In this document: one piece after another, positions 1-64,000 of the stretch
Numbering within the stretch: position 1 is the stretch's first letter
How the letters are laid out: each line of letters begins with the position of its first letter
Source of the DNA: Candidatus Heimdallarchaeota archaeon
GTDB taxonomy: Archaea > Asgardarchaeota > Heimdallarchaeia > JABLTI01
Assembly (NCBI GenBank): GCA_018238155.1
Contig: JABCTZ010000001.1
Location: forward strand, 51,691 to 115,690
DNA length: 64,000 nt
Reading direction: 5' to 3'
Made by a program: the position numbers and the translations under genes
Notes under the pieces: model-generated
What the model was told of the DNA's origin: nothing
The model's database searches: none
The model's input: only the letters and a program-made list of their open reading frames with translations

Positions 1-406
1 ATTCTACCATGCCATAATAAATTGTTGCTATATCATTATATACTCCCGGATCATCTGGAGTTATTTTCAACATGTTTTTCCATGCATCAATTGCTTTTTC
101 ATATTCACCTCTTCTTTCATAAACTATAGCTAAATTTCTTCGTACAACTATGAGTTTATCATTTAGCTCTATAGCCTTCAGGTAGCATTCGATTGCTTCT
201 TCAGTTTTATCCAAATAATTGTTGGCTAAACCGATGTTACTCCAAGCTTCTGCATAGTTGGGATCAATTTCTAATGATCGTTCAAAAATCTCTATTGCTT
301 TATCAAATTGACCTATTTCTCCATAGTTTATCCCCAATTCATTTAATTCCTTAACATCATCTATTTCAGCAAAATCTTTTGGTTTGTCTGTATTTTCATT
401 CGTCAT
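1..406 (-). CDS. Tetratricopeptide repeat protein (runs off the left edge)
   Basis: Not in the ORF track. Manual translation from ATG at 406: MTNENTDKPKDFAEIDDVKELNELGINYGEIGQFDKAIEIFERSLEIDPNYAEAWSNIGLA... with consecutive TPR motifs; GGAG lies upstream. Confidence 0.9.
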   Translation of the reverse strand, partial: MTNENTDKPKDFAEIDDVKELNELGINYGEIGQFDKAIEIFERSLEIDPNYAEAWSNIGLANNYLDKTEEAIECYLKAIELNDKLIVVRRNLAIVYERRGEYEKAIDAWKNMLKITPDDPGVYNDIATIYYGMVE

Positions 407-640
407 TATATTCTCTCCAAATTTACTCGAGAAGAAATTGATTTCCTTGATTTACAAGCAATAATTATTATTAATGTTCATAAATATTATTCAGCAACTA
501 AAACACCATTAATTATGCAAGAAATTTTTCAAAGTAAAATAAATAATGTTTTCCTTCTATTTCATTGACATATAAATTGGCACCTTGTGATTTCATTATC
601 TTAGAAATAGTTTTTATTTATCCTATTGTTTTTCTATAGT

Positions 641-3436
641 ATGGTATCTGGTTTTGATAAGACTGTAGAAGAAATCTATGATTTGTTAGATTCACAATTT
701 GAAGGATTATCTACAGAGGAAGCAAAAAAAAGAATTGAAAAACATGGTCAGAATATTGTTTCTTCCGAAAAAAAGACAAGTTCAATCAAACTTTTTCTAA
801 GTCAATTCAAGGATCTCCTTGTAATTATTCTTTTAATTGCTGGTCTCATTACTGGAGTAATTGGTATTATTGAGTCGAATTTGGAAGCAATAATTGATGT
901 CAGTGCAATAGCAATAGTTGTTCTATTAAATGCCTGTTTAGGTTTTTATCAAGAATATTCTGCCGAAAAAGCTATTAGCGCTTTGAGAAAGCTCTCTGAA
1001 AGTCAAGTTATTGTTGTTAGAGACCACAAAAAAATATACATCGATTCTGAATATGTCGTTCCTGGAGATATTATTTTTCTGGAAGCAGGTAATTCAGTTG
1101 TTGCCGATATTCGATTAATTCAATCCTATGAAATCAGAGTGAGCGAAGGCATTCTAACTGGCGAATCGACCACAATTGCCAAGCATACGGATTCTCTTCC
1201 AACAGATACACAATTAGCTGATAGAAAAAATACTCTTTTCAAAGGAACTACGATTGTTAATGGTTCTGGTTTGGGTATTGTTGTAAGCACAGGGTTCCTT
1301 ACAGAATTGGGCAAGATTGCTTCTTCATTGCTTTCAATTGAGCAAGAAGATACTCCTATCCAAAAGAAACTCGATCAACTTGCAAAACAAATAACAATTG
1401 GTATAGGCATTCTTTCGGTAATTATCTTTCTTATTGGTATCCTTTCAATTGGTGTGAGTAGTTGGGCTGTTTTATTGATCTTTTCTATTGGATTAGCTGT
1501 TGCAGCAGTCCCAGAAGGGTTACCAGCTGTTCTAACGCTTTCACTGGCTTTAGGGATTAATCGTTTAGCAAAGAAAAATGCTCTTGTGAGAAAATTGCCT
1601 GCGGTTGAAGTTCTAGGCTCATCTACTATTATTTGTACAGATAAAACAGGTACACTTACTCGAAATGAACAAACGGTTAGATTAATTTGGACTTTGGATA
1701 CAAAGTATAGTGTTACAGGTGATGGATATTTCAGCTCTGGAAATATCGTTGCTAAAGAAACTGGGAAAAAAGAAGAATCATTAACAAATTCTACTCTTCT
1801 TAAAAATATTGAAATCGGTGCTTTAGCTAATGAAGCTGCAATTGAAAAACAAGGTGAAAATGATCCCTACAAAATATTTGGTGATCCTACAGAAGTTGCA
1901 CTACTAATTCTTGCTGAGAAAGGACAAACGATGGAAACAATTCAATCTGAATGGTCTTTAGAATATCTCTTTCCTTTTGATAGCGATAGAAAACGTATGA
2001 GTGTTATTGTTAAAAATCGCAAAACTGAAAAATATGCTATTATGGTTAAAGGTGCGCTTGATATTTTACTTGATTTCTGCACAAATCAATTTTCGAATAA
2101 CGTTGTAAGTCCACTTGAGAAAGCAAGTAAGCAAATCATTATTCAAAATAGTGAAAATTATTCTGCGAGTTACGCTTACAGGATTCTTGGAATGGCTTTT
2201 AGAGAAATAACTGATGAAGAAGCAGAAAAATTACTGCTTTCTAAAAAGTCAGAATTAGTTGAACGGAATCTCACATTTGCTGGGTTTGTAGGGATGATAG
2301 ACCCACCACGAACTCAATCCCGTCCTGCTATTCTCAAAGCAAAAGCTGCTGGTATTAGAGTCATCATGATTACTGGCGATCACGTTGAAACTGCAAAAGC
2401 AATTGGACGTTCAATAAGTCTTACAACAAGCACAACCCCAATTACCGGAAAAGTGCTGGATAAAATGACCGATGATGAACTTGAGTTAATCGTTCAAACA
2501 ACAGATATTTTCGCTCGAGTTAATCCTCATCATAAACTGCGTATTATCAATGCCCTAAAAAAACTGGGTGAAATTGTTACCATGACTGGTGATGGTGTTA
2601 ATGATTCGCCTGCCCTAAAAAGAGCAGATATTGGTGTAGCAATGGGTATAACTGGAACAGATGTATCCAAAGAAGCAAGTGATATGATTTTAGTAGATGA
2701 TAACTTCGCAAATATAATTGAAGCTGTTTCAGAAGGACGAACAATCTATTCGAATATTAAAAAATTCATTGGTTACCTTCTCTCAGCAAATGCAGGAGAA
2801 CTAATCACTGTTCTTTTTGGAATTATTTTTGGTCTAATTTTCTTCAAAACAACAATTATCCCTATTTTGACCATCCAATTACTCTACATTAATTTGCTAA
2901 CAGATACTTTTCCAGCACTTGCTTTAGGTGTGAGCCCCGCAGAGGAAGATATTATGCTTCGCAAACCTCGAAATCCAAAAGAACCTCTAATTGATAAGGA
3001 GATGCTAGTTTCAATAATCACATCGGGACTGATGTATGGCATCGGCACACTCTTTGGTTATTTCTGGGCGATGGGTTTTACATTATCAACTGATGTTGAG
3101 ACGGTGAAAGCTGCTCAAACAATGGTTTTTGTTTCACTTGTTGTTTACCAACTTCTTCATTCATTGTCCTTGTGTCAAGATGATTTGATTTTTACTAAAA
3201 AATTTTTCAAAAATCATAAACTCTTTCTAGCAGTACTATTTAGCATTATTATGCTTGTTATCGCATTGTATGTACCATTTATGTCAAGATTTGCTCATAC
3301 AACTCCTTTGAATGGGATGCAGTGGTTGATTGTATTACTAACTGCGCTTCCAATCATGATTGCTGATGAAGTAAGAAAATTCATTTTTAATAGGATAAGG
3401 AAGAACAAGATAGCAGAATTAAATGATACTTACTGA
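641..3436 (+). CDS. P-type cation-transporting ATPase, P2A (Ca2+-type)
   Basis: TGES, PEGLP, DKTGTLT, MITGD and TGDGVND motifs; ATG at 641 preferred over TTG at 626. Confidence 0.95.
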   Translation: MVSGFDKTVEEIYDLLDSQFEGLSTEEAKKRIEKHGQNIVSSEKKTSSIKLFLSQFKDLLVIILLIAGLITGVIGIIESNLEAIIDVSAIAIVVLLNACLGFYQEYSAEKAISALRKLSESQVIVVRDHKKIYIDSEYVVPGDIIFLEAGNSVVADIRLIQSYEIRVSEGILTGESTTIAKHTDSLPTDTQLADRKNTLFKGTTIVNGSGLGIVVSTGFLTELGKIASSLLSIEQEDTPIQKKLDQLAKQITIGIGILSVIIFLIGILSIGVSSWAVLLIFSIGLAVAAVPEGLPAVLTLSLALGINRLAKKNALVRKLPAVEVLGSSTIICTDKTGTLTRNEQTVRLIWTLDTKYSVTGDGYFSSGNIVAKETGKKEESLTNSTLLKNIEIGALANEAAIEKQGENDPYKIFGDPTEVALLILAEKGQTMETIQSEWSLEYLFPFDSDRKRMSVIVKNRKTEKYAIMVKGALDILLDFCTNQFSNNVVSPLEKASKQIIIQNSENYSASYAYRILGMAFREITDEEAEKLLLSKKSELVERNLTFAGFVGMIDPPRTQSRPAILKAKAAGIRVIMITGDHVETAKAIGRSISLTTSTTPITGKVLDKMTDDELELIVQTTDIFARVNPHHKLRIINALKKLGEIVTMTGDGVNDSPALKRADIGVAMGITGTDVSKEASDMILVDDNFANIIEAVSEGRTIYSNIKKFIGYLLSANAGELITVLFGIIFGLIFFKTTIIPILTIQLLYINLLTDTFPALALGVSPAEEDIMLRKPRNPKEPLIDKEMLVSIITSGLMYGIGTLFGYFWAMGFTLSTDVETVKAAQTMVFVSLVVYQLLHSLSLCQDDLIFTKKFFKNHKLFLAVLFSIIMLVIALYVPFMSRFAHTTPLNGMQWLIVLLTALPIMIADEVRKFIFNRIRKNKIAELNDTY

Positions 3437-3681
3437 AGGATTTTGGGAAAGTTTACTCTAAATAACTTCCAAATAAAGTAAATTAGATAATTGAAATCTT
3501 ACTAATAGTTGGTTGGAATTGCTTCATATTGAATCAATGAAACTCTTTGAGACTACAATTTGTTGATTTTATGCCCAATTTTATTTTTTGGGAAAACTAT
3601 AATAATCTCAAATTTAACGTAAATGTTAGTTATTTATCTATTTGAAAAGTTTTTTTCAAATAAAAACAGGAGAGTAGTATT

Positions 3682-6084
3682 TTGTCTAAAAAAAGTGGAA
3701 TGATTTGTTCTAATTGTGGCGTTAATGTAGCTGTTGGTAAATTCTGTCCAAAGTGTGGCGTGGCTTTATCAATATCACTTGAACAAGAATTTGATATCCA
3801 AAAAAATAGGTTGGATGAAATAAGCAAAAAACTTGTTAATTTTGAAAGTTCTGTTTTAAAAGCTCTAGCACTTGACTATCATCAAAAATTCGATGAAATT
3901 AAATTTAGTATCGATACTTTGATCAATAAAATAGTTCATGATTCTGAAAGAATGAATCTTGAAGGTAAAGAGCTTGAGAGTTCTTTAATAATTTGTTTTA
4001 GTTGTGGACAAGAAGTTGCGCTTACAAAATTCTGTCAAAATTGTGGTAAATCCTTGGTTGAATTTGAAGGCGATTATAAGCAAGGATATGTGCAATATTT
4101 GGCTCAAACCCAGAGAAAGGTTAATCTTTTTAGAGACATGGTTGCAAAAATACTTGCAATTGAAGCTCTCACTGATTTAGAGATTATTATTAAAAACATA
4201 AGACAATTGATTCTCTATTTTAATAGAGAAGAAGTAGAAAAAGTAACAATCGAAAAAGGTCGAGAGGACGTCGATAGCTCCACTGTTGTTTCGGAGAAAA
4301 AACAACCGAGGACTGCTATTCCAAAGAAACAATTTGAAAAAATGCCTGTTGTTACACCGAAAAAAGCATCCTCGCAAACACAACCAAGTGTTAAGAAAGC
4401 AGAAATTAAACCTGAACGCAAGAAAAGTGCTGCATATAGCAAGCTCGAAAAAAATCTGCTCGATTATTGGTTCTTTTATCTTGCAACAATTATCTTTAGT
4501 GTTGGAATCTCCATTACTCTTTATTTCGTTTCTGTTGAATTGGAATCAGAGGTTTGGCAATTAGTAATTATTTATTCTATTGGTGCAATAATAATTGGTT
4601 TTGGTCAGGGTCTTAATTTATTAGCAAAACATAACAAGAAGAAAAAATTAGCGAAAGAAGAATCTAAACAAACTTCTGATAAAAAGAAGCAACCTTCGCA
4701 AGATGAAATTATTAAATATACCCCACAAATGACTTCTGTTATTTCATTTATCGGATTTATTGTCCTCTTTATTGGTGGAATCATTGGTATATTATCTTAT
4801 GAATCTCTGGGTGTTTCAAAAGGAGTTTTTATTGGTCTTAGTTTAGGTTTAAGTGCTGTTTGTATGGCAATAAGTATCTTGAATAAATCAGAACTCTTAG
4901 CTTTGACTAGTATTCTTCAAGCAATTATTTTTGTTGCAGTTGATCTTTTATGGGCTCAATATCCTCCTATTCTAAGTAACATCTCAAGTTTAATTGTGTA
5001 TTCTTTGATAATTATTGGTGCTACTTGCGTTTCTGTATTCTTCAAAAAATGGACTGTTTCAGCTGTGTCAATGGCTGTTATTCCTATTCTAATTTGTATA
5101 CCAAGAGTATATTCGCAGATAGGTCTTGAATTTTTAATTCTGATATTTGTACCAATTATGATTATTTTGACTATTCAATTTGGTTCCGAAAAAATACCTA
5201 TGCCTATCAAAAGAAGCTTAGTTGTTTTATCATTTATTCTTCCAACAATATCTGTATTTGTTATTTCACTCACAAGTTATTATAATCCAATTACTGAACC
5301 TGTTTGGGCTGCCTATCAATCATATCAATCGTTGCTTATCGGAGTAGTGATTATTGGTATATCTTATTATTATCAATTCATCCAAGAGAAGCATTTAGAT
5401 ATCAAATCTTCAAATGAGATCATTTGGTTTGCAGGACAAATTCTTACAGGGATAATAGCTTTTCTAACTGTTGGGCTTTACAAAGATATATTGATAACAT
5501 CATTATTCTTTACAATCTTCTTTATCTTTGGAATTTTAAGCACGATTAAATTCTTTAGAGAAAAATTGGCTGTTCAAAATATTATCGCTTCTTTTGTTAT
5601 AGCTGAAATACTTGCTATTCTTATTATTGTCTTAGTGGATGTAAATACAACAGCACAAGCTATACTTGTTTTTATTCTCGGAATTTCGTTTGTGCTTATA
5701 ACAATAGTTAGCCTATTTATTCCACATTTGCTTCACCAACAACCAGTACTCTTTTTTATTTGGTTTACTCTTTCAACAATCAATCTAATTTTGCTAGGTT
5801 TGATGGAAATAATTAGTCCATGGTTAACTTTTGTGATCATTGTTCTTCATTTGAGTTGTTCAATAATAGCTGCTCTTCCAATAATCATACCAAAAGCAAC
5901 TCGTTGGCGAGAGTTTTCGGTGACATCCTTAATCCTTAATGGTATAGCAGTTCTAGTATTCTTATTAAGTGGGAGATTTGCTTACTTTGATTATGTTCCA
6001 CTTATTATTTTCATATTCTTCTTCTTAGCTTCAATATCGGGCTTTATTAATTGGAAGGAACAGGAGGCAATTATCAATGAATAA
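3682..6084 (+). CDS. Polytopic membrane protein with two N-terminal double zinc ribbons; DUF2339-like N-terminal part
   Basis: CSNC...CPKC and CFSC...CQNC, a charged linker, then many hydrophobic helices starting at LEKNLLDYWFFYLA. Confidence 0.6.
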   Translation: MSKKSGMICSNCGVNVAVGKFCPKCGVALSISLEQEFDIQKNRLDEISKKLVNFESSVLKALALDYHQKFDEIKFSIDTLINKIVHDSERMNLEGKELESSLIICFSCGQEVALTKFCQNCGKSLVEFEGDYKQGYVQYLAQTQRKVNLFRDMVAKILAIEALTDLEIIIKNIRQLILYFNREEVEKVTIEKGREDVDSSTVVSEKKQPRTAIPKKQFEKMPVVTPKKASSQTQPSVKKAEIKPERKKSAAYSKLEKNLLDYWFFYLATIIFSVGISITLYFVSVELESEVWQLVIIYSIGAIIIGFGQGLNLLAKHNKKKKLAKEESKQTSDKKKQPSQDEIIKYTPQMTSVISFIGFIVLFIGGIIGILSYESLGVSKGVFIGLSLGLSAVCMAISILNKSELLALTSILQAIIFVAVDLLWAQYPPILSNISSLIVYSLIIIGATCVSVFFKKWTVSAVSMAVIPILICIPRVYSQIGLEFLILIFVPIMIILTIQFGSEKIPMPIKRSLVVLSFILPTISVFVISLTSYYNPITEPVWAAYQSYQSLLIGVVIIGISYYYQFIQEKHLDIKSSNEIIWFAGQILTGIIAFLTVGLYKDILITSLFFTIFFIFGILSTIKFFREKLAVQNIIASFVIAEILAILIIVLVDVNTTAQAILVFILGISFVLITIVSLFIPHLLHQQPVLFFIWFTLSTINLILLGLMEIISPWLTFVIIVLHLSCSIIAALPIIIPKATRWREFSVTSLILNGIAVLVFLLSGRFAYFDYVPLIIFIFFFLASISGFINWKEQEAIINE

Positions 6085-7729
6085 TAAACAAGCGCAATCA
6101 GTTTCGAAAACAAAATCAAAGGAAAATAAAGGCGAATTAGAAGAAGCAACTGGCTCTTTGGTTCAAAAAACCTTTATCTCTAAGTACGTTCACCAAATAT
6201 TTCTTCTGGTTTTTATCAATATACTCTTTATCGTTTTTGAGCTTGTGGAAGCTTTCAAAATCAATTGGATCTCTGCAATAGTTTATGGAGTAATATCTAT
6301 TAGCTCAATTGGTTATATTTGGACTCAAAAGGAATCGGCTAAATTTCTTATTCCAATACCCTTTATTTCATTGTTAGTAGCAAGTCTATTGATTGACTTT
6401 CCATTGTTAATAACAATCATTTATGGTATTAATTGTCTATTCTTTTTCATTATTGCAATTATTAAGAAAGATGCTCAAGATTCAATTATCACTACAATAA
6501 CCACAGGATTAATGCTAGTAATTTTAACATCATTGTCATTAGTTAATCGAGGTTTTATAAAAGTCGACTATGAGCTAAATGCTATTAGTGGGATGTTATT
6601 TTTATGGATTGTTTGTGCAACAGTATCCACAATAATGTTGAGAGATAATCCTGGGCAGATATTTACCTATATACTTTCAGCTCAAATAATTACCGTAGTT
6701 ATGCCTTTCATTCGACCAGAAGGAGTCAATTCTAACGTTTATACCATAATTTGTGCTTTAGGATTCATAGTCACCGCAGTAACAACTTTGGTTCTGGTAA
6801 CAAGACATAAAGAATTAGATGATTTTCATCTTCTTCTCTCAGTTATTGTCCTACAAATAGGCATTGTTATTCTCTCATATTCATTCAATATAGGATTTAA
6901 TTGGACAAGTCCTAATAATAATGCTCTTATCATAGATTATGCTCTGCATATTCCATTAGCAATCTTTACAATAGCTAATTATCTTTTTAGTTATTTAAAA
7001 AGCAGGGAGAATCTATTAGAAGATGAGATAGCTGCTAACGATAAAAGATATTCTCAATTCAAACCTTTCATTCTCTATTTGTCATTTGCAATATCATCAT
7101 TAGCAATGTTAGGTTGGGTATTTGGCAATCTAAATCTAATCAATGTTTTAATAATTTCAATACTCTTTTTTGTTGTTGGAATTGTGATAAATAACAAGTA
7201 TCTGACAATAATTACAATGATTACATCCTATTTGTTTATAGGTTTAACAATGTCCTTTGTTGGAAGCGTTGTACTCGATATTATTCTCATTGTTTTGATA
7301 AGCATTTCAGGAGCATTGCTAATTTTCTCAATAATAAATGAAAAATGGATTAAAGGTGAGCCATTAACTACAATATTATCTCTAACTAGTTCAATGATGA
7401 TAATGATCAGTTTACTTATTTTGCTGGACTTTAATAGTATCTGGATAGGCGTTAGTTGGGTGCTAATAGGTTTCTATCTCTTTGCTGGAGGAATATTTAT
7501 GGAAAAAATCCTTTGGAGAAGAGTTGGGTTAGGCATTATCCTTGGAGATATCGTTTTTTCAATTGTTCTCATTGCTATTAGTGGTGGGTCGGGAATCTTC
7601 CTTGGAATAGGATTTATGGTCATTGCTGTAGTACTCTTTGGATGCATCTTCATGTTTAGATGGTCTGAGCAGAAGCAAGAGGCATACCTTCTTGCTGAAA
7701 GTGGTGATGAAAAAACACTTGAAGAATAA
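6077..7729 (+). CDS. Polytopic membrane protein, DUF2339-like C-terminal part
   Basis: Almost entirely TM segments; C-terminal W..IG..L...G.....WRR.GL pattern; overlaps the upstream gene by 8 nt. Confidence 0.55.
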   Translation: MNNKQAQSVSKTKSKENKGELEEATGSLVQKTFISKYVHQIFLLVFINILFIVFELVEAFKINWISAIVYGVISISSIGYIWTQKESAKFLIPIPFISLLVASLLIDFPLLITIIYGINCLFFFIIAIIKKDAQDSIITTITTGLMLVILTSLSLVNRGFIKVDYELNAISGMLFLWIVCATVSTIMLRDNPGQIFTYILSAQIITVVMPFIRPEGVNSNVYTIICALGFIVTAVTTLVLVTRHKELDDFHLLLSVIVLQIGIVILSYSFNIGFNWTSPNNNALIIDYALHIPLAIFTIANYLFSYLKSRENLLEDEIAANDKRYSQFKPFILYLSFAISSLAMLGWVFGNLNLINVLIISILFFVVGIVINNKYLTIITMITSYLFIGLTMSFVGSVVLDIILIVLISISGALLIFSIINEKWIKGEPLTTILSLTSSMMIMISLLILLDFNSIWIGVSWVLIGFYLFAGGIFMEKILWRRVGLGIILGDIVFSIVLIAISGGSGIFLGIGFMVIAVVLFGCIFMFRWSEQKQEAYLLAESGDEKTLEE

Positions 7730-7751
7730 AGGAATATTGAAAAGAAGAATA

Positions 7752-9155
7752 CTATCTTCTTTTCTTTCTAAAGAAAATTATTGGGATTGTTGTTAATAAA
7801 CTGCTAATTACAATGAAAGGATAATTGATTTTGGCTTCATTGGAAGTTGAAGGAGTTAATGTAATGATTGTTGTGCTCAATTCCACTCTAAAAAGCCAAA
7901 TTCTACTAACTGTTTCACCAACAAAATGGGTAGAACCTAAGACTGTAAATGTTTCACTACCATCATAGACAAATGACCCTGCACCGTTTCCAAAAACATC
8001 ACCTATAGTAAAATTCCATAGATGTGTTCCATTTTCATCTGTTCTCACAATCCAAGCATCTCCTTGACCTGCTTGGTCAAAATTGTGTGTTGATCCGAGA
8101 AAAGTTAATTCGCCATTCGGCATTTCTATTATATGATTTCCAGTATCTTCTTCTATCCCACCGAATGTTTGATTCCAAATTTGGTTTCCAAATAGATCTG
8201 TGCGAATAACCCAAAAATCACTGCCACCTTCACCAAAACTATGTGTATTTGCAATTATTGCGAATCCTCCACTAGAACATTTAACAAGTGCTTCTGGTCG
8301 TTGATATCCCGTTTCATCTCCATATGTCATGTTCCATAACGGAATTCCAAATGAGTCTGTCTTAATTAACCACACATCACTTGACTTTGTATCATTATAC
8401 GTATAGCCAAGTACTGCAAATCCTCCATCGTCACATTGCACAATACTGTGAGGTGCAAAACATCTGTCAATAGCCCAGTTATCATATACTCTTTCCCATT
8501 TTTTGATTCCATTTAGACCAATTCTGAATATCCATATATCGCACCCACCACTTGTTGTAATTGTTACTCCACTAAGAACAAAATCACCATTTGAGCATTG
8601 AACGACAGAACGACCAACATCGCTAATATATGTTCCACCAGTTTGTTCAGATCCACTGAAGTATTTATTCCAGATAATTGTTCCATCATCAGCAATTCGT
8701 GTAACCATAAAATCAGAATTTGTTATTGCTGCGCTCACATTATAAAATGTTGAAGCAATTACATACCCTCCCGTATCACATGCTATTATTTGATACCCTT
8801 GATCTTCTCCGACATCACCAATTGTTTGATTCCACTCTTGGTTTCCATCTGAATCTAATCCAATCAATAAAACATCCAAATCCCCTGCACCTGAGCTGTT
8901 TGTCCAACCAGAAATGGCATATTTTCCTGTAGCACTTTTTACAAGAGACTTCCCAACATTTTCCATTTCTCCACCGAATGTTTTATTCCAAAGAATTACC
9001 ATTTCAGTTTCTTCAATGGTTTCGCATCCTGTAATACTGCTTGCAATTTGATTCATTTTTTCTGATTTATTTACTGGAAAATATAACAAAGTAACAATCA
9101 CTAAACTCAGAAGAAAAATAGGCAATAATTTGTGATACGAGGTTTGCGTTGTCAT
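7752..9155 (-). CDS. Cell-surface beta-propeller-like protein with WNxT(F/Y/I)G repeats and a C-terminal anchor
   Basis: Signal-like N-terminus; seven repeats (WNKTFGG, WNQTIGD, WNKYFSG, WERVYDN, WNMTYGD, WNQTFGG, WNFTIGD); C-terminal TM followed by RKKRR. Confidence 0.75.
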   Translation of the reverse strand: MTTQTSYHKLLPIFLLSLVIVTLLYFPVNKSEKMNQIASSITGCETIEETEMVILWNKTFGGEMENVGKSLVKSATGKYAISGWTNSSGAGDLDVLLIGLDSDGNQEWNQTIGDVGEDQGYQIIACDTGGYVIASTFYNVSAAITNSDFMVTRIADDGTIIWNKYFSGSEQTGGTYISDVGRSVVQCSNGDFVLSGVTITTSGGCDIWIFRIGLNGIKKWERVYDNWAIDRCFAPHSIVQCDDGGFAVLGYTYNDTKSSDVWLIKTDSFGIPLWNMTYGDETGYQRPEALVKCSSGGFAIIANTHSFGEGGSDFWVIRTDLFGNQIWNQTFGGIEEDTGNHIIEMPNGELTFLGSTHNFDQAGQGDAWIVRTDENGTHLWNFTIGDVFGNGAGSFVYDGSETFTVLGSTHFVGETVSRIWLFRVELSTTIITLTPSTSNEAKINYPFIVISSLLTTIPIIFFRKKRR

Positions 9156-9295
9156 AGTAGATAATATTTCATCATTATTTATTAATAAACTCCAACTTTA
9201 CATCTGCACTTTCAAAATCAATTATCAATAATAAAAAACAAACATCTACCCAAAAGAAACCTAAAAAAGTTTCTCTTTCCACATCATCTTTGAGA

Positions 9296-10912
9296 TTAAA
9301 ATTTAATATATTCAATCCTTGGCAAAGAGTTCTGTGGGAATCTTGAAAGAAGCACTCCTTGAGAGGAAATGGAAGATATATCTCTTACTTTTGAGATTCT
9401 TGGATTCATGCTATCAACTATTGATACTAATTGATTCATATTTGCTATTTGTCCGCTGTGGAGGCAATATCGAATCATACTCGATGGAGTTAATGCTTCA
9501 TAAATTGGTATTGACAACTTTTTGGATATTTCGTTTCGGAAATTGCTGAAATTCCCTTCAGAGAGATTTCTATTATGTGTATCGTGATATATTTTTCTAA
9601 TTATTGCTGGTGGAACACCCTTGAAAGCAAAGGCATACAATTCCAGAGAAGATGGATCGAAATACAATTCATGTACAACACCTACCAATGATCTATCTGG
9701 TGATAGTACTCTCCGTCCTAATAACCCTGCATTTTCTGCTAGAGTTAAAACTTGAGAGTTTTGATTTAAAATTGGTTGATTATTTATATAATTAATCGCA
9801 CTAACAGGAACTGAAGCGAAATAGGAATTAATTAATTTCAACAAATCAATTCCAAGTTTGTTCTGAATAGAATATTTTACTACATTTTCAGGATATAGTG
9901 CCTGTTCTTTATCCACTCCAAATGAATCCACTATTAGTTGTTGTAATCTGTCTTCAATTACTTTTGGATTTGAGGATGATCGCAATCTTGAAGGTCCTAC
10001 TACAGCTATATCACGAATTACTGCTAGAGAAGGTCTATCTGTTGCAATTATCGCGAAACTACTCCCAATGATGTTTATATCACCGATTAATTTCCCAATA
10101 GTGATTCCTTTCCATTTGATCCAAATGTCCTCTCCTGGTGGTGGTCTAGTTGGCTCATGAGTTACCCTTTGAGCGTTAGTTTGTATTGGTTCTGCTTTTG
10201 GTTGAGGTGTAGCAATAGCTCTTTGTTTTGTTGATTTTCTTTGTTTCTCTGATTTGGTCCAATCTTCTTTTTTAAACTCTACATCTGCAATTTTTGATAA
10301 TTTTTTAGCTACAGAATGAGTGTTCTTTTGAATCTTTAATAAGCGCTTTCTCTCTAAATCCAATTCCTTCTTTTTTGCTGTATCCATTGCAGCATCGATT
10401 GCAAGCTCATCTATGTTTTGATTAATAACAGTGCTCAGTTGTTCAATTAATTCTAATGATTTTGGTATTCCTTGGATTAGCGTTTCTCTTTTGGCTTTAA
10501 TTGTTAACAATAACGTTTCGTATTCTCTTTTTTTACTTTTTATTGCTGATTCTGTAACACTACCTTTTGCTGCCAGCTCATCTAGTTTTTTGATTCGAAC
10601 TTGAACACTTTTCTTTTCTTCTTCAATATACTCCAATCTTCTAATAAAACTTTGAACATTTACATGGATAGTTTCAAGGTCAGGTATAATTGCTTCGTAA
10701 GTTGCAAAACCATCTCGAATATATGATTTCTCTTCGGCTGATTCTAAAACGTGATAGTAATTTTTCTTTAACGTTTCATATAATTCATCACTGATATCTC
10801 GCTTCCTTTTTCTTATATCTAGTTCCTCAATTAAAGTTAAAATATAGTTTTTGCCGAAATTTTCCAATTGAATTTCATTTTTAGCCAAATGGTTTGAACC
10901 CCTTGCTGTCAT
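9296..10912 (-). CDS. CdvA-like coiled-coil protein with C-terminal PRC-barrel-like repeats
   Basis: RIKKLDELAAKGSVTESAIKSKKREYE resembles the CdvA helical domain; LLGRRVLSPDRSLVGVVHELYFDP is a PRC-barrel signature. Confidence 0.55.
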   Translation of the reverse strand: MTARGSNHLAKNEIQLENFGKNYILTLIEELDIRKRKRDISDELYETLKKNYYHVLESAEEKSYIRDGFATYEAIIPDLETIHVNVQSFIRRLEYIEEEKKSVQVRIKKLDELAAKGSVTESAIKSKKREYETLLLTIKAKRETLIQGIPKSLELIEQLSTVINQNIDELAIDAAMDTAKKKELDLERKRLLKIQKNTHSVAKKLSKIADVEFKKEDWTKSEKQRKSTKQRAIATPQPKAEPIQTNAQRVTHEPTRPPPGEDIWIKWKGITIGKLIGDINIIGSSFAIIATDRPSLAVIRDIAVVGPSRLRSSSNPKVIEDRLQQLIVDSFGVDKEQALYPENVVKYSIQNKLGIDLLKLINSYFASVPVSAINYINNQPILNQNSQVLTLAENAGLLGRRVLSPDRSLVGVVHELYFDPSSLELYAFAFKGVPPAIIRKIYHDTHNRNLSEGNFSNFRNEISKKLSIPIYEALTPSSMIRYCLHSGQIANMNQLVSIVDSMNPRISKVRDISSISSQGVLLSRFPQNSLPRIEYIKF

Positions 10913-11066
10913 TGTTGATAGAGAAGATATCTACGTTATAGTACTATTAGCTACATAATACCATTTTAATATTTAGTAATGGATTTAGTCCTAAAAGATA
11001 ATATCTTTTTCGCTCAGAAATATCAAAAGCATATTATATTCATTTAATAATTTTTGTTTAATCGTT

Positions 11067-11711
11067 GTGATAATTATGAAAGAGATTATCTTAGCCTCTG
11101 CATCACCAAGGCGTCATGAATTGCTTACTCTAATTGGAATTCCTCATATTGTTATTCCTTGTAAAGAAGAAGAAGGTCAAGTAACAAATAATGCTTCAAA
11201 ATCTTCTGCTTCAGAAAAAAAACAAGAAACAATAGAAGAAAGCATCTTACAAGTAGCATGTCAAAAAGCACTATGTGTTGCGAAAACATTATCTCCTGCA
11301 AAAAAGAAATCTGCTTTAATTTTGGGTGCAGATACTATTGTAGTACTAAATGATGAGATTATTGGAAAACCTTCTTCCCTTGAAGATGCTTTTGAAATGC
11401 TCAAGAGATTAACTGGGAATGTTCATGAAGTTTATACTGGTTTATGTTTGTATGACCTTGAGGTTGATCGATTATATTCTGGAGTTGAGAAAACTTTAGT
11501 GAGTATGATTTCTTGTTCTGATAGTAGAATTCAAGCGTATATTGCATCTGAGCATATTTTGGACAAAGCAGGCGCATATGCTGTTCAAGGAATTGGTGCA
11601 GCGCTAATTGATCATATAGATGGTTGTTTCTATAATGTAATGGGACTACCTCTTAGCAGATTAACCAATATTTTGGATGAGATTGGATATCCTTTTCTCA
11701 AAACTAAATAG
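11067..11711 (+). CDS. maf: Maf/YhdE nucleoside triphosphate pyrophosphatase
   Basis: ILASASPRR, GADTIV, GKP, DKAGAY and NVMGLP motifs. Confidence 0.93.
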   Translation: MIIMKEIILASASPRRHELLTLIGIPHIVIPCKEEEGQVTNNASKSSASEKKQETIEESILQVACQKALCVAKTLSPAKKKSALILGADTIVVLNDEIIGKPSSLEDAFEMLKRLTGNVHEVYTGLCLYDLEVDRLYSGVEKTLVSMISCSDSRIQAYIASEHILDKAGAYAVQGIGAALIDHIDGCFYNVMGLPLSRLTNILDEIGYPFLKTK

Positions 11712-11854
11712 TGATATCTCAAACCATTGTTTCGAATAGAAGGATTTTTTATTTGAAAAATTGAGATTGGAGAGAAACAAAGCTAAAAGAAAACTTTTTA
11801 ATATCAAAGTAAAACCAAAATAAAGCAGAATAAGAAAACACTTGAGGTCTACTA

Positions 11855-13378
11855 TTGAATTCAAAGAAACTCTCAGCAGTATTCATAATACTTGCAATGG
11901 TATTTGTAACGTCAGTTCAATTTATCTCACCAACTGAGACAAAAGCATCAGTTATTGAAGATTCTATTATTTTAACCCCTCGAAGCTCTGATGTGGTAAT
12001 AACCAAAAAGATTGTTGCATCTAATGGAAGCTTGCTTGAATTCTATAATACTTATTCAGAGGAGACTTTCTCCGTCATTGTTGAAGTTACAAACACAGCA
12101 AGTGAAGTTCTTCATAATGCTAGCATGACTTCACCTGAAATTAACGTCACAGATATGAGAGAAATCATCAGTCAATCTGTCTATGAAGAAGAATGGTTTA
12201 AAATTTTAGGTAATGGTTCACAATTCTTTGGTGATATTAATCCCGGTCAATCCAAGAGTGTTTCTTATACAATTGGATTCGAAGAGGAATATTACGATAC
12301 GGTTATTCAAAAAGAATTCTTTACTTTTAGTGCTACAAATATGACTTTCAACTGGGGCAATAGCACAGAAGATGTTAGTTACTCAAATGAAATCGATTTT
12401 AGAGTATTCGAAGTTGCTCCAACAGTTAGGGTTGAAAAATTCTTTGTTGTTAATGGTGCGAATACCTTAGACGGTAGACAAGCTTTTATCTTACAAGAAG
12501 AAGTAGTCAATGTAACAGTAAGAATAGTAATCAAAAATTTCATTCCATACGATATTAACCTTACATGTAATGATACCGACCCCAGTCCCAATTTTACTTT
12601 TGATGATTCATCAATTTTGGAATTTAATACTTCTTTATTACTTCCCAATCAAGAATTCTCATATTCCTATGAAATAACCCCAGTAGAGAATGGTACATTT
12701 ACACTTGATCCTTGTGAAATATCAGTCACATATTTGAATAATGGAACTGTCAAAGAATTCACTTCCAATAGCCCAAAAATAGAGTTATATATGCCAATAT
12801 ATGACGGAGATGATTGGACTCTGAAAATGCCTTTGATAAGTGTTGAAAAATACTTTGTGATTTTTGAAGAGAATTTAGATGGTGATCTTGTAGAAAAATA
12901 CTACAAAAAGTTGGAAGTATTCAACACTACAGAAGAACCTATTAAAATAATGATTAACGTAACAAATACAGGTTCAGTTGTTGCTTATAATATCACAATA
13001 GAGGAGACACAATTTAATGATTGGGTATTCGAAACTGATTTCTTAGAAATATGGACAATCAAAGAGTTAGCCCAAGGTCAAAATCTGACCCGGTTTTATA
13101 CTGTTACTCCTATCATTCTAGGAAGCTTCAAATTTGAACCCACAAAAGTTACTTTCTCCTATAAAAATCAATTAACTCTTGTCCATGTAATGGATCAAAC
13201 AATTTATTCATGTATCATTGAACTTACAATTTCGTTTGATGTCCCTGAGGTTGATTTATCCACACAATGGTGGATTGCTATTGGTATTAGCATTGGAGTA
13301 GTAGTCTTTACTGTTATTCCATTGGTAATTGCTTTTGTTACTTTCAAGGGACGAAGAAAAACACAGAAAGGAATGTAA
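11855..13378 (+). CDS. Secreted, C-terminally anchored protein with three TRAP-beta/BatD-like Ig domains
   Basis: Signal peptide; three repeats of (V)xK...(V/I)xN...I/L.PGQ...Y.(V/I)TP...G.F...P...Y; many NxS/T sequons; C-terminal TM with basic tail. Confidence 0.65.
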   Translation: MNSKKLSAVFIILAMVFVTSVQFISPTETKASVIEDSIILTPRSSDVVITKKIVASNGSLLEFYNTYSEETFSVIVEVTNTASEVLHNASMTSPEINVTDMREIISQSVYEEEWFKILGNGSQFFGDINPGQSKSVSYTIGFEEEYYDTVIQKEFFTFSATNMTFNWGNSTEDVSYSNEIDFRVFEVAPTVRVEKFFVVNGANTLDGRQAFILQEEVVNVTVRIVIKNFIPYDINLTCNDTDPSPNFTFDDSSILEFNTSLLLPNQEFSYSYEITPVENGTFTLDPCEISVTYLNNGTVKEFTSNSPKIELYMPIYDGDDWTLKMPLISVEKYFVIFEENLDGDLVEKYYKKLEVFNTTEEPIKIMINVTNTGSVVAYNITIEETQFNDWVFETDFLEIWTIKELAQGQNLTRFYTVTPIILGSFKFEPTKVTFSYKNQLTLVHVMDQTIYSCIIELTISFDVPEVDLSTQWWIAIGISIGVVVFTVIPLVIAFVTFKGRRKTQKGM

Positions 13379-13518
13379 TCTTTTCCTTTTTCTTCTATTT
13401 CATTTTTCAGTCTCTTTTAGACTTTTTTTGGTCTGTTTTTTGCAAACATTAATTAAAGAATTTAGAGTTTAATAATTCAATAATATATAAAACAGTAAAC
13501 TTGAAAGTGTTGGATAGA

Positions 13519-13776
13519 ATGGTAAAAGAAAGACGTTTAAGAATTTTACATGATGAAACTGCTAAAGAAGACGAGCTTGTAATTCATACCAAGCTGAAAG
13601 AAGATTTAGATATTAAAACTAAAGTAGAAATTGTTGTTGCAAAAAGAAGATTTATTTTCAAAGTTCGGACTAAAACTACTGTAGAAGAAGATAAAATCTA
13701 TGGTAACCCAGAGGACTTGCTCATTAAAGGAATTCAAGATAATTCTATAGCAACAATAAGAGCACCTATTGAATAA
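13519..13776 (+). CDS. Small stand-alone double-psi beta-barrel-like protein (CDC48/VAT N-domain-like)
   Basis: Two half-repeats (LRIL..ETAKEDELVIH..L..DL.I / FKVR....VEEDKIYGNPEDL...GIQDNSIATIR); start uncertain (13501 TTG or 13519 ATG). Confidence 0.5.
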   Translation: MVKERRLRILHDETAKEDELVIHTKLKEDLDIKTKVEIVVAKRRFIFKVRTKTTVEEDKIYGNPEDLLIKGIQDNSIATIRAPIE

Positions 13777-13840
13777 AATATCAAACAAAAAAAATTGTTC
13801 ACTATGATTCACGGATCATAGCTAACAGTTATTTTATCTT

Positions 13841-14893
13841 TTATTTAAATAAAACTTTACTAAGTAGTTTTAGTTGTTCAATACCACGGATTTCTTGTGG
13901 AACCATGGGAATTTCAGTTTGAATAAATTCACCGAAATATTGTTTCATTGTTAACATTGTTTTTTCTTGAATTTCGAATCTCTTTGCACAGAATTGGCAA
14001 TCTTTACTTGGTGGTATTAATTGATTTACAATGATGTGTTCTACAGGTATACCATATTCCTTTAATGAAGTGATTAATCTTTCAGTCTCATATAATGCCA
14101 TCATAGTAGGTATTGTTACAGGAATGAATTCTGTTTTCGTTTCATCTGCAAGCTGTATTCTTGCTTTTGTAATTGTTTTCTTGAGCGTTTCCATTACTTC
14201 AAGAGAATTATCCTCAACGTCTTCTCCACCTCCTCCACCTGAAAAGAGGTTTCGCATTCCTTTGAAAAGATTACCAAAACGCATTCTCATTTTGAGCATT
14301 CTGCCAATAAAGCTATCAAGATAATCTGGAAGAGAGAGGAATCTAAGAGTATGACCCGTTGGTGCGGTGTCAAAAACAACTAAATCATATTCATTTGATT
14401 CTATTAATTCAAGTAATTTGCTAAAAGCAAATGCTTCATCTGAACCGGGAGGGATAGAATCTTCACCTAACAAATCAGCACCTAGTCCCTCTAAACCTGG
14501 TGGCATTTGTGGTGCTCCTGTTGTTCCTTCTGTAGTATTTGATGTTGTCCCAAAACCCGGCATACCCATTCCTTGGGCACCTGGCATTCCCATTGAGCTC
14601 AACTGTTTAAAACTCTCCATGCCCTTCTCTGCATCTAGTTCCAATCCAAAGAGATTTCCATCAACATTTTCAATTTTGACAGATTCGCCCCCTGATAAAT
14701 CCTGATCAAAACAGTCAGAGAGTGAATGTGCTGGATCTGTACTTACAACAAGTACTTTATCAAAATGTTTTGCTAATTCTATACTAATAGCTGAAGCAGC
14801 TATTGTTTTACCCACACCACCCTTTCCTCCAAGGAAGAGATACGTTAAATCCTTTTTTTCTAGCAATGATTGTAAAGTCATTTGAACCAACAC
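13841..14893 (-). CDS. Get3/TRC40-like (ArsA family) ATPase
   Basis: GGKGGVGKT, STDPAHSL, DTAPTGHTLR and NQ motifs; C-terminal CQFC; Met-rich insert; single domain. Confidence 0.9.
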   Translation of the reverse strand: MLVQMTLQSLLEKKDLTYLFLGGKGGVGKTIAASAISIELAKHFDKVLVVSTDPAHSLSDCFDQDLSGGESVKIENVDGNLFGLELDAEKGMESFKQLSSMGMPGAQGMGMPGFGTTSNTTEGTTGAPQMPPGLEGLGADLLGEDSIPPGSDEAFAFSKLLELIESNEYDLVVFDTAPTGHTLRFLSLPDYLDSFIGRMLKMRMRFGNLFKGMRNLFSGGGGGEDVEDNSLEVMETLKKTITKARIQLADETKTEFIPVTIPTMMALYETERLITSLKEYGIPVEHIIVNQLIPPSKDCQFCAKRFEIQEKTMLTMKQYFGEFIQTEIPMVPQEIRGIEQLKLLSKVLFK

Positions 14894-15180
14894 ATATTGT
14901 ATTAATTATGTTTGATGTTTTTTTAAGCTCCTTTTAAAACTTCTAATAGCTTTTTTTTTAATAATCAACAATTTTCTAACAGCCATTTAATTTCAAATAA
15001 CAACTTCTGAAATGAAATTTTGACTGACTTATATTTTTTTTTACATTTGATTTTAATGATTTTCAAAATGAAATTATTAGTTTTTAATATTACACTTTTG
15101 TTTCATATGAAAAATACTATGATACTCAATAGATTTGAATATAATAGAAGGTAAAGTATTTTTAAGGCATACTCAAAATA

Positions 15181-15300
15181 AATTCGACAAAAATTCAATT
15201 TCGAATAACTTTTATAAGTATAATAAATACTAGAAAGTTAGTAATCAGTTTTTCTGATTATTAGAAATTTATAGGAAAAATGAGGGAAAATGAGGAAAAA
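15181..15300 (+). repeat. Conserved promoter/leader of cassette copy 1 (colinear with 38441-38560)
   Basis: Ungapped match at offset 23260; 15239-15300 is nearly identical to 38499-38560; TATA-like TTTATAAG at 15211; inverted repeat TAATCAG-TTTTT-CTGATTA at 15242-15260. Confidence 0.9.
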
Positions 15301-15832
15301 TAAGAAAATATTATTGTTAAGTACTTTAATTTTGACTATGTTAGCAGTAACATTAGTTGCTCAAACAAATAGTGCATATTCACCTGTTCGCCCATTACGC
15401 AAAGTGCGAGTTTTCATAACACAAGTAAATTGTATAGGTCTACCTCAAGGGGGATGGTTCTCTCTTACTTTGTATCCTACATATCTTCGGCCATTTGGAG
15501 GTTATGGTGATGAATTTACATCAAATTCCAACTGTGGGGATATGTCAGGAGGTAGTTTTCTCTACCCTCCCGGAATTAGTTCTGGAACCCATGTCTATTA
15601 CAATAACTTGTATTGTGATTGGTCTCTTTGTATGGACTTTACTCAAAATGCAATATATTGCAGTGGTGAAATTAAAATAAAATATAAATTAAGACAGCAC
15701 AAATTATGGGGTCGTACTGAATATATTACAATATTATACAATACTTATTCTTATGATACAGAATATATAACCACTCTGCACTACGGAATGGGTGTTGTAA
15801 AAGTATATATCACATTTCAGCTTCTAAGCTGA
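15290..15832 (+). CDS. Secreted hypothetical protein, cassette copy 1
   Basis: Basic plus hydrophobic signal peptide; paralogous to 38550-39098. Confidence 0.8.
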   Translation: MRKNKKILLLSTLILTMLAVTLVAQTNSAYSPVRPLRKVRVFITQVNCIGLPQGGWFSLTLYPTYLRPFGGYGDEFTSNSNCGDMSGGSFLYPPGISSGTHVYYNNLYCDWSLCMDFTQNAIYCSGEIKIKYKLRQHKLWGRTEYITILYNTYSYDTEYITTLHYGMGVVKVYITFQLLS

Positions 15833-15846
15833 AAAGCTTTTTTTTT
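15815..15846 (+). terminator. Hairpin plus T-tract after the secreted-protein gene (copy 1)
   Basis: TTTCAGCT-TCTA-AGCTGAAA followed by AGC and T9. Confidence 0.65.
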
Positions 15847-15879
15847 AAAAAATGTTGAGTGCAAATGAAAGTGAGAGAT

Positions 15880-18621
15880 ATGAAAACCATGTTATACCAT
15901 CTATTTGCAAAACGAAAAGTACTATTGAAGACTATTATAATCATTGGATTACTATCTCTGATTATTCTGACTTTTCTGTTTCCTGCACAGATTGCCACAC
16001 CACACATTATCAGAAAGCATTTCAATTGGGGGGGTAATCCAATTATAATTGGTGAGGATCTACAAAATAGTGGTCTTAATAATCCGGATTTTATGTATCA
16101 TTTTAAAGTCAACAATATCGCTTTTATAACTGAAATTAATCAAATTTGCAAAGAAGCATCGCTTAAGATATATGACTTATATCAACCTTCTTCCATTGGT
16201 TGTTTTAGTATTGAGCATGTAATTATTACAAATCAAACACTTGAAGATTGGACTGTTTTTGGGATTAATACAGAATTATATACCGAGTTGGTGAGCACAT
16301 TAAATTCAAGTTTTGATAATGTACCTATTTTAGTAACTAATCATAGTATAACAACTGGTTTGTATGAGTTCAATTCTAGTAAAATTGGTAATTTTAGTAT
16401 AACAATTAATCATAATATTCAAACTTTGGATCTACAAGAAAAATTACCATCATTTAATAGTTACATCAATGAATTGAATAAATATAGTGATAATCCAATA
16501 AACAAATCACGAATGATTTTTATTCCACATGAAAGTTTTCAAACAATATTTAAAATTGATATTTTTCTCATCAAGGGTTACATTGAATTCACAACTTATC
16601 AAGAGGATATTCTATATTGGTCTTTAGATGCACCCAGAAAGCTAAGGTTATTCAAAGAAAGCTTATGTCAAGAGTTTCACGCAAAAGAACAATCAATAAA
16701 TTATTTATTACTTTATCAATCTATAATCTATAAAGAGGGATTAGTAGAGAGTAATGTTCTCATTGTAAATATTATTTATTCATTTATTCATGCAATTCAA
16801 TTAATTATCTGGGGATTATCTGGAGCATTGATTTTCTTGATTTTAATAAAAATGCAACAAAATAATAAAGACAAAGAATTTCAGATGCTATTAGCAGGAA
16901 AGAATTTTCTTACGAGAATATCTACAATTGTTTTAGAAAACATTCTTATTGTCACTGGTGTTTCGGTTATTGCTTATGGTTTACTATTGCCTTTTATTAA
17001 ACTGCAAGCACTTATCTTTAATTTTCCATTTGATTTCTATAATGAAAATATTAAATTTGCTCTCATTTTCTTTCCAATAGCATTATTCTTTAGTTTGTTG
17101 ATTATTTATCTTGACTTTGAATTGCATTTACGAAAGTCACTTAAAAATGGACAAATCGATAGTGAAACCTATCAACCTTTTGCTAAGATTCCAAAGTATA
17201 TTCGTTACCAGATTTTTTTGGTCTTTGTTTTCTTATTATGGTTATTAAATCGCTCATTGCAACCATTTCTATACCAAATAGGATTTTTATTCCTTTTAGG
17301 AATAATTAGTGTTCTTTTATTTTTAGTAATTAAGGGTTGCATGTGGGTTATCATAAGAGTAGTAAAGAAAATTAAACGCAAATATGACAAACCATTATCT
17401 AACTTTGTACTTCTTCTTGAGATGTGGAAAAAACCAATTAATACAAGATTTGTTCTTAGTAGCTTTATTGGAACAATGATCATTGGTCTCTGCATATTTA
17501 GCATTGCTAATGCTGAGGTACAGAAAACAACAATGTTTTTCAATAATGATTTTTGTGCTATAAAAACAACAGTTAGTCTTCCAAATAATGATACAACATC
17601 TATCGAAGTTTTTCTACAGAATAATTCATTATTAAATGAACACTATACAAAATTAGTTTTTGCTCAGCACAATCCATGGGATAATATTTCATTTGTACAC
17701 AACAATCAATCAATTGTTGAGTTACCCAAGAACTTTTGCTTATTATATGGTATTAATATTACTGATTATCAGGCATTCTATTCCTCTTGGCGAACAGATA
17801 ATTGGTTGCAAAATAGCATACAACCAGAAAAATTGAACTGTTCAAATGCCTTTGTTAGTAAGAGTTTCGCACAGCTAGGTTATGAACTAGGTGATTCAAT
17901 AACTTTAGTCAATAATCAAAATGTATCCATTGCTGGTTTCCTTGATCAGTGGATAGGTATTGTTAGTACTGGTAATTATGTTTTAGTTCTTGAAAGTCAA
18001 ATAATGGAAAAATTACTATTAGATTCTAATACTTCATCTATAGAATATCAGTTTAGATTCAATAGTGAAGAAAAAAATATTGAACATTCGGTTGAATATC
18101 TTCTTAATCATTTAAGTGACATTGATGTGCCTTTTGCTATTTCATATGTACCTCCTGATATGATAGAGGGAATAGAATTAGTATTTATCATGCCCATAAT
18201 GATGACTCTTGAGTCTTTAGTTATCTTTTTTATAGCAGTTAGTATTTTTAACAATTTGACTGATATTCACTCCAGTGATGAAGCACGAACACTTGGTATT
18301 CTTTTTATGAACACAGATTTTAAAAAAACCTTGTTTCGCGTGAAACTTTTCGAAATGTTACTTTCGATAACACTTATTGCAGTTATTGTGAGTAGTATAC
18401 TTGTTGTTTTTTCAATAATACTTGATAGTAATTTTACTTCTAACAATGTACCGAATTTTATTGAGATAATAAAAGCAGGATTAGGATTTTCAAAAAATAT
18501 TGTTTTTTACTCGATAATTATTTTGCTATTTTATCTTTTAATAGTTGTCGTACAAAATGTTTTTGATTATTTGAAGTTTAATAAATTGAAAATCCATTTA
18601 TTATTCCGTCATATTGAATGA
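15880..18621 (+). CDS. Large FtsX/MacB-like ABC permease (two halves), cassette copy 1
   Basis: TM, large extracellular domain, TM block, repeated twice; LGYELGDSITL...IAGF motif; adjacent to ABC ATPases; start uncertain (15859-15889). Confidence 0.7.
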   Translation: MKTMLYHLFAKRKVLLKTIIIIGLLSLIILTFLFPAQIATPHIIRKHFNWGGNPIIIGEDLQNSGLNNPDFMYHFKVNNIAFITEINQICKEASLKIYDLYQPSSIGCFSIEHVIITNQTLEDWTVFGINTELYTELVSTLNSSFDNVPILVTNHSITTGLYEFNSSKIGNFSITINHNIQTLDLQEKLPSFNSYINELNKYSDNPINKSRMIFIPHESFQTIFKIDIFLIKGYIEFTTYQEDILYWSLDAPRKLRLFKESLCQEFHAKEQSINYLLLYQSIIYKEGLVESNVLIVNIIYSFIHAIQLIIWGLSGALIFLILIKMQQNNKDKEFQMLLAGKNFLTRISTIVLENILIVTGVSVIAYGLLLPFIKLQALIFNFPFDFYNENIKFALIFFPIALFFSLLIIYLDFELHLRKSLKNGQIDSETYQPFAKIPKYIRYQIFLVFVFLLWLLNRSLQPFLYQIGFLFLLGIISVLLFLVIKGCMWVIIRVVKKIKRKYDKPLSNFVLLLEMWKKPINTRFVLSSFIGTMIIGLCIFSIANAEVQKTTMFFNNDFCAIKTTVSLPNNDTTSIEVFLQNNSLLNEHYTKLVFAQHNPWDNISFVHNNQSIVELPKNFCLLYGINITDYQAFYSSWRTDNWLQNSIQPEKLNCSNAFVSKSFAQLGYELGDSITLVNNQNVSIAGFLDQWIGIVSTGNYVLVLESQIMEKLLLDSNTSSIEYQFRFNSEEKNIEHSVEYLLNHLSDIDVPFAISYVPPDMIEGIELVFIMPIMMTLESLVIFFIAVSIFNNLTDIHSSDEARTLGILFMNTDFKKTLFRVKLFEMLLSITLIAVIVSSILVVFSIILDSNFTSNNVPNFIEIIKAGLGFSKNIVFYSIIILLFYLLIVVVQNVFDYLKFNKLKIHLLFRHIE

Positions 18622-18642
18622 ATTATGGAGAGAAAGTGAAAA

Positions 18643-19338
18643 ATGGTTTCAGAAACAAAATTACAAGCAAATGAACTTACAAAAATATTTGCTCATCCAT
18701 CCAAGAAAAAAACAAATATACCTCTCTTTGCCGGAACGTCATTTGTGATGACAGCTGACAAAATTAATTTTGTTATCGGTCCATCTGGTTCAGGAAAAAC
18801 CACTCTCATCAAAATTCTAATGAGTATTGAACCTATAAATGCTGGAGAGATTTTCTTGAATGAACAGACCATTCATTCTCTAACAATGAAAGAACGAAAT
18901 AGCTATTTACAAAAGATAGGATATATGAATCAATTTCCTGCTAAATATCTCTCTTTAGATTCTACCGTTTGGTTTAATCTCGCTCAAGCTTTTTTCCTTC
19001 ATTCCAAATTATCCAGAGAGGAATTAAAAAAACTCATTCAATCAACTGCTTCATTGTTCAGTATTGAACACTTGCTTGAACAAAGAACCAATTTCCTTTC
19101 AGGTGGAGAGCTTCGTCGACTCAGCATTGCTTGCAGTACTATTTTTCAACCTAAGATACTTTTTTGTGATGAACCAACAGCACAATTGGATGAAGAGAAT
19201 AAGAAAGCTGTTATGCAAACAATCCTAGATTTGCAGAAAAAGACTAACTGTTTGATTCTTATCTCAACACATGATCAATCCATTATAGATGTTGGCAATG
19301 TTTTCGAAATAAAAGATAGGAGGATAATAAAATGGTAA
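18643..19338 (+). CDS. ABC transporter ATP-binding protein (LolD/FtsE-like), copy 1a
   Basis: GPSGSGKT, LSGGE, CDEPT, STHD. Confidence 0.93.
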   Translation: MVSETKLQANELTKIFAHPSKKKTNIPLFAGTSFVMTADKINFVIGPSGSGKTTLIKILMSIEPINAGEIFLNEQTIHSLTMKERNSYLQKIGYMNQFPAKYLSLDSTVWFNLAQAFFLHSKLSREELKKLIQSTASLFSIEHLLEQRTNFLSGGELRRLSIACSTIFQPKILFCDEPTAQLDEENKKAVMQTILDLQKKTNCLILISTHDQSIIDVGNVFEIKDRRIIKW

Positions 19339-20018
19339 TTGAACTAAAAGAAATTCACTATAGCTTTACAAGAAAAATGAAGAATCAAGTAATTATCAAA
19401 GAAATTCTCCAAGGATTGAATCTTTCTGTCACTAAGGCTGAGTTCATTTTAATCACAGGTCCATCGGGTTCAGGGAAAACAACATTGTTACAAATCATTG
19501 CTACAATGCTACATCAAAAAACTGGCGAACGAATACTTTTTGGAAAAAATCACTCTGATGAACAATCCACACAAGATTTGATTCCAACAAGAAGAAAAAT
19601 TGGTTATCTTTTTCAACAACCCTACCTTCCTCCTAAAATGAAAATCAAGGATTTCATTGCTTTACAAGCTATGCTCTCTGGAATTGGCATTAAATCTGCT
19701 GAAGAAAGAGCAAAATCACTTTTAACAGAATTCGATATGATGAATTTTGCTAACAATTATCCTCAGAAATTAAGTGGAGGAGAAAAACAACGCATTGCTC
19801 TTGCAGGTGTTTTAGCTAAAGATATTCAACTTCTCTTATTAGATGAACCTACTGGTTCTCTTGATTCTACAAACAAATCAATTATCTGGGAAGCAATAAC
19901 TGATTTAAAAGAAAAAGGTCTTACTATTATTGCTGTCACTCATGACGTCTCAATAACTTCTCTTTCAGATAAAACTTATGAATTGAATTATGGTATTTTA
20001 ACTAGAAAAGGAAAATAA
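19332..20018 (+). CDS. ABC transporter ATP-binding protein (LolD-like), copy 1b
   Basis: GPSGSGKT, LSGGEKQR, LLLDEPTGSLD, VTHD; overlaps the previous gene. Confidence 0.93.
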   Translation: MVIELKEIHYSFTRKMKNQVIIKEILQGLNLSVTKAEFILITGPSGSGKTTLLQIIATMLHQKTGERILFGKNHSDEQSTQDLIPTRRKIGYLFQQPYLPPKMKIKDFIALQAMLSGIGIKSAEERAKSLLTEFDMMNFANNYPQKLSGGEKQRIALAGVLAKDIQLLLLDEPTGSLDSTNKSIIWEAITDLKEKGLTIIAVTHDVSITSLSDKTYELNYGILTRKGK

Positions 20019-20126
20019 TTCTTCAAATTTCAGAATGAAATGATTATCAATAGCCAATTTAGTATTTCATAGGAAAATACTTAATCTATCAAGTAAGCAC
20101 CTACTAATCTCATTGGTGAATATGAA

Positions 20127-21083
20127 ATGACTGAAATTGACTCAATATCTGAGCCAAATAGGGTTCTTGTTAACGGCGACGATAAAGGTACTAAGAACGC
20201 CAAAGTATTTACTTGGACAAAAGATCGCATTGTGCTTGCAATAATCTTTGTTATTATCATGCTTATCTCTGTAGGTTTGTTAGTTGTTATCATAGTTCAA
20301 GAAACATTCCTATTCACAGTTGTTCGTGATTGGTTTATTGCGCCCATTTTAAAAATACATATTGTATGGCGTATTGTTATGTTCTTAGCTGTTATGGTTC
20401 TCCAAAGTCTTTTTGCACCAATTCCATCTGAATTAATTCTTTTATCAGGTGGTATGCTGTTTGGGTACTATTGGGGTTCATTGATTGGTGTTGTTGGTTC
20501 CATGTTTAGTGCAGCAATCACTTTTTATCTTTCAAAACGTGGTGGGAGATCATTAGTTGATGCTGCTGGAAAGAAATCCGGTATAATCGATCGTACAATA
20601 TATATTTTTGATATTTGGATCAAAAGATGGGGAATTTGGGCCATTATCATTGGTAGAGCTGTGCCTGTAATTATGTTTGATCCTATAAGTTATGCAGCTG
20701 GTATAGCGAATGTAGAAGATAAACAATATTTCTTAGCAACATTTATTGGATCAATTCCTCGCGCAATTTTCTATTCTATTCTTGGAGTTCAACTTCTGGG
20801 TGATAGAGATATTAACGAAATTTTAACATTAACTCAAACTGAAATAGAAACTGCTGCAAGTCAATTCAATGCTATATTCTTCATTATTTTCAGCGTTCTT
20901 GTTTTGATGTTTGTTTTGTCAAATGTTATTTACTATGTAAATCAACAAAAGAAGAAGAAAGAGAATCTAGAAGATGATGATCTCGTAGTTGGTTCCGACG
21001 AAAATGTTTCTTCAAAAGCAATTGAAATTGTTGAAGAAGAGCTTTCTGCACCAGATAGTTTATCTGAGGTTGGAGAGGAATAG
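20127..21083 (+). CDS. DedA/VTT (TVP38/TMEM64) membrane protein
   Basis: APIPSE...GG.LFG, GRAVPVIMFDPISYAAG and ATFIGSIP motifs. Confidence 0.88.
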   Translation: MTEIDSISEPNRVLVNGDDKGTKNAKVFTWTKDRIVLAIIFVIIMLISVGLLVVIIVQETFLFTVVRDWFIAPILKIHIVWRIVMFLAVMVLQSLFAPIPSELILLSGGMLFGYYWGSLIGVVGSMFSAAITFYLSKRGGRSLVDAAGKKSGIIDRTIYIFDIWIKRWGIWAIIIGRAVPVIMFDPISYAAGIANVEDKQYFLATFIGSIPRAIFYSILGVQLLGDRDINEILTLTQTEIETAASQFNAIFFIIFSVLVLMFVLSNVIYYVNQQKKKKENLEDDDLVVGSDENVSSKAIEIVEEELSAPDSLSEVGEE

Positions 21084-21195
21084 TCTCTCTTCTTACTATT
21101 TTTTCTTTCAATGAATTATTGGTTGCTATATGGAATCGTTTTTATTTCCATTTTACATTTTTAGTATTATATTCTATTAGTATGATTGTGATATC

Positions 21196-22092
21196 ATGAG
21201 TGATGTTAGAAAAATAACTCAAAATTTGATTAAAGAAACAGATAGTGAATCAAGTTTCATTATACTTCTTTCAGCTTCTTTAATTCCTCATCTTGAAGAA
21301 CCAATTAACCGTGCCCGTTTTTTCAATTACGACAAAAAACGTGAATTGTATTTTGGTCCCAAAGATATTAATAGATTTAGCCGAGTTAAAGAGCTAACTA
21401 CGCTTATTTCAAAGCGCGTGAAAGCAAAAAAGCTCAAGGGATTCGAACGCTTACTCAAGACTTTCAGAGAAAATGGTTTAATGGTTCGCGAGAAAGAAGG
21501 ACCTTCAGATGGGATGGCTTGGACTGGTTTTGGTGGTGTACATTCCCATTATAATCTCACTCCACTCGGAAAAGCTTTGTTAGTATTACAAACTTCATTA
21601 CGTTGTAGTGCAGTGAACTTCCAAAGTATTGTTGGCTTCGAAGATTGGGATGATGTAATTGAAAACGAATTGAATCTCATAATTGATAGTGTGGTTAACA
21701 AAAGATTAACCATTCGTGATTATGATAATCATTTTTACGCAAAACGAAACGAGGCAAGTTTTGTTACGCAAAGAATTTTCGAATTTATTGCTGGCGCGCC
21801 CAAAAAAGTTTCAACAGAACAAATTAAAGATTATATCTTTGATAGAGTTGGCGAAATACATCTGGGTGAACTTCATGATGCAATACCAAGGCTTGCTCCT
21901 CTTTTGCAAAAGTCAGGTGATTCTTTTAGTCTGAATACTCGTGGAAAACTTGCAAGAATTGGTTATGCAACGGTGTTGGTTGAAGCAGCATTATCAATTG
22001 AGGAAACTGAATTAGTTCATTATATGATCTCTGCTAAATCCTTTGAAGAAGGTTCTAGAACGATATTAGAGCATTTTGCTATTTGGTTTTAA
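21196..22092 (+). CDS. Hypothetical protein, possibly two winged-helix domains
   Basis: Two wing-end motifs, YNLTPLGK and FSLNTRGK. Confidence 0.45.
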   Translation: MSDVRKITQNLIKETDSESSFIILLSASLIPHLEEPINRARFFNYDKKRELYFGPKDINRFSRVKELTTLISKRVKAKKLKGFERLLKTFRENGLMVREKEGPSDGMAWTGFGGVHSHYNLTPLGKALLVLQTSLRCSAVNFQSIVGFEDWDDVIENELNLIIDSVVNKRLTIRDYDNHFYAKRNEASFVTQRIFEFIAGAPKKVSTEQIKDYIFDRVGEIHLGELHDAIPRLAPLLQKSGDSFSLNTRGKLARIGYATVLVEAALSIEETELVHYMISAKSFEEGSRTILEHFAIWF

Positions 22093-22111
22093 ATAACGAA
22101 GGGATTTTTTT

Positions 22112-23029
22112 CTACCCTTTCGCCGGATGCCCTATAGCAAAATATGAGGGGTTATTTGTTGCTTCAGTTTTTTCTCCAGTATACATTCTCAAAGAATATC
22201 CTGTTTTTGCAAAACCTAAAGCATCCATTGCTTTGATGCCCCATTTACTATTTTCAGCCATGCCAATAGATACACCTTCAATTTCATCTGTTTCCAATGC
22301 GGTGATTATTGCTGCATCAATTAAATTAATCGTTGTCTGGAGAGAGTCACTCAAACCGGCTCGTATTCTGAGTGTTTTATTTTCAACAACACCAAACGAG
22401 TACCCAGCTAAAAAATCATTTGTATCTCTAGTAATGAATGCATATTCAGAAAATTCTTCGAATAGCAATTTAAGTAAGCCTTCTCTACTGCAACCAAACA
22501 TCTCTTCATCTGCTTCTAGAATTTCTGCTAAATCATCTTCTTTTACGTTATGTAATGGAAATTCTTTAGTAAACTTCATTCTCTTTTCTTTAAATAGAGC
22601 TTGTTTTTCCTCTGTTGATATGTCTAAGTAAAATCTCAACGAGTTTAACTCAAATTTGTAACCAACTCTCTCATATAATGTCCGAGCTTTTTGCACTGCA
22701 TCAAGTTTAATTGTTTTACAACCATTATATAGTAAATAATTCGTTGCCTCAATCATTATTTCTTGACCGATTCCCATTCCTTGCATTTCTGGTTCAACAA
22801 TTACATGTCCGATGAATCCCACATCACCATATGTAACAGTAAGAGTAATTGCAATAATGACACCTTCTGGATTTACCAAAAGAATGTATTTATGATGAGG
22901 GTTTCTAAGATATCTTTGGATATCATTTAATGTTTCATCCCAATCTGTAGTTTTCGCAATTCGAAAAATATCCTTGAAGTCATCCCGTTCACCGTAAACA
23001 AAATCTAATCGTTCGCTCATATTTATCAC
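22112..23029 (-). CDS. Tandem GNAT N-acetyltransferase (YitH-like)
   Basis: VIVEPEMQGMGIG and LYERVGY motifs; C-terminal RMY.G...KG. Confidence 0.85.
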   Translation of the reverse strand: MINMSERLDFVYGERDDFKDIFRIAKTTDWDETLNDIQRYLRNPHHKYILLVNPEGVIIAITLTVTYGDVGFIGHVIVEPEMQGMGIGQEIMIEATNYLLYNGCKTIKLDAVQKARTLYERVGYKFELNSLRFYLDISTEEKQALFKEKRMKFTKEFPLHNVKEDDLAEILEADEEMFGCSREGLLKLLFEEFSEYAFITRDTNDFLAGYSFGVVENKTLRIRAGLSDSLQTTINLIDAAIITALETDEIEGVSIGMAENSKWGIKAMDALGFAKTGYSLRMYTGEKTEATNNPSYFAIGHPAKG

Positions 23030-23093
23030 TCTACTGTTTTAGCTAGCAAAAAACAAAATATGGTAATAACCTTTTCATGTATTTGGGAAAAAA

Positions 23094-24338
23094 TTATGTT
23101 AACAATCTTCGCATAAAGTTTCGATAATGATTTTCTGCACTAAACTTCTCTGTAATAGTAATGCGGGTCTGTAGTGCAAGATCTCCTCTCATATTTTTAT
23201 TAGAAAATAGAGCTGAAATCCATCTAACTATTTCTGCTATATTATCTTTGGGAAAGATTATACCATTTTTCCCATGAGTGATTATTTCTTTTACTCCGGT
23301 TAAATCCGTTGCAAGACATGGTAAGGAACAACTCATAGCTTCTAGCAATGAAAGCCCTAATGCTTCTCTTCTTGTAGGTAACAGAAAACAATCAGCACTG
23401 GAATATAATGCTGCAAGATTCTCTTCGGTTTCTGCCACTGTAAAATGAAAGTGATTATCGATCTTTTCTTGTTTCAAAGTCTCAATAAGTTCTTCTTTAT
23501 AACGTCCTTCCCCTGCAATTAGAAAATGGATTTTGACGTAAGAATCACCTTTTTTCAAAAGTTCTTTGTAAATTGTTGGAAATAGATCTAATCCTTTTTC
23601 TTTGATGATCCTACCTGTATAGAGGACTACAAAAGCGTGTTCAGAAATGCCAAATTTTTCTCTGATTTGTGTTCTTTTCTCATCACTTTTTACAAAGACT
23701 TCTGTATCCACTCCTAGATATTTTACTTTTGAATTAATTCCTGCTTTAAGTAGATAATCTCTCACAGAGAGACTTACTGAAAAGATTCCCTTGAACAAAT
23801 TTTGGAATGAACCCAGGGCACTATAGATGCTGTCTTCTTTTCCATCAGGTAGAATAATATTCATAGGAGGGCTATGAGTCCAAAAATAGAATGAAGGTAT
23901 AGTATATGTGTTCAATCTCTGTTTCAGAAAATAGAGTGCATATGGGCTAATAAAATATGAATTATGGAAGTGGATGACTTGTGGTTTATTTTTGTTTATG
24001 AATTCTGCTAATTCTCCTGCAAGTTTCAAACCTGTAGTTTCGAGGTCATTATCATTGAACAAACTCTTTGCTAATTGTAAGCGATCTTCTGTTGGTGTAT
24101 TAGAGAAATTTTCAATTCGATCTACTAAATCACCACAATCTAACCGTATAACTGGAATACCTTCTATTACCGTTTCCTTTTCTTGATCATTTCTAGTTAA
24201 TTGTGTTAAAATGATTACTTTACGTTCATTGTCAATAAGATATTTTGCGATTCTTCGGAGATATGACTTTACTCCACCAATATCATTTTTATTAAATCGC
24301 TCAATAAAAAATACTATAATCGTCATTGTCTCCTTCAA
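23094..24338 (-). CDS. Glycosyltransferase family 4
   Basis: GGV, GRIIKEKG and REALGLSLLEAMSC (EX7E) motifs. Confidence 0.92.
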   Translation of the reverse strand: MKETMTIIVFFIERFNKNDIGGVKSYLRRIAKYLIDNERKVIILTQLTRNDQEKETVIEGIPVIRLDCGDLVDRIENFSNTPTEDRLQLAKSLFNDNDLETTGLKLAGELAEFINKNKPQVIHFHNSYFISPYALYFLKQRLNTYTIPSFYFWTHSPPMNIILPDGKEDSIYSALGSFQNLFKGIFSVSLSVRDYLLKAGINSKVKYLGVDTEVFVKSDEKRTQIREKFGISEHAFVVLYTGRIIKEKGLDLFPTIYKELLKKGDSYVKIHFLIAGEGRYKEELIETLKQEKIDNHFHFTVAETEENLAALYSSADCFLLPTRREALGLSLLEAMSCSLPCLATDLTGVKEIITHGKNGIIFPKDNIAEIVRWISALFSNKNMRGDLALQTRITITEKFSAENHYRNFMRRLLT

Positions 24339-24377
24339 ATAAGCGTCTGTAATACATAGTAATAATCTATTGGTTTA

Positions 24378-25493
24378 TTACTTTTTTTTACACGCGGGGA
24401 GAAAAATAACTATTGTAGTGATCAGTTTTCCATTTTCTTTTGAATCTTCTAAGAATACTTTTCCATTGAAGAGATCAACAATATTTTTTACTAAATAGAA
24501 ACCAAGACCATATTTCTGTGATTCGAATTCTGTTATAGGTTGGTTACTCATCTGTGGTACATTCTCTGATTTAACTGTTAGTTTTAGTTCTACCGTAGGA
24601 ATTTCTTGCTCTTCTTCATTAGTTAATGAATTCGTTTTCTTAAGGTCCAAATCAATGATTATTTGATTCAGAAGTCCGGGCATAATCATTGAGAAAAACA
24701 ATTCATAGAATAATTCTTGGAGTTCTTTTTCTGTTCCTAAAACAAAAATTTCATTGCTTGGAAATTCATTTAATTGATCGATCTTACAATCAACATCAGT
24801 ATTTCTTAAGTTTTCAAGAACTTGCTTCAATATTTCAACTATATCTAAACAAATGAACTCATCAGCATTCATTGTATGAATTTTCTTCATTTTTTTGTAA
24901 GAATGAAGTAGTCTGGCATTGTTATAATAAATGGTATTGATTATTGCGAGACTTCTTTTTTGTTTCTCAGTTAAATTCTCATCTTCTAAAAGCTCAATTG
25001 ATTCTGCGAGTGCTTTTGTTAAAATTTTGAAATCACGCACAAGAATAGTATTGAAAAAATCAAGTTGATAATTTAAGTGAGTGATTTCATCTAAGTTCTC
25101 TTCAATTTGAATATGACTTTCATGCCTTTTCATTACTTTCTCAATCGTATCTAGTAATAAATTCACATCAATTGGTTTTTCAAGGAGACCACATGCAACA
25201 TATGAAGAAAGAACTTCCTTTGCTGATTCATAAGAAGAGTGACCTGTGATGATAATCGATTCTGTTGTAGGGGAGATACTTCTTATTTGTTTAATTACTT
25301 CAATGCCCGAAGTATCGGGTAGCATTAAATCTACTAATGCCAGATGCGGTTTTACCTTTTCTACTAATTCAATTGCTGAACTGCCATCAATAGCAATAAA
25401 AGTTTCATACCCATTTCGAGTTAAAAGTTCCTGTAACAAAGTGCGAATTAGTTCGTTATCATCAATAACTAGTATTTTTGCCTTTAACCCCAT
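24378..25493 (-). CDS. Response regulator receiver fused to a degenerate histidine kinase
   Basis: Intact receiver (IDDN, VDLMLPD, ITG, KP); H-box reads ILVRDFK with no His; residual GLGFYLVK..V..FNG. Confidence 0.8.
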   Translation of the reverse strand: MGLKAKILVIDDNELIRTLLQELLTRNGYETFIAIDGSSAIELVEKVKPHLALVDLMLPDTSGIEVIKQIRSISPTTESIIITGHSSYESAKEVLSSYVACGLLEKPIDVNLLLDTIEKVMKRHESHIQIEENLDEITHLNYQLDFFNTILVRDFKILTKALAESIELLEDENLTEKQKRSLAIINTIYYNNARLLHSYKKMKKIHTMNADEFICLDIVEILKQVLENLRNTDVDCKIDQLNEFPSNEIFVLGTEKELQELFYELFFSMIMPGLLNQIIIDLDLKKTNSLTNEEEQEIPTVELKLTVKSENVPQMSNQPITEFESQKYGLGFYLVKNIVDLFNGKVFLEDSKENGKLITTIVIFLPACKKK

Positions 25494-25665
25494 AATGAAC
25501 ACATCTTAAATGTTATTTTTTGCTCAAAGAATAATTTCTATTATTGAAGAGGAAAAATGTTTCATATATGTTTTATGGATGGGACAATTATTTCATCTTT
25601 TTAATCAAAAAACACAAAAGCATATTAATATCAAAAAACATGCTATCCATCGGAGTTTTAATTAA

Positions 25666-26652
25666 TTGACAACATTCAAAGTTTTACTTACAAGAAAAAT
25701 ACCTCAACCTGCCATTGATTACATGTTAGAAAATGGTATAGATTTGGAAATTAACGAAGAAGATAGAGTGCTATCCCATTCTGAAATTAAAGAAAGAGTG
25801 AAAGGAAAGGATGGGTTAATCTGTTTGCTTACGGATTCAATAGATGGAGAAATCATGGAAGCTGCCGGTTCAAAGCTAAAAATAATTGCTAATTATGCTG
25901 TTGGATATAACAACATAGATCTACAGGAAGCAACGAAAAGAAAAATACCCGTAACAAATACTCCTGGAGTGTTAACTGAAACAACAGCAGATTTAGCTAT
26001 GGCATTACTTCTTTCGATTGGAAGAAGAATCGTTGAAAGTGATAATTTTACTCGAAAAGGCAGATTCACCGGATGGGGACCAATGCTTCATCTTGGAAAT
26101 GATATATATGGTAAAACATTAGGTGTAATTGGTTGTGGAAGGATAGGTTCTGCTGTTGCGAGAAGAGCTGCAAAGGGATTCAATATGAAAGTGCTCTATA
26201 ATAATACAAAGCAACTACCTGAATTAGAACAAGAACTCGGACTTGAATTCGCATCCGTAGAAGAAATACTAAAACAATCTGATTATGTTACTCTGCACGT
26301 TCCATTAACAGAGAAAACAAAACATATGATAGGTGAAAAAGAGCTAGCATTAATGAAATCATCTGCTTTTCTCATCAATACATCAAGAGGGTCTGTAATT
26401 GTGGAAAGTGCGCTCGTTAAAGCTCTTCAAGAGAGAAGAATCGCCGGTGCAGCACTTGATGTTTATGAATTTGAACCAAAACTAAGTCCCGGCTTACAAG
26501 AGCTAGACAATGTAATTGTGACTGCTCATATAGGCACTGGAACAATAGATACCAGAACAAAAATGGGCATGATGGTCGGTGAAAATTTACTTGCAGGCTT
26601 GAAAAACAAGCATCCACCAAACTGCGTAAATCCTCAAATCTTTGAAAAATAA
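25666..26652 (+). CDS. gyaR: Glyoxylate/hydroxypyruvate reductase (D-2-hydroxyacid dehydrogenase)
   Basis: AVGYNNID, NTPGVLTETTAD, GCGRIG, NTSRG, LDVYEFEP and HIG motifs. Confidence 0.85.
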   Translation: MTTFKVLLTRKIPQPAIDYMLENGIDLEINEEDRVLSHSEIKERVKGKDGLICLLTDSIDGEIMEAAGSKLKIIANYAVGYNNIDLQEATKRKIPVTNTPGVLTETTADLAMALLLSIGRRIVESDNFTRKGRFTGWGPMLHLGNDIYGKTLGVIGCGRIGSAVARRAAKGFNMKVLYNNTKQLPELEQELGLEFASVEEILKQSDYVTLHVPLTEKTKHMIGEKELALMKSSAFLINTSRGSVIVESALVKALQERRIAGAALDVYEFEPKLSPGLQELDNVIVTAHIGTGTIDTRTKMGMMVGENLLAGLKNKHPPNCVNPQIFEK

Positions 26653-26793
26653 CCATATTGAAAACTAAAATCAGTTTAATATCAAAAAGTAAGCTAATTT
26701 GTTGAGTGAAAAACCTAATATATCTTTATCACTAATTGTGAATTAACTAATAGTTCGATACTTAAAACTACTAGAGTATGGAGAATAAAAAAC

Positions 26794-27027
26794 ATGGCTA
26801 AAGCATACGTACTAATTAATTCAGAAATTGGTGGAGAAGCTGAAGTAGTTAAACAGCTTAAAGATATGAAAGAAGTAGTAGAAGTAAGTGTTGTCTACGG
26901 TGTTTATGATGTAATAGTTAAGCTAGAAGCTGAAACTATGGAAATTCTAAAAGAGTTAATTACATCTAAAGTTAGACACCTCAATAAAGTCCGATCAACA
27001 ATGACAATGATTGCGGGCGCAGATTAG
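26794..27027 (+). CDS. Stand-alone Lrp/AsnC ligand-binding (RAM) domain protein
   Basis: AYVLIN...G...V...VYGVYD.IVK...RSTMT; no HTH. Confidence 0.88.
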   Translation: MAKAYVLINSEIGGEAEVVKQLKDMKEVVEVSVVYGVYDVIVKLEAETMEILKELITSKVRHLNKVRSTMTMIAGAD

Positions 27028-27042
27028 ATTTACACTTAATTG

Positions 27043-27068
27043 AAAGGCTATTTCTTAGCCTTTTCCTT
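27043..27068 (+). terminator. Hairpin plus pyrimidine tract
   Basis: AAAGGCTA-TTTCT-TAGCCTTT directly after the stop codon. Confidence 0.55.
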
Positions 27069-27314
27069 TCAACTTTCGCTGATAAAGAATATTGATCTAA
27101 AGAGATGTTTTTAGTTTTTTTCTTTTTTGAAGAAATGTTTTTTTATCTTATTTTTATAAAAAACCTCTACTTAGTAGAAAGAAATGTTGAGAAACTGTAT
27201 GTAAAAAAGGCTCTAAACTGTGAATAAACGCTATAAAACTCAAAGAAGTTATATATTTTAACGATTCTATTAATAACAAAAAGAAAAACAATAATGAACA
27301 ATTGGTGAAAAAAA

Positions 27315-27566
27315 ATGGCAAGCGCATATGTTTTAATCAATACAGAAATTGGTGGCGAAGAATCAGTTATTGGTCAGCTCAAAGCAATGGATGTTGTGGA
27401 AGAAGTGTCCGTTGTTTATGGTGTTTATGATATTGTTGCCAAAATTACTTCTGATACGATGGAAAGCTTAAAAGAAATCATTAGTACAAAAATAAGACAC
27501 TTGAATAAAGTGCGGTCAACAATGACTATGATTGCAGCTGAGTCAAGAATTCTTAAGAAGAAGTAA
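27315..27566 (+). CDS. Stand-alone Lrp/AsnC ligand-binding (RAM) domain protein, tandem paralogue
   Basis: Closely similar to 26794-27027 (RHLNKVRSTMTMIA shared). Confidence 0.88.
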   Translation: MASAYVLINTEIGGEESVIGQLKAMDVVEEVSVVYGVYDIVAKITSDTMESLKEIISTKIRHLNKVRSTMTMIAAESRILKKK

Positions 27567-27782
27567 GCGTTTCTTCTGTCATAAGCTTTTCTTATTTTTA
27601 TTCCTTTTCTCAGCAAGTACAATTAAATGTCAATATCTATCTACTGATCATAATTTCCTATCTTTTTCTCTTCTCGATTGTTTAATCATTTTTCTCGAAT
27701 AGCACAAAATTTATTATATACGTATATTATCAATGTTTCTTTGTCTACAGAAGTGTAGGCATCAATTGGAGGAAAAATAGCA

Positions 27783-28856
27783 TTGCGTAAAAGATTATTT
27801 ATTCCAGGACCAACTGAAGTTTTCCCTGATGTTTTAATGCAACAAGCGAAGCCCCTCATTGGTCACAGGCCTAAGGAATTTACAGAACTTTATACTGGCA
27901 TAGTTGAAAAGTTACAAAAATTCCATGAAACTAAACAATGGGTTACTGTTCCAACCTCTTCTGGAACACTATTTATGGATATCACTGCACGTTGTCTTGT
28001 TAAGAAGAAAGCTTTAGCAGGCGTCAACGGTGCTTTCTCACAACGTTTTGCAGAGACAATTTCTGCTTGTGGCAAAGAAGTCGATACAATAGATGTTGAA
28101 TGGGGTAAAGCAATAAAACCTGAAATGGTACGTGAACAACTATCTTCAGGAGATTATGATACTGTTCTTGTTTGTCACAATGAAACAAGTACTGGTGTTC
28201 GTAACCCAATCTACAAAATTGGTGAAATGCTTCATAAAGAATTTCCTGATATAGTATATGTCATTGATTCTGTTTCTGCAATGGGTGGAGATTTAGTTGA
28301 ACCCGAAAAAATTCACAGCGATTTAATATTTGCTTCCACGCAAAAAGCCTATGCGCTTCCACCGGGATTAGCAATTGGTTTCGCTTCTGAGAAAGCATTG
28401 AAAAGATGCGAAGAAGTACCAAATAGAGGGCGGTATACTGATTTGCTTGGGTTATATAATTACTATCAGAAGAAACAACAAACACCAAGTACACCCAACG
28501 TTTCTCTCTTATATGCTCTCTCTTATCAATTGGATAAAATGCTCAAAGAAACTGCTAAAGGTCGGTACGAGCGTCATGCTGAAATGGCTACTTGGACTCA
28601 AGGATGGGCAAATAAACACTTTGAAATGTTCCCAGAAAAAGGCTATGAATCTCTTACAGTGTCAACAATTAAGAATACTCTTGGAAAGAGTATTAGTGAT
28701 TTAAACAAAGAATTAGCTAAAAGACACTTTATGATTTCAAACGGTTATGGGAAACCGCTTAAAGAGAAAACATTTAGAATCGGTCACATGGGTGATTGGA
28801 CTCTTCCTGATGTCAAAGAAGTTTGTAACCACATCGAAGAAATTTGGGAGCTGTAA
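27783..28856 (+). CDS. Class V aminotransferase (alanine-glyoxylate/serine-pyruvate/phosphoserine type)
   Basis: FIPGPT, HNETSTG, DSVS, STQKA..LPPG and FRIGHMG motifs. Confidence 0.9.
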   Translation: MRKRLFIPGPTEVFPDVLMQQAKPLIGHRPKEFTELYTGIVEKLQKFHETKQWVTVPTSSGTLFMDITARCLVKKKALAGVNGAFSQRFAETISACGKEVDTIDVEWGKAIKPEMVREQLSSGDYDTVLVCHNETSTGVRNPIYKIGEMLHKEFPDIVYVIDSVSAMGGDLVEPEKIHSDLIFASTQKAYALPPGLAIGFASEKALKRCEEVPNRGRYTDLLGLYNYYQKKQQTPSTPNVSLLYALSYQLDKMLKETAKGRYERHAEMATWTQGWANKHFEMFPEKGYESLTVSTIKNTLGKSISDLNKELAKRHFMISNGYGKPLKEKTFRIGHMGDWTLPDVKEVCNHIEEIWEL

Positions 28857-28861
28857 ACTCA

Positions 28862-29773
28862 ATGAAAGTTATTGTTACTGACAAAATCGCTGATAAAGGT
28901 GTTGAACTTTTAGAAGCTGCTGGTTATGATGTGAACAAAGCTTGGGACATACCTAAAGCTGACCTCCCCAAAATCATAGGAGAGTATGATGCAATAGTTA
29001 TTCGTTCTGCAACGAAAGTCAAAGGCGACCTTTTAGAAGCAGCCAAAAATCTAAAGGTTGTTGGACGGGCTGGTATTGGTTTAGATAATGTTGACCTTCC
29101 AAAATGTAAAGAGCGCAATATTGTTGTTCGCAATACTCCAAATGCTACAACAGATACTGTTGCTGAACTTGCATTAGCTTTTATGTTTGCTCTTGCAAGA
29201 CCGATTGTAAAAGCAACAAATACTATGCGGAAAGGTGAATGGGCTAAAAAGCAACTTAAAGGCACAGAGCTCCTTGGTAAGACATTAGGTATTGTTGGGT
29301 GTGGACGTATTGGATCTGCGCTCGCTCGCAAGGCTCACGCAATTGGTATGAAAATTGTTGGATGTGATGTTGTTGAAATTCATGAAGCTTGTGTTGATCA
29401 ATGCGAAATGACTGATGTTTTCGCTCAAGCAGATTATATTTCTCTTCATTTGCCATTGTTACCTGACACAAAACACCTTATTGGTAAAAAGACCATCGCA
29501 CAAATGAAAGATGGTGTTTGTATTATTAATTGTGCACGTGGTGGCACACTTGATGAAGGCGCAGTCTATGATGCTATAAAAAGTGGAAAGATTCGTGGTG
29601 TTGCTTTAGATGTTTGGGAAAAGGAACCAATTGAATTAGAGGTCTCTAAGAAACTTCTCGAATTAGATGAAGTACTTGGCAGTCCACATATTGGTGCTCA
29701 AACAAAAGAAGGACAAGAACGAGCTGGCATTCAAGTTGCAGAGGCAGTAATCGAAGAGCTGAAAAAGCTTTAA
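28862..29773 (+). CDS. serA: D-3-phosphoglycerate dehydrogenase-like protein, short form without an ACT domain
   Basis: IRSATKV, GRAGIGLDNVD, INCARGG and PHIGAQTKE motifs; ATG at 28862. Confidence 0.8.
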   Translation: MKVIVTDKIADKGVELLEAAGYDVNKAWDIPKADLPKIIGEYDAIVIRSATKVKGDLLEAAKNLKVVGRAGIGLDNVDLPKCKERNIVVRNTPNATTDTVAELALAFMFALARPIVKATNTMRKGEWAKKQLKGTELLGKTLGIVGCGRIGSALARKAHAIGMKIVGCDVVEIHEACVDQCEMTDVFAQADYISLHLPLLPDTKHLIGKKTIAQMKDGVCIINCARGGTLDEGAVYDAIKSGKIRGVALDVWEKEPIELEVSKKLLELDEVLGSPHIGAQTKEGQERAGIQVAEAVIEELKKL

Positions 29774-29815
29774 AAAAGTGATAATTGATTACTCACACTA
29801 AGTAAAACCAAAAAT

Positions 29816-29859
29816 GAAGCTAAGCTTTTTTTTGCTCTAGCTTCCCAGTCATTTTTTTT
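29816..29859 (+). terminator. Hairpin plus T-tract between serA and DUF1015
   Basis: GAAGCTA-AGC-T8-GCT-C-TAGCTTC followed by a T8 run. Confidence 0.5.
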
Positions 29860-29883
29860 ATAATTAGGAAGTGAAAAAATAAG

Positions 29884-31164
29884 ATGGTAGAAATAAGACC
29901 CTTTAGAGGAATACGATATACTAAGAAAGCAGGCGATTTAGCAGGTCTCGTAGTTCAACCCTATGACAAAATTACTGCTGAAATGCAAAAGAGCTATTAT
30001 ACAAAGTCCGAATATAATTTTTGCCGGTTAAGTTTACCAATAGAAGAAAATCGTTATGAAATTTCAGGAGAACGGTTAGAGAAATGGAAAACAGACGGTA
30101 TCTTTGAACAAGATGATAAAATCGGTTTGTATGTTTATTTTCAAGATTTCGAATTGTTTGGTAAAAAAATGATCAGAAAAGGCTTTTTTGCTGCAGTCAA
30201 ATTACATCACTTTGAAAGTGAAATTGTTCTTCCACACGAATGGACTCACAAAGGACCAAAAATCGATCGATTAAATATGCTGAAAGCTACTCAAACATTC
30301 TTAGAACCTGGTTTTATGCTTTATAATGATCCTGACAAAGTTACCACCAAAATTTTCGATGAAGTATCCATATCAGAACCTGAAATGGATGTCATTGATA
30401 GTTTAGGCGTTCGTAATAGAATTTGGAAATTAGAAGATCCAGAAAAAATAAAGAAAATTCAACAAGTCTTTGAAATCCCACCTGGACAAATTGTTGTTGC
30501 AGATGGTCATCATCGTTATGAAACTGCTTGTGGTTATAGTGATACAATTCGAAACACTCGTTCAAATTGGTCTGAAGATGATGCAGTTAATTTTAGAATG
30601 ACATTATTAGTTGCAGTACAAGATGAAGGTCTAACTGTTTTACCAACTCACAGAATTTTGGATGGTTACAAAGTTTCTGACAATGCTTGGAAAGAAATAA
30701 AAGAATACTTTGAAGTTTCATCCTTAGAAAAAGATGAAATTCAAGCTTTTATGGATTCATATGAAAAGCATGCATTCACTATCTATACTGAAGGTAAAGC
30801 CTATGGTTTAGTTTTGAAAGACACAAATACTATTGACAAATTCTTAAAAGAAGAACATGCAGAATCCTATAAAGAATTGGATGTAGTAATCGTTCGAGAA
30901 ATTATTTTCAATGGCATCCTCAAAACAAAAGACCTAAAAATCAATAAAAGCATTTTCTACATTCGATGGTTAGACGATGCTTTGAAGAAAGTTGATGACG
31001 GTAAGGCAACTATTGCACTAATTATGAATTCAACGAAAGCTGCTCAAGTACTTGATGCATCCAAAAATAACGAACGAATGCCTCAAAAATCAACTGATTT
31101 CTATCCAAAAATGATTTCAGGTCTTGTTTTACAAGACATTAATTATGGTCAATTGCTGTTGTAA
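29884..31164 (+). CDS. DUF1015 family protein
   Basis: IRPFRG, PYD, PHE.T, ADGHHRYETA, PTHR and MPQKST.FYPK motifs. Confidence 0.92.
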   Translation: MVEIRPFRGIRYTKKAGDLAGLVVQPYDKITAEMQKSYYTKSEYNFCRLSLPIEENRYEISGERLEKWKTDGIFEQDDKIGLYVYFQDFELFGKKMIRKGFFAAVKLHHFESEIVLPHEWTHKGPKIDRLNMLKATQTFLEPGFMLYNDPDKVTTKIFDEVSISEPEMDVIDSLGVRNRIWKLEDPEKIKKIQQVFEIPPGQIVVADGHHRYETACGYSDTIRNTRSNWSEDDAVNFRMTLLVAVQDEGLTVLPTHRILDGYKVSDNAWKEIKEYFEVSSLEKDEIQAFMDSYEKHAFTIYTEGKAYGLVLKDTNTIDKFLKEEHAESYKELDVVIVREIIFNGILKTKDLKINKSIFYIRWLDDALKKVDDGKATIALIMNSTKAAQVLDASKNNERMPQKSTDFYPKMISGLVLQDINYGQLLL

Positions 31165-31267
31165 TTAACAACAGCTTTAATTATTTCAAAAATTCTTTCT
31201 TAAACAAACTCTTAAATACTCATCCATTTTGTAGAATAATTAGAATAATTAAATGATGTGAAAACCA

Positions 31268-31462
31268 ATGCCCGAGGAAATCAAAGATATTTCAAAACTA
31301 GATGACATCATTGCTCGTGCAACTGAATGTAGAGTAAAAAGAGTAGGCGATGAAGTTAAATTAAAATTCAGAACTAAACATAAACTCTACACAATTAAGG
31401 TTCCAGTAAATGAGGCTGAAACCATTCGAGCAAGAATCAATATTCCAATTGTGGATTATTAA
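31268..31462 (+). CDS. rpl38e: Ribosomal protein eL38
   Basis: MP.EIKDI...A...RVKR...VKLK.RT...LYT pattern. Confidence 0.8.
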   Translation: MPEEIKDISKLDDIIARATECRVKRVGDEVKLKFRTKHKLYTIKVPVNEAETIRARINIPIVDY

Positions 31463-31544
31463 AAAAAAATGTGGCTGGAATTCTTTCCAGTTTCACTGCC
31501 TAATTTTCAATTTATTTTATACCGCTCTATGGTAAACATTTTTG

Positions 31545-32057
31545 CTACTTTGTCAAACCTTGAAATTTAAGTAACATTTTTACAATATCTTTCTTGTTCA
31601 TGTTGGTGTTACAATATTTACACCGAATCATCAATGGATCACTGTTTTTAACAAAATAGGTTTGTTTTGGTGGTTCTCTTGCATTGGTGATGCATTTTGG
31701 GTTGATACATTTTGGAAATCCATGAACTTCTTTAGGCAACTCTACTTTGAATTTGTTCACAATCTTGAAATTTTTTATTTCGTTAATTGTAGCTCTTGGA
31801 GTAATAAGTGAAATTTGATTAATTTCTTTTTTATCTAGAATTCTATTTTCAACTTTCACAATATCTTTTTTGGTTTTTTTCTTGCTTTGTACATTTAACG
31901 AAAGTGTTACCATTGTTCCTTCTCTACCTGTAATTCCTAGCATCTCAAGTACAAGTAGTGCTGTTCCGGCAGCTATGTGATCTATCACTGTTCCATTTTT
32001 AATCTTTGAAACTTTGAGTTCACTTGTTTCGGTTGTCTTTTCGCTCATAGTCATCAA
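31545..32057 (-). CDS. pyrI: Aspartate carbamoyltransferase regulatory subunit
   Basis: GTVIDHI, KDIVKVE, C.NP.CITN and CKYC motifs. Confidence 0.96.
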   Translation of the reverse strand: MMTMSEKTTETSELKVSKIKNGTVIDHIAAGTALLVLEMLGITGREGTMVTLSLNVQSKKKTKKDIVKVENRILDKKEINQISLITPRATINEIKNFKIVNKFKVELPKEVHGFPKCINPKCITNAREPPKQTYFVKNSDPLMIRCKYCNTNMNKKDIVKMLLKFQGLTK

Positions 32058-32074
32058 ATCCTTTGATAATATTG

Positions 32075-33010
32075 CTATATTTTTCCTCCAAGTATTAGAT
32101 TTAAAAGTGCCATTCTTGTTAACACTCCATTGAATGTTTGGCTGAAATATACTGCATGAACAGTTTCATCCAAATCATAATCGATTTCATTTACTCGAGG
32201 GAGTGGATGTAAAACAGGTATAGGTCCTTTCGCTTCTTTCATTATTTTTTTAGTTAGAACATAAGCATCTTTAACTTTGGCATATTCACTCTCTTGGGCA
32301 AATCGTTCTTTCTGAATTCTTGTCATATAAATTGCATCTACTCTTGAAATGACATTGATTAAACTTTCTTCTTCATGAAATTCTAATCCTGCTTCTTTAA
32401 GATCAGTTTTTATTTCGTCTCTAATCTTCAATGATTGTGGAGATACAAAGTCGATTATTACACCTTTATATTTTGCTAAAGAATATGCAAGGGAATGTAC
32501 GGTTCTACCATATTTCAAATCGCCTACTAATGCGATTCTTTTTCCTTCAATTTCTTTCAATTCACGTTTTAAAGTAAGAAGGTCAAGTAATGCTTGTGTT
32601 GGGTGTTCTTCCGCTCCACTACCACCACTAATTACTGGTACCGATGAAAACTCTGCTGCTAACCGTGCAGATCCTTCCATAGGGTGACGGATTACAATTA
32701 CATCGCCATAATTAGCTACTGTTCGAATTGTATCAGAAAGGCTTTCACCCTTTGCTGCAGAAGAAGATTTTGGATCAGATACGCTAATAACTGCACCACC
32801 TAAACGATGCATTGCAGATTCAAAACTTAAACGAGTTCTTGTGCTTGGTTCCATGAATAGAGAGACCATTACTTTGCCAACAAGAGGTTTTTTCCCTGAA
32901 TGAATGATTTTTTCCATCTTTTCGGCTTCATCTAATATTAGATTAATATGCTCTCTAGTGAGGTCCCGAATTGACACTAAACTCTTTCCGAGGAATGATG
33001 TTTCTGTCAT
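32075..33010 (-). CDS. pyrB: Aspartate carbamoyltransferase catalytic subunit
   Basis: EPSTRT, HPTQ, GDLKYGRTVHS and HPLPR motifs. Confidence 0.97.
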   Translation of the reverse strand: MTETSFLGKSLVSIRDLTREHINLILDEAEKMEKIIHSGKKPLVGKVMVSLFMEPSTRTRLSFESAMHRLGGAVISVSDPKSSSAAKGESLSDTIRTVANYGDVIVIRHPMEGSARLAAEFSSVPVISGGSGAEEHPTQALLDLLTLKRELKEIEGKRIALVGDLKYGRTVHSLAYSLAKYKGVIIDFVSPQSLKIRDEIKTDLKEAGLEFHEEESLINVISRVDAIYMTRIQKERFAQESEYAKVKDAYVLTKKIMKEAKGPIPVLHPLPRVNEIDYDLDETVHAVYFSQTFNGVLTRMALLNLILGGKI

Positions 33011-33208
33011 AGTTCTTCAAGAATAATTGCAGAATGTTTCTTCTAAAAAGGATTTTCGTCATCAATGGAAAAAAAATGCTTGACTTTTAAATTAATTATC
33101 TAATAAAATAATCTTTCATTAGATAATACTAGGGCAAAAAAAAGATTTTTGATTCAAAAAAATAAAAAAGATTATTTTTGCCCACTTCTTTCGTGGACAA
33201 ACTTTGTT

Positions 33209-33781
33209 TTATGTTGCAATAGCTCTTTGTGCACTTGGTGTTGCGCCCATGAATCGGCGAACAAAATTTCCTAAACCAATAGATGTTAGGAAATACCAAC
33301 CCGTGAATCCCATCCAAGTTAAATTACCAAGATATCGAACATTTGGTATTATTAAAGGAATAGATGGGAAATTAAAAGGCATCCAAGCGATTGGAATATT
33401 AACAAATGCTGATCTCATCAAGAAGAAAATGATTGTTACAGGAACAAACCAAACCAACATTGGTTTCATATTTTGAATCATCATTTCACTTTGGATTTTC
33501 TTAATATATTCTTCTCTTCTTTGAACTTTTTGCCATAATTTCTTATCAGCAGAATCCATTGCTTTCTTTTTATTTTCATTATGAATTTTGATTTCTTTTT
33601 GGTTTCGACTGATTTTCTCTACATTCACAAGTGCTTTTGTGAGTAAACTCATTAACACTGCCATCAATATATTGAACAAGATTATAAAATATGTTGATCC
33701 TGGTGCATATAATATTCCTATAGCTTCAAAGATGAAGCTAAACCATGCTCCTACGGGATCAAGGAAACTTAACCAACCCAA
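33209..33781 (-). CDS. DUF106 / EMC3-TMCO1 (Oxa1 superfamily) membrane insertase
   Basis: TM, coiled coil, MKPM...TM, then GF.GWYFL.S; adjacent to rpl34e. Confidence 0.85.
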   Translation of the reverse strand: MGWLSFLDPVGAWFSFIFEAIGILYAPGSTYFIILFNILMAVLMSLLTKALVNVEKISRNQKEIKIHNENKKKAMDSADKKLWQKVQRREEYIKKIQSEMMIQNMKPMLVWFVPVTIIFFLMRSAFVNIPIAWMPFNFPSIPLIIPNVRYLGNLTWMGFTGWYFLTSIGLGNFVRRFMGATPSAQRAIAT

Positions 33782-34071
33782 AGTGTTTTTCTCCTATTGA
33801 AGTTATTATTGTGTTTCTTATGATAAGACGACACATTTAATCTAATAAAAGATTTCTTATTATTCGATAAAATGGTCTTTTTTTTCTCTGAAAGAGAAAT
33901 AGAAAAGAGTAATATTAATACTTACCTACTCAATTATTTAATAGAGTGCATATAAAACCGAACTTCTCATCAAGAAGGTAACACTTAAATCTTCATTGCA
34001 AACACAATATTCAAGAATGATAAATAATTCTCGCGATATAGCGAATGATATAGTTTAATAATTAAGGAATA

Positions 34072-34350
34072 GTGAAGCTAATGAAACCAAGTGAACGTTT
34101 TGCCAAGAAAGTTTGGCGAAAACCACCCAAAAAAGATTCTGTAGGACACAAAGTACCTGTAAAATCTGGTCTAGGAAAATGTGCGATTTGTAAAAAACAA
34201 ATTAATAGCACCAAGAAGCGATTAATGAAAGATAACACTAAACCAACAAAAAGTCATACCAGGACCAATAGACCTTATGGTGGTTATCTTTGTACCAAAT
34301 GTTTTAGAAAACAAATTATCGAGACAAACAGAGCTTCAACTGAAGCTTAA
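34072..34350 (+). CDS. rpl34e: Ribosomal protein eL34
   Basis: KCAIC...RPYGGYLC..C motif. Confidence 0.9.
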   Translation: MKLMKPSERFAKKVWRKPPKKDSVGHKVPVKSGLGKCAICKKQINSTKKRLMKDNTKPTKSHTRTNRPYGGYLCTKCFRKQIIETNRASTEA

Positions 34351-34454
34351 TTCTCTCTTATTATTTCAGCTCTTTTCTAGATATTCGTAATATTCTTTTT
34401 ACTTCTTTACTGGTTTTATTTAAAACAATAATTTAATTTAGATTGGTGAAAAAT

Positions 34455-34835
34455 ATGGAATTTGATTTGCCTATAGATACAACTCACATCAAGAAGTTTA
34501 CTGTAGAAGAAAAACATATCGCTGATATGCTTGGTAGTGGAAAGGTTGCAGTTCTCTCAACTCCTTCAATGATTTTGATGATGGAACAAACAGCAATGAT
34601 CCATGCACAGGAGTATTTACCTGATGGTTGGATAACTGTTGGAACTAAAGTATGTATTTCTCATTTGAGAGCATCAAAACAAGGAGTAATCGTTTCTGTA
34701 AATACAAAATTAACATCCTTTGAGAATAAGCATCTAATTTTTAATGTGGAGGCTTTTGAAGGAGAACACAAAATTGGTGAAGGAACACACGAAAGGCACA
34801 TTGTCAATAAAGAGAAATTTATGGCAAGATTGTGA
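34455..34835 (+). CDS. Hot-dog thioesterase (fluoroacetyl-CoA thioesterase FlK-like)
   Basis: GSG...VLSTP.MI..ME, TVGT...H and IGEGTHER motifs. Confidence 0.88.
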   Translation: MEFDLPIDTTHIKKFTVEEKHIADMLGSGKVAVLSTPSMILMMEQTAMIHAQEYLPDGWITVGTKVCISHLRASKQGVIVSVNTKLTSFENKHLIFNVEAFEGEHKIGEGTHERHIVNKEKFMARL

Positions 34836-34911
34836 GTTTTGTAATAAATGGAAAAATAAAAAGAAGAGGATGGTAGTTTGTTGTAGCTACCTATTTAGTT
34901 TTTTTTAAGAC

Positions 34912-35778
34912 TTAGTCAGATGGTTGCATACCGTCTATTAATACAATGATAACTGACATTCCAATCGGAATTAAAACATAAGTAAGCAAAGCCATCAAAA
35001 CTGTTCCTTGTGTTCCTGATTCTGTGCTCATAATTGCTAGAACTGCGAGCATAATTACAAAGAAGATGGGTGTTACAACACCAATTACTAAGAATAATTC
35101 TGCAACTACTCCTAAACTTTCAATAAATTCTTTTTCTTCTCTAACTTTTTCACGCATTAACATTTTCGTTTCATTAGTGAGATAGCTAGTTAAATCTCCA
35201 CCGCTGATAACGACTGAAACTAATCCTTCCAAAAAGGATGCGTATATTCTTGAAGGTGAATTTTCTGCTGCTAATTCCAGTGCGCTTAGTAAATCATACC
35301 CTAGGATTTCAATATTTCGAGTGATTTTTTCTGCTTCTTTTGATACTTCAAGTTTAATATTTTCATTGGCTAATGCTAAGAATGCTTTATCTGGTGCTAC
35401 TCCTGCAGATGCCATTGCTGCGATGAATGAAGATGCAGTTGGTAGAGATGATTCTAGAGCTCTTTTTCGATTGCTGGCGATATAGTTGGGATAAACGTAA
35501 AACCCTATCAGAGTTGTTAATGGGATTAAAAGTCCAATAAAAAATGCTAACCACCAAACAATTTTGCCTGCGAACAAATAGACAATACCAATAGCTATTG
35601 GGAAACCAAGCAAAAGTGCAATAAGAGTTATTGATACTGCAGATGCAAGATACATTCGTAAACTTACACCCATATCAGCTCTTCGTAGTAATTTTCCAAG
35701 GTTTTCAAAACGAGGTAATAACGGTTCCATTAATCTTCCGACGCGGAGATAAGCTATTCTCTTAAATGTTTTGCTCAT
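34912..35778 (-). CDS. Type II/IV secretion F-domain platform protein (TadC/ArlJ-like)
   Basis: LP......A.M..AG, G.DL..AL...A..SPS and SGGDL motifs; follows the ATPase. Confidence 0.88.
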   Translation of the reverse strand: MSKTFKRIAYLRVGRLMEPLLPRFENLGKLLRRADMGVSLRMYLASAVSITLIALLLGFPIAIGIVYLFAGKIVWWLAFFIGLLIPLTTLIGFYVYPNYIASNRKRALESSLPTASSFIAAMASAGVAPDKAFLALANENIKLEVSKEAEKITRNIEILGYDLLSALELAAENSPSRIYASFLEGLVSVVISGGDLTSYLTNETKMLMREKVREEKEFIESLGVVAELFLVIGVVTPIFFVIMLAVLAIMSTESGTQGTVLMALLTYVLIPIGMSVIIVLIDGMQPSD

Positions 35779-35887
35779 AGGTTTTTCCTTCCTCTTATAT
35801 TATTTAATATTCTCTATTTTAAATTTTGGTTTTTTGCAAAAGAACAAATTATGCTTCTGACTCTGCAAAATTGATCTTGAAAAGGAT

Positions 35888-37450
35888 TTATTGCAATCCT
35901 CTTCGTGCACGCTCAAATGTTTTTTCGGGATTGCTATAGTACTCACGAACTATAGTGCTAACATCTTCCCAGTATCGGATTTTCTTTTTGACCATCCATC
36001 GAAGAACAGTCTTTCTTTGCTCGATTTCTGCCCAGCATTCTTTATCAGTACTACCAAGACTATCTCGAATTCGTTCAACAATATATGATCGACCATAGAA
36101 TGTGAAGTTATCTTCTCTAGGATTCCACTTAAACACTGGATTCGTTAGCAATTCACTGCTTACAGGATCTACACCGGCAATTTCAGTGACTTCAACAGTA
36201 CGTCTCATAAATTTACCTGCTAAGCGCACTTTTGATTGCACCGCAACGATGTCAAGTGATCGTAAGAGTGTTCTTGGAATATTCATTGGTTCTGATTCTA
36301 ACCTATGAATTACTGATTCTACAGAGTCTCCATGAATGGTTGATAGACCAAGATGACCTGTAGCCATCGATTGGAATAACATATATGCTTCTTCACCACG
36401 GATTTCACCGACAAGAATATAGTCAGGTCTCTGCCTAAGAGCAGCTTTTAGCAAGTCAAACATGGATATTTCTCCACGTTTTCTACCATCTTTCTCAATC
36501 CCACCAAACCCTAATCTCGAGACAGCGGGAATCCAATTTTCATGGGGGAGGTTAATTTCTGCAGTATCCTCTATAGAAACTATTTTTGCATCTGGGAGAA
36601 TAAACATTGAAATACAATTAAGCAATGTTGTCTTTCCTGAGGCAACTCCACCTGCAATCATAACTGAATGTCTGTTTTCAATAACAAACCAATAAAAGGC
36701 ACCAATTAATGGATCAAGAGTATTTAGAAGGATAAGATCCGTAATTGTCATTGGATCTGCTTTGAATTTACGGATAGTAAATGTTGACCCTCTTTGAGTT
36801 ACTTCTTTTCCATAAGTAATATTAATACGACTTCCATCTGTAAGTGAAGCATCTACAATTGGATTGGCTACACTGATGTGTCTACCTGATCTTTGGGCTA
36901 GCTTAATAACAAATGAATCCAGTTCTTCTGCATTATCAAAAATGATATTTGTAGGAATTGATTCGTGTTTTCTATGCCAGACATAGATTGGTACTCCAAC
37001 ACCATCACAAGAAATATCTTCGATCATATGATCTTTTAATATAGGCTCAATTTTGCCAAAACCCAAAAGATCTCTCTGAACATAATAGAGAATCCTATCG
37101 AACGATTCTTCCTTCAATTTTAACGAATAATCTTTAACGATATCGAAGACTTTTTTACGAAGATATTCAGCTGCTCGATCCTTCTCTTTTAAGAGGGAGA
37201 AATCAACGTCCAATTCTTCAATTAGGATCTGTTTGATGGTTTTAAATTTCTCTTCCTCTTTCTGTTCTAAAGGAACCTCAACGACAATGTATTGAGTTCT
37301 TTTAGAGATTGGATCGGTCTGAATCAAGCAATAACTAAAAGGAGGGATGAGTGGATACGTCTCCTCAAGTAATGGAGCTGATTCAATGGAGGAAACTGGT
37401 TTGAATTGTTTCTCATCTTTTGGGAATTTCTCTGTCATTTTTATCTGCAC
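35888..37450 (-). CDS. Type IV pilus assembly ATPase (VirB11/TadA/ArlI family)
   Basis: GGVASGKTT, SIEDT.E, ALRQRPD.ILVGEIRG and TGH motifs. Confidence 0.93.
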   Translation of the reverse strand: MQIKMTEKFPKDEKQFKPVSSIESAPLLEETYPLIPPFSYCLIQTDPISKRTQYIVVEVPLEQKEEEKFKTIKQILIEELDVDFSLLKEKDRAAEYLRKKVFDIVKDYSLKLKEESFDRILYYVQRDLLGFGKIEPILKDHMIEDISCDGVGVPIYVWHRKHESIPTNIIFDNAEELDSFVIKLAQRSGRHISVANPIVDASLTDGSRINITYGKEVTQRGSTFTIRKFKADPMTITDLILLNTLDPLIGAFYWFVIENRHSVMIAGGVASGKTTLLNCISMFILPDAKIVSIEDTAEINLPHENWIPAVSRLGFGGIEKDGRKRGEISMFDLLKAALRQRPDYILVGEIRGEEAYMLFQSMATGHLGLSTIHGDSVESVIHRLESEPMNIPRTLLRSLDIVAVQSKVRLAGKFMRRTVEVTEIAGVDPVSSELLTNPVFKWNPREDNFTFYGRSYIVERIRDSLGSTDKECWAEIEQRKTVLRWMVKKKIRYWEDVSTIVREYYSNPEKTFERARRGLQ

Positions 37451-37459
37451 CTGTTAATA

Positions 37460-37951
37460 TTACCAAATATATATTGTAAAAGTATTTGATCCTGCTGCTC
37501 GGATAAAATCAATATGCTGTTGGAAGCTTTCACTATGTAACAATGGCAATCCAGTTCCTGCTTTATTTACTAATGAAACATCTTGCCAAGGAATAGTAGT
37601 TTCAAAGGGAATTTCACTTATGGATGCATCTGAACTATCAATAGCTACCATAAACCAATGGTTCGCTCCTGGGAGGACTTTGAAAGTGATTTCATAGTGA
37701 TGACCTGAAATGTCTATAGGAAGACTAAGAGTTCTGTTGATTGCTACTCTAGTCTGAGGATCGGTACTCATACCTAACTCTAGAACATTTTTTAGCTCTT
37801 CAGCTACAGTTGTCAATACATCATTAAGTCCTACTTCAACGGTACTTTCAATTGTGTTCATATTAATCGTGTTGAAAGTTACAGTAACACCCGCAATAGC
37901 AATAACTCCGATTGCAATAACACTGATGTACATAACCCATTCTGAAGCCAT
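37460..37951 (-). CDS. Pilin-like protein without a class III leader
   Basis: MASEW plus a hydrophobic stretch and a beta-rich head; first gene of the pilus operon. Confidence 0.55.
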   Translation of the reverse strand: MASEWVMYISVIAIGVIAIAGVTVTFNTINMNTIESTVEVGLNDVLTTVAEELKNVLELGMSTDPQTRVAINRTLSLPIDISGHHYEITFKVLPGANHWFMVAIDSSDASISEIPFETTIPWQDVSLVNKAGTGLPLLHSESFQQHIDFIRAAGSNTFTIYIW

Positions 37952-38214
37952 TATTGTGTCTCCTAGTTAGTTTCCGTAGTTAAATGTAATAACAACGTCA
38001 ATTGATAAATCTATTCTTCTTACTATTTACTTAATTGTATACAGCTGATTTATTTCATAAGCAAAAAAACTTTTGCTAGGTCAAATTCTATTCTTAAATT
38101 ATCTAATTTAAATCATTTGGGTGTTTTAAGCTAAATTCAATGTAAAAAAAGCTTTTTGTTGAAATAAAGACTGAAAAAGAAAAAAAAGAGGAGAGTATAA
38201 ACTCTGCGCTTCGA

Positions 38215-38421
38215 TTATTTTCGTCTTCTTTTTACTGCTGTTACTCCAACAACAGCTGCTAAAGCAGGGATAGCAATTAACCATTCAAAACCAGTTGCTT
38301 CATTGTAGAATTCGCCAATGTTATAACCTTCAATTTCAACACATTGTTCCATAACAAATGATTGTGTAATGCCTAAAATAGTACCAGAGCAATCTATGGC
38401 TACTTTCCATCCTTGGCTCAC
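38215..38421 (-). pseudogene. 3' remnant of a surface-protein gene with a C-terminal sorting signal
   Basis: TGFEWLIAIPALAAVVGVTAVKRRRK tail; no signal peptide or convincing RBS; own hairpin/T-tract at ~38174-38205; starts next to the cassette copy 2 promoter. Confidence 0.6.
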
Positions 38422-38440
38422 AAGATTTTTTTCTTGAAGA

Positions 38441-38560
38441 AAACCGACAAAAAACCAATACTGAATAACATTTATTAATATAATTTGCGTTGGAGAACTA
38501 GTAATCAGTTTTTCTGATTATTAGAAATTTATTGGAAAAATGAGGAAAAATGAGGAAAAA
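38441..38560 (+). repeat. Conserved promoter/leader of cassette copy 2
   Basis: Colinear with 15181-15300; hairpin CTAGTAATCAG-TTTTT-CTGATTATTAG at 38498-38524. Confidence 0.9.
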
Positions 38561-39098
38561 ACAATTACTTGTAATATTGTTAATATCAATCTTTTGTTGT
38601 TCCATTTTTTTAAGGATGAATTCAACAAATTCCACAACAATAGAGCTTGATAAAATACAAATTGTAATCAATAAGATAGCTGTAACAGATGAATTGGCGA
38701 AAGTATGGTTTTTTAGTACTTGGTACTTTATGGAAATTGAACCAATGTACAAAAGACACTTTGGAACTTGGGGCGATCGACTTCAAAATAGTGATTTTCA
38801 ATATGAGGATTGGATTGGTAGTTCAAATAGATATCCTGCTGGAATTGAAGCTAATAAAATCAAGGTTTATTCTAATATTCTAAATATTGAGTATTCTTAT
38901 TGTTTACCTTTTGAAGACGATGACAAATCTGAACTATCTCTCAGCTTCACACTCCACAGAAGAAATCCACATGGCAAGCATGTCTTTACTAAAGAATTTA
39001 ATAATTTGGACTACGGAGTTATGTATTCGAGTGGAGATTTGAATTATAGAAATTATGGCGGGCATGTGACTGTATATTTCACAGTCAATTTATTGTAA
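38550..39098 (+). CDS. Secreted hypothetical protein, cassette copy 2
   Basis: Signal peptide; shares P.Y.R.FG..GD, G.S..YP.GI, S.C..F and G.V.VY.T..LL with 15290-15832. Confidence 0.8.
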   Translation: MRKKQLLVILLISIFCCSIFLRMNSTNSTTIELDKIQIVINKIAVTDELAKVWFFSTWYFMEIEPMYKRHFGTWGDRLQNSDFQYEDWIGSSNRYPAGIEANKIKVYSNILNIEYSYCLPFEDDDKSELSLSFTLHRRNPHGKHVFTKEFNNLDYGVMYSSGDLNYRNYGGHVTVYFTVNLL

Positions 39099-39122
39099 TG
39101 GGAACACCATTACATTTTTTTT
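39094..39122 (+). terminator. Hairpin plus T8 after the secreted-protein gene (copy 2)
   Basis: TGTAATGG-GAACA-CCATTACA-TTTTTTTT. Confidence 0.75.
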
Positions 39123-39161
39123 AAGAATTAAATAGAATGAATAAGAGGAGATGGTTGTACT

Positions 39162-41846
39162 ATGATGAAAATATTTTATAACTTACTTTCGAAGAAAAAT
39201 TCTCTAATTAAGCAGATTATGATATATAGTTTGATAATAATTGTTTCTGTAAGTGTTTTATATCTACCTCAAGTAGCTAACCCTCATAATCTTAGAAATT
39301 ATTTCAGGAATTTTAGCAATGGTGGATTATATTTCAAAGAAGGCACCATTGATTGGGATCGATATGGATATGACTTTGAAACAACAGCTGGGCAGTCTAG
39401 CTCTTTAGGCTTCTTTGATAATTTTTCTGATATTTTAGAAACAACATCCAAAGAAGTTTATGGTTTATTTGAACCTTCAGAGTATTATTGTATTTCAAAA
39501 CTAAATATTTACATCAATAATTTGACTATCGATAATCAATTTTCTTTGATTCCAATAAGCTCTAGATTCTATAATGAAATAGGAAAATTATTGAATACTA
39601 CTTTCATCGGTGGGTCATTAATTATTACGAATACCTCAAGTTTCTCATCAGGTTCATACAATATAACTTATAATAATCAAAATACCTCTATTTCAATAAA
39701 TTATCTTATTGAAAGCAATCTAATAGAAACATATTATCCTTCTCTGAAACATCAAATCTTTGGAAATCAACAAAATGATAATTTAACAAATATTATTTTA
39801 ATGCCTGTGGTTGAATTCTCTCCAATATTTGATAATCTAGAAAAGTCTTTTAGTAATAAATATCATTTTGAAGTTTATATCAAGTTTTCTGATTTTCAAA
39901 AGGATGTTATATTTTGGTCTATTAATTCTCAATCATTATTACTAGATTTTGAAGAGACTTTAATTGCTAACCTCCAATCAGTTGAATCAACTTTAACAAT
40001 TCAATTTTTTAGGAATCAAGATTTTTCGATAGCGAATAATTCCATCTTAATCAAGACTATTTTTTCATTTATTCGTGGTATCCAAATTACCATTTGGATA
40101 ATATCAATAGCTATTGTAGGATTAACAATTTCACAAGTTAAAAAGAGTGGGCTAAAAAAAGAAATGCGTATTTTAATGGCTGGAGAAAAATGGTCTACTC
40201 GATTAATCAGCCATTTTTCTGAAATATCTATTATTGAATTCTGTAGTTGCTTGATAGCATTACCAATTTCATTTCTATTTATGAAAGCTCAGATTTTAAT
40301 TGGATTAGATTTTAGTTTTACAAAAGCAATGGCTTTGGGGTATGGACTGATTCCTATCTGTTTTCTATGCCTGTTATTTGGTTTTTATTTTGATTTTGAA
40401 TTTTATCTTCGACGTATTTTAGAAACTGGTTTTTCATCTGAAAAATATCGTCCATTCACAAAAATACCAAATATCGTCAAAGTAATGCTTATTCCAGTTG
40501 CATTCCTTTTAGTTTGGTTATTGAACAAATCACTTACTTCACTTTTGTTTCAATTAGGTTATATTATTGTTGTAATTATAATTGCATCTTTGGTTGGTTT
40601 TTTGATAAAATCTTTGCTTAAAGTAATATATCGGTTTAGTATTAAAAGAAAAAGGAAAGTGGATCAACCTCGTTCAGTTTTCAATATTATTTGTCAATTA
40701 TTTAACAAATCACTTGTAAATAGGGTTCGAGTCTTTTCTTTTCTATTAACAATTGTTTCTTTAATGTTCTTTTATACAGCTATTACTGCTGATGGTTTTA
40801 AAAATGGTTATTTATTAATGCACGGCAGTGAGATAAGTGTTACTGTAAATGCCGATTCAAATTCAACGTTGATTAAAGATACACTCATTAATAATTCCAA
40901 TATTCTTGATTATACAATTATATCTATGATTAATCACAACCAAGTGTATAATATTACGGTATTGAAAGAATCTTTTGATAATGATTCATGTTCAATTTAT
41001 GGTTTGAATATAGATGATTATTTCAACTTTTATAAGACTTGGAATAAGCGAAATTGGCTTCAAAGTGGAACACTTGATGCTTTAGATAACCAATCAATAT
41101 TTGTAAGCTTAAAATTCAAAGAGTATAATTATGACATCGGTGATAATTTAGTATTAAAAGATAATTTATCTTTAACCATAGCTGGTTTTTTGAATGAGTG
41201 GTCTGGTATTTCTGATATATATTGCACAAAAAGTCAATTAATAGTAGCTCTGACTCAACCTGATATGTTACATATTCAAGGTTTTGCTGGTAATGGTTCT
41301 GTTTCTTATACCTATAAGATTCATGTCAAACCAAAGAATATTATTCCAACAGTTAATTACTTAAATGAGAAACTGTCTGCATTAGATTCATTTGAGGAAA
41401 TAACTGCTATCGATTTCATGATTTTTATAGGAGTCCGAATCGTTTTCTTATATCCTATTTGTTTACTTTTTGAGCTTTTCATATTAATCATGATTGCTCT
41501 AACTATATATTCAAATATCGTACCAATGCAATCAAATGAAAATTTCAAGTTATTTGGTTTAATTTCAATGAATGCTGATTACAGGAAACCCTTTAGGAAT
41601 TATAAGATCTTTGAAAATATTCTATTTAGCTTTTTGTTCGTTTTGATTCTTTCATTATTTTTATTACTGGGTAGTATTTCTTGGGTTCTATTATCCCCGG
41701 GTGATTTTTCTTTCTCCTCTCAAACAATACTATATACGGGAATATTTTTCGCTCTTTATATTGCTCTCTTATTCATACAGAGTTCAATAGAATACATTAG
41801 TTTCAAGAAACTAAAATTAAATTTACTATATCGTCATTCAGAATGA
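39162..41846 (+). CDS. Large FtsX/MacB-like ABC permease, cassette copy 2
   Basis: Paralogue of 15880-18621 (Q.A.PH..R..F, DFE..LR, Y.PF.KIP, LWLLN.SL, IAGFL..W.GI, LL.RH.E). Confidence 0.7.
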   Translation: MMKIFYNLLSKKNSLIKQIMIYSLIIIVSVSVLYLPQVANPHNLRNYFRNFSNGGLYFKEGTIDWDRYGYDFETTAGQSSSLGFFDNFSDILETTSKEVYGLFEPSEYYCISKLNIYINNLTIDNQFSLIPISSRFYNEIGKLLNTTFIGGSLIITNTSSFSSGSYNITYNNQNTSISINYLIESNLIETYYPSLKHQIFGNQQNDNLTNIILMPVVEFSPIFDNLEKSFSNKYHFEVYIKFSDFQKDVIFWSINSQSLLLDFEETLIANLQSVESTLTIQFFRNQDFSIANNSILIKTIFSFIRGIQITIWIISIAIVGLTISQVKKSGLKKEMRILMAGEKWSTRLISHFSEISIIEFCSCLIALPISFLFMKAQILIGLDFSFTKAMALGYGLIPICFLCLLFGFYFDFEFYLRRILETGFSSEKYRPFTKIPNIVKVMLIPVAFLLVWLLNKSLTSLLFQLGYIIVVIIIASLVGFLIKSLLKVIYRFSIKRKRKVDQPRSVFNIICQLFNKSLVNRVRVFSFLLTIVSLMFFYTAITADGFKNGYLLMHGSEISVTVNADSNSTLIKDTLINNSNILDYTIISMINHNQVYNITVLKESFDNDSCSIYGLNIDDYFNFYKTWNKRNWLQSGTLDALDNQSIFVSLKFKEYNYDIGDNLVLKDNLSLTIAGFLNEWSGISDIYCTKSQLIVALTQPDMLHIQGFAGNGSVSYTYKIHVKPKNIIPTVNYLNEKLSALDSFEEITAIDFMIFIGVRIVFLYPICLLFELFILIMIALTIYSNIVPMQSNENFKLFGLISMNADYRKPFRNYKIFENILFSFLFVLILSLFLLLGSISWVLLSPGDFSFSSQTILYTGIFFALYIALLFIQSSIEYISFKKLKLNLLYRHSE

Positions 41847-41863
41847 ATATCGGAGGTAATAAT

Positions 41864-42565
41864 ATGGCTAATACTATAAATAAAATATCTGCGCACGAGA
41901 TTACAAAAATCTATCCTCATCCTAATAAAAAAGATGTTAATTTCCCTGTTTTTGCTGGTGCATCTTTCATTATTACTAGTGAGTCTATTAATTACCTATT
42001 GGGTTCTTCGGGATCGGGCAAAACAACATTGCTAAGAATGCTTCATGGGATTGAAAAAATTAACGCTGGAGAATTAATATTCAATGATGTTGTGATTAAT
42101 AGTTTAAGTGGAAAAGAAAGAATTACTTATTTAAAAGATGTTGGTTATATGGATCAATTTCCCTCTGATTACTTGTCAACAAACCTTACTGTTGCACAAA
42201 ATTTGGATTATTCTTTGTTGCTTCATCAAAGCTTACCGAGAGAGATACGAAAAAAGAAAATCGATGATATCGCAACTAAATTTCATTTATCAAACCTTCT
42301 TCAACAGAAAACTCTTTCAATTTCAGGAGGGGAAATGAGGCGTTTAGGTTTAGCTTGCAGTATTATTTTTCAACCAAAAATTCTTCTCTGTGATGAACCA
42401 ACAGCTCAATTAGATAATGAAAATAAGAAAGATATTATGAAGATTTTTCATGAAATTGTATCAGAATTTAATCCAATTATCCTTATTGTGACCCATGATA
42501 ATTCAATTACAGATCCAAAATTTACACTTAAGATAGTTGACAGGAGGATCCAACAATGGAGTTAA
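41864..42565 (+). CDS. ABC transporter ATP-binding protein, copy 2a
   Basis: GSSGSGKT, ISGGE, CDEPTAQLD, VTHD; GGAGG precedes ATG 41864. Confidence 0.93.
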   Translation: MANTINKISAHEITKIYPHPNKKDVNFPVFAGASFIITSESINYLLGSSGSGKTTLLRMLHGIEKINAGELIFNDVVINSLSGKERITYLKDVGYMDQFPSDYLSTNLTVAQNLDYSLLLHQSLPREIRKKKIDDIATKFHLSNLLQQKTLSISGGEMRRLGLACSIIFQPKILLCDEPTAQLDNENKKDIMKIFHEIVSEFNPIILIVTHDNSITDPKFTLKIVDRRIQQWS

Positions 42566-43230
42566 TAAGATTAGAACATATTCAATTTTCATTTGGTAAT
42601 AATTCAAAAGAACAAAAAAAAATTTTGGCTGATATCAATTTAACTATCACTAAAGGGGACTTTCATCTCATAACAGGTCCTTCTGGATCGGGTAAAACAA
42701 CCTTATTACAGATACTTGCTACTTTGTTATTTCCAACAAGTGGTAAATACTATTACGTAAACCAAGAGATCAATCGAAATTCTTCCATAGAGGAATTATC
42801 ATCTCTCAGATTAAAAATTGGTTATTTATTTCAAACTCCTTTTTTACCAAATAACCTTAAAGTCAAAGATTATATTGAAATTCAAGCCGAATTATCAGGA
42901 ATGGGTATAGCTTCTGCAGAAAAGAAGTCATTGAGTTTATTAGAAGATTTTGGCATCGTAAATTTAGCTTCATTAAAACCTGGAACTCTAAGTGGTGGAG
43001 AAAAACAAAGAGTTGCATTAGCTGGTCTTTTTATTAAAAACAGCAAACTTTTGTTATTTGATGAACCTACAGGATCACTTGATTATGAAAATAAAAAAAT
43101 ATTTTGGGAATTACTAGTACAAGCAAAAAAACAAGATACGACTGTAATAACAGTCTCACATGATGAATCATTATCAGCTTTTTGTGACCATTGTTTCAAT
43201 TTGGATTATGGAGTTTTAACCCCTCTATAA
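42556..43230 (+). CDS. ABC transporter ATP-binding protein, copy 2b
   Basis: GPSGSGKT, LSGGEKQR, DEPTGSLD, VSHD. Confidence 0.93.
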   Translation: MELIRLEHIQFSFGNNSKEQKKILADINLTITKGDFHLITGPSGSGKTTLLQILATLLFPTSGKYYYVNQEINRNSSIEELSSLRLKIGYLFQTPFLPNNLKVKDYIEIQAELSGMGIASAEKKSLSLLEDFGIVNLASLKPGTLSGGEKQRVALAGLFIKNSKLLLFDEPTGSLDYENKKIFWELLVQAKKQDTTVITVSHDESLSAFCDHCFNLDYGVLTPL

Positions 43231-43345
43231 ATAATGTTTAAATAAAAAAGGGAAATAACTCTTAACCATATTTTCTTCTTTTTATTGATTAGTCAGAATT
43301 TGTAAAAAGAGGTTTTATTCATCAGTGATAACTATTTTTTATAAT

Positions 43346-43380
43346 AAAAAAAAAAATAGACTATTGGAAAAAATCCAATA
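43346..43380 (-). terminator. Hairpin plus T-tract after sucD
   Basis: TATTGGA-N5-TCCAATA, followed on the minus strand by T11. Confidence 0.55.
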
Positions 43381-43390
43381 ATTCTTGTCT

Positions 43391-44260
43391 TTAGTTCAAT
43401 TTTTCTAAGATCATTTTTGGTACTTCGCTCAATAAGCGTGCAACACTTACTCCTGCTTCTTCAAGAACTTTGATCTTGGAGGCAGCAGTACCTTTGCCAC
43501 CTGAGACTATTGCACCTGCATGACCCATTTTCTTTCCCGGAGGGGCATTACGTCCACCAATAAAAGCAACAACTGGTTTCTTTACATGTTTCTTGATGTA
43601 AGCAGCAGCATGTTCTTCTTCTGTTCCACCGATTTCACCAATGAGAACAATTGCTTCTGTGTTTGGATCTTTCTCGAACATTTCTAAGCCTTCTAGAAAA
43701 CCGAGACCATGAGATGGATCGCCACCTATACCAATACAAACAGTTTGACCGAGTCCTTCGAGAGTTATGTTTCTAATAACTTCATAGGATAGTGTGCCAC
43801 TTCGTGCAACAACACCAACATTACCTGGTTTAAAGATTGAATTGGGCATAATGCCGATTTTGCAGCCGTCTGTTGAGACAAGTCCTGGAGTATTAGGTCC
43901 GAGAATAACAATTCCTTTTCCTTTTGCACGTTTGACCGCTCTAGCAGCATCCCAAACTGGAACTTCTTCTGTTATACAAACGATAAGTTGAATGTCATTA
44001 TCAATCGCTTCATTGAGAGCCGAACCGGTATATTTTGCTGGAACAAAAATAACTGTTGCATCGATTTCATGTTCTACTTTAGCTTCCTTGATAGAATTAT
44101 AAACTGGCACTCCATGAACTTCTTGACCACCTCTTTTTGGTGTGACACCAGCAACAACTTTGGTTCCGTAATCTAGCATAGCTTTGGTATGGAATGTACC
44201 TTGGTTTCCAGTAATTCCTTGCACTAAAACTTTAGTATCTTTATTAACAAGAATCTTCAT
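43391..44260 (-). CDS. sucD: Succinyl-CoA synthetase alpha subunit
   Basis: VQGITG, GPNTPG, RSGTL, IGEIGG and MGHAGA motifs. Confidence 0.96.
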   Translation of the reverse strand: MKILVNKDTKVLVQGITGNQGTFHTKAMLDYGTKVVAGVTPKRGGQEVHGVPVYNSIKEAKVEHEIDATVIFVPAKYTGSALNEAIDNDIQLIVCITEEVPVWDAARAVKRAKGKGIVILGPNTPGLVSTDGCKIGIMPNSIFKPGNVGVVARSGTLSYEVIRNITLEGLGQTVCIGIGGDPSHGLGFLEGLEMFEKDPNTEAIVLIGEIGGTEEEHAAAYIKKHVKKPVVAFIGGRNAPPGKKMGHAGAIVSGGKGTAASKIKVLEEAGVSVARLLSEVPKMILEKLN

Positions 44261-44275
44261 TAATTTTCACCAACC

Positions 44276-45430
44276 TTATTTTGCCTTAGCAATTTCAACT
44301 GCTTTTCTAACAGCTGGTTCCATCTCAGTAAAAGCATTCATTCCTGCTTTTTCGAGGATTTCCATACCTTCTTTTTGTTTTGTTCCGACTAATCGAACTA
44401 CAAAAGGCATTTCAAGACCGAGTTCTTTACGAGCATTCGCTACTCCTTCTGCAACATGATCGCATCTGGTTATACCTCCGAAAATATTAATCAACAAAAC
44501 GTCAATAGACTTTCCAGTTTCACCAACTTCTTTTACGATGCTTAGAGCTTTTAGCACTCGTTCAGTATTTGCTCCACCACCAAGGTCTAAGAAGTTTGCT
44601 GCACTACCACCAAATTCTGCAATGAGATCAACAGTACCCATTACTAATCCTGCACCATTTCCTATGATACCAATATCACCATCCAATCTTACGAAGGCAA
44701 CATCATAGCTTTGTGCTTTATCTTCCAATGGATCATCTGGAATGCGTTTTTCCATGAATTGTTGATAGAGGGGATTTCTGTAAATAGCATTATCATCAAT
44801 TATCACTTTAGAGTCCAAAGCAATAATTTTCTCACCTTCTAGGACAGCCATAGGATTTATTTCAACTAATTGAATATCTCTTGTATGCATTGCATTCCAC
44901 ATTTTCACTAGGATATCAGAAAGTTGTTCTAGTTCGGTTCCTTTAAACCCTAAGCTTGCCGCTAAATCTGTGGCATCTTTTGCTGAAAATTCGTAATCAA
45001 TATCAAATCGAATATTCTTTACTTTTTCTGGTGTTTTAGCTGCAACGGCTTCAATATCTACTCCACCTTCTGTGCTCAATATGAAGATAATCTCTCGAGA
45101 GAAAGTATCGAACATTGAGCTGATGTATAACTCATTGGTTATTGTTACAGCCTTTTCTATCAAGACATTTTGAACTTTCATGTCTTTGATTGTTCCCTTA
45201 AGAATCTTAGGAGTTACTTCCTCCAATTCCTTCTTATCTTTGACCACCTTGATTAAACCTGCTTTGCCTCGACCACCAGTTAGGATTTGTCCTTTGACAA
45301 CGACAGGATAACCAAGTTCTTCCCCTGCAGTTATTGCTTCTTGTAAATTATAAGCAACTAAGCCCGGGAGGATTGGTATTCCAACTTCTTCGAAAACTTT
45401 TTTTCCTTCAAATTCTAATAAAAGACCCAA
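44276..45430 (-). CDS. sucC: Succinyl-CoA synthetase beta subunit
   Basis: GGRGKAG, EINP, GNGAGL, ANFLD.GGG and NIFGGI.RCD motifs; TTG at 45430 follows GGAG. Confidence 0.95.
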   Translation of the reverse strand: MGLLLEFEGKKVFEEVGIPILPGLVAYNLQEAITAGEELGYPVVVKGQILTGGRGKAGLIKVVKDKKELEEVTPKILKGTIKDMKVQNVLIEKAVTITNELYISSMFDTFSREIIFILSTEGGVDIEAVAAKTPEKVKNIRFDIDYEFSAKDATDLAASLGFKGTELEQLSDILVKMWNAMHTRDIQLVEINPMAVLEGEKIIALDSKVIIDDNAIYRNPLYQQFMEKRIPDDPLEDKAQSYDVAFVRLDGDIGIIGNGAGLVMGTVDLIAEFGGSAANFLDLGGGANTERVLKALSIVKEVGETGKSIDVLLINIFGGITRCDHVAEGVANARKELGLEMPFVVRLVGTKQKEGMEILEKAGMNAFTEMEPAVRKAVEIAKAK

Positions 45431-45668
45431 GTGACTAAACTCCATATTAGTTTGTCTTTTTGTTTTTAACAAATAATTTGATTTTTAGTTCTTTTCATAT
45501 TGAACTATTTATTCAAACGTTCTATTCGCTGTCTTTTTTTTATAAAAGATTTTTGAAAGAAATCATTTTGAATATAGCTTTATTTTCAATTTAAATGAAG
45601 AAAGTTTAAATCAAGCACAGCTGAAAAATAAATAATTGAGCTAGCGGTTAAAACTAGCTGTCTTTTTT

Positions 45669-46442
45669 TCATTCTTCTTTCTCAGAAGCATCAATTGATT
45701 CCTCTGTAAAAGGGTCTGGTCCTTCTAAATCGTCTAGCATACTTGGAAATGCCTTTTTTGCATCATCCTTATCCACTAAAATGCTAGATTCGATATCATC
45801 TTGAGATTTATCTTTTAGGTCTTCTAAACCAATTCGCTGAATAAAGCTATCAATTGAATGAGAATCTCTTTGGCCGGTTTTTTTCTCTCGAATAATTCGT
45901 TTTGTTCTCCAACCAAGCTGTCTTTTAAGAACACCTGCATCTTGCGATAAACCAAAATAATCAGAAAACATTGGTGTGGTTCTTAACTCCAGTGTTTGTT
46001 TCACTCGGACAGATTTAACAAAACCATTTCTAATTAGACTTTTAATATGATTATAGGATTGCTGTCCTCTCACTTTAACAACAGTGGATTGCATAACAGG
46101 TTGCTGATAGGCAACCATTGCTAACGTTCGTAATTCTGCTATCGTGAGAATAGGTTGCAAAGTTATTTCTTTAACGATCTCTCCAATATCAGCTTTCACT
46201 TGAAAAACGAATTTCTTACCTGGTAATTCGATTATCTCAAAACAACTGAAAAATTGCCGATACTTATTTTGTAATTCTTTGATTAAAGAACCGATTTTAG
46301 AAGTGTCAATTTCAGTTACATGTGCTAATTCTAAAAGTTGAACTGGTCTTCCAGCCAAGTAAAGTGCTGCTTCTATTGTTTGTTGTTTCTTCAAAGATAA
46401 TAGATCTTTTTCTTCCTCAGAGAGAGGTAATTGTTCGTCCAT
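45669..46442 (-). CDS. scpB: SMC-Scp complex subunit ScpB
   Basis: IEAALY, L.TLA.VAY.QP, VRG and TT..F.DYFGL motifs. Confidence 0.9.
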   Translation of the reverse strand: MDEQLPLSEEEKDLLSLKKQQTIEAALYLAGRPVQLLELAHVTEIDTSKIGSLIKELQNKYRQFFSCFEIIELPGKKFVFQVKADIGEIVKEITLQPILTIAELRTLAMVAYQQPVMQSTVVKVRGQQSYNHIKSLIRNGFVKSVRVKQTLELRTTPMFSDYFGLSQDAGVLKRQLGWRTKRIIREKKTGQRDSHSIDSFIQRIGLEDLKDKSQDDIESSILVDKDDAKKAFPSMLDDLEGPDPFTEESIDASEKEE

Positions 46443-46676
46443 ATGTTATTTTTGAATGTCACCATTATTAATTCTTCTATTATCTTTTTCTTCTTGGAAT
46501 AGTACCAAATGGTAAAACTAGTAATTCCACATATTTTGATTGCTGTCCAAATAATTAGAAAAAATTCTTCTTCGTACTAATCCGATATTTTTCACTAAAT
46601 ATCTTAAATTTCTTACTGGTCACTCTTACCCAATTGGGAAAAATAGAGTGTCCACTTAAATAAAACATAGATATTC

Positions 46677-48188
46677 ATGGAAGATGAGATAATGGTTGAT
46701 AGCAAACTCGAAGAATTTGATAATGGATTAGAATTGAATGGAGTAAATCAAGCAGAGATCGTACAAGAAGAGAAAAAGAGATTTAGAGATTTTTTATTCT
46801 TCTTTTCAGGTCAACAGATTTCGATATTAGGTTCCTCTGTAGTATCATTTGTGCTTATTTGGTGGATGTCAGAAACCACTCAAAGTGAACTTATGCTAGG
46901 TTTGGCTGCATTAGCTAGTTTAGGTCCATTTCTACTAGTAGCTCCATTTTCTGGCGTTATTGCTGATAGAGCTAAAAGAAAACCATTATTGTTTACCGTT
47001 GATACAATTCAAGCTCTATTTACTGTTATGCTTACGATTATTTTTATGATATTTTATGTACCAAATCCTGCAGATCCAACACAGATATCAAATAAAACAC
47101 TGCTAATTGTGAGTGTTTTTATCACTTTAGGTTTGCGAGGCGCGATGCAAGCTTTCCATTCTCCTGTAGTAAGTGCTTTGATTCCAACAATGGTCCCTCA
47201 AAAACACCTTGGTAGAATGAATGGTGCAGCTTATCTTGTGAGTGGTGTAATTCAAGTTATTGGTCCAGCTTTGGGTGCGTTGTTATTGAATATATTTGAT
47301 CTAAGTTTAACAATGTGGATTGATGCTATTACTTTCGCAATTGCAGTCATTCCATTATTATTGATTAAAATACCTTCACCTGTTCAACAAGAAAAAAAAT
47401 ATCAATCAAAATTCTCTGCTCAATTCAAAGAAGGTTTTACTGTAATTAAAGACATAAAAGGATTATTGGCGATTATGATTGGTGCTACTTTAATCAACTT
47501 CTTCTTTTCTCCAATAAGCACTCTATTACCGTTATTTGTTAGTAAAGTTCACGGAGGTACAGAGGTGAATTATGCTCTTGTTATTGGGTTCATGCAAGTT
47601 GGAATAATACTTGGTGGTCTTTTTATGACTTTTTTCAAGGGATTCAAAAATATGATAAGAGCTGTTTTGGTTTGTGTGCTGATATTATTTGCAGCAGAGG
47701 TCGCACTTGTATTTGTTCCAGTAACGTTGCCAATTAGATTCTGGCTCATTGGTTTAATCCTCTTCATTGGGATGATTCCTAATCCAATGGCAAATGTTAG
47801 TTTCAGTACTTCTTTACAACTTATTATTCCAAAAGAAAAAATGGGTCGAGTAAGTTCTACAACAATGTTTATGTCTATGGCAATATCTCCAATTGGAATG
47901 TTCTTATCAGGTTTAATAGGTGAATATGTTTCTATTGGAATTCTATTTGCTGTTTCAGGAGTTTTGGGTGCAATTATTTTCCTAGCAATTTACTTCTTTA
48001 CACCGGCAAAACACTTAGATGATTCTATTAAATTAAAAATCGCTGAATTAGCAAAAGAAAAAGAAGAATCCTCTAAAGCACTTAATAGTTCCAAAGACAT
48101 TTTTGATAATACATCTGAATTAAAGCAACCATTGGAACCTTATGTTCTAGATAAGGATATTAGAATTGGTGATTCAACAATGGAATAG
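46677..48188 (+). CDS. MFS transporter (MefA/DHA3-like)
   Basis: GQ.IS.LGS, GVIADR..RK, VPQKHLGR and IP.E.MGRV motifs. Confidence 0.88.
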   Translation: MEDEIMVDSKLEEFDNGLELNGVNQAEIVQEEKKRFRDFLFFFSGQQISILGSSVVSFVLIWWMSETTQSELMLGLAALASLGPFLLVAPFSGVIADRAKRKPLLFTVDTIQALFTVMLTIIFMIFYVPNPADPTQISNKTLLIVSVFITLGLRGAMQAFHSPVVSALIPTMVPQKHLGRMNGAAYLVSGVIQVIGPALGALLLNIFDLSLTMWIDAITFAIAVIPLLLIKIPSPVQQEKKYQSKFSAQFKEGFTVIKDIKGLLAIMIGATLINFFFSPISTLLPLFVSKVHGGTEVNYALVIGFMQVGIILGGLFMTFFKGFKNMIRAVLVCVLILFAAEVALVFVPVTLPIRFWLIGLILFIGMIPNPMANVSFSTSLQLIIPKEKMGRVSSTTMFMSMAISPIGMFLSGLIGEYVSIGILFAVSGVLGAIIFLAIYFFTPAKHLDDSIKLKIAELAKEKEESSKALNSSKDIFDNTSELKQPLEPYVLDKDIRIGDSTME

Positions 48189-48242
48189 TTTTTCATTTAA
48201 ATTATATACAAAACTTTTTAGTAATAAGTAGAAATAATTGGC

Positions 48243-48326
48243 TTGGAGAATGATGATACAACGCCCCAGCCTGACGGCGCCTCCACGCCACAAAAATGAT
48301 GAGCATGCGACGAACTGACTCCTCAA
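48243..48326 (+). ncRNA. Box C/D sRNA (dual 2'-O-methylation guide)
   Basis: C ATGATGA 48250-56, D' CTGA 48271-74, C' ATGATGA 48296-302, D CTGA 48315-18; terminal stem GGAG/CTCC; GC-rich island in an AT-rich spacer. Confidence 0.88.
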
Positions 48327-48437
48327 TTTGTATTTTGTTTTTTCTTTTGATTTACTAAGATAAAACACTACTAACAAACACTAAAATAAAAGTTTTAAAT
48401 CAAAACAATTTCCTCATAAGATAATTGAGGTCACAAT

Positions 48438-49046
48438 ATGAAATTCTATCTAATTAGGCATGGTCAAAGTGAAGATAACATAAACAAAGTAGTATCTGGT
48501 CATAGAGCAACACCCTTAACTGATTTAGGGAGAGAACAAGCACAATCTTTAGGTCAACAAATCTTAGAAAAAAGAATAAAGTTTGATGTTGCTTATTCGT
48601 CTGATTTGAAAAGAGCTTCAGAAACAGCTACTATAATATGTAACGACCTTGGTATTGAAAATATTATTTTTGATAAAAGATTGAGAGAAGGAGATTCAGG
48701 AGATTTCACCGGAAAGTTATCAGCAGATTTTACAAAAGAAGAGAGAGAATATTTTGATTCATTATTAGTAAATCTAAAAGAGAAAATTATTGGTGGAGAA
48801 AGTAATTATGATATGACTGTGCGGATACAAGAAGCATTTTATGAAGTTGTAGAAAATAACCCAGAGAATTCTACAATCTTACTTGTTGGTCATGGTGGAA
48901 CTTTGTATCATATTTTGGTTTTAATCTTAAATCTTTTGCCGAGAAAATTAGATGAATGGTTTGGAAACTGTATGTTAAACGTTCTTGAAAGAGATTCAAA
49001 AAGTGATCCATGGAAACTTTCTATGCTCAATAACAAAAAATTATAA
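48438..49046 (+). CDS. Histidine phosphatase (phosphoglycerate mutase family)
   Basis: RHGQS, SSDL.RA, LRE, GGES and HGG motifs. Confidence 0.93.
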   Translation: MKFYLIRHGQSEDNINKVVSGHRATPLTDLGREQAQSLGQQILEKRIKFDVAYSSDLKRASETATIICNDLGIENIIFDKRLREGDSGDFTGKLSADFTKEEREYFDSLLVNLKEKIIGGESNYDMTVRIQEAFYEVVENNPENSTILLVGHGGTLYHILVLILNLLPRKLDEWFGNCMLNVLERDSKSDPWKLSMLNNKKL

Positions 49047-49084
49047 AGAGAGAGCGATTTAATCGCACTGTTTTCACTTAATTA

Positions 49085-50206
49085 TTAAGTTGCTTTTTTC
49101 TTTGCTATTTTAACCAAAGAGCGAATTGTACCTGAGACTTTCATAATATGAAATAGAACCCGTTCATTTTCAATCTCTGTTATGAATGAAAAGACCGCTC
49201 TGATTGATTGTAATGAATGATTTGTGCAGCGAATAATTCCAATTTGACTTTCTAAATCATAGTGTGAGAAATATAAACCAACTCTAGAACTTCCAACGGA
49301 CCCAAAATGATAACCGATTTCTTTCCACACTAGATCTTCAATTTGCTTCTTTTCGTATTTAGTATTTTTCTGTGAAAGAATTTCAAAGAGAACATATCTC
49401 TGTCTATCTAATCTTCTTTTTTCTTTAGACTGTTTAATGAATTCTACTGGTAAATCATCAAGTTCAATCTCAACATCAGATATCTTTTTCTTTTTGAATT
49501 TAGTTTCTTTTGGTGATTGATTCTTACTTTTCTTCCAGATGCCTGTTGCAATGAATTCATCGCCGAGTTTTTTCTTATTCAGTTGTATTCTTTCATAAAA
49601 TGCTTTCATACAATCTTTAGTTCTCAGTTCTGGGACTCCAATAAGATTACCTAATGCAATAATTGAACGCAAATCTCTTAGATCATACGGATTTTTTGCT
49701 TTTGTAGTAAAAATAAAAGGTGCTCTTTGTTTTAGTATTAATCTCATTACTCTTGCTAATTTATGCAGAATAATCGATTTTCTGTCTGCTGAATGTATTA
49801 TTGAGCTTAGGTCTATTTCAAGAAAAGTTTGATTTGTTGCTGCAACATTTGCTAATTGTTCAGATATTATCTCTTTTATTTTTGAGACAGGAATTGATAG
49901 AATGTCAACTCTATTATCTTTTACTACCCACTGAGCGATTTTTGCATCTATAGTGGTCACACTCAATATTTCACATTGCTTTCTTTCTTTTGAAAGAAAA
50001 TCTCGTACTTTATTTAGATTTGGAATATTGATATCCTTTCTTGAAAAATGTTCAACGGTCTTTTGTGTTTCAGCACTTTTTCCATCTTTGATTGAAAAAT
50101 CACAAATTGCATAACCAGTAATTCCTAAACGTGAAGCAAAAGTATCAAATTCAAGCATTAATTTCTCATTTTCAATATATACTGTTGGTTCAACGAAAGG
50201 AATCAT
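49085..50206 (-). CDS. Fused RNase P proteins Rpp30 (N-terminal) and Pop5 (C-terminal)
   Basis: N part: RVDIL, LEI, A.NPYDLR..R. C part: RYVLFEI, FG..G, GIIRC, VSGTIR. Position after rpl15e-DUF54 matches the archaeal exosome superoperon order. Confidence 0.85.
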   Translation of the reverse strand: MIPFVEPTVYIENEKLMLEFDTFASRLGITGYAICDFSIKDGKSAETQKTVEHFSRKDINIPNLNKVRDFLSKERKQCEILSVTTIDAKIAQWVVKDNRVDILSIPVSKIKEIISEQLANVAATNQTFLEIDLSSIIHSADRKSIILHKLARVMRLILKQRAPFIFTTKAKNPYDLRDLRSIIALGNLIGVPELRTKDCMKAFYERIQLNKKKLGDEFIATGIWKKSKNQSPKETKFKKKKISDVEIELDDLPVEFIKQSKEKRRLDRQRYVLFEILSQKNTKYEKKQIEDLVWKEIGYHFGSVGSSRVGLYFSHYDLESQIGIIRCTNHSLQSIRAVFSFITEIENERVLFHIMKVSGTIRSLVKIAKKKAT

Positions 50207-50213
50207 TGATGAA

Positions 50214-50684
50214 TCAATCCTTCTTTATCAATCCATATTCTTCAAGTGTTTTCTCAATCAACTGTGGCTTACGTTGATAAACTATCAATTTGATTACAAG
50301 TTTAATTGTATTATCTTTCTCATCTAAAGTAAATGTTTCATTAAGAGCATCTTGTTTGTTTGCTCGTATATACAAGCAATTATCTTCCCCTAAATGGTTA
50401 TCTAGTTCATCAAAAAGAAATTCTTTATCCGCATCATCTAAAAGTTCGGCAAGATAGTTTACCATCTCGAGTATTTTTCTTCGATGTTTTACTACTAGTT
50501 CTAAAAGATGTATTGGATGTCCTGCATGACCACTGATGTCAAGGTCGGTTATTTCTTCTATTACGCGCAATTTTTCTGGAAGGAAGAATAGCATTGCTTC
50601 TTTGACCTTTTGTAGGTCTTCAGTAGCATGTGCACTACAAGAAATTCTAATGTCATTTATTTTGATAGCGTTTTCTGATGACAA
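50214..50684 (-). CDS. DUF54 RNA-binding protein (exosome superoperon)
   Basis: HATED..KV, GH.G.PI and LYIR..KQ motifs. Confidence 0.88.
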   Translation of the reverse strand: MSSENAIKINDIRISCSAHATEDLQKVKEAMLFFLPEKLRVIEEITDLDISGHAGHPIHLLELVVKHRRKILEMVNYLAELLDDADKEFLFDELDNHLGEDNCLYIRANKQDALNETFTLDEKDNTIKLVIKLIVYQRKPQLIEKTLEEYGLIKKD

Positions 50685-50769
50685 ATATATTGACTCCTAA
50701 ATAAGAGATTTGTAATTAGTAAAAAATAAAAGATAAAGAAAGAAATCGACTAATTGTCGAAATCTTGGA

Positions 50770-51348
50770 TTATTTACCGTCTCTTTTATGTGCTCTAAGA
50801 GATGGTCTGATTTTTTCAGTTCCTGTACCTTTCCTTGACAGACCTCTTGATTTTTTGCCTGCACTGGTTAAGCCTCTGAACACTCTTCCTTTATTAGCGG
50901 GTCTGCAAATCCAATTTATTTTTGGATCTTTGACGATTACTGGGTTATGAGGGTCAACTAATATGACTTCAAACCACTTGAATCTTCCATCTTCGCCTAC
51001 TGGATACGAGTTGAGTACTTCAAGGTTAGGATATTTACGTGCAACACGTTCTTCTGAAATCCATCTGAAGCTTTTGCCTGGTTGGATTTTTCTCACAGCT
51101 TGACCCTTGCCAGTTCTACCTTGACTTGGTCTGCTTTTTCTTAAACGTGTTCTTCTAATCCTAATTCTAATAATAACATAGCCTTTCTTTGCTTTGTAAC
51201 CTAAAGCTCTAGCACGATCAATTCTTGTTGGCTTTTCAACTCTAATAGTTGTACTTTCTTTACGCCAAACAATTAACCTACTACGTTGTAAAGCTTTAAA
51301 TTCAGGACTGTTTCTATTTTTCCAAAATTTGCCAACGTATTTATACAT
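50770..51348 (-). CDS. rpl15e: Ribosomal protein eL15
   Basis: MYKY, PTR.DRAR.LGYKAK.G, NLEVLNSY and RGLTSAG motifs; ATG at 51348 follows AAGGTG. Confidence 0.97.
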   Translation of the reverse strand: MYKYVGKFWKNRNSPEFKALQRSRLIVWRKESTTIRVEKPTRIDRARALGYKAKKGYVIIRIRIRRTRLRKSRPSQGRTGKGQAVRKIQPGKSFRWISEERVARKYPNLEVLNSYPVGEDGRFKWFEVILVDPHNPVIVKDPKINWICRPANKGRVFRGLTSAGKKSRGLSRKGTGTEKIRPSLRAHKRDGK

Positions 51349-51518
51349 AGTTTTACACCTTACCAATTCCGCTTATGCGACATCCAGGTAAAGGATTATT
51401 TACTAGAATTAATTCTAGTTTGTATTGTGTGAAAACTTTAGCTTTTTATGTCTTTCTAAGAAGTAGGTAAATTAATAATATCTGTTTTTGGTATTATTTA
51501 CTGTCCAGTTTATAGGTG

Positions 51519-51768
51519 ATGTTCAATGAAAAAGCTAATTTTATGGTTGTGGTTGCTGTGATAATTGAAAATAATCATGGATAGATTTTGTTAATTAAAA
51601 GAAGTCCTGATTCTGAGTTACCTAATTGTTTGGGAGGATGCTGGTGGTCATTTAAAACAATCTGAATACAGATGGCTCTTTCCTGAGAACGCACTAAAAA
51701 TTATGACTCATCATATCGTTGTCAGTAATACTATTCAATTTTTCAATGAAAGGAAACGATTAGGATAA
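51519..51768 (+). pseudogene. Nudix hydrolase pseudogene
   Basis: MFNEKANFMVVVAVIIENNHG*ILLIKRSPDSELPNC, a frameshift, then WEDAGGHLKQSE-YRWLFPENAL; in-frame TAG at 51582-84; the REUxEE box is missing. Confidence 0.75.
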
Positions 51769-51880
51769 AAATAGAATGAATATTATTCACACCGGTCAGA
51801 ATCTAGCTATATTTAACCAACTCTTTCTAATAGAGTGACCACTGTATGAAATATTATCTTAAGAAATTATGGTGTTTTAC

Positions 51881-52342
51881 ATGAGTATTACAATTAAAGA
51901 AATAACAGCAGAGAATTGGGTTCAAGCACTCAAATTAAAAGTGAAAGATGATCAAGAAAATTTTGTAGCGTCTAATGCAGCAAGTATTGCACAATCAAAA
52001 TTCCATACTTTCCTTGAATGTTATGGCATTTATAGTAAAGATACAATGGTTGGTTTCTCAGCATTTGGAAAAAACCCTGAAGATGATACTATTTGGATTG
52101 TTAGATATATGATAGATCAAAAATCTCAAGGAAAAGGATACGGTAAAGGAGCCTTAAAAGTCCTCATCAAATTTATGAAGGAAAAATATTCTTGTTCAGA
52201 GATGTTTTTGGATGTCGCTGAAGAAAATGCTTTAGCAACAAATTTGTATGTTAAAGCAGGATTTAAAAAAACAGGTAAAACAAATGGACATTCTCCCATT
52301 TACAAATTAGTTATTAGTGAATATTCAGAAAATTATTTGTAA
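51881..52342 (+). CDS. GNAT acetyltransferase (spermidine acetyltransferase-like)
   Basis: IT.ENW, Q..FVA.N..SIAQ, IDQKSQGKGYG and LY.KAGF motifs. Confidence 0.85.
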   Translation: MSITIKEITAENWVQALKLKVKDDQENFVASNAASIAQSKFHTFLECYGIYSKDTMVGFSAFGKNPEDDTIWIVRYMIDQKSQGKGYGKGALKVLIKFMKEKYSCSEMFLDVAEENALATNLYVKAGFKKTGKTNGHSPIYKLVISEYSENYL

Positions 52343-52345
52343 TGG

Positions 52346-52683
52346 TGGAGTAAATAATAGTCCTCTTTCTGTTTTGAGGATCACCTTGCGATGAGCTCCT
52401 CTCACGGTATCAATCTACGCGCTCAACCCGCTTCTCCTGGCAAGTCATTGAAGCCAATTTGAGCTTGCTTCCGCGATGATGGGTCGTTTCAACGTTTAAT
52501 ATACGACAGACTCAACAAAGCTTCCGAAGACGCCGTGTATCATTGCTAAAATCGGTATCACGTATCGTTTCTATTCCCAGAGCCAAGATTTCGCTTGACA
52601 GCTTTCACTGTATCGCTTGCCTGGAAGAAAGGACCTTCCTCAGATGCTAACGAGAGCACCCGGAAACCGTTTAATCTACTCCA
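52346..52683 (-). ncRNA. rnpB: RNase P RNA, archaeal type A
   Basis: Minus strand: P1 UGGAGUAGAU/AUUUACUCCA; CR-I GAGGAAGGUCC; AGAAAC; UGAAAC; GCAAG; CR-V AACAGAAAGAGGACUA. Confidence 0.93.
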
Positions 52684-52780
52684 TGATAATCTTAAAGCTA
52701 CTCTTTTTTATCTCTTTCTAGAGATATGCTCGAAATCATTAAATTATTTGAAATTATTAACACATTTGAGTGTGTTTAAA

Positions 52781-53317
52781 ATGCCAATTGAAGTAGAAGT
52801 AAAATATCGAGTAGATGATTTAGAAGAGATAGAATATCAACTAATGGAATGGGGAGCAAAACTAGTTGAAATGGTAATACAAAGGGATCATTATTATAAT
52901 CATCCTGCTCGAGATTTTGCAAAAACGGATGAAGCCCTTCGTATAAGAGAAGAGGGTACCGAAGTTTATTTAACTTATAAAGGCGCAAAATTCAATGAAA
53001 AATCCAAGACAAGAAAAGAGATCGAAATCAAAATTACCAATAATGAACAAATGTCTGAAATATTAATTTCTTTAGGATTTAGAAAAGCTCTTGTTGTGAG
53101 TAAAGAAAGAAAAATCTACTTGTTAGATAATATTCACTGGAGTTTGGATTTAGTTGATTCATTAGGAAGTTATATTGAATTAGAAAAAATTGTTTCCTCA
53201 AAAGAAAAAGTGGATCCAACGCTTGAAGAAATTTTTCATGCTGTAGAGAAAATGGGCTTAAAACCCAAAGAAAATATTGCAAAATCTTATTTGGAATTGA
53301 TATTGGAAAAGGAATAA
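52781..53317 (+). CDS. cyaB: CYTH-domain protein (class IV adenylate cyclase / triphosphate tunnel enzyme)
   Basis: EVEVK, D.Y..HP.RDF..TDEALRIR, TYKG, K.R..Y and SYLEL motifs; true start at 52781. Confidence 0.9.
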   Translation: MPIEVEVKYRVDDLEEIEYQLMEWGAKLVEMVIQRDHYYNHPARDFAKTDEALRIREEGTEVYLTYKGAKFNEKSKTRKEIEIKITNNEQMSEILISLGFRKALVVSKERKIYLLDNIHWSLDLVDSLGSYIELEKIVSSKEKVDPTLEEIFHAVEKMGLKPKENIAKSYLELILEKE

Positions 53318-53329
53318 ATAACTGAAGAT

Positions 53330-53587
53330 TCATTGCTCTGTTTTTGAGATTGCTTCTACATTGACATTAAAGCTTTCAATTTCTGCCAGGAGTCTCAATG
53401 TTTCTAATGCATCTTCTTCCTCTACAATTGCCATTGCATATCCAATATGAACTAGTACATAATCATTTAATTTTGGTTTTTCTTCCAATAGAGTAGATTT
53501 TACTTGTCGTATAACACCACCAAAATCGATTTGGAGTGTATCATCGTCGACTACTTCAACAACTTTACCTGGTATTGCTAAACACAT
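53330..53587 (-). CDS. hypC: Hydrogenase assembly chaperone HypC
   Basis: MCLAIPG...DFGG...YVLVH.GYA. Confidence 0.95.
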   Translation of the reverse strand: MCLAIPGKVVEVVDDDTLQIDFGGVIRQVKSTLLEEKPKLNDYVLVHIGYAMAIVEEEDALETLRLLAEIESFNVNVEAISKTEQ

Positions 53588-53829
53588 TGAACATCACTTT
53601 GTGAATGATATAAGTAAGGTAAAAAAGATTGTTATTCATTTTGTAAATTTTATCAGCATTCAATGAAAGTAAAACTAATGTTTTTCTTCTATAAAGAAGA
53701 TACTTTTGATTATTTATTTTCTCAATTAGTTGATTTACATCCTATTATTTCGAATCCTTTTTAATTAAGATTACACTTTATTTAAATTGGGGATGAATTT
53801 TGATACCAAATGAATTAAGAATATCTAAA

Positions 53830-54078
53830 ATGATTTCTGCTGAGAAAAGAACATTCCGTACAAAGGCGGAAACCAAAAAGAAAAGTGCTCATGAAAAGAT
53901 GCAACAAGGTGATCTCAAAGGAGCTAAACAAGATCTTAGAGATGCCCGACAGTTAATTCAAGATGCATTAAGAAATGTGAGGAAATTAGGCGAACGAGGA
54001 AGCAGCGAAAGAACAATACAAGACGATATTGAAGCGTTATGGCGGAGGATTACAACAGAGGAAAACAGTTCAGTTTAA
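53830..54078 (+). CDS. Small basic helical hypothetical protein
   Basis: Open frame with three predicted amphipathic helices; start uncertain. Confidence 0.55.
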   Translation: MISAEKRTFRTKAETKKKSAHEKMQQGDLKGAKQDLRDARQLIQDALRNVRKLGERGSSERTIQDDIEALWRRITTEENSSV

Positions 54079-54199
54079 TTTCTCTTTTTTTTATTTAATT
54101 CGTTACAACCTAAAGAAATTTAATGATGTTTAATCGACATTGAAGCATTCTTTTATTGTTGAATATCATCTATTCAATAAAAGTTGTAAGTTGATAAAT

Positions 54200-55264
54200 A
54201 TGTCATATTGTCTAATTACTCTAAAAAAATATGGCGAATTGATTAGAAGAGAACTAGACAGAAGAAATTTGCTCAATGGATCATTTAGAATAAAAGCAGA
54301 AGAAAAACATTTGATTCTTCCAATAAACAGAGAGTTGACAAAAAAAGAATTATCTACTCTCTCTAAAATTGATTTAACTATAGAGCAATCCTTTAGTGAT
54401 ACTTTGCTTCCAACAAAATTTCTCCCAAAATCACATCTTGATGTTTTGCAAGAATGTTTTTCTGAAAAGGAATTAGACTTAACTCCACGAAGTTTTGATA
54501 CAATTGGTGATATTGTTGTAATTGAAATTCCAGAGGAATTAATAGATAAAAAAGAAGCTATTGGCAGTGCTCTATTAACTGCTCATTCCGCTATTAAAAC
54601 AGTCTATGCAAAAGCCGGTAAAGTAGAAGGAATAAATAGAATTCGTCCTGTAGAATTTCTAGTGGGAGAAAAGAAAACAAAAACCATTTACAAAGAACAT
54701 GGAGTAAGATTAGCAGTAGATATAACACAAGCTTATTTCAGTCCCAGATTGAGCGAAGAGCACTCGAGGATAGCTAATAAGTCCAAAGATAATGAAATAA
54801 TTGTTGATTTGTTTTGTGGCATTGGTCCATTTGCAATACCGATTGCTAAAAAAGTTGATGCTCAAATTCATGCAATTGACATTAACCCAGGTGCAATAGC
54901 GTTACTTGAAGAAAACATCATTTTAAACAAACTACGTGGAACAATTTCTCCTTATTGTGGAGATTGTAGAAAAGTTATTGATAAGTATAAGCTTGAAAAT
55001 GTTGCAGATAGAGTCATAATGAATCTACCTGGATATGCTATCGATTTTGTAGATGTTGCATGTAAAACTCTGAAAAAAGAGGGTGGAATTATTCACTTCT
55101 TTGAATTTGTAGGTGGAGAAAATCCTGAGAAGACTATTGTAGAAGATATTTCTCGTGAATTAGAAAAAAATGGTCGAAAGATTGATTCTGTCCATGAAGT
55201 TCGTAAAGTAAGAATGAGTGCACCAAGGCAATGGCAAATGGTTGCAGATGTAGAAGTAATTTAA
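54200..55264 (+). CDS. trm5: Trm5 family tRNA (m1G37/wyosine) methyltransferase
   Basis: FD.IGDI, YFSPRL..E, DLFCGIGPF, DINP and IMNLP motifs. Confidence 0.9.
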   Translation: MSYCLITLKKYGELIRRELDRRNLLNGSFRIKAEEKHLILPINRELTKKELSTLSKIDLTIEQSFSDTLLPTKFLPKSHLDVLQECFSEKELDLTPRSFDTIGDIVVIEIPEELIDKKEAIGSALLTAHSAIKTVYAKAGKVEGINRIRPVEFLVGEKKTKTIYKEHGVRLAVDITQAYFSPRLSEEHSRIANKSKDNEIIVDLFCGIGPFAIPIAKKVDAQIHAIDINPGAIALLEENIILNKLRGTISPYCGDCRKVIDKYKLENVADRVIMNLPGYAIDFVDVACKTLKKEGGIIHFFEFVGGENPEKTIVEDISRELEKNGRKIDSVHEVRKVRMSAPRQWQMVADVEVI

Positions 55265-55316
55265 TTGAATTGAACACATAATAGAAATAACTCATTATCT
55301 GAAGGAAAGTAAAAAA

Positions 55317-56165
55317 ATGATTACCGTTGAAATAATCTGTTTTGGCAATGAATTACTTTTTGGAAAAACAATCAACACGAATGCAAATTGGTTGGGAAAA
55401 AGACTGGTAATGCTTGGAGCAGAATTACAAAGAGTAACAACAATTGGTGATATACTTGAAGAAATGGCTGAAGTTGTTCAAGAAGCATTAATACGAAAAC
55501 CAAATGTGATTATAACAACAGGTGGTCTTGGACCTACTTTTGATGATATGGCTAATACAGCTATTGCTAAAGCCCTAAATAGGGAATTAGAATTAAATGA
55601 ACAAGCTGTAGGATTTATAAAAGAACGCCTAGACAAACTTCAGAAAGAAAGGGGTTTGGAATTAAAATTAACGGAAGAAAGATTAGGAATGGCTATGGTT
55701 CCAAAAGGTGCAGAGGTGTTAAAAAATCGTGCTGGTTCTGCTCCGGGTGTTATGGTAAAGGAAAATGATACTTTGATTATTTCCGTTCCTGGTGTTCCAA
55801 GTGAAATGAAGTCTATCTTCGATCATGAAATCACTAAATATTTTGATCTTGATCCAACAAAACAATTCTATGAACGTTCAATAGTTGTAAATCATATCCC
55901 TGAAAGCGAATTAGCGAAAGCTATAAGTGAAACACGTGAAAAGTATCCAACTATCTATGTTAAAACTCATCCTCATAGCTCTAAAGCAAGTGCAAAAGGG
56001 ATGATTGAAGTAGAAATTCACATAACTTCTCTCTGTTCAGATGAAGAAGCTGTAAATTTGAGGGAAGCAGAAGTGGAAATAGTAAAGATTATCAAAACTA
56101 TGAAGGGTACCTCCGATAAAAAGCCAAAAATAGCTCTTCAAAATAATGATAAAAAAAGCAAATAA
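55317..56165 (+). CDS. CinA N-terminal / molybdopterin-binding domain protein (no PncC domain)
   Basis: GNELL.G...NTN, TGGLGPT.DD, G.APG and PGVP.EM motifs. Confidence 0.88.
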   Translation: MITVEIICFGNELLFGKTINTNANWLGKRLVMLGAELQRVTTIGDILEEMAEVVQEALIRKPNVIITTGGLGPTFDDMANTAIAKALNRELELNEQAVGFIKERLDKLQKERGLELKLTEERLGMAMVPKGAEVLKNRAGSAPGVMVKENDTLIISVPGVPSEMKSIFDHEITKYFDLDPTKQFYERSIVVNHIPESELAKAISETREKYPTIYVKTHPHSSKASAKGMIEVEIHITSLCSDEEAVNLREAEVEIVKIIKTMKGTSDKKPKIALQNNDKKSK

Positions 56166-56205
56166 TTAAGAAAAAATCTTTGTTGAAATAAAGGAGAAAA
56201 AAAAA

Positions 56206-56985
56206 ATGTACACTACATTTCTAGTCGGTACTGCTGGTTCTGGTAAAAGCTTTCTAACAGCAACTTTGGTTCATTATTTACAAACAAATGAAATCGATGT
56301 TAGAACACTTAACCTTGACCCCGGAGTATTACATTTGCCTTATGCCCCTGATATTGATGTAAGAGATTCTATAAGTATTGATGAAATAATGACCGAATTT
56401 GAATTGGGTCCAAATGGAGGTCTAGTTGCTGCCGTTGATTTGATTACAGCTCAATCAGGAGAAATCATTCAGGAAATAAATGAATTTTCACCGGATATTT
56501 TGTTAATTGATACGCCTGGGCAAATGGAATTGTTTGCTTTTCGTCCAACAGGTGTCCTCGCGGCAACACAATTTGGAGGAGAAAAGAATGCTCTAGTATA
56601 TCTGATGGATGCAAATTTGTGTAAAACTCCATATGGATTAATTAATTCAATGATTCTTTCCTTAAGTGTCCAAATGAGATTCTTCTTCCCACAATTGAAT
56701 ATTATTACTAAGAGTGATTTACTCACTCACGAAAAAGAAGAAGAATTACAAACATGGATAGAAGATATTTATCTTCTTGAAGATGCAGTAAATAATACCG
56801 TCAAAGGAGAGCCTAGAGAATTAGCAATCAAACTCGCTCGAACTATTGATGATTTACAATTATTCCCAGAAACTTTTCCAATTAGTGCAAAAGAAAATTA
56901 CCATATTGACACATTGTATGGGAAACTTCAATTGATTTGGCAAAGTGGAGAAGATTTTCAAGTAGACGATAGAGTTATTCGATGA
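56206..56985 (+). CDS. GPN-loop GTPase
   Basis: GTAGSGKS, NLDPG, LGPNG, DTPGQ.E.F and TKSD motifs. Confidence 0.93.
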   Translation: MYTTFLVGTAGSGKSFLTATLVHYLQTNEIDVRTLNLDPGVLHLPYAPDIDVRDSISIDEIMTEFELGPNGGLVAAVDLITAQSGEIIQEINEFSPDILLIDTPGQMELFAFRPTGVLAATQFGGEKNALVYLMDANLCKTPYGLINSMILSLSVQMRFFFPQLNIITKSDLLTHEKEEELQTWIEDIYLLEDAVNNTVKGEPRELAIKLARTIDDLQLFPETFPISAKENYHIDTLYGKLQLIWQSGEDFQVDDRVIR

Positions 56986-57000
56986 GAAATTTGTTAATCG

Positions 57001-57849
57001 TTATTTGATGATTTTGATTTCAAAATCTTCTTCAATTTCTTTTAAACCATTAGCAACTTCTTTTACATGTCCATATCCAACAACGACAGCTATTCTTTTG
57101 AATTTCTGTGAAATTTCTTTAATTTGATTGATCATATAGCTGTTTCTATCCTCAAGAAGGATTGAAAATAATTTCGGGAAATTTTGATTAAAGATGGTTA
57201 GAATTTCTTCTAATGAATCTTCATCTTTGAAAATTTCTATTACTTCATTTAGATTGATATCTTCATTTTCATCTAAATTGTTAAGACCCTCAAGCAAAGA
57301 TTGACCATTCTTTTCTTTGTTCTCATTTTCTATTGGCTTCGCTACAAGCTTCTCTTCAAAGAGGAGATTGCCAATCATTTCTTGGAATTTATCTGCTTCT
57401 TCTTTGGATACTTCTTCTTCCATATATTTACTAATATCATTTATTGATTTATCAATCAGAAATATTTCAGCACCAATTTCTTTTGCAACTTGATAAGCAA
57501 CTAGCATTTCTTGTCCTGGTTGTTCAGTCTGAATCAACCCTGCTAATTTGCTTTCAAAAAGACCAATATCTTCTAACAAACTTGAGTAATCAAAAGGTTT
57601 CGACAAATCTTCTTTATTTGGATTATCAGAGGATTCAATTTCTTTTTCATTATTCTCAATCTTTTCTCTAATCTCTCTTTCTATGAAATCTCCAGAATTA
57701 TCTTTTTGATTTTCTTGCAACATTTCTAAACGAATTTGATCCAATTCTAAGCAAACAGCATCCGGCTTATCTTCCCTTAGAAATTGAATTACTTTTTTAC
57801 GGCTCTCTGGGTCAATGTGAGTTATTCCGATAATAGAAATTTCAACCAT
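57001..57849 (-). CDS. TraB/PrgY family protein
   Basis: G.THI..S, VCLELD..R, G.EM..A, L..DRN.YM and VVG.GH motifs. Confidence 0.85.
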   Translation of the reverse strand: MVEISIIGITHIDPESRKKVIQFLREDKPDAVCLELDQIRLEMLQENQKDNSGDFIEREIREKIENNEKEIESSDNPNKEDLSKPFDYSSLLEDIGLFESKLAGLIQTEQPGQEMLVAYQVAKEIGAEIFLIDKSINDISKYMEEEVSKEEADKFQEMIGNLLFEEKLVAKPIENENKEKNGQSLLEGLNNLDENEDINLNEVIEIFKDEDSLEEILTIFNQNFPKLFSILLEDRNSYMINQIKEISQKFKRIAVVVGYGHVKEVANGLKEIEEDFEIKIIK

Positions 57850-57868
57850 AGTTCAACAATCCAAAACT

Positions 57869-59077
57869 CTAGTGTAATGAGTTTCTAGTTAGAGTTTTAA
57901 GAATCTTAAGTTGACTTGTCCATTTATCAATTGCTATCGCTACATGTTTAACAGATATTTTTTTCTCTGAAGTTTTTACTTGTTCAACTAATGCGATGAA
58001 AAATAGTAATGAAATCTGCCGAGGAACAGTTGATGAAAAACTCATCACAAATTCATCCTTGCCAAATTTATTCACAATAATTGTTGTGATCCATTTTGAT
58101 ATACTCCCTAATAACTCTAAACCTTTTGGAGTGAAGGATATTCTATTTATGTAATTTTCAATTAGCAATGGATTACTATCTCCAAAAATGAGTAATTCGA
58201 AATCTTCTAAAATAAAGAGCAGTTCTTGAGAACTAACTCGAGTAAGGTCTTTTTTAGCCCCATAGATTTCACAGAACCCATGAATTGCTGCGATAAATGG
58301 TCGTATTGAACAATTCAAATGTTTTTTCAATGATTCAAATGATTCTGGTAAATTGCTTTCCCATTCTGCATAAGCTGTACTACTTAAGTGGTCATGTGTT
58401 GACTGCTCAAAAATGATTCGAGGTATTTTATTCCAAACTTTTTGATCATCTATTAAATATAAATTGTTTAGAATTTTGAACGTTGTTGTGTCTAATTTAA
58501 AAATCAAATAGCGAACAATATCATATCCAGTATCTATTGCTTCACTTGAAACTTTGAATTCAGGTTTTGCTTTACTTACTGCTATAAGTCTAGCTAATAA
58601 GAGAATCATTGCACGTATTTCTATTTCTATTCGAGTTACATGTTTTTGATTTAATTTCTGTTCTTTGAGAAAAGAGACTAAGCGATTAACTTTTCCATTA
58701 AGATTATTTTTTGTTTTCATATCGCCCTTTACTAGTAAGAGAGCATTTAATCTTCCTTTTAGATTTTCACTTAATGGTAAACCAATATCAAAATTACCTT
58801 TTGGCATTAATTCCTCAACAAAATCTCGAGTAATAAGAAAACGCAAAAATGCGAATGCTTCTACTACATCTTCTGATTGGATGTTTTTGTGTTCATTGCT
58901 TTTCGCTGAAGCCGCGGAAAGAAACATAAGCACTTGTGGTAATCCTAGCTGTTTAATAGTTTCTTTCGGATATTCTCTTGAGAAAAAGCCAAGCTGTTTT
59001 TCGAGCTCTGCTTTTGCTTTTTTATCATATTTTTTCGAAGCAATTTCAGCCAAATCAGTAAAAGTACCAGTAAACAT
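57869..59077 (-). CDS. Hypothetical helical protein with about four AAA-lid/histone-fold-like repeats
   Basis: Long ORF; repeats end in A...A.....(I/V)S.E(D/H)V..A-like motifs; no P-loop. Confidence 0.5.
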   Translation of the reverse strand: MFTGTFTDLAEIASKKYDKKAKAELEKQLGFFSREYPKETIKQLGLPQVLMFLSAASAKSNEHKNIQSEDVVEAFAFLRFLITRDFVEELMPKGNFDIGLPLSENLKGRLNALLLVKGDMKTKNNLNGKVNRLVSFLKEQKLNQKHVTRIEIEIRAMILLLARLIAVSKAKPEFKVSSEAIDTGYDIVRYLIFKLDTTTFKILNNLYLIDDQKVWNKIPRIIFEQSTHDHLSSTAYAEWESNLPESFESLKKHLNCSIRPFIAAIHGFCEIYGAKKDLTRVSSQELLFILEDFELLIFGDSNPLLIENYINRISFTPKGLELLGSISKWITTIIVNKFGKDEFVMSFSSTVPRQISLLFFIALVEQVKTSEKKISVKHVAIAIDKWTSQLKILKTLTRNSLH

Positions 59078-59322
59078 TCAAGATCACTTTTTTTGGTTTC
59101 CACGAACTTTTGAAACATTCTACACTTGCCTTGTTTAAGTTCATCTAGTTTGTTATAAACGGTTCTATCTTAAAATTACTGATATTACTTGCATATTTTT
59201 TCTATTAAATTAGAATAAACAAAGAATACCTAAAAGGTTAAAAACAAAGTCTTCACGAATTTTAGCAAGAAGCAAATAACGGTATTGTTCTATACAAACA
59301 ACTAAGGATGTAGGTTAAAAAA

Positions 59323-59976
59323 ATGACTTATTCACGCAATGGAAATAACGTAGAAAAAAAAGTACTCGATATAATATTAGACCACACACGCATAGTTCAC
59401 GATGGATCCAAAGCATTAGATGATCTCTTAGATTGTTGTAAAACAACTGGTCGTGAAGACTTCAACAAGACTTTTGAAAAATTGGAACAGTTAGAAGCAA
59501 AAGCAAATGGTTTGAAAAAGAGCGCAGTAAAAGAAATTGCTGATGCAGGACCTTCTTTATTATTTAGACAAGATTTGACAAGAATCAGTAAAAATATTGA
59601 TCAAGTTATTGATCTTGCCCAAGGAGCAGCATTCTTCTTGAAGCAAATTGATAGTGAATGGATTCCTCCTGAAAATATCTCTACAAATCTTCAACAACTT
59701 TCTAGAAGAATGATTGCATCAACAAAAGCATTAATTGATCTTGTTAGAGCACTCTACCAAAAACTCGATAGTGTTATTGAGATTTCTGAAAAAATAGAAG
59801 TACTAGAAAATAAAGCTGATGTTAACTATAGGGCGATTATAATTGAACTATCAAGATTAGATGCTCCAAAAGGAACTACAATGATGCTGAGAGAAACAGT
59901 TGATCGTATTGAAAATTTAATTGATGCAGTTCGTGATAGCTCATCTAATATCCGAATATATGCAATGTCAAGATAA
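59323..59976 (+). CDS. DUF47 (PhoU-like) phosphate transport regulator
   Basis: LE.KA...K, R.DL......D...D, LENKAD and E...D motifs. Confidence 0.85.
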   Translation: MTYSRNGNNVEKKVLDIILDHTRIVHDGSKALDDLLDCCKTTGREDFNKTFEKLEQLEAKANGLKKSAVKEIADAGPSLLFRQDLTRISKNIDQVIDLAQGAAFFLKQIDSEWIPPENISTNLQQLSRRMIASTKALIDLVRALYQKLDSVIEISEKIEVLENKADVNYRAIIIELSRLDAPKGTTMMLRETVDRIENLIDAVRDSSSNIRIYAMSR

Positions 59977-60104
59977 TTGATGTTGTTCTTCTTCTTCTTT
60001 CAACTACCAATTTACTCAGAATTGACTTGAACAATGAAAAAGTATAAGATTAACAAGAATAATTTTCAGCTGAAGAAAAATTAGTTCATCAATTCAAAAT
60101 ACAA

Positions 60105-60698
60105 TTGGATTTGCAAATCACTATGACTCCTTCAGATTCCAAAATATCGAGAGCAATAATCACTGAGCTAATTGATGATAGGGTAATGATTTGGAATCAT
60201 TCTCAAGGGGCGAAGATGTATAATTCCGGCTTTTTTGGAAAACCTGTGGGTATTCGAAAACCACAAGGAGATGAATTTGATCGTCCTGTTGAACTCTCTC
60301 TCCTTGAAGCTTGTTTTTTATTGAAAGCAAAAAGAATTCGTGTTATTAATAGTGATAAATCACAAGAATTTACTTACAAAGAATTGTTCAATATAAGCAA
60401 ATCAAAAATAGAGTTATTTGAAGAAAAAATGCTTATTTATGAAGATATTCGACAAAGAGGGTTGATACCCAGACCCGGCTTAAAATTCGGTGCTGATTTT
60501 GCCGTCTATCACAAAGGACCTGGGCTTGATCATTCACCATATGTTATTACTGCAAGATCAAGAGGAACAAAACTAACTGCAATAGAACTCGTGCGAGCTG
60601 GAAGACTCGCAACATCTGTAAGGAAAAAATATGTTATTGCTACAATTCTCTCAACAAATGAAATAAAGTATTATGGCTTTGTTTGGAAAAAACCGTAA
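60105..60698 (+). CDS. endA: tRNA-splicing endonuclease, catalytic subunit
   Basis: L.LLEA.FL, GLKFGADF.VY..GPG..HS.Y and R.A.SVRK motifs (Tyr/His/Lys triad). Confidence 0.93.
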   Translation: MDLQITMTPSDSKISRAIITELIDDRVMIWNHSQGAKMYNSGFFGKPVGIRKPQGDEFDRPVELSLLEACFLLKAKRIRVINSDKSQEFTYKELFNISKSKIELFEEKMLIYEDIRQRGLIPRPGLKFGADFAVYHKGPGLDHSPYVITARSRGTKLTAIELVRAGRLATSVRKKYVIATILSTNEIKYYGFVWKKP

Positions 60699-60735
60699 AT
60701 CATTAATAAACTAACAAAAAAGTACTTTTGGTGAA

Positions 60736-61719
60736 ATGATGTCTCTCGAAAAAAGTGACCCAAATTCTATTATTAATATTGAAATACGGAAACGACTTGC
60801 TAAACAAGGTTATCAATTATATGGAAAACAAGTGGCAGTAAAGAAATGTCTTTGGACCCACAATTATTTGAAAGAAGATAGATATTGCTATAAATCAGCG
60901 TATGGGATTGAGAGTCATAGATGCATTCAAGCTACTCCAACATTGCTTTGTAATCATCAATGTTTATTCTGTTGGCGATTAATGGAGAAAGATATTGGTT
61001 TAAAACCAACTTGGAAAGCAGAAGAATCTGATTTCGACACACCTGAAGAAGTGTATCAAGGATTATTATGGGGCTGGAAAAGGTGTATTTCCGGCTATAA
61101 ACCAGTTGTATCAAAAGAGAAATTCGAAGAAGCTTCTACACCAAAACATGTTGCATTAAGTTTAGCCGGAGAACCTACGCTCTATCCTTTTCTCTTAGAA
61201 TTACTCACTTTATTGAAAGAAAAAGGACTAACAACATTCGTTGTTTCAAATGGAACTAGTCCTGAAGTATATCAGAAAATGATTGACACAAATATTTATC
61301 CAACTCAATTATACACAACGATTCCCGCACCAAGTAAAGCTGACTACAAAAAAACTTGCAAACCATTAATTGCTGATGGTTGGGAACGAATAAATCAAAG
61401 CTTGGAAATAATGTCAAAAATGACCTGTCGAACTGTAACAAGGTTAACTTTAGCAAAGAAAATCAATATGATTCGTCCGAAAGATTATGTGCCATTAATA
61501 AGAAAAGCAAATCCTACTTTCATAGAAATTAAGGGATTTGTTCCTGTAGGATTTTCACAATACAGGGTTACTCGAGACAACATGCCGTATATCGAGGATA
61601 TTCAACCTTTTGCAGAAGCTATTCGAAAAGAATTACCTGATTATAAACAAATTTTCTCTATGGAAGAAAGTAAAGTAGTTATTCTTTCAAATGGAAAACA
61701 TCCACAAAAGATAATTTAA
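60736..61719 (+). CDS. taw1: 4-demethylwyosine synthase (radical SAM)
   Basis: VKKC.WT, CYK..YGI.SHRC.Q, CxxxCxxCWR and SL.GEPTLY motifs. Confidence 0.95.
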   Translation: MMSLEKSDPNSIINIEIRKRLAKQGYQLYGKQVAVKKCLWTHNYLKEDRYCYKSAYGIESHRCIQATPTLLCNHQCLFCWRLMEKDIGLKPTWKAEESDFDTPEEVYQGLLWGWKRCISGYKPVVSKEKFEEASTPKHVALSLAGEPTLYPFLLELLTLLKEKGLTTFVVSNGTSPEVYQKMIDTNIYPTQLYTTIPAPSKADYKKTCKPLIADGWERINQSLEIMSKMTCRTVTRLTLAKKINMIRPKDYVPLIRKANPTFIEIKGFVPVGFSQYRVTRDNMPYIEDIQPFAEAIRKELPDYKQIFSMEESKVVILSNGKHPQKII

Positions 61720-62069
61720 TCTCCTTTTCTTCTTGGAATTTTTACCCCAGTATTCACTCTTGCAGAAACGTTAGGATATTCTGAGTAGCTTTCTCTAACT
61801 AATTTTCTTCTTTCGATGCATTTCATTTCTTTATCAAATTCAAAGTGTGAAATATCGAAACGAATAACATTATCTTTAGATTCTATAAGTTTCTCTAAAT
61901 CTATTGGAACCATAATTTTCTTCTTGAACAAACGAGTCACTTTAATTATTGCAAATGGTTTATTTTTCTTGATTATTGTTCCCAATATTTGTTCTATTCG
62001 AGCGACTTTTCCTATATATACAGAATCATTAGTCATTGCTTTTTTACCAAGAATGTGTTTAAAATTCAT
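61716..62069 (-). CDS. Small PRC-barrel-like protein
   Basis: ILGKKAMTNDSVYIGKV..I PRC-type N-terminus. Confidence 0.55.
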   Translation of the reverse strand: MNFKHILGKKAMTNDSVYIGKVARIEQILGTIIKKNKPFAIIKVTRLFKKKIMVPIDLEKLIESKDNVIRFDISHFEFDKEMKCIERRKLVRESYSEYPNVSARVNTGVKIPRRKGD

Positions 62070-62156
62070 TAAAGTCTACCTGAATAAATATATTACTTTT
62101 ATAGATTTAAATATTTCAGAAAAAAAACTGTTGTTTGAACAACAGCTTTGATTATT

Positions 62157-63782
62157 TTATTTCAAGTTCTTCTTAATAGAAGATATTACATGCTTAACAC
62201 CTATTGTATGAATATACGGTCCTATTTTTGGACCACGATCTGTGTTAAGGAGTATTTGATATAGTAGCTTGAAGAAATCTCGAGGCTTAATTTCGCTTGC
62301 TCTTGCAGTTTCAAAGATAGTGCTTTGAATTGAATCAGGATCATCTAAACTTTCAATATTCTTGATCAAAGTTTTTAGTGCTGCTTTTTGCTCTTTATTG
62401 AGTTTAATTTTCTTTTCTTCAATAGACTTGAAATCAGTAACCCAGTTTGTCGCAAAAGTAATTCTTTCTCTTACATCTTCGATTGTTGAACCTTCTCGTA
62501 AGTAGCCATATTCTTGTAATCTAGTTTCTAGAAATTCATCTCGAGATACTTTTGGTGCAACAGAAACCAAATTTACCAATAAACTATATGGAATTTGAAG
62601 AGATGATTTTTCAGGTGGTTTGAGGTGACAACAATATTCAAACAAACCATTGAGCTTTCTTTTCTTAGCTGCATTTGATTCTTTTATTCTTTTAAAGTAA
62701 ACATTTTCGAGAAAATCTACCTCTTTCATATAAACAGGAATATCTTCTACTGATAAAGTTCGGCTACCAGTCATTCTTTTATAAGTTAATAATGCTAAAG
62801 ATTGAGTTGAACCATACTTGAACCATGTTTGGGGAGTGAATACATTGCCAGTAGATTTGGAGATTTTTGAACCGCTTTTATCTAGGAACATCTCATATCT
62901 GGCATGTGTAGGTGGCTCGTAACCAAAAATTTCATCGCAAATAGTATCATTACATGTGACTGATTCGAAGATATCTTTACCAAATGCTTCAAAGTCAATT
63001 TGCAAAAGATCCCAACGAGCAGCAAATTCTACTTTCCAAGTTAATTTTCCGTCATCTTTAGAAATATCTGCCCAACCATGGTGACCACAACCTTCAAGCA
63101 TTTTACCTCGAATTTCATCGCCTTCACATTTATATTCAACTTTGCCGTTTTTGGCATCGAAGGAAATAGCTTTCGTAGTGTAGATTCTTCTACACTTCTC
63201 ACAAACGGCATGATATGGTAGAACATGGATATATTTTTCTGAACCAGTAGTTTCCTTAATGATTTCTCCAGCACGCTTTGTTTTTGATAAAACCTTTTTC
63301 ACTTGGGGCGCCATCTTACCAGAGCTATATAGATTATGAGCTGATTGAGGGTTTACTTCAATACCCGCTTCTTTGATTGAATCAATAAGTAATGATGACA
63401 TATGTTGTCCATAACTGTCGTGACAACCCCACGGATCAGGTATTTGAGAAACAGGTTTACCTAAATGTTCTTCTAGTTCAGGAGGCGTTCCAACTGGTAC
63501 TTTACGTAAACCATCCATATCATCTGCAAAAGCAATAAATTCTGATTTTCTACCAAGGTCTTCCAAGGCCAATTTAAATCCATAAGCGCGAGAAGCATCG
63601 GCAAAGGAGCCAATGTGGGGGAAACCAGAAGCACCTAACCCACTTTCTGTACGTAAAAGTTCAGGATGTTTACCCTTGAGGTTATCTTTGCGTTCAATAA
63701 CATTTAATGCTATTTTATCAATCCAAGTACCTCGTCCTATGACTTCTTCAGAGTCATCTCCAAAATCAAATTCTTCTGCCAA
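62157..63782 (-). CDS. lysS: Lysyl-tRNA synthetase, class I
   Basis: SG.PHIG, D.MDGLRKVP, GKL.WKVE, FE..GKD, KISKS and GPK.G motifs. Confidence 0.96.
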   Translation of the reverse strand: MAEEFDFGDDSEEVIGRGTWIDKIALNVIERKDNLKGKHPELLRTESGLGASGFPHIGSFADASRAYGFKLALEDLGRKSEFIAFADDMDGLRKVPVGTPPELEEHLGKPVSQIPDPWGCHDSYGQHMSSLLIDSIKEAGIEVNPQSAHNLYSSGKMAPQVKKVLSKTKRAGEIIKETTGSEKYIHVLPYHAVCEKCRRIYTTKAISFDAKNGKVEYKCEGDEIRGKMLEGCGHHGWADISKDDGKLTWKVEFAARWDLLQIDFEAFGKDIFESVTCNDTICDEIFGYEPPTHARYEMFLDKSGSKISKSTGNVFTPQTWFKYGSTQSLALLTYKRMTGSRTLSVEDIPVYMKEVDFLENVYFKRIKESNAAKKRKLNGLFEYCCHLKPPEKSSLQIPYSLLVNLVSVAPKVSRDEFLETRLQEYGYLREGSTIEDVRERITFATNWVTDFKSIEEKKIKLNKEQKAALKTLIKNIESLDDPDSIQSTIFETARASEIKPRDFFKLLYQILLNTDRGPKIGPYIHTIGVKHVISSIKKNLK

Positions 63783-63922
63783 GTAGTTAACCTTCTATTA
63801 TGAGTTTATTCTTAATGGTTTAAACAAAAATAGCTTGGATATAAATTAATTGCTTCTACTAATGAAATATTTGATAAAAAAAGATAAGATATTGGATACA
63901 AAAGCATCCAATAGATCGTCTA

Positions 63923-64000
63923 TTATTTTAGTTTTGGATCCAATGCGTCTCGAAGCGCATCTCCCATGAGGTTGAATCCCAAGATGGTAATAAATATCAT
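63923..64000 (-). CDS. C-terminus of an oligopeptide ABC permease (OppC/DppC-like), partial
   Basis: Manual translation ...MIFITILGFNLMGDALRDALDPKLK*. Confidence 0.85.
   Translation of the reverse strand: MIFITILGFNLMGDALRDALDPKLK

Follow-up and report, generated by a model that had tools for sequence, protein, structure and literature searches.

The 'TGM' operator of TrmBL1 is an inverted repeat with a 5-nt spacer, and TrmB acts at a trehalose/maltose ABC transporter operon. At the RNA level, protective stem-loops at the 5' terminus of a message are established in bacteria but, to our knowledge, not in archaea, and we know of almost nothing that has been described about promoters, leaders or mRNA control in Asgard archaea. 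The bacterial examples include the ompA, aprE and ermC leaders (reviewed in PMC3997798).

The locus described here, a promoter and leader that are nearly identical in front of two old paralogous operons of a Candidatus Heimdallarchaeota archaeon, resembles these systems in part. As in the ompA, aprE and ermC leaders, a stable stem-loop occupies the predicted 5' end or sits within a few nucleotides of it, the ribosome-binding region behind it is unpaired, and the sequence of the stem varies freely between relatives. The host, unlike theirs, is archaeal, and the 5' end is one predicted from sequence. The locus shares with the operators of TrmBL1, TrmB and MDR1 an inverted repeat that has a 5-bp spacer and immediately follows the TATA box of a transporter operon. 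It differs from them in that no factor gene was recognized nearby, there are no further genomic sites, the ortholog carries another palindrome, and the identity reaches far beyond the half-sites. Finally, a sharp-edged island of near-identity between saturated paralogs, absent from an ortholog, is the picture familiar from gene conversion and concerted evolution, although the tract here consists of a promoter, a 5'UTR and 11 nt of coding sequence rather than of coding sequence.

Two diverged cassettes and their shared upstream block

The window, by which we mean the whole 64,000-nt stretch of DNA that was analysed, contains an archaeal RNase P RNA at 52346-52683, which indicates that the DNA is of archaeal origin. 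The assembly comprises 4.08 Mb in 46 contigs, with 32.8% G+C. ARAGORN reported only 20 tRNA genes in this 4.08-Mb genome, which is 90.7% complete; many of its tRNAs were probably missed by the program, perhaps because of introns or split genes. Two paralogous cassettes, A and B, of four genes each lie on the same strand with a spacing of 23,260 bp. Each encodes a signal-peptide protein of ~180 aa, a membrane protein of ~900 aa and two ABC ATPases. Their parts are as follows.

15290..15832, forward strand: cassette A, gene for the small secreted protein (180 aa, with signal peptide); its first 11 nt lie inside the identical block
15818..15846, forward strand: copy A, terminator-like signal at the end of the small gene, a hairpin that overlaps its stop codon, followed by T9
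15859..20018, forward strand: remainder of cassette A, the membrane protein and two ABC ATPases
15859-18621, forward strand: cassette A, gene for the ~900-aa membrane protein
38550..43230, forward strand: cassette B as a whole, with the small secreted protein, the ~900-aa membrane protein and two ABC ATPases
38550-39098, forward strand: cassette B, gene for the small secreted protein
39094-39122, forward strand: copy B, terminator-like signal at the end of the small gene, a hairpin that overlaps its stop codon, followed by T8
39162-41846, forward strand: cassette B, gene for the membrane protein

Over the four genes, the A and B proteins are 28%, 28%, 53% and 50% identical, a range of 28-53% that bears out the original prediction, in which the proteins downstream of the leader had been called very divergent. 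Four-fold synonymous sites in codons for identical residues are 40% identical between A and B, against 39% expected at saturation. Neutral DNA of such an age therefore has no signal left, and the leader is a true outlier. In both cassettes the terminator-like hairpin with its T-run separates the small gene from the transporter genes, and the two hairpins have stems of unrelated sequence. The 23-kb interval between the copies contains pyrBI, dehydrogenases, an aminotransferase, a glycosyltransferase, a response regulator and pilus-like genes. Divergent from cassette B is an ORF of 68 aa (38215-38421, reverse strand) that ends in a hydrophobic stretch plus KRRRK; its start codon and that of cassette B are 128 nt apart, and the conserved block nearly fills the gap. 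The same window holds eukaryote-like membrane-biogenesis genes, which encode a Get3/ArsA-like ATPase (13841-14893, reverse strand), a VTT/DedA-domain protein (20127-21083, forward strand) and an EMC3/TMCO1-like protein (33209-33781, reverse strand).

Upstream of the small genes, 15238-15300 and 38498-38560 are equal at 60 of 63 bases, the differences being at 15238 (T/C), 15273 (A/T) and 15286 (G/A). The last two are the only ones within 15239-15300 and 38499-38560, the 62-mer in which about two differences had been reported; the third falls just outside it. The near-identity of this 62-mer is real, and the similarity extends further than had been noted, over an ungapped block of 116 nt (15185-15300 and 38445-38560) that is 83% identical. 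The identity within it has two tiers, 95% in the leader and 68% in the promoter part, which reaches back to 15185 and 38445 and has 36 of 53 bases equal. In a global alignment of the cassettes over 5.2 kb, the best 60-nt window is the leader, at 92% (mean 49%, sd 14%). The longest exact run shared by A and B, 34 nt, is also in the leader; no run in the coding parts exceeds 17 nt, a length reached at the Walker-B region of an ATPase. A 26-nt palindrome, TAGTAATCAG-TTTTT-CTGATTATTAG, is identical at 15239-15264 and 38499-38524, for which the expectation from shuffled sequence is 0.

This palindrome has two copies only in the 4.08-Mb genome when up to 3 mismatches are allowed. The two in the genome are joined by none among 60 relatives, in which blastn with the 120-mer gave chance-level matches only. 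An exact scan of genome, metagenome and viral contig collections with the 22-nt core gave no match, blastn against phages gave none to the leader, and no sequence similar or complementary to the leader was found elsewhere in the genome. These searches bear on one of three readings offered by the original prediction, a recombination site for cassette exchange. Taken broadly, the copies would be sites of site-specific or homologous recombination at which the DNA between them is exchanged or excised. The two are direct repeats 23,260 bp apart, and 11-bp arms around a short spacer faintly recall the core sites of tyrosine recombinases. We nevertheless regard this as highly improbable: no recombinase accompanies the housekeeping genes of the interval, the spacer measures 5 bp, the repeat runs on through promoter, Shine-Dalgarno sequence (SD) and start codon, and viral, phage, genome and metagenome collections hold no copies. 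The other two readings, an RNA hairpin and an operator, both fit the geometry of the block, in which the stem begins 27 nt after the TATA box. Its features are these.

15185..15193, forward strand: copy A, CGACAAAAA motif upstream of the promoter, also present in copy B, L057, L034 and L041
15203..15218, forward strand: copy A, BRE-like GAATAAC (15203-15209) and TATA box TTTATAAG (15211-15218), which fits the boxes of the tRNA promoters
15238..15264, forward strand: copy A, hairpin with an 11-bp stem including 2 G-U pairs and a TTTTT loop; the predicted start is at its 5' edge
15265..15289, forward strand: copy A, unpaired A-rich linker with an out-of-frame ATG (15280-15282) and the SD GAGG (15282-15285)
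15277..15296, forward strand: copy A, tandem 10-mer AAAATGAGGG AAAATGAGGA
38445..38453, forward strand: copy B, CGACAAAAA motif
38463..38478, forward strand: copy B, BRE-like GAATAAC and TATA box TTTATTAA (38471-38478)
38498..38524, forward strand: copy B, hairpin with an 11-bp stem including 1 G-U pair; the basal pair is C-G, as against U-G in A
38525..38560, forward strand: copy B, linker, tandem 10-mer (38537-38556), SD GAGG (38542-38545), start codon (38550) and the first 11 coding nt

In the tRNA promoters of this genome a GAAA-like stretch precedes a recurring box, YTTATAAA or TTTAAAA, which lies 36-47 nt upstream of the mature 5' end. The sole good match to such a box in the leader is (GAATAAC)T-TTTATAAG, to which (GAATAAC)A-TTTATTAA corresponds in copy B. 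Measured from the start of the TATA box the stem begins at 27 nt, and measured from the end of the box at 20 nt; the former distance is the same in both copies, as was implied by the earlier observation of a TATA-like box some 25-30 nt before the element at equal spacing. In the AT-rich archaeon M. jannaschii, an A+T-rich box is centred ~30 nt before mapped starts, and nearly all mRNAs have leaders of at least 10 nt (PMC2699501). From the position of the TATA box and the M. jannaschii spacing, we predict transcription to start at about A15240 in copy A and A38500 in copy B, 29-30 nt downstream of where the TATA box begins, give or take 3 nt. In both copies this base is a purine that follows a pyrimidine, and it lies 2 nt inside the 5' arm of the stem. 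Upstream of the RNase P RNA gene, the A-rich box at the expected distance of 30 nt is weak and departs from the consensus, and it gives no calibration of the distance from TATA box to start. The 116-nt block as a whole is a predicted archaeal core promoter with its 5'UTR.

Beyond the stem, GAGG stands 4 nt before the ATG at 15290 in copy A and is complementary to the 3' end of the 16S rRNA, GGATCACCTCCT. The tandem 10-mer had been described as having an out-of-frame first start, and this is what we find at 15277-15296, where the ATG at 15280 is out of frame, GAGG occupies 15282-15285, and the second ATG (15290) is the start of the signal-peptide protein. An upstream reading frame from the first ATG was considered as a conserved peptide and rejected, since it has 7 codons in A and 36 in B; the upstream ATG of the third paralog, which is in a different frame and at a different distance, also disfavours it.

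Leader hairpins within the cassette family

The T/C difference at 15238, the only one in the stem, preserves pairing at the terminal base pair, as U-G in A and C-G in B; the other G-U pair of the stem is internal. On the sense strand the predicted fold has ~-10 kcal/mol and a z-score of -2.7 relative to shuffles. Set against each other, the sense strand has -9.6 kcal/mol and the antisense strand -5.4, because the mismatches between the arms are G-T and so form G-U pairs in the sense RNA. An RNA that began at 15240 would still fold, with a predicted -7.4 kcal/mol at 37 C (-12.1 at 15 C); were the start 4-5 nt further in, only 5-6 bp and -4 kcal/mol would remain of the stem. Viewed as DNA, the inverted repeat is imperfect over 10-11 bp, with inner arms that are perfect over 7 bp and a 5-bp spacer. 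Rfam covariance models gave a best E-value of 1.8 for the leader, far below gathering scores. The genome contains 709 stems of at least 11 bp with at most 2 G-U pairs, compared with 445 in shuffles (1.6-fold), and no enrichment of hairpins after TATA-like motifs was found genome-wide. A strong hairpin at this place must therefore be viewed as a trait of the operon family, not of the genome.

The family of the membrane protein has 41 representatives among 1.84 billion proteins. Across 83 genomes of the class it is confined to eight of the ten genomes of the same genus and one genome of another family. Pfam gives one weak MacB_PCD match, in one of 13 members; a permease profile found no match among PDB sequences, and a search for homologous proteins with the B permease returned the B permease itself only. 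At five loci (G008:C152, G007:C74, G009:C84, G008:C20 and G010:C5; L033, L035, L037, L040 and L041) the small secreted-protein gene is absent within ~1.4 kb upstream of the membrane protein gene, so that the gene is no constant component of the system; at G010:C53 two small genes stand in tandem.

One member, L057 (metagenome contig RCNB010001494.1), is the true ortholog of cassette A, with a permease 65-66% identical and a small protein 55% identical. Its leader forms the stem CTTTGATTAA-TAT-TTAATCAAAG, perfect over 10 bp and extending to 12 bp (z -3.9), which is unrelated in sequence to the A/B stem; its linker and SD differ from those of cassette A as well. A second TATA-like box in L057 would place the start inside its hairpin. 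Sought in the 83 genomes of the class, the L057 hairpin gave matches at control level only. L034 (G004:C310), from the other main clade, has the hairpin TTAGCATCCT-ACGA-AGGATTGCTAA at 25-26 nt after a consensus CTTTATAAAA box (z -3.2). The hairpins of L042 and L061 are weaker (z -2.1 and -1.6), and the short stems in the leaders of L036, L038 and L058 are no better than shuffles. L043/L052, the third paralogous cassette of the same genome (G000:C16:22177-24903), has no hairpin (z -0.1); its leader contains a consensus TTTTATATA box and a similar SD/start region (GGATGGGGAAATAATGAG).

In only three to four of eight independent family leaders is the fold significant relative to shuffles. In six of the eight, 25-30 nt separate the best TATA box from the beginning of the stem, which in most leaders ends 21-25 nt before the start codon (15 nt in L057). 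Since the weak stems were picked by eye, only the three strong ones (the A/B leader, L057 and L034) are taken as evidence; with z-scores from -2.7 to -3.9, each would be expected in ~1-2% of shuffles. RNAalifold found no consensus structure for nine leaders, because MAFFT cannot align hairpins of unrelated sequence, and the stems of the family were compared one by one rather than by a covariation statistic. As predicted from these leaders, the hairpin is stable on the sense strand and appears to be kept in relatives despite change of sequence, while four other leaders have no significant predicted fold.

The same figures can be read to mean that the hairpin has no function of its own, the leader being a neutral gene-conversion tract whose stem is a chance inverted repeat in AT-rich DNA. 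Stems comparable to this one are not rare in the genome, given the 709 counted above, hairpins are not enriched after its TATA-like motifs, and half of the family leaders are without a significant fold. Against this stand three independent strong hairpins, in A/B, L057 and L034, whose position with respect to the TATA box and the start codon is the same, and we consider chance a rather unlikely explanation.

The CGACAAAAA motif lies 53 nt upstream of the hairpin in copy A, copy B and L057. It occurs upstream of the promoters of five family cassettes (A, B, L057 at 3315-3325, L034 and L041), at a variable distance from the TATA box, and the same 9-mer precedes, by ~25-50 nt, the apparent starts of several genes of similar appearance on contigs C20 and C29. 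It was rejected as a regulon motif for lack of genome-wide enrichment, with 59 copies compared with ~94 for permuted motifs.

Origin of the shared leader

In the protein tree, A groups not with B but with L057 and P0017 (support 96-100), and B is placed in a sister group with G007:C91 and others. It follows from this topology that the common ancestor of A and B was also the ancestor of L057, G008:C152 and G007:C91. The upstream regions of these three share nothing with the 62-mer, the upstream DNA compared on the B side being that of G007:C91. Since even the closest ortholog is without the sequence, the description of the leader as nearly invariant does not hold in the sense of deep conservation. 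The promoter part of copy A is likewise closer to that of B, at 36 of 53 equal bases, than to that of its ortholog L057, at 27 of 53. At the right edge of the tract, 15296-15300, the relationship reverts: after ATGAGG, copy A again resembles L057 (AAAAAT...). No shared leaders were found between the paralogs of any other multi-cassette genome. The locus therefore displays features of the gene-conversion type, namely an island of identity bounded by saturated divergence and, as checked on the A side, a closer relative (L057) that lacks the tract.

Copying is preferred over long-term conservation, because it requires a single event where conservation requires at least three replacements. Most likely, to judge from the tree and the upstream regions, the leader was copied from one paralog to the other in a gene-conversion-like manner after the split from the L057 lineage. 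The copied tract would be at least 63 nt long and would perhaps comprise all 116 nt. The two tiers of identity weigh against this account combined with an RNA hairpin, as they require either two copy events or one older event and thereafter strong constraint on every position of the leader, which a simple stabilizer hairpin does not predict.

The alternative is that the 62-mer is ancestral and was kept in both paralogs by selection on every position, while the other lineages replaced it. Such selection might come, for example, from a small RNA or an RNA-binding protein that recognizes the whole leader. It would account for the identity of loop and linker and not of the stem alone, and the 17 differences in 44 positions of the adjacent promoter spacer, compared with 3 in 63 in the leader, could be the mark of constraint after one old copy or duplication. 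Retention would require independent replacements in L057, G007:C91 and G008:C152, at least three in place of the one copy event; no similar or complementary sequence exists elsewhere in the genome, and the paralogs of no other genome share leaders. We therefore judge ancestral retention to be quite improbable.

A terminal RNA stem-loop or an operator as possible readings

The palindrome could also act as DNA. A dimeric factor that bound TAATCAG-N5-CTGATTA over the start would block recruitment of RNA polymerase and so repress both operons together. The inverted repeat, with its perfect 7-bp inner arms and 5-bp spacer, spans about -3 to +24 of the predicted start and, at 15238-15264, lies between the TATA box and ~+20, a classic position for a repressor operator. 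Upstream of ABC transporter operons, archaeal repressors, TrmB/TrmBL1 and MDR1 among them, bind inverted repeats at the corresponding place. The palindrome is exactly common to the two paralogs, which would make them co-regulated, and a transcription start a few bases further in, by cutting the RNA stem to 5-6 pairs, would weigh on the same side. The comparison with relatives and with the rest of the genome points the other way. The palindromes of L057 and L034 at the equivalent place are unrelated in sequence, and although a TGATTA hexamer is common to L057, its orientation is flipped there; nor is the motif conserved at orthologous promoters more widely, given the different sequence in L057 and the lack of a DNA match in 60 relatives. 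Sites matching TAATCAG-N5-CTGATTA with at most 2 mismatches number 31 in the genome compared with 38 in shuffles, a result that leaves no regulon and no autoregulated gene. Pfam recognizes no transcription factor gene beside A, B or L057, though a cognate factor might be encoded at a distance. Loop, linker and SD, dispensable for an operator, are included in the identity, and the arm mismatches are the G-T pairs that still pair in sense RNA. We hold an operator to be possible, but on the unlikely side.

The evidence favours an RNA hairpin over an operator, because the place and structure of the hairpin are kept but its sequence is not, in the ortholog L057 and in the distant paralog L034, and because the sense strand folds better and the only difference within the stem still pairs. 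A 5'-terminal RNA stem-loop, together with the copy event, is in our view the best explanation of the locus, and we give it roughly even credence. The mRNA would begin with a stem-loop of 9-11 bp, followed by ~25 unpaired, A-rich bases that carry GAGG and the start codon. A stem-loop so placed would shield the 5' end from 5'-to-3' exonucleases. Combined with the terminator-like hairpin and T-run that follow the small gene, it would yield a short, stable mRNA for the secreted protein, bounded on either side by a hairpin, and read-through past the terminator-like signal would carry transcription into the transporter genes. The shared leader would set the same expression for both operons.

Archaeal 5'-3' exonucleases belong to the beta-CASP class (PMC3792030). 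Three beta-CASP genes were found in this genome, at G000:C1:47046-47423, C39:59144-59515 and C41:288575-288928, in open frames of 473, 641 and 466 aa, respectively. The two proteins of ~470 aa are candidate 5'-3' exoribonucleases.

A stem-loop with this role, a stabilizer of the bacterial type, and an operator of the TrmB type are both elements of known kinds, and the locus is in that respect a fairly ordinary regulatory element, in a lineage for which we know of none described. It offers a concrete Asgard promoter and 5'UTR, in which the tRNA promoters of the same genome lend support to the TATA box and a hairpin coincides with the predicted start. The locus also provides a clean example of homogenization between old paralogs in a regulatory region, and it carries a caution for comparative work, as near-identity of non-coding DNA within one genome can reflect recent copying and not deep constraint. 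A more far-reaching proposal, which we would call a long shot, is that the whole 62-nt leader serves as a specific address for a trans-acting RNA or protein that couples both export cassettes post-transcriptionally, and that this coupling first drove the swap and then froze it. If that were true, the leader would be the first example, in a Heimdall-type Asgard archaeon, of a portable promoter-leader module by which a regulon is shaped.

What the first reader, a model, noticed from the sequence alone, without database searches (positions are those of the whole stretch)
48243..48326. Unannotated C/D box sRNA predicted to guide 23S P-loop Gm2251
Seen: four perfect boxes, a terminal stem, and an extra hairpin (GGCG-CCTCCA-CGCC) in a 21-nt D'-C' spacer, longer than in typical compact archaeal sRNAs. 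The D' guide CGCCCCAGC is complementary to GCUGGGGCG. Known: this is the conserved LSU P-loop, and the +5 rule lands on G2251 (E. coli numbering), which is snoRNA-guided in eukaryotes and RlmB-modified in bacteria. Inference: the D guide GCATGCGACGAA may target the 5' strand of helix 89 (about U2460); this second target is much less certain.
Basis: partly seen in the sequence, partly recalled or inferred. Interest (0 to 1): 0.7.

Follow-up and report, generated by a model that had tools for sequence, protein, structure and literature searches.

The report
Heimdallarchaeal dual-guide box C/D sRNA
This is a genuine, conserved methylation-guide RNA of an Asgard (Heimdall-group) archaeon that points the fibrillarin enzyme at two spots in the catalytic heart of the large ribosomal RNA; it is an ordinary kind of RNA, with an unusual extra hairpin.

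Summary
Window 48243-48326(+) carries consensus C, D', C' and D boxes, a GGAG/CUCC stem in K-turn geometry and a GGCG/CGCC hairpin in a 21-nt D'-C' spacer. This four-box pattern occurs once in the 4.08-Mb genome and never in a reversed-genome control.

The D' guide pairs 9 bp with the host's own 23S P-loop and puts G2251 (E. coli numbering) at +5. The D guide pairs with the 5' strand of helix 89 and puts U2460 at +5.

The RNA is present in 10 of 12 genomes of its family, in conserved synteny and behind a conserved BRE/TATA-like element. Boxes and guides are invariant while flanks drift.

A compact orthologue in a sister family keeps the P-loop guide. Its D guide differs from ours at three positions, each matched by a change in that family's own H89.

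The spacer hairpin co-varies around an invariant UCCAC loop, is specific to this family, and resembles eukaryotic snoRNA stems that make extra rRNA pairs. The nop5-fibrillarin pair and L7Ae are encoded.

Verdict: a new member of a known kind. No expression or methylation data were available.

The parts
48209..48221 (+). Candidate BRE/TATA promoter element (CAAAAC-TTTTTAG)
   Evidence: A TTTTTAG-like element (variants CTTTTAG, TTTAAAG, TTTTTCA) ends 23-25 nt before the GGAG stem in every family member although the surrounding flank diverges. The spacing fits an archaeal TATA box centred about 27 nt upstream of a start near 48243-48245. The promoter role is inferred from conservation and spacing only.
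48243..48326 (+).
   Evidence: 16 distinct homologues align end to end (A2). Covariance model R1 scores 86-104 bits in family members.
48245..48248 (+). 5' strand of terminal K-turn stem (GGAG), followed by the 3-nt bulge AAU
   Evidence: Pairs with CUCC 48319-22 and is invariant in the family. It is replaced by compensatory GGGA/UCCC and UGGC/GCCA in Helarchaeota and DPANN versions; helix 1 is 98.8% paired with 3 of 4 pairs changed on both sides.
48250..48256 (+). Box C (AUGAUGA)
   Evidence: Only position 5 varies in the family (U/C/A/G).
48257..48270 (+). D' guide (14 nt here, 12 nt in most relatives); 48262-48270 pairs with 23S 2247-2255, and nucleotide +5 (C48266) faces G2251
   Evidence: Guide positions 2-9 are invariant in 16 sequences.
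48271..48274 (+). Box D' (CUGA)
   Evidence: Invariant.
48276..48289 (+). Spacer hairpin GGCG / CCUCCA / CGCC, with the invariant loop motif UCCAC at 48282-48286
   Evidence: MFE -6.3 kcal/mol, reached by 3 of 500 shuffles. The stem changes by compensatory substitutions (UGGC/GCCA, GACG/CGUC, UGGU/ACCA, GGU/ACC). All three core pairs show changes on both sides.
48296..48302 (+). Box C' (AUGAUGA)
   Evidence: The UGAUG core is invariant.
48303..48314 (+). D guide (12 nt); pairs with 23S 2457-2464 and 2466-2467 (5' strand of H89), and nucleotide +5 (A48310) faces U2460
   Evidence: Positions 2-11 are invariant in the family. Guide/target co-variation with family f2.
48315..48318 (+). Box D (CUGA)
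   Evidence: CUGA in 14 of 16 distinct members and CCGA in two.
48319..48322 (+). 3' strand of terminal stem (CUCC)
48327..48349 (+). T-rich tract (TTTGTATTTTGTTTTTTCTTTTG), candidate archaeal terminator
   Evidence: Read from the sequence. T-runs follow the gene in several but not all relatives. Inferred.

Best explanation
The locus is an independently transcribed, roughly 80-nt box C/D sRNA of a Heimdall-group Asgard archaeon. With L7Ae bound to its C/D K-turn and its C'/D' motif, and Nop5-fibrillarin dimers on each guide, it should direct 2'-O-methylation of two 23S rRNA nucleotides in domain V. The D' guide targets G2251 in the P-loop of helix 80. The D guide targets U2460 in the 5' strand of helix 89. 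Because the two targets lie 210 nt apart in sequence and both surround the peptidyl-transferase centre, the RNA probably also holds these segments open and together during large-subunit folding, a chaperone role. The 18-22 nt D'-C' spacer in this family forms a 3-4 bp hairpin that starts right after box D' and carries an invariant UCCAC loop. Its role is unresolved; my best guess is an accessory rRNA contact or a stabiliser of the internal C'/D' motif. Shown here: the boxes, the geometry, both complementarities on the host's own rRNA, conservation, co-variation and the protein genes. Inferred: transcription, RNP assembly, actual methylation, the chaperone role and the hairpin's function.
For: (1) All four consensus boxes plus a K-turn-compatible stem; the pattern is unique in 4.08 Mb with 0 hits in the reversed genome. 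(2) The D' guide makes 9 Watson-Crick bp with the only genomic GCUGGGGCG outside the gene, in the 23S, and +5 = G2251 by alignment to E. coli rrlH. (3) The D guide makes 8 contiguous WC bp plus 2 more after one mismatch on the 5' strand of H89, with +5 = U2460. It is the top rRNA hit in the host; in four same-genus relatives with complete 23S it is the top hit in three and a close second in G005, and the 3' domain missing from the host contig holds nothing better. (4) 10 of 12 family genomes carry it. In 16 distinct sequences the boxes, D' guide positions 2-9, D guide positions 2-11 and the GGAG/CUCC stem are invariant, while flanks and spacer vary and total length runs from 79 to 85 nt. (5) The sister-family (f2) orthologue has a D' guide pairing 10-11 bp with its own P-loop at the same +5. 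Its D guide ACUCACGACGAA pairs 11 bp with its own H89 strand GUUGUCGUGGGU in the same register. Relative to f1, positions 8, 9 and 12 changed on both guide and target, and cross-pairings are worse. (6) Pair counts: 92.6% of cells paired against 75.2% in shuffles (0 of 500 reach it), and 6 of 7 pairs show changes on both sides. (7) A conserved TATA-like element lies 23-25 nt upstream, and synteny is conserved (MFS transporter, then the sRNA, then a convergent Rpp30-Pop5 gene). (8) An intact adjacent nop5-fibrillarin gene pair and L7Ae are encoded. (9) Weak Rfam matches are all C/D families; the best is snoU31b, whose consensus carries the same CGCCCCAG guide before its D' box. (10) The Gm2251 equivalent is sRNA-guided in haloarchaea and snoRNA-guided in eukaryotes (PMC11542601) and was predicted in 3 of 7 archaea studied (PMC4644070). 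The same paper proposes that double guides with nearby targets act as folding chaperones.
Against: There is no transcript, RNP or methylation evidence. Taken alone, neither complementarity is statistically strong: shuffled guides reach the same score on about 4.3 kb of rRNA in 26 of 200 and 23 of 200 trials, so the case rests on conservation, co-variation and the identity of the sites. The D-guide duplex has mismatches at positions 1 and 10. No Nm at the U2460 equivalent appears in the plant, yeast, human or P. abyssi table I read. The co-variation contrast rests on two lineages (f1 against f2), which is essentially one evolutionary comparison. Only 20 tRNAs and no 5S rRNA were found in the assembly, so a non-rRNA target for the D guide is not excluded. 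The 7-8 nt between the hairpin and the GAUGA of C' does not fit a canonical 3-nt K-turn bulge.
Confidence: 0.8

Rival explanations
1. It is a real C/D sRNA that methylates G2251, but the D guide is a non-methylating anchor or chaperone arm: it pairs with H89 without directing a methyl group to U2460.
For: The D duplex is short and interrupted: 8 WC bp, a mismatch at position 10 and another at position 1. No Nm is recorded at this position in the comparative table read. Dennis et al. describe double guides where one arm pairs but does not methylate, and a chaperone role for guides with nearby targets (PMC4644070).
Against: The pair at the target position (+5, A-U) is Watson-Crick in both f1 and f2, and positions 2-9 are fully paired, which meets the usual relaxed criterion for double guides. 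In f2 the duplex is 11 bp.
Confidence: 0.15
2. The D guide's real target is another RNA (a tRNA, 5S rRNA or other ncRNA missing from the assembly), and the H89 match is fortuitous.
For: The assembly is about 91% complete, only 20 tRNAs and no 5S rRNA were found, and shuffled guides reach the H89 score in 12% of trials. Guide positions 10-11 are invariant in f1 although position 10 is mismatched to H89.
Against: The same site is the top or second-best hit in five f1 23S genes and, with three compensatory changes, the top hit in f2. A fortuitous match would not be expected to co-vary in register. The best tRNA matches are weak, 6.25 against 8.5.
Confidence: 0.04
3. It is not an RNA gene: either a chance cluster of box-like words in an intergenic spacer, or part of the 67-codon minus-strand ORF 48174-48377.
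For: An ORF of 67 codons with a TTG start overlaps the locus on the minus strand. UGAUGA and CUGA words are common in AT-rich DNA.
Against: The four-box pattern occurs once in the genome and never in the control. Conservation is confined to boxes, guides and the stem. Family members differ by 1-6 nt in length within the spacer and D' guide, which breaks any reading frame. Stems co-vary.
Confidence: 0.01

Closest known systems
Haloarchaeal C/D sRNA guiding 23S Gm1950 (Haloarcula marismortui numbering; equivalent to E. coli Gm2251), and the G2251-directed sRNAs predicted in three of seven archaea by Dennis et al. 2015
   Same: An archaeal fibrillarin/Nop5/L7Ae guide RNA aimed at the same universally important P-loop guanosine (PMC11542601 table 1; PMC4644070).
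   Different: I did not have those sequences, so homology is untested. This family sits in Asgard archaea, pairs the P-loop guide with an H89 guide, and in family f1 has an 18-22 nt structured D'-C' spacer instead of the usual short loop.
Eukaryotic SNORD31 / U31 / snoU31b (Rfam RF00089, RF01285), whose consensus carries the same CGCCCCAG guide
   Same: The same guide core, CGCCCCAG, lies immediately upstream of a D'-type box in the 5' half of the RNA. snoU31b is the best Rfam match (23.3 bits, E 0.033).
   Different: The score is well below the gathering threshold (37 bits). The similarity is largely forced by the invariant target, so common descent is not shown. That U31/SNORD31 guides the yeast Gm2619 / human Gm4196 site is my recollection, not something I read here; the review I read lists those sites without naming their guides.
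Yeast snR70-type snoRNAs with a D'-C' stem whose conserved loop makes extra base pairs next to the target (van Nues et al. 2011, PMC3116282)
   Same: A short guide duplex (8-9 bp in f1), a stem between D' and C', and a conserved loop. The loop UCCAC is complementary to 23S G2235-G2239 (4 WC + 1 G.U), 8 nt upstream of the D' duplex, on the side that geometry allows.
   Different: The 5-bp match has roughly a 6-10% chance expectation by my estimate. The one loop variant (G010, UCCCC) is not matched by an rRNA change. No functional test exists. This is a resemblance, not a demonstrated mechanism.
Bacterial RlmB, the stand-alone Gm2251 methyltransferase
   Same: The same modified nucleotide.
   Different: A protein-only enzyme with no guide RNA; it is only a functional analogue.

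Membership tests
Archaeal box C/D sRNA (guide RNA of the L7Ae-Nop5-fibrillarin sRNP) | Box C (RUGAUGA) near the 5' end and box D (CUGA) near the 3' end | tested here: met
   AUGAUGA at 48250-56 and CUGA at 48315-18; conserved in 16 homologues.
Archaeal box C/D sRNA (guide RNA of the L7Ae-Nop5-fibrillarin sRNP) | Internal D' and C' boxes | tested here: met
   CUGA at 48271-74 and AUGAUGA at 48296-302, both consensus.
Archaeal box C/D sRNA (guide RNA of the L7Ae-Nop5-fibrillarin sRNP) | K-turn geometry: a canonical stem directly 3' of box D and a 3-nt bulge before the GA of box C | tested here: met
   GGAG-AAU-GAUGA ... CUGA-CUCC. The stem is 98.8% paired with compensatory changes in outgroup versions. 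Actual L7Ae binding was not tested.
Archaeal box C/D sRNA (guide RNA of the L7Ae-Nop5-fibrillarin sRNP) | Guide spacers of about 12 nt between C and D' and between C' and D | tested here: met
   The D guide is 12 nt in all members. The D' guide is 12 nt in 13 of 16 distinct sequences and 14 nt in the window and its two closest relatives.
Archaeal box C/D sRNA (guide RNA of the L7Ae-Nop5-fibrillarin sRNP) | About 9 bp or more of guide complementarity to a stable RNA, with a Watson-Crick pair at +5 from D or D' | tested here: met
   D': 9 WC bp, +5 C-G2251. D: 8 WC + 2 bp, +5 A-U2460, which meets the relaxed double-guide criterion of PMC4644070.
Archaeal box C/D sRNA (guide RNA of the L7Ae-Nop5-fibrillarin sRNP) | Partner proteins encoded in the genome | tested here: met
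   A Nop5 ORF (420 aa) directly followed by an intact fibrillarin ORF (232 aa); two L7Ae-family hits.
Archaeal box C/D sRNA (guide RNA of the L7Ae-Nop5-fibrillarin sRNP) | Short (about 3-9 nt) D'-C' loop forming a K-loop; typical of the family rather than strictly defining | tested here: not met
   The spacer is 21 nt here and 17-22 nt across family f1, with a hairpin. The f2, DPANN and some other Asgard orthologues have 3-5 nt. This is a departure in architecture, not in the defining boxes.
Archaeal box C/D sRNA (guide RNA of the L7Ae-Nop5-fibrillarin sRNP) | Expressed as a small stable RNA, and the target nucleotide carries 2'-O-methyl | not testable with these tools
   No transcriptome or modification data were available.
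Rfam snoU31b / SNORD31 (RF01285, RF00089) | Score at or above the family's gathering threshold | tested here: not met
   23.3 bits against 37 for snoU31b, and 14.9 against 40 for SNORD31. It shares the guide and so probably works on the same target, but it is not filed as a member.

The most novel reading that the evidence does not exclude
In this Heimdall family the P-loop guide shortened to 8-9 bp while the D'-C' loop grew into a hairpin. The hairpin's invariant UCCAC loop may make accessory base pairs with pre-23S rRNA. One candidate partner is GUGGG at 2235-2239, just upstream of the P-loop target. The other is UGGAG in the family-specific 70-nt expansion at the tip of H89. That would be the 'extra base-pairing' architecture so far described only for eukaryotic snoRNAs, arising in the closest archaeal relatives of eukaryotes. 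A second C/D sRNA in the same genome (contig C7) also has a hairpin abutting its D' box, so this could be a lineage-wide, eukaryote-like style of C/D RNA.
Probability: 0.2. Interest if true: 0.6.

Novelty: new member of a known kind. Interest (0 to 1): 0.42.

Why it matters
Gm2251 is one of very few ribose methylations found in all three domains. It is made by a protein enzyme in bacteria and by guide RNAs in archaea and eukaryotes. I found no paper in the held library that catalogues C/D guide RNAs in Asgard archaea, so this gives a well-supported, conserved example with both targets assigned. It can seed a covariance model for annotating these genomes. The guide/target co-variation at H89 is a clean natural experiment showing that the second arm is under selection to pair. 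The structured D'-C' spacer, shared with at least one other sRNA in the genome, hints that Heimdall-group C/D RNAs may be drifting towards the eukaryotic snoRNA layout, which bears on how snoRNPs evolved. None of this changes the known mechanism.

Tried and rejected
(1) Shuffled-guide controls against host rRNA were not significant on their own (26 of 200 and 23 of 200), so I did not rest the case on raw complementarity.

(2) A relaxed guide-first census (any C-like box, a 9-mer rRNA complement, a D-like box) gave 189 hits against 105 in the control. That is noise, so it is unusable as a census. My early impression that this is the genome's only C/D sRNA was wrong. Earlier first-reader notes led me to two more candidates with non-consensus boxes. 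The claim that stands is that this is the only locus with four consensus boxes.

(3) Exact-match patterns suggested the sRNA was absent from the other Heimdall families. The covariance model then found the f2 orthologue, which had been missed because its P-loop guide contains a G.U pair. Absence elsewhere is therefore not shown.

(4) Helarchaeota Hel_GB_B has a related D guide (AAAUCGCAACGAU), but its MAG has no 23S. Against the H89 of a relative it pairs in the same register with a mismatch at position 6. This is inconclusive.

(5) The DPANN versions' D guides gave only imperfect matches, one near E. coli 2438. Not pursued.

(6) The 5S rRNA was not found and only 20 tRNAs were found, so non-rRNA targets were only partly screened.

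(8) A look-up of earlier findings by sequence found nothing.

(9) The hairpin as a canonical K-turn C-stem: the stem abuts the D' GA as required, but 7-8 nt rather than 3 separate it from the GAUGA of C', so I did not adopt that reading as primary.

Full report
WHAT IS THERE

Window 48243-48326 on the plus strand reads: UUGGAG-A-AUGAUGA (C) - UACAACGCCCCAGC - CUGA (D') - C GGCG CCUCCA CGCC ACAAAA - AUGAUGA (C') - GCAUGCGACGAA - CUGA (D) - CUCC UCAA (parsed). The terminal stem is best read as GGAG (48245-48) with CUCC (48319-22). It starts directly after the GA of box D and is separated from the GAUGA of box C by three nucleotides (AAU). From established knowledge of kink-turns, that is the geometry bound by L7Ae.

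The locus lies in a 249-nt gap between an MFS-transporter gene (46677-48188) and a histidine-phosphatase gene (48438-49046). An Rpp30-Pop5 fusion gene sits on the opposite strand at 49085-50206.

IS IT MORE THAN CHANCE?

The genome is 4.08 Mb, 32.8% G+C, in 46 contigs. A descriptor requiring C, a 10-15 nt guide, D', a 2-30 nt spacer, C', a 10-13 nt guide and D matches once, at this locus. It matches nothing in the reversed (not complemented) genome. Looser versions gave 2 hits against 0, 6 against 2 and 8 against 0, and this locus was the only hit with G+C-rich guides.

Rfam reports nothing here at gathering thresholds. With permissive thresholds, eight of the twelve weak matches in the 401-nt stretch searched are C/D families. 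The best is snoU31b at 23.3 bits, whose consensus carries the same CGCCCCAG guide before its D' box.

THE ORGANISM AND ITS MACHINERY

The window contains an archaeal RNase P RNA. Contigs from other genomes that carry the same sRNA are titled Candidatus Heimdallarchaeota. The genome encodes a Nop5 ORF (420 aa) immediately followed by an intact fibrillarin ORF (232 aa), plus two L7Ae-family proteins.

TARGET OF THE D' GUIDE

The 9-mer GCUGGGGCG, the complement of guide positions 1-9, occurs once in the genome outside the sRNA gene. That copy is in the 23S gene at G000:C1:136389-136397. Aligning the host 23S to E. coli rrlH (locus) puts it at positions 2247-2255. The nucleotide paired with the fifth guide base upstream of D' is therefore G2251.

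This P-loop guanosine is methylated by RlmB in E. coli, by fibrillarin plus an sRNA in Haloarcula marismortui (Gm1950), and by a C/D snoRNP in Arabidopsis; the equivalent yeast and human sites are also methylated (PMC11542601). A guide for it was predicted in three of seven archaea studied by Dennis et al. (PMC4644070).

TARGET OF THE D GUIDE

An unbiased scan of 16S, the available 23S and 20 tRNAs, allowing G.U pairs and mismatches, gives one best site: GUCGUCGCAGGC at E. coli 2456-2467, the 5' strand of helix 89. Guide positions 2-9 and 11-12 are paired and U2460 lies at +5.

On its own this is weak, because shuffled guides reach the same score in 12-13% of trials. The host 23S is also cut at the contig end. 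I therefore fetched four complete 23S genes from same-genus genomes. The same site is the best match in three and a close second in the fourth, and nothing better appears in the 3' domain.

CONSERVATION

BLAST, pattern and covariance-model searches find the RNA in 10 of 12 genomes of its GTDB family (two genera). The two genomes without it are 69% and 84% complete. Metagenome and species-level scans add more copies, giving 16 distinct sequences.

In their alignment the boxes, D' guide positions 2-9, D guide positions 2-11 and GGAG/CUCC are invariant. Flanks, guide position 1 and the spacer vary, and total length ranges from 79 to 85 nt, which rules out a conserved reading frame.

A TTTTTAG-like element preceded by an A-rich run ends 23-25 nt before GGAG in every member. 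This is the spacing of an archaeal TATA box for a start at the first nucleotides of the RNA. The promoter role is my inference.

Synteny is conserved across both genera: MFS transporter, then the sRNA, then the convergent Rpp30-Pop5 gene.

CO-VARIATION THAT SETTLES THE SECOND TARGET

Covariance model R1 also detects a 65-nt RNA in a sister family, f2, in six genomes. Its layout is GUGGC-N-AUGAUUU-[12]-CUGA-[4]-UGAUGA-[12]-AUGA-GCCAC.

- Its D' guides (GACCGCUCCAGU, AACCGUCCCAGA) pair 10-11 bp, including one G.U, with that family's own P-loop, again with G2251 at +5.
- Its D guide ACUCACGACGAA has its best match on its own 23S at the H89 5' strand GUUGUCGUGGGU, in the same register (9 WC + 2 G.U).
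- Compared with f1 (guide GCAUGCGACGAA, target GUCGUCGCAGGC), three positions changed on both partners: position 8 (G-C to A-U), position 9 (U-A to C-G) and position 12 (G-C to A-U).
- Each guide fits the other family's target worse; the f2 guide on the f1 target gives two adjacent mismatches.
- The 3' strand of H89 co-varies too.

This is one lineage contrast, not many independent events. Even so, a fortuitous match would not be expected to track its target in register. I now rate pairing of the D guide with H89 at about 0.8, and actual methylation of U2460 at about 0.6. No Nm is listed at that position in the plant, yeast, human or P. abyssi table; the nearest is Arabidopsis Cm2837, which I estimate by offset at about E. 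coli 2468.

THE SPACER HAIRPIN

In f1 the D'-C' spacer is 17-22 nt and folds into a 3-4 bp hairpin that begins at, or one nucleotide after, box D'. For G000 the MFE is -6.3 kcal/mol, reached by 3 of 500 shuffles. It is lower than the shuffle mean in all 16 sequences, though marginally so in some.

The stem changes by compensatory substitutions: GGCG/CGCC, UGGC/GCCA, GACG/CGUC, UGGU/ACCA and GGU/ACC. The loop keeps UCCAC in 15 of 16 sequences. On the model-based alignment, 92.6% of cells pair against 75.2% in shuffles (0 of 500 reach it), and all three hairpin core pairs show changes on both sides. That alignment is fitted to the structure, which favours it; even so it left several sequences one column out of register, so the hairpin figure of 82% is conservative.

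Orthologues in f2, in DPANN archaea and in some other Asgard genomes have 3-5 nt spacers. The hairpin is therefore a derived feature of f1.

Its function is open. Two observations are suggestive but weak.

- Van Nues et al. showed that eukaryotic snoRNAs with the shortest guides often carry a D'-C' stem whose conserved loop pairs with rRNA next to the target (PMC3116282). Here the f1 D' duplex is only 8-9 bp, against 10-11 bp in hairpin-less f2. UCCAC is complementary to 23S G2235-G2239 (4 WC + 1 G.U), 8 nt upstream of the duplex on the geometrically allowed side. I estimate a 6-10% chance expectation.
- f1 23S rRNAs carry a roughly 70-nt structured insertion in the tip of H89 that f2 lacks. 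Its 3' strand contains UGGAG(G), also complementary to the loop.

Neither idea is tested.

CONTEXT IN THE GENOME

This is not the only C/D sRNA. Prompted by earlier unverified notes, I located two more candidates with non-consensus boxes.

- One is on contig C7, with boxes GUGAAGA and CGGA. Its D guide is complementary to H69 with A1913 at +5, and its 30-nt D'-C' spacer forms a 6-bp hairpin abutting D'.
- The other is on contig C41, with a D guide complementary to UUACCCCAG.

Structured D'-C' spacers may thus be a habit of this lineage.

COMPARISON WITH WHAT IS KNOWN, AND VERDICT

The RNA meets every sequence-level criterion of an archaeal box C/D sRNA. It departs only in its long structured D'-C' spacer. 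It works like the haloarchaeal Gm1950 guide and like eukaryotic U31/SNORD31, but it does not reach any Rfam threshold, so I file it as a new family within a known kind. I found no paper in the held library that catalogues C/D sRNAs of Asgard archaea.

Confidence that it is a functional C/D sRNA is about 0.97; that it guides Gm2251, about 0.9. Interest is moderate. The kind and the main target are textbook. The H89 co-variation and the eukaryote-like hairpin in a Heimdall-group archaeon are the parts a specialist would look at twice.

Noticed in passing
G000:C1:136603-136717 (host 23S, outside the window); also L082-L085: The 23S rRNA of this genus has a roughly 70-nt AT-rich insertion in the tip of helix 89: 114 nt between anchors, against 44 in E. 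coli and 43 in sister family f2. It is conserved in five genomes, with compensatory changes in its basal stem (CUCUCCAG / CUGGAGG) and a conserved inner motif. It looks like a structured expansion segment at an unusual site near the peptidyl-transferase centre. The Asgard expansion-segment paper I checked does not mention H89.
   Followed up: partly
L083 (G010), L085 (G005), L108 and L109 (G012, G041): 23S at E. coli ~2449-2452: Some relatives carry a 190-350 nt insertion in the PTC core (around A2451), ending 4-6 nt upstream of the D-guide target. Its ends can form GGGG/CCCC and GGAAUG/CAUUCU helices around a UAA bulge, so it may be an archaeal-type rRNA intron. 23S gene lengths in the genus range from 3,259 to 4,282 nt, so further insertions exist.
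   Followed up: partly
G000:C7:342987-343062 (minus strand): A second C/D-like sRNA with non-consensus boxes (GUGAAGA ... UUGA ... CGGA) and a 5-bp terminal stem. Its D guide UCAUAGUUACU is complementary to H69 (A1913 at +5), and its 30-nt D'-C' spacer forms a 6-bp hairpin abutting D'. Found by following an earlier first-reader note.
   Followed up: partly
G000:C41:~326741-326822 (minus strand): A third C/D-like sRNA: GGC-A-AUGAUGU ... CUAG ... AUGAUCG-AAAUCUGGGGUAA-CUGA-GCCA, followed by a T-run. Its D guide is complementary to 23S UUACCCCAG (about E. coli 2437-2445).
   Followed up: partly
L093:724-802 (minus strand; metagenome contig Ga0307376_10000070): A degenerate second copy of the sRNA (40.7 bits) lies about 800 nt from the intact one. 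All four boxes are decayed and the P-loop guide is mutated, so it is probably a pseudogene left by a local duplication.
   Followed up: no
window 49085-50206 (minus strand) and 52346-52683 (minus strand): An Rpp30-Pop5 fusion ORF (Pfam RNase_P_p30 plus Rpp14/Pop5 in one 373-aa frame) lies about 2 kb from the RNase P RNA gene (RF00373, 125.5 bits). The fusion gene is the conserved convergent neighbour of the sRNA across both genera.
   Followed up: partly
L068 (DATKZI010000044.1) and L078 (RDOE01000173.1): Contigs carrying the f1-type sRNA are labelled Bathyarchaeia and Promethearchaeota in their records. The second sits in a genome of a family where only 1 of 135 genomes has the sRNA. These look like mislabelled or mis-binned Heimdall-group contigs.
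   Followed up: no
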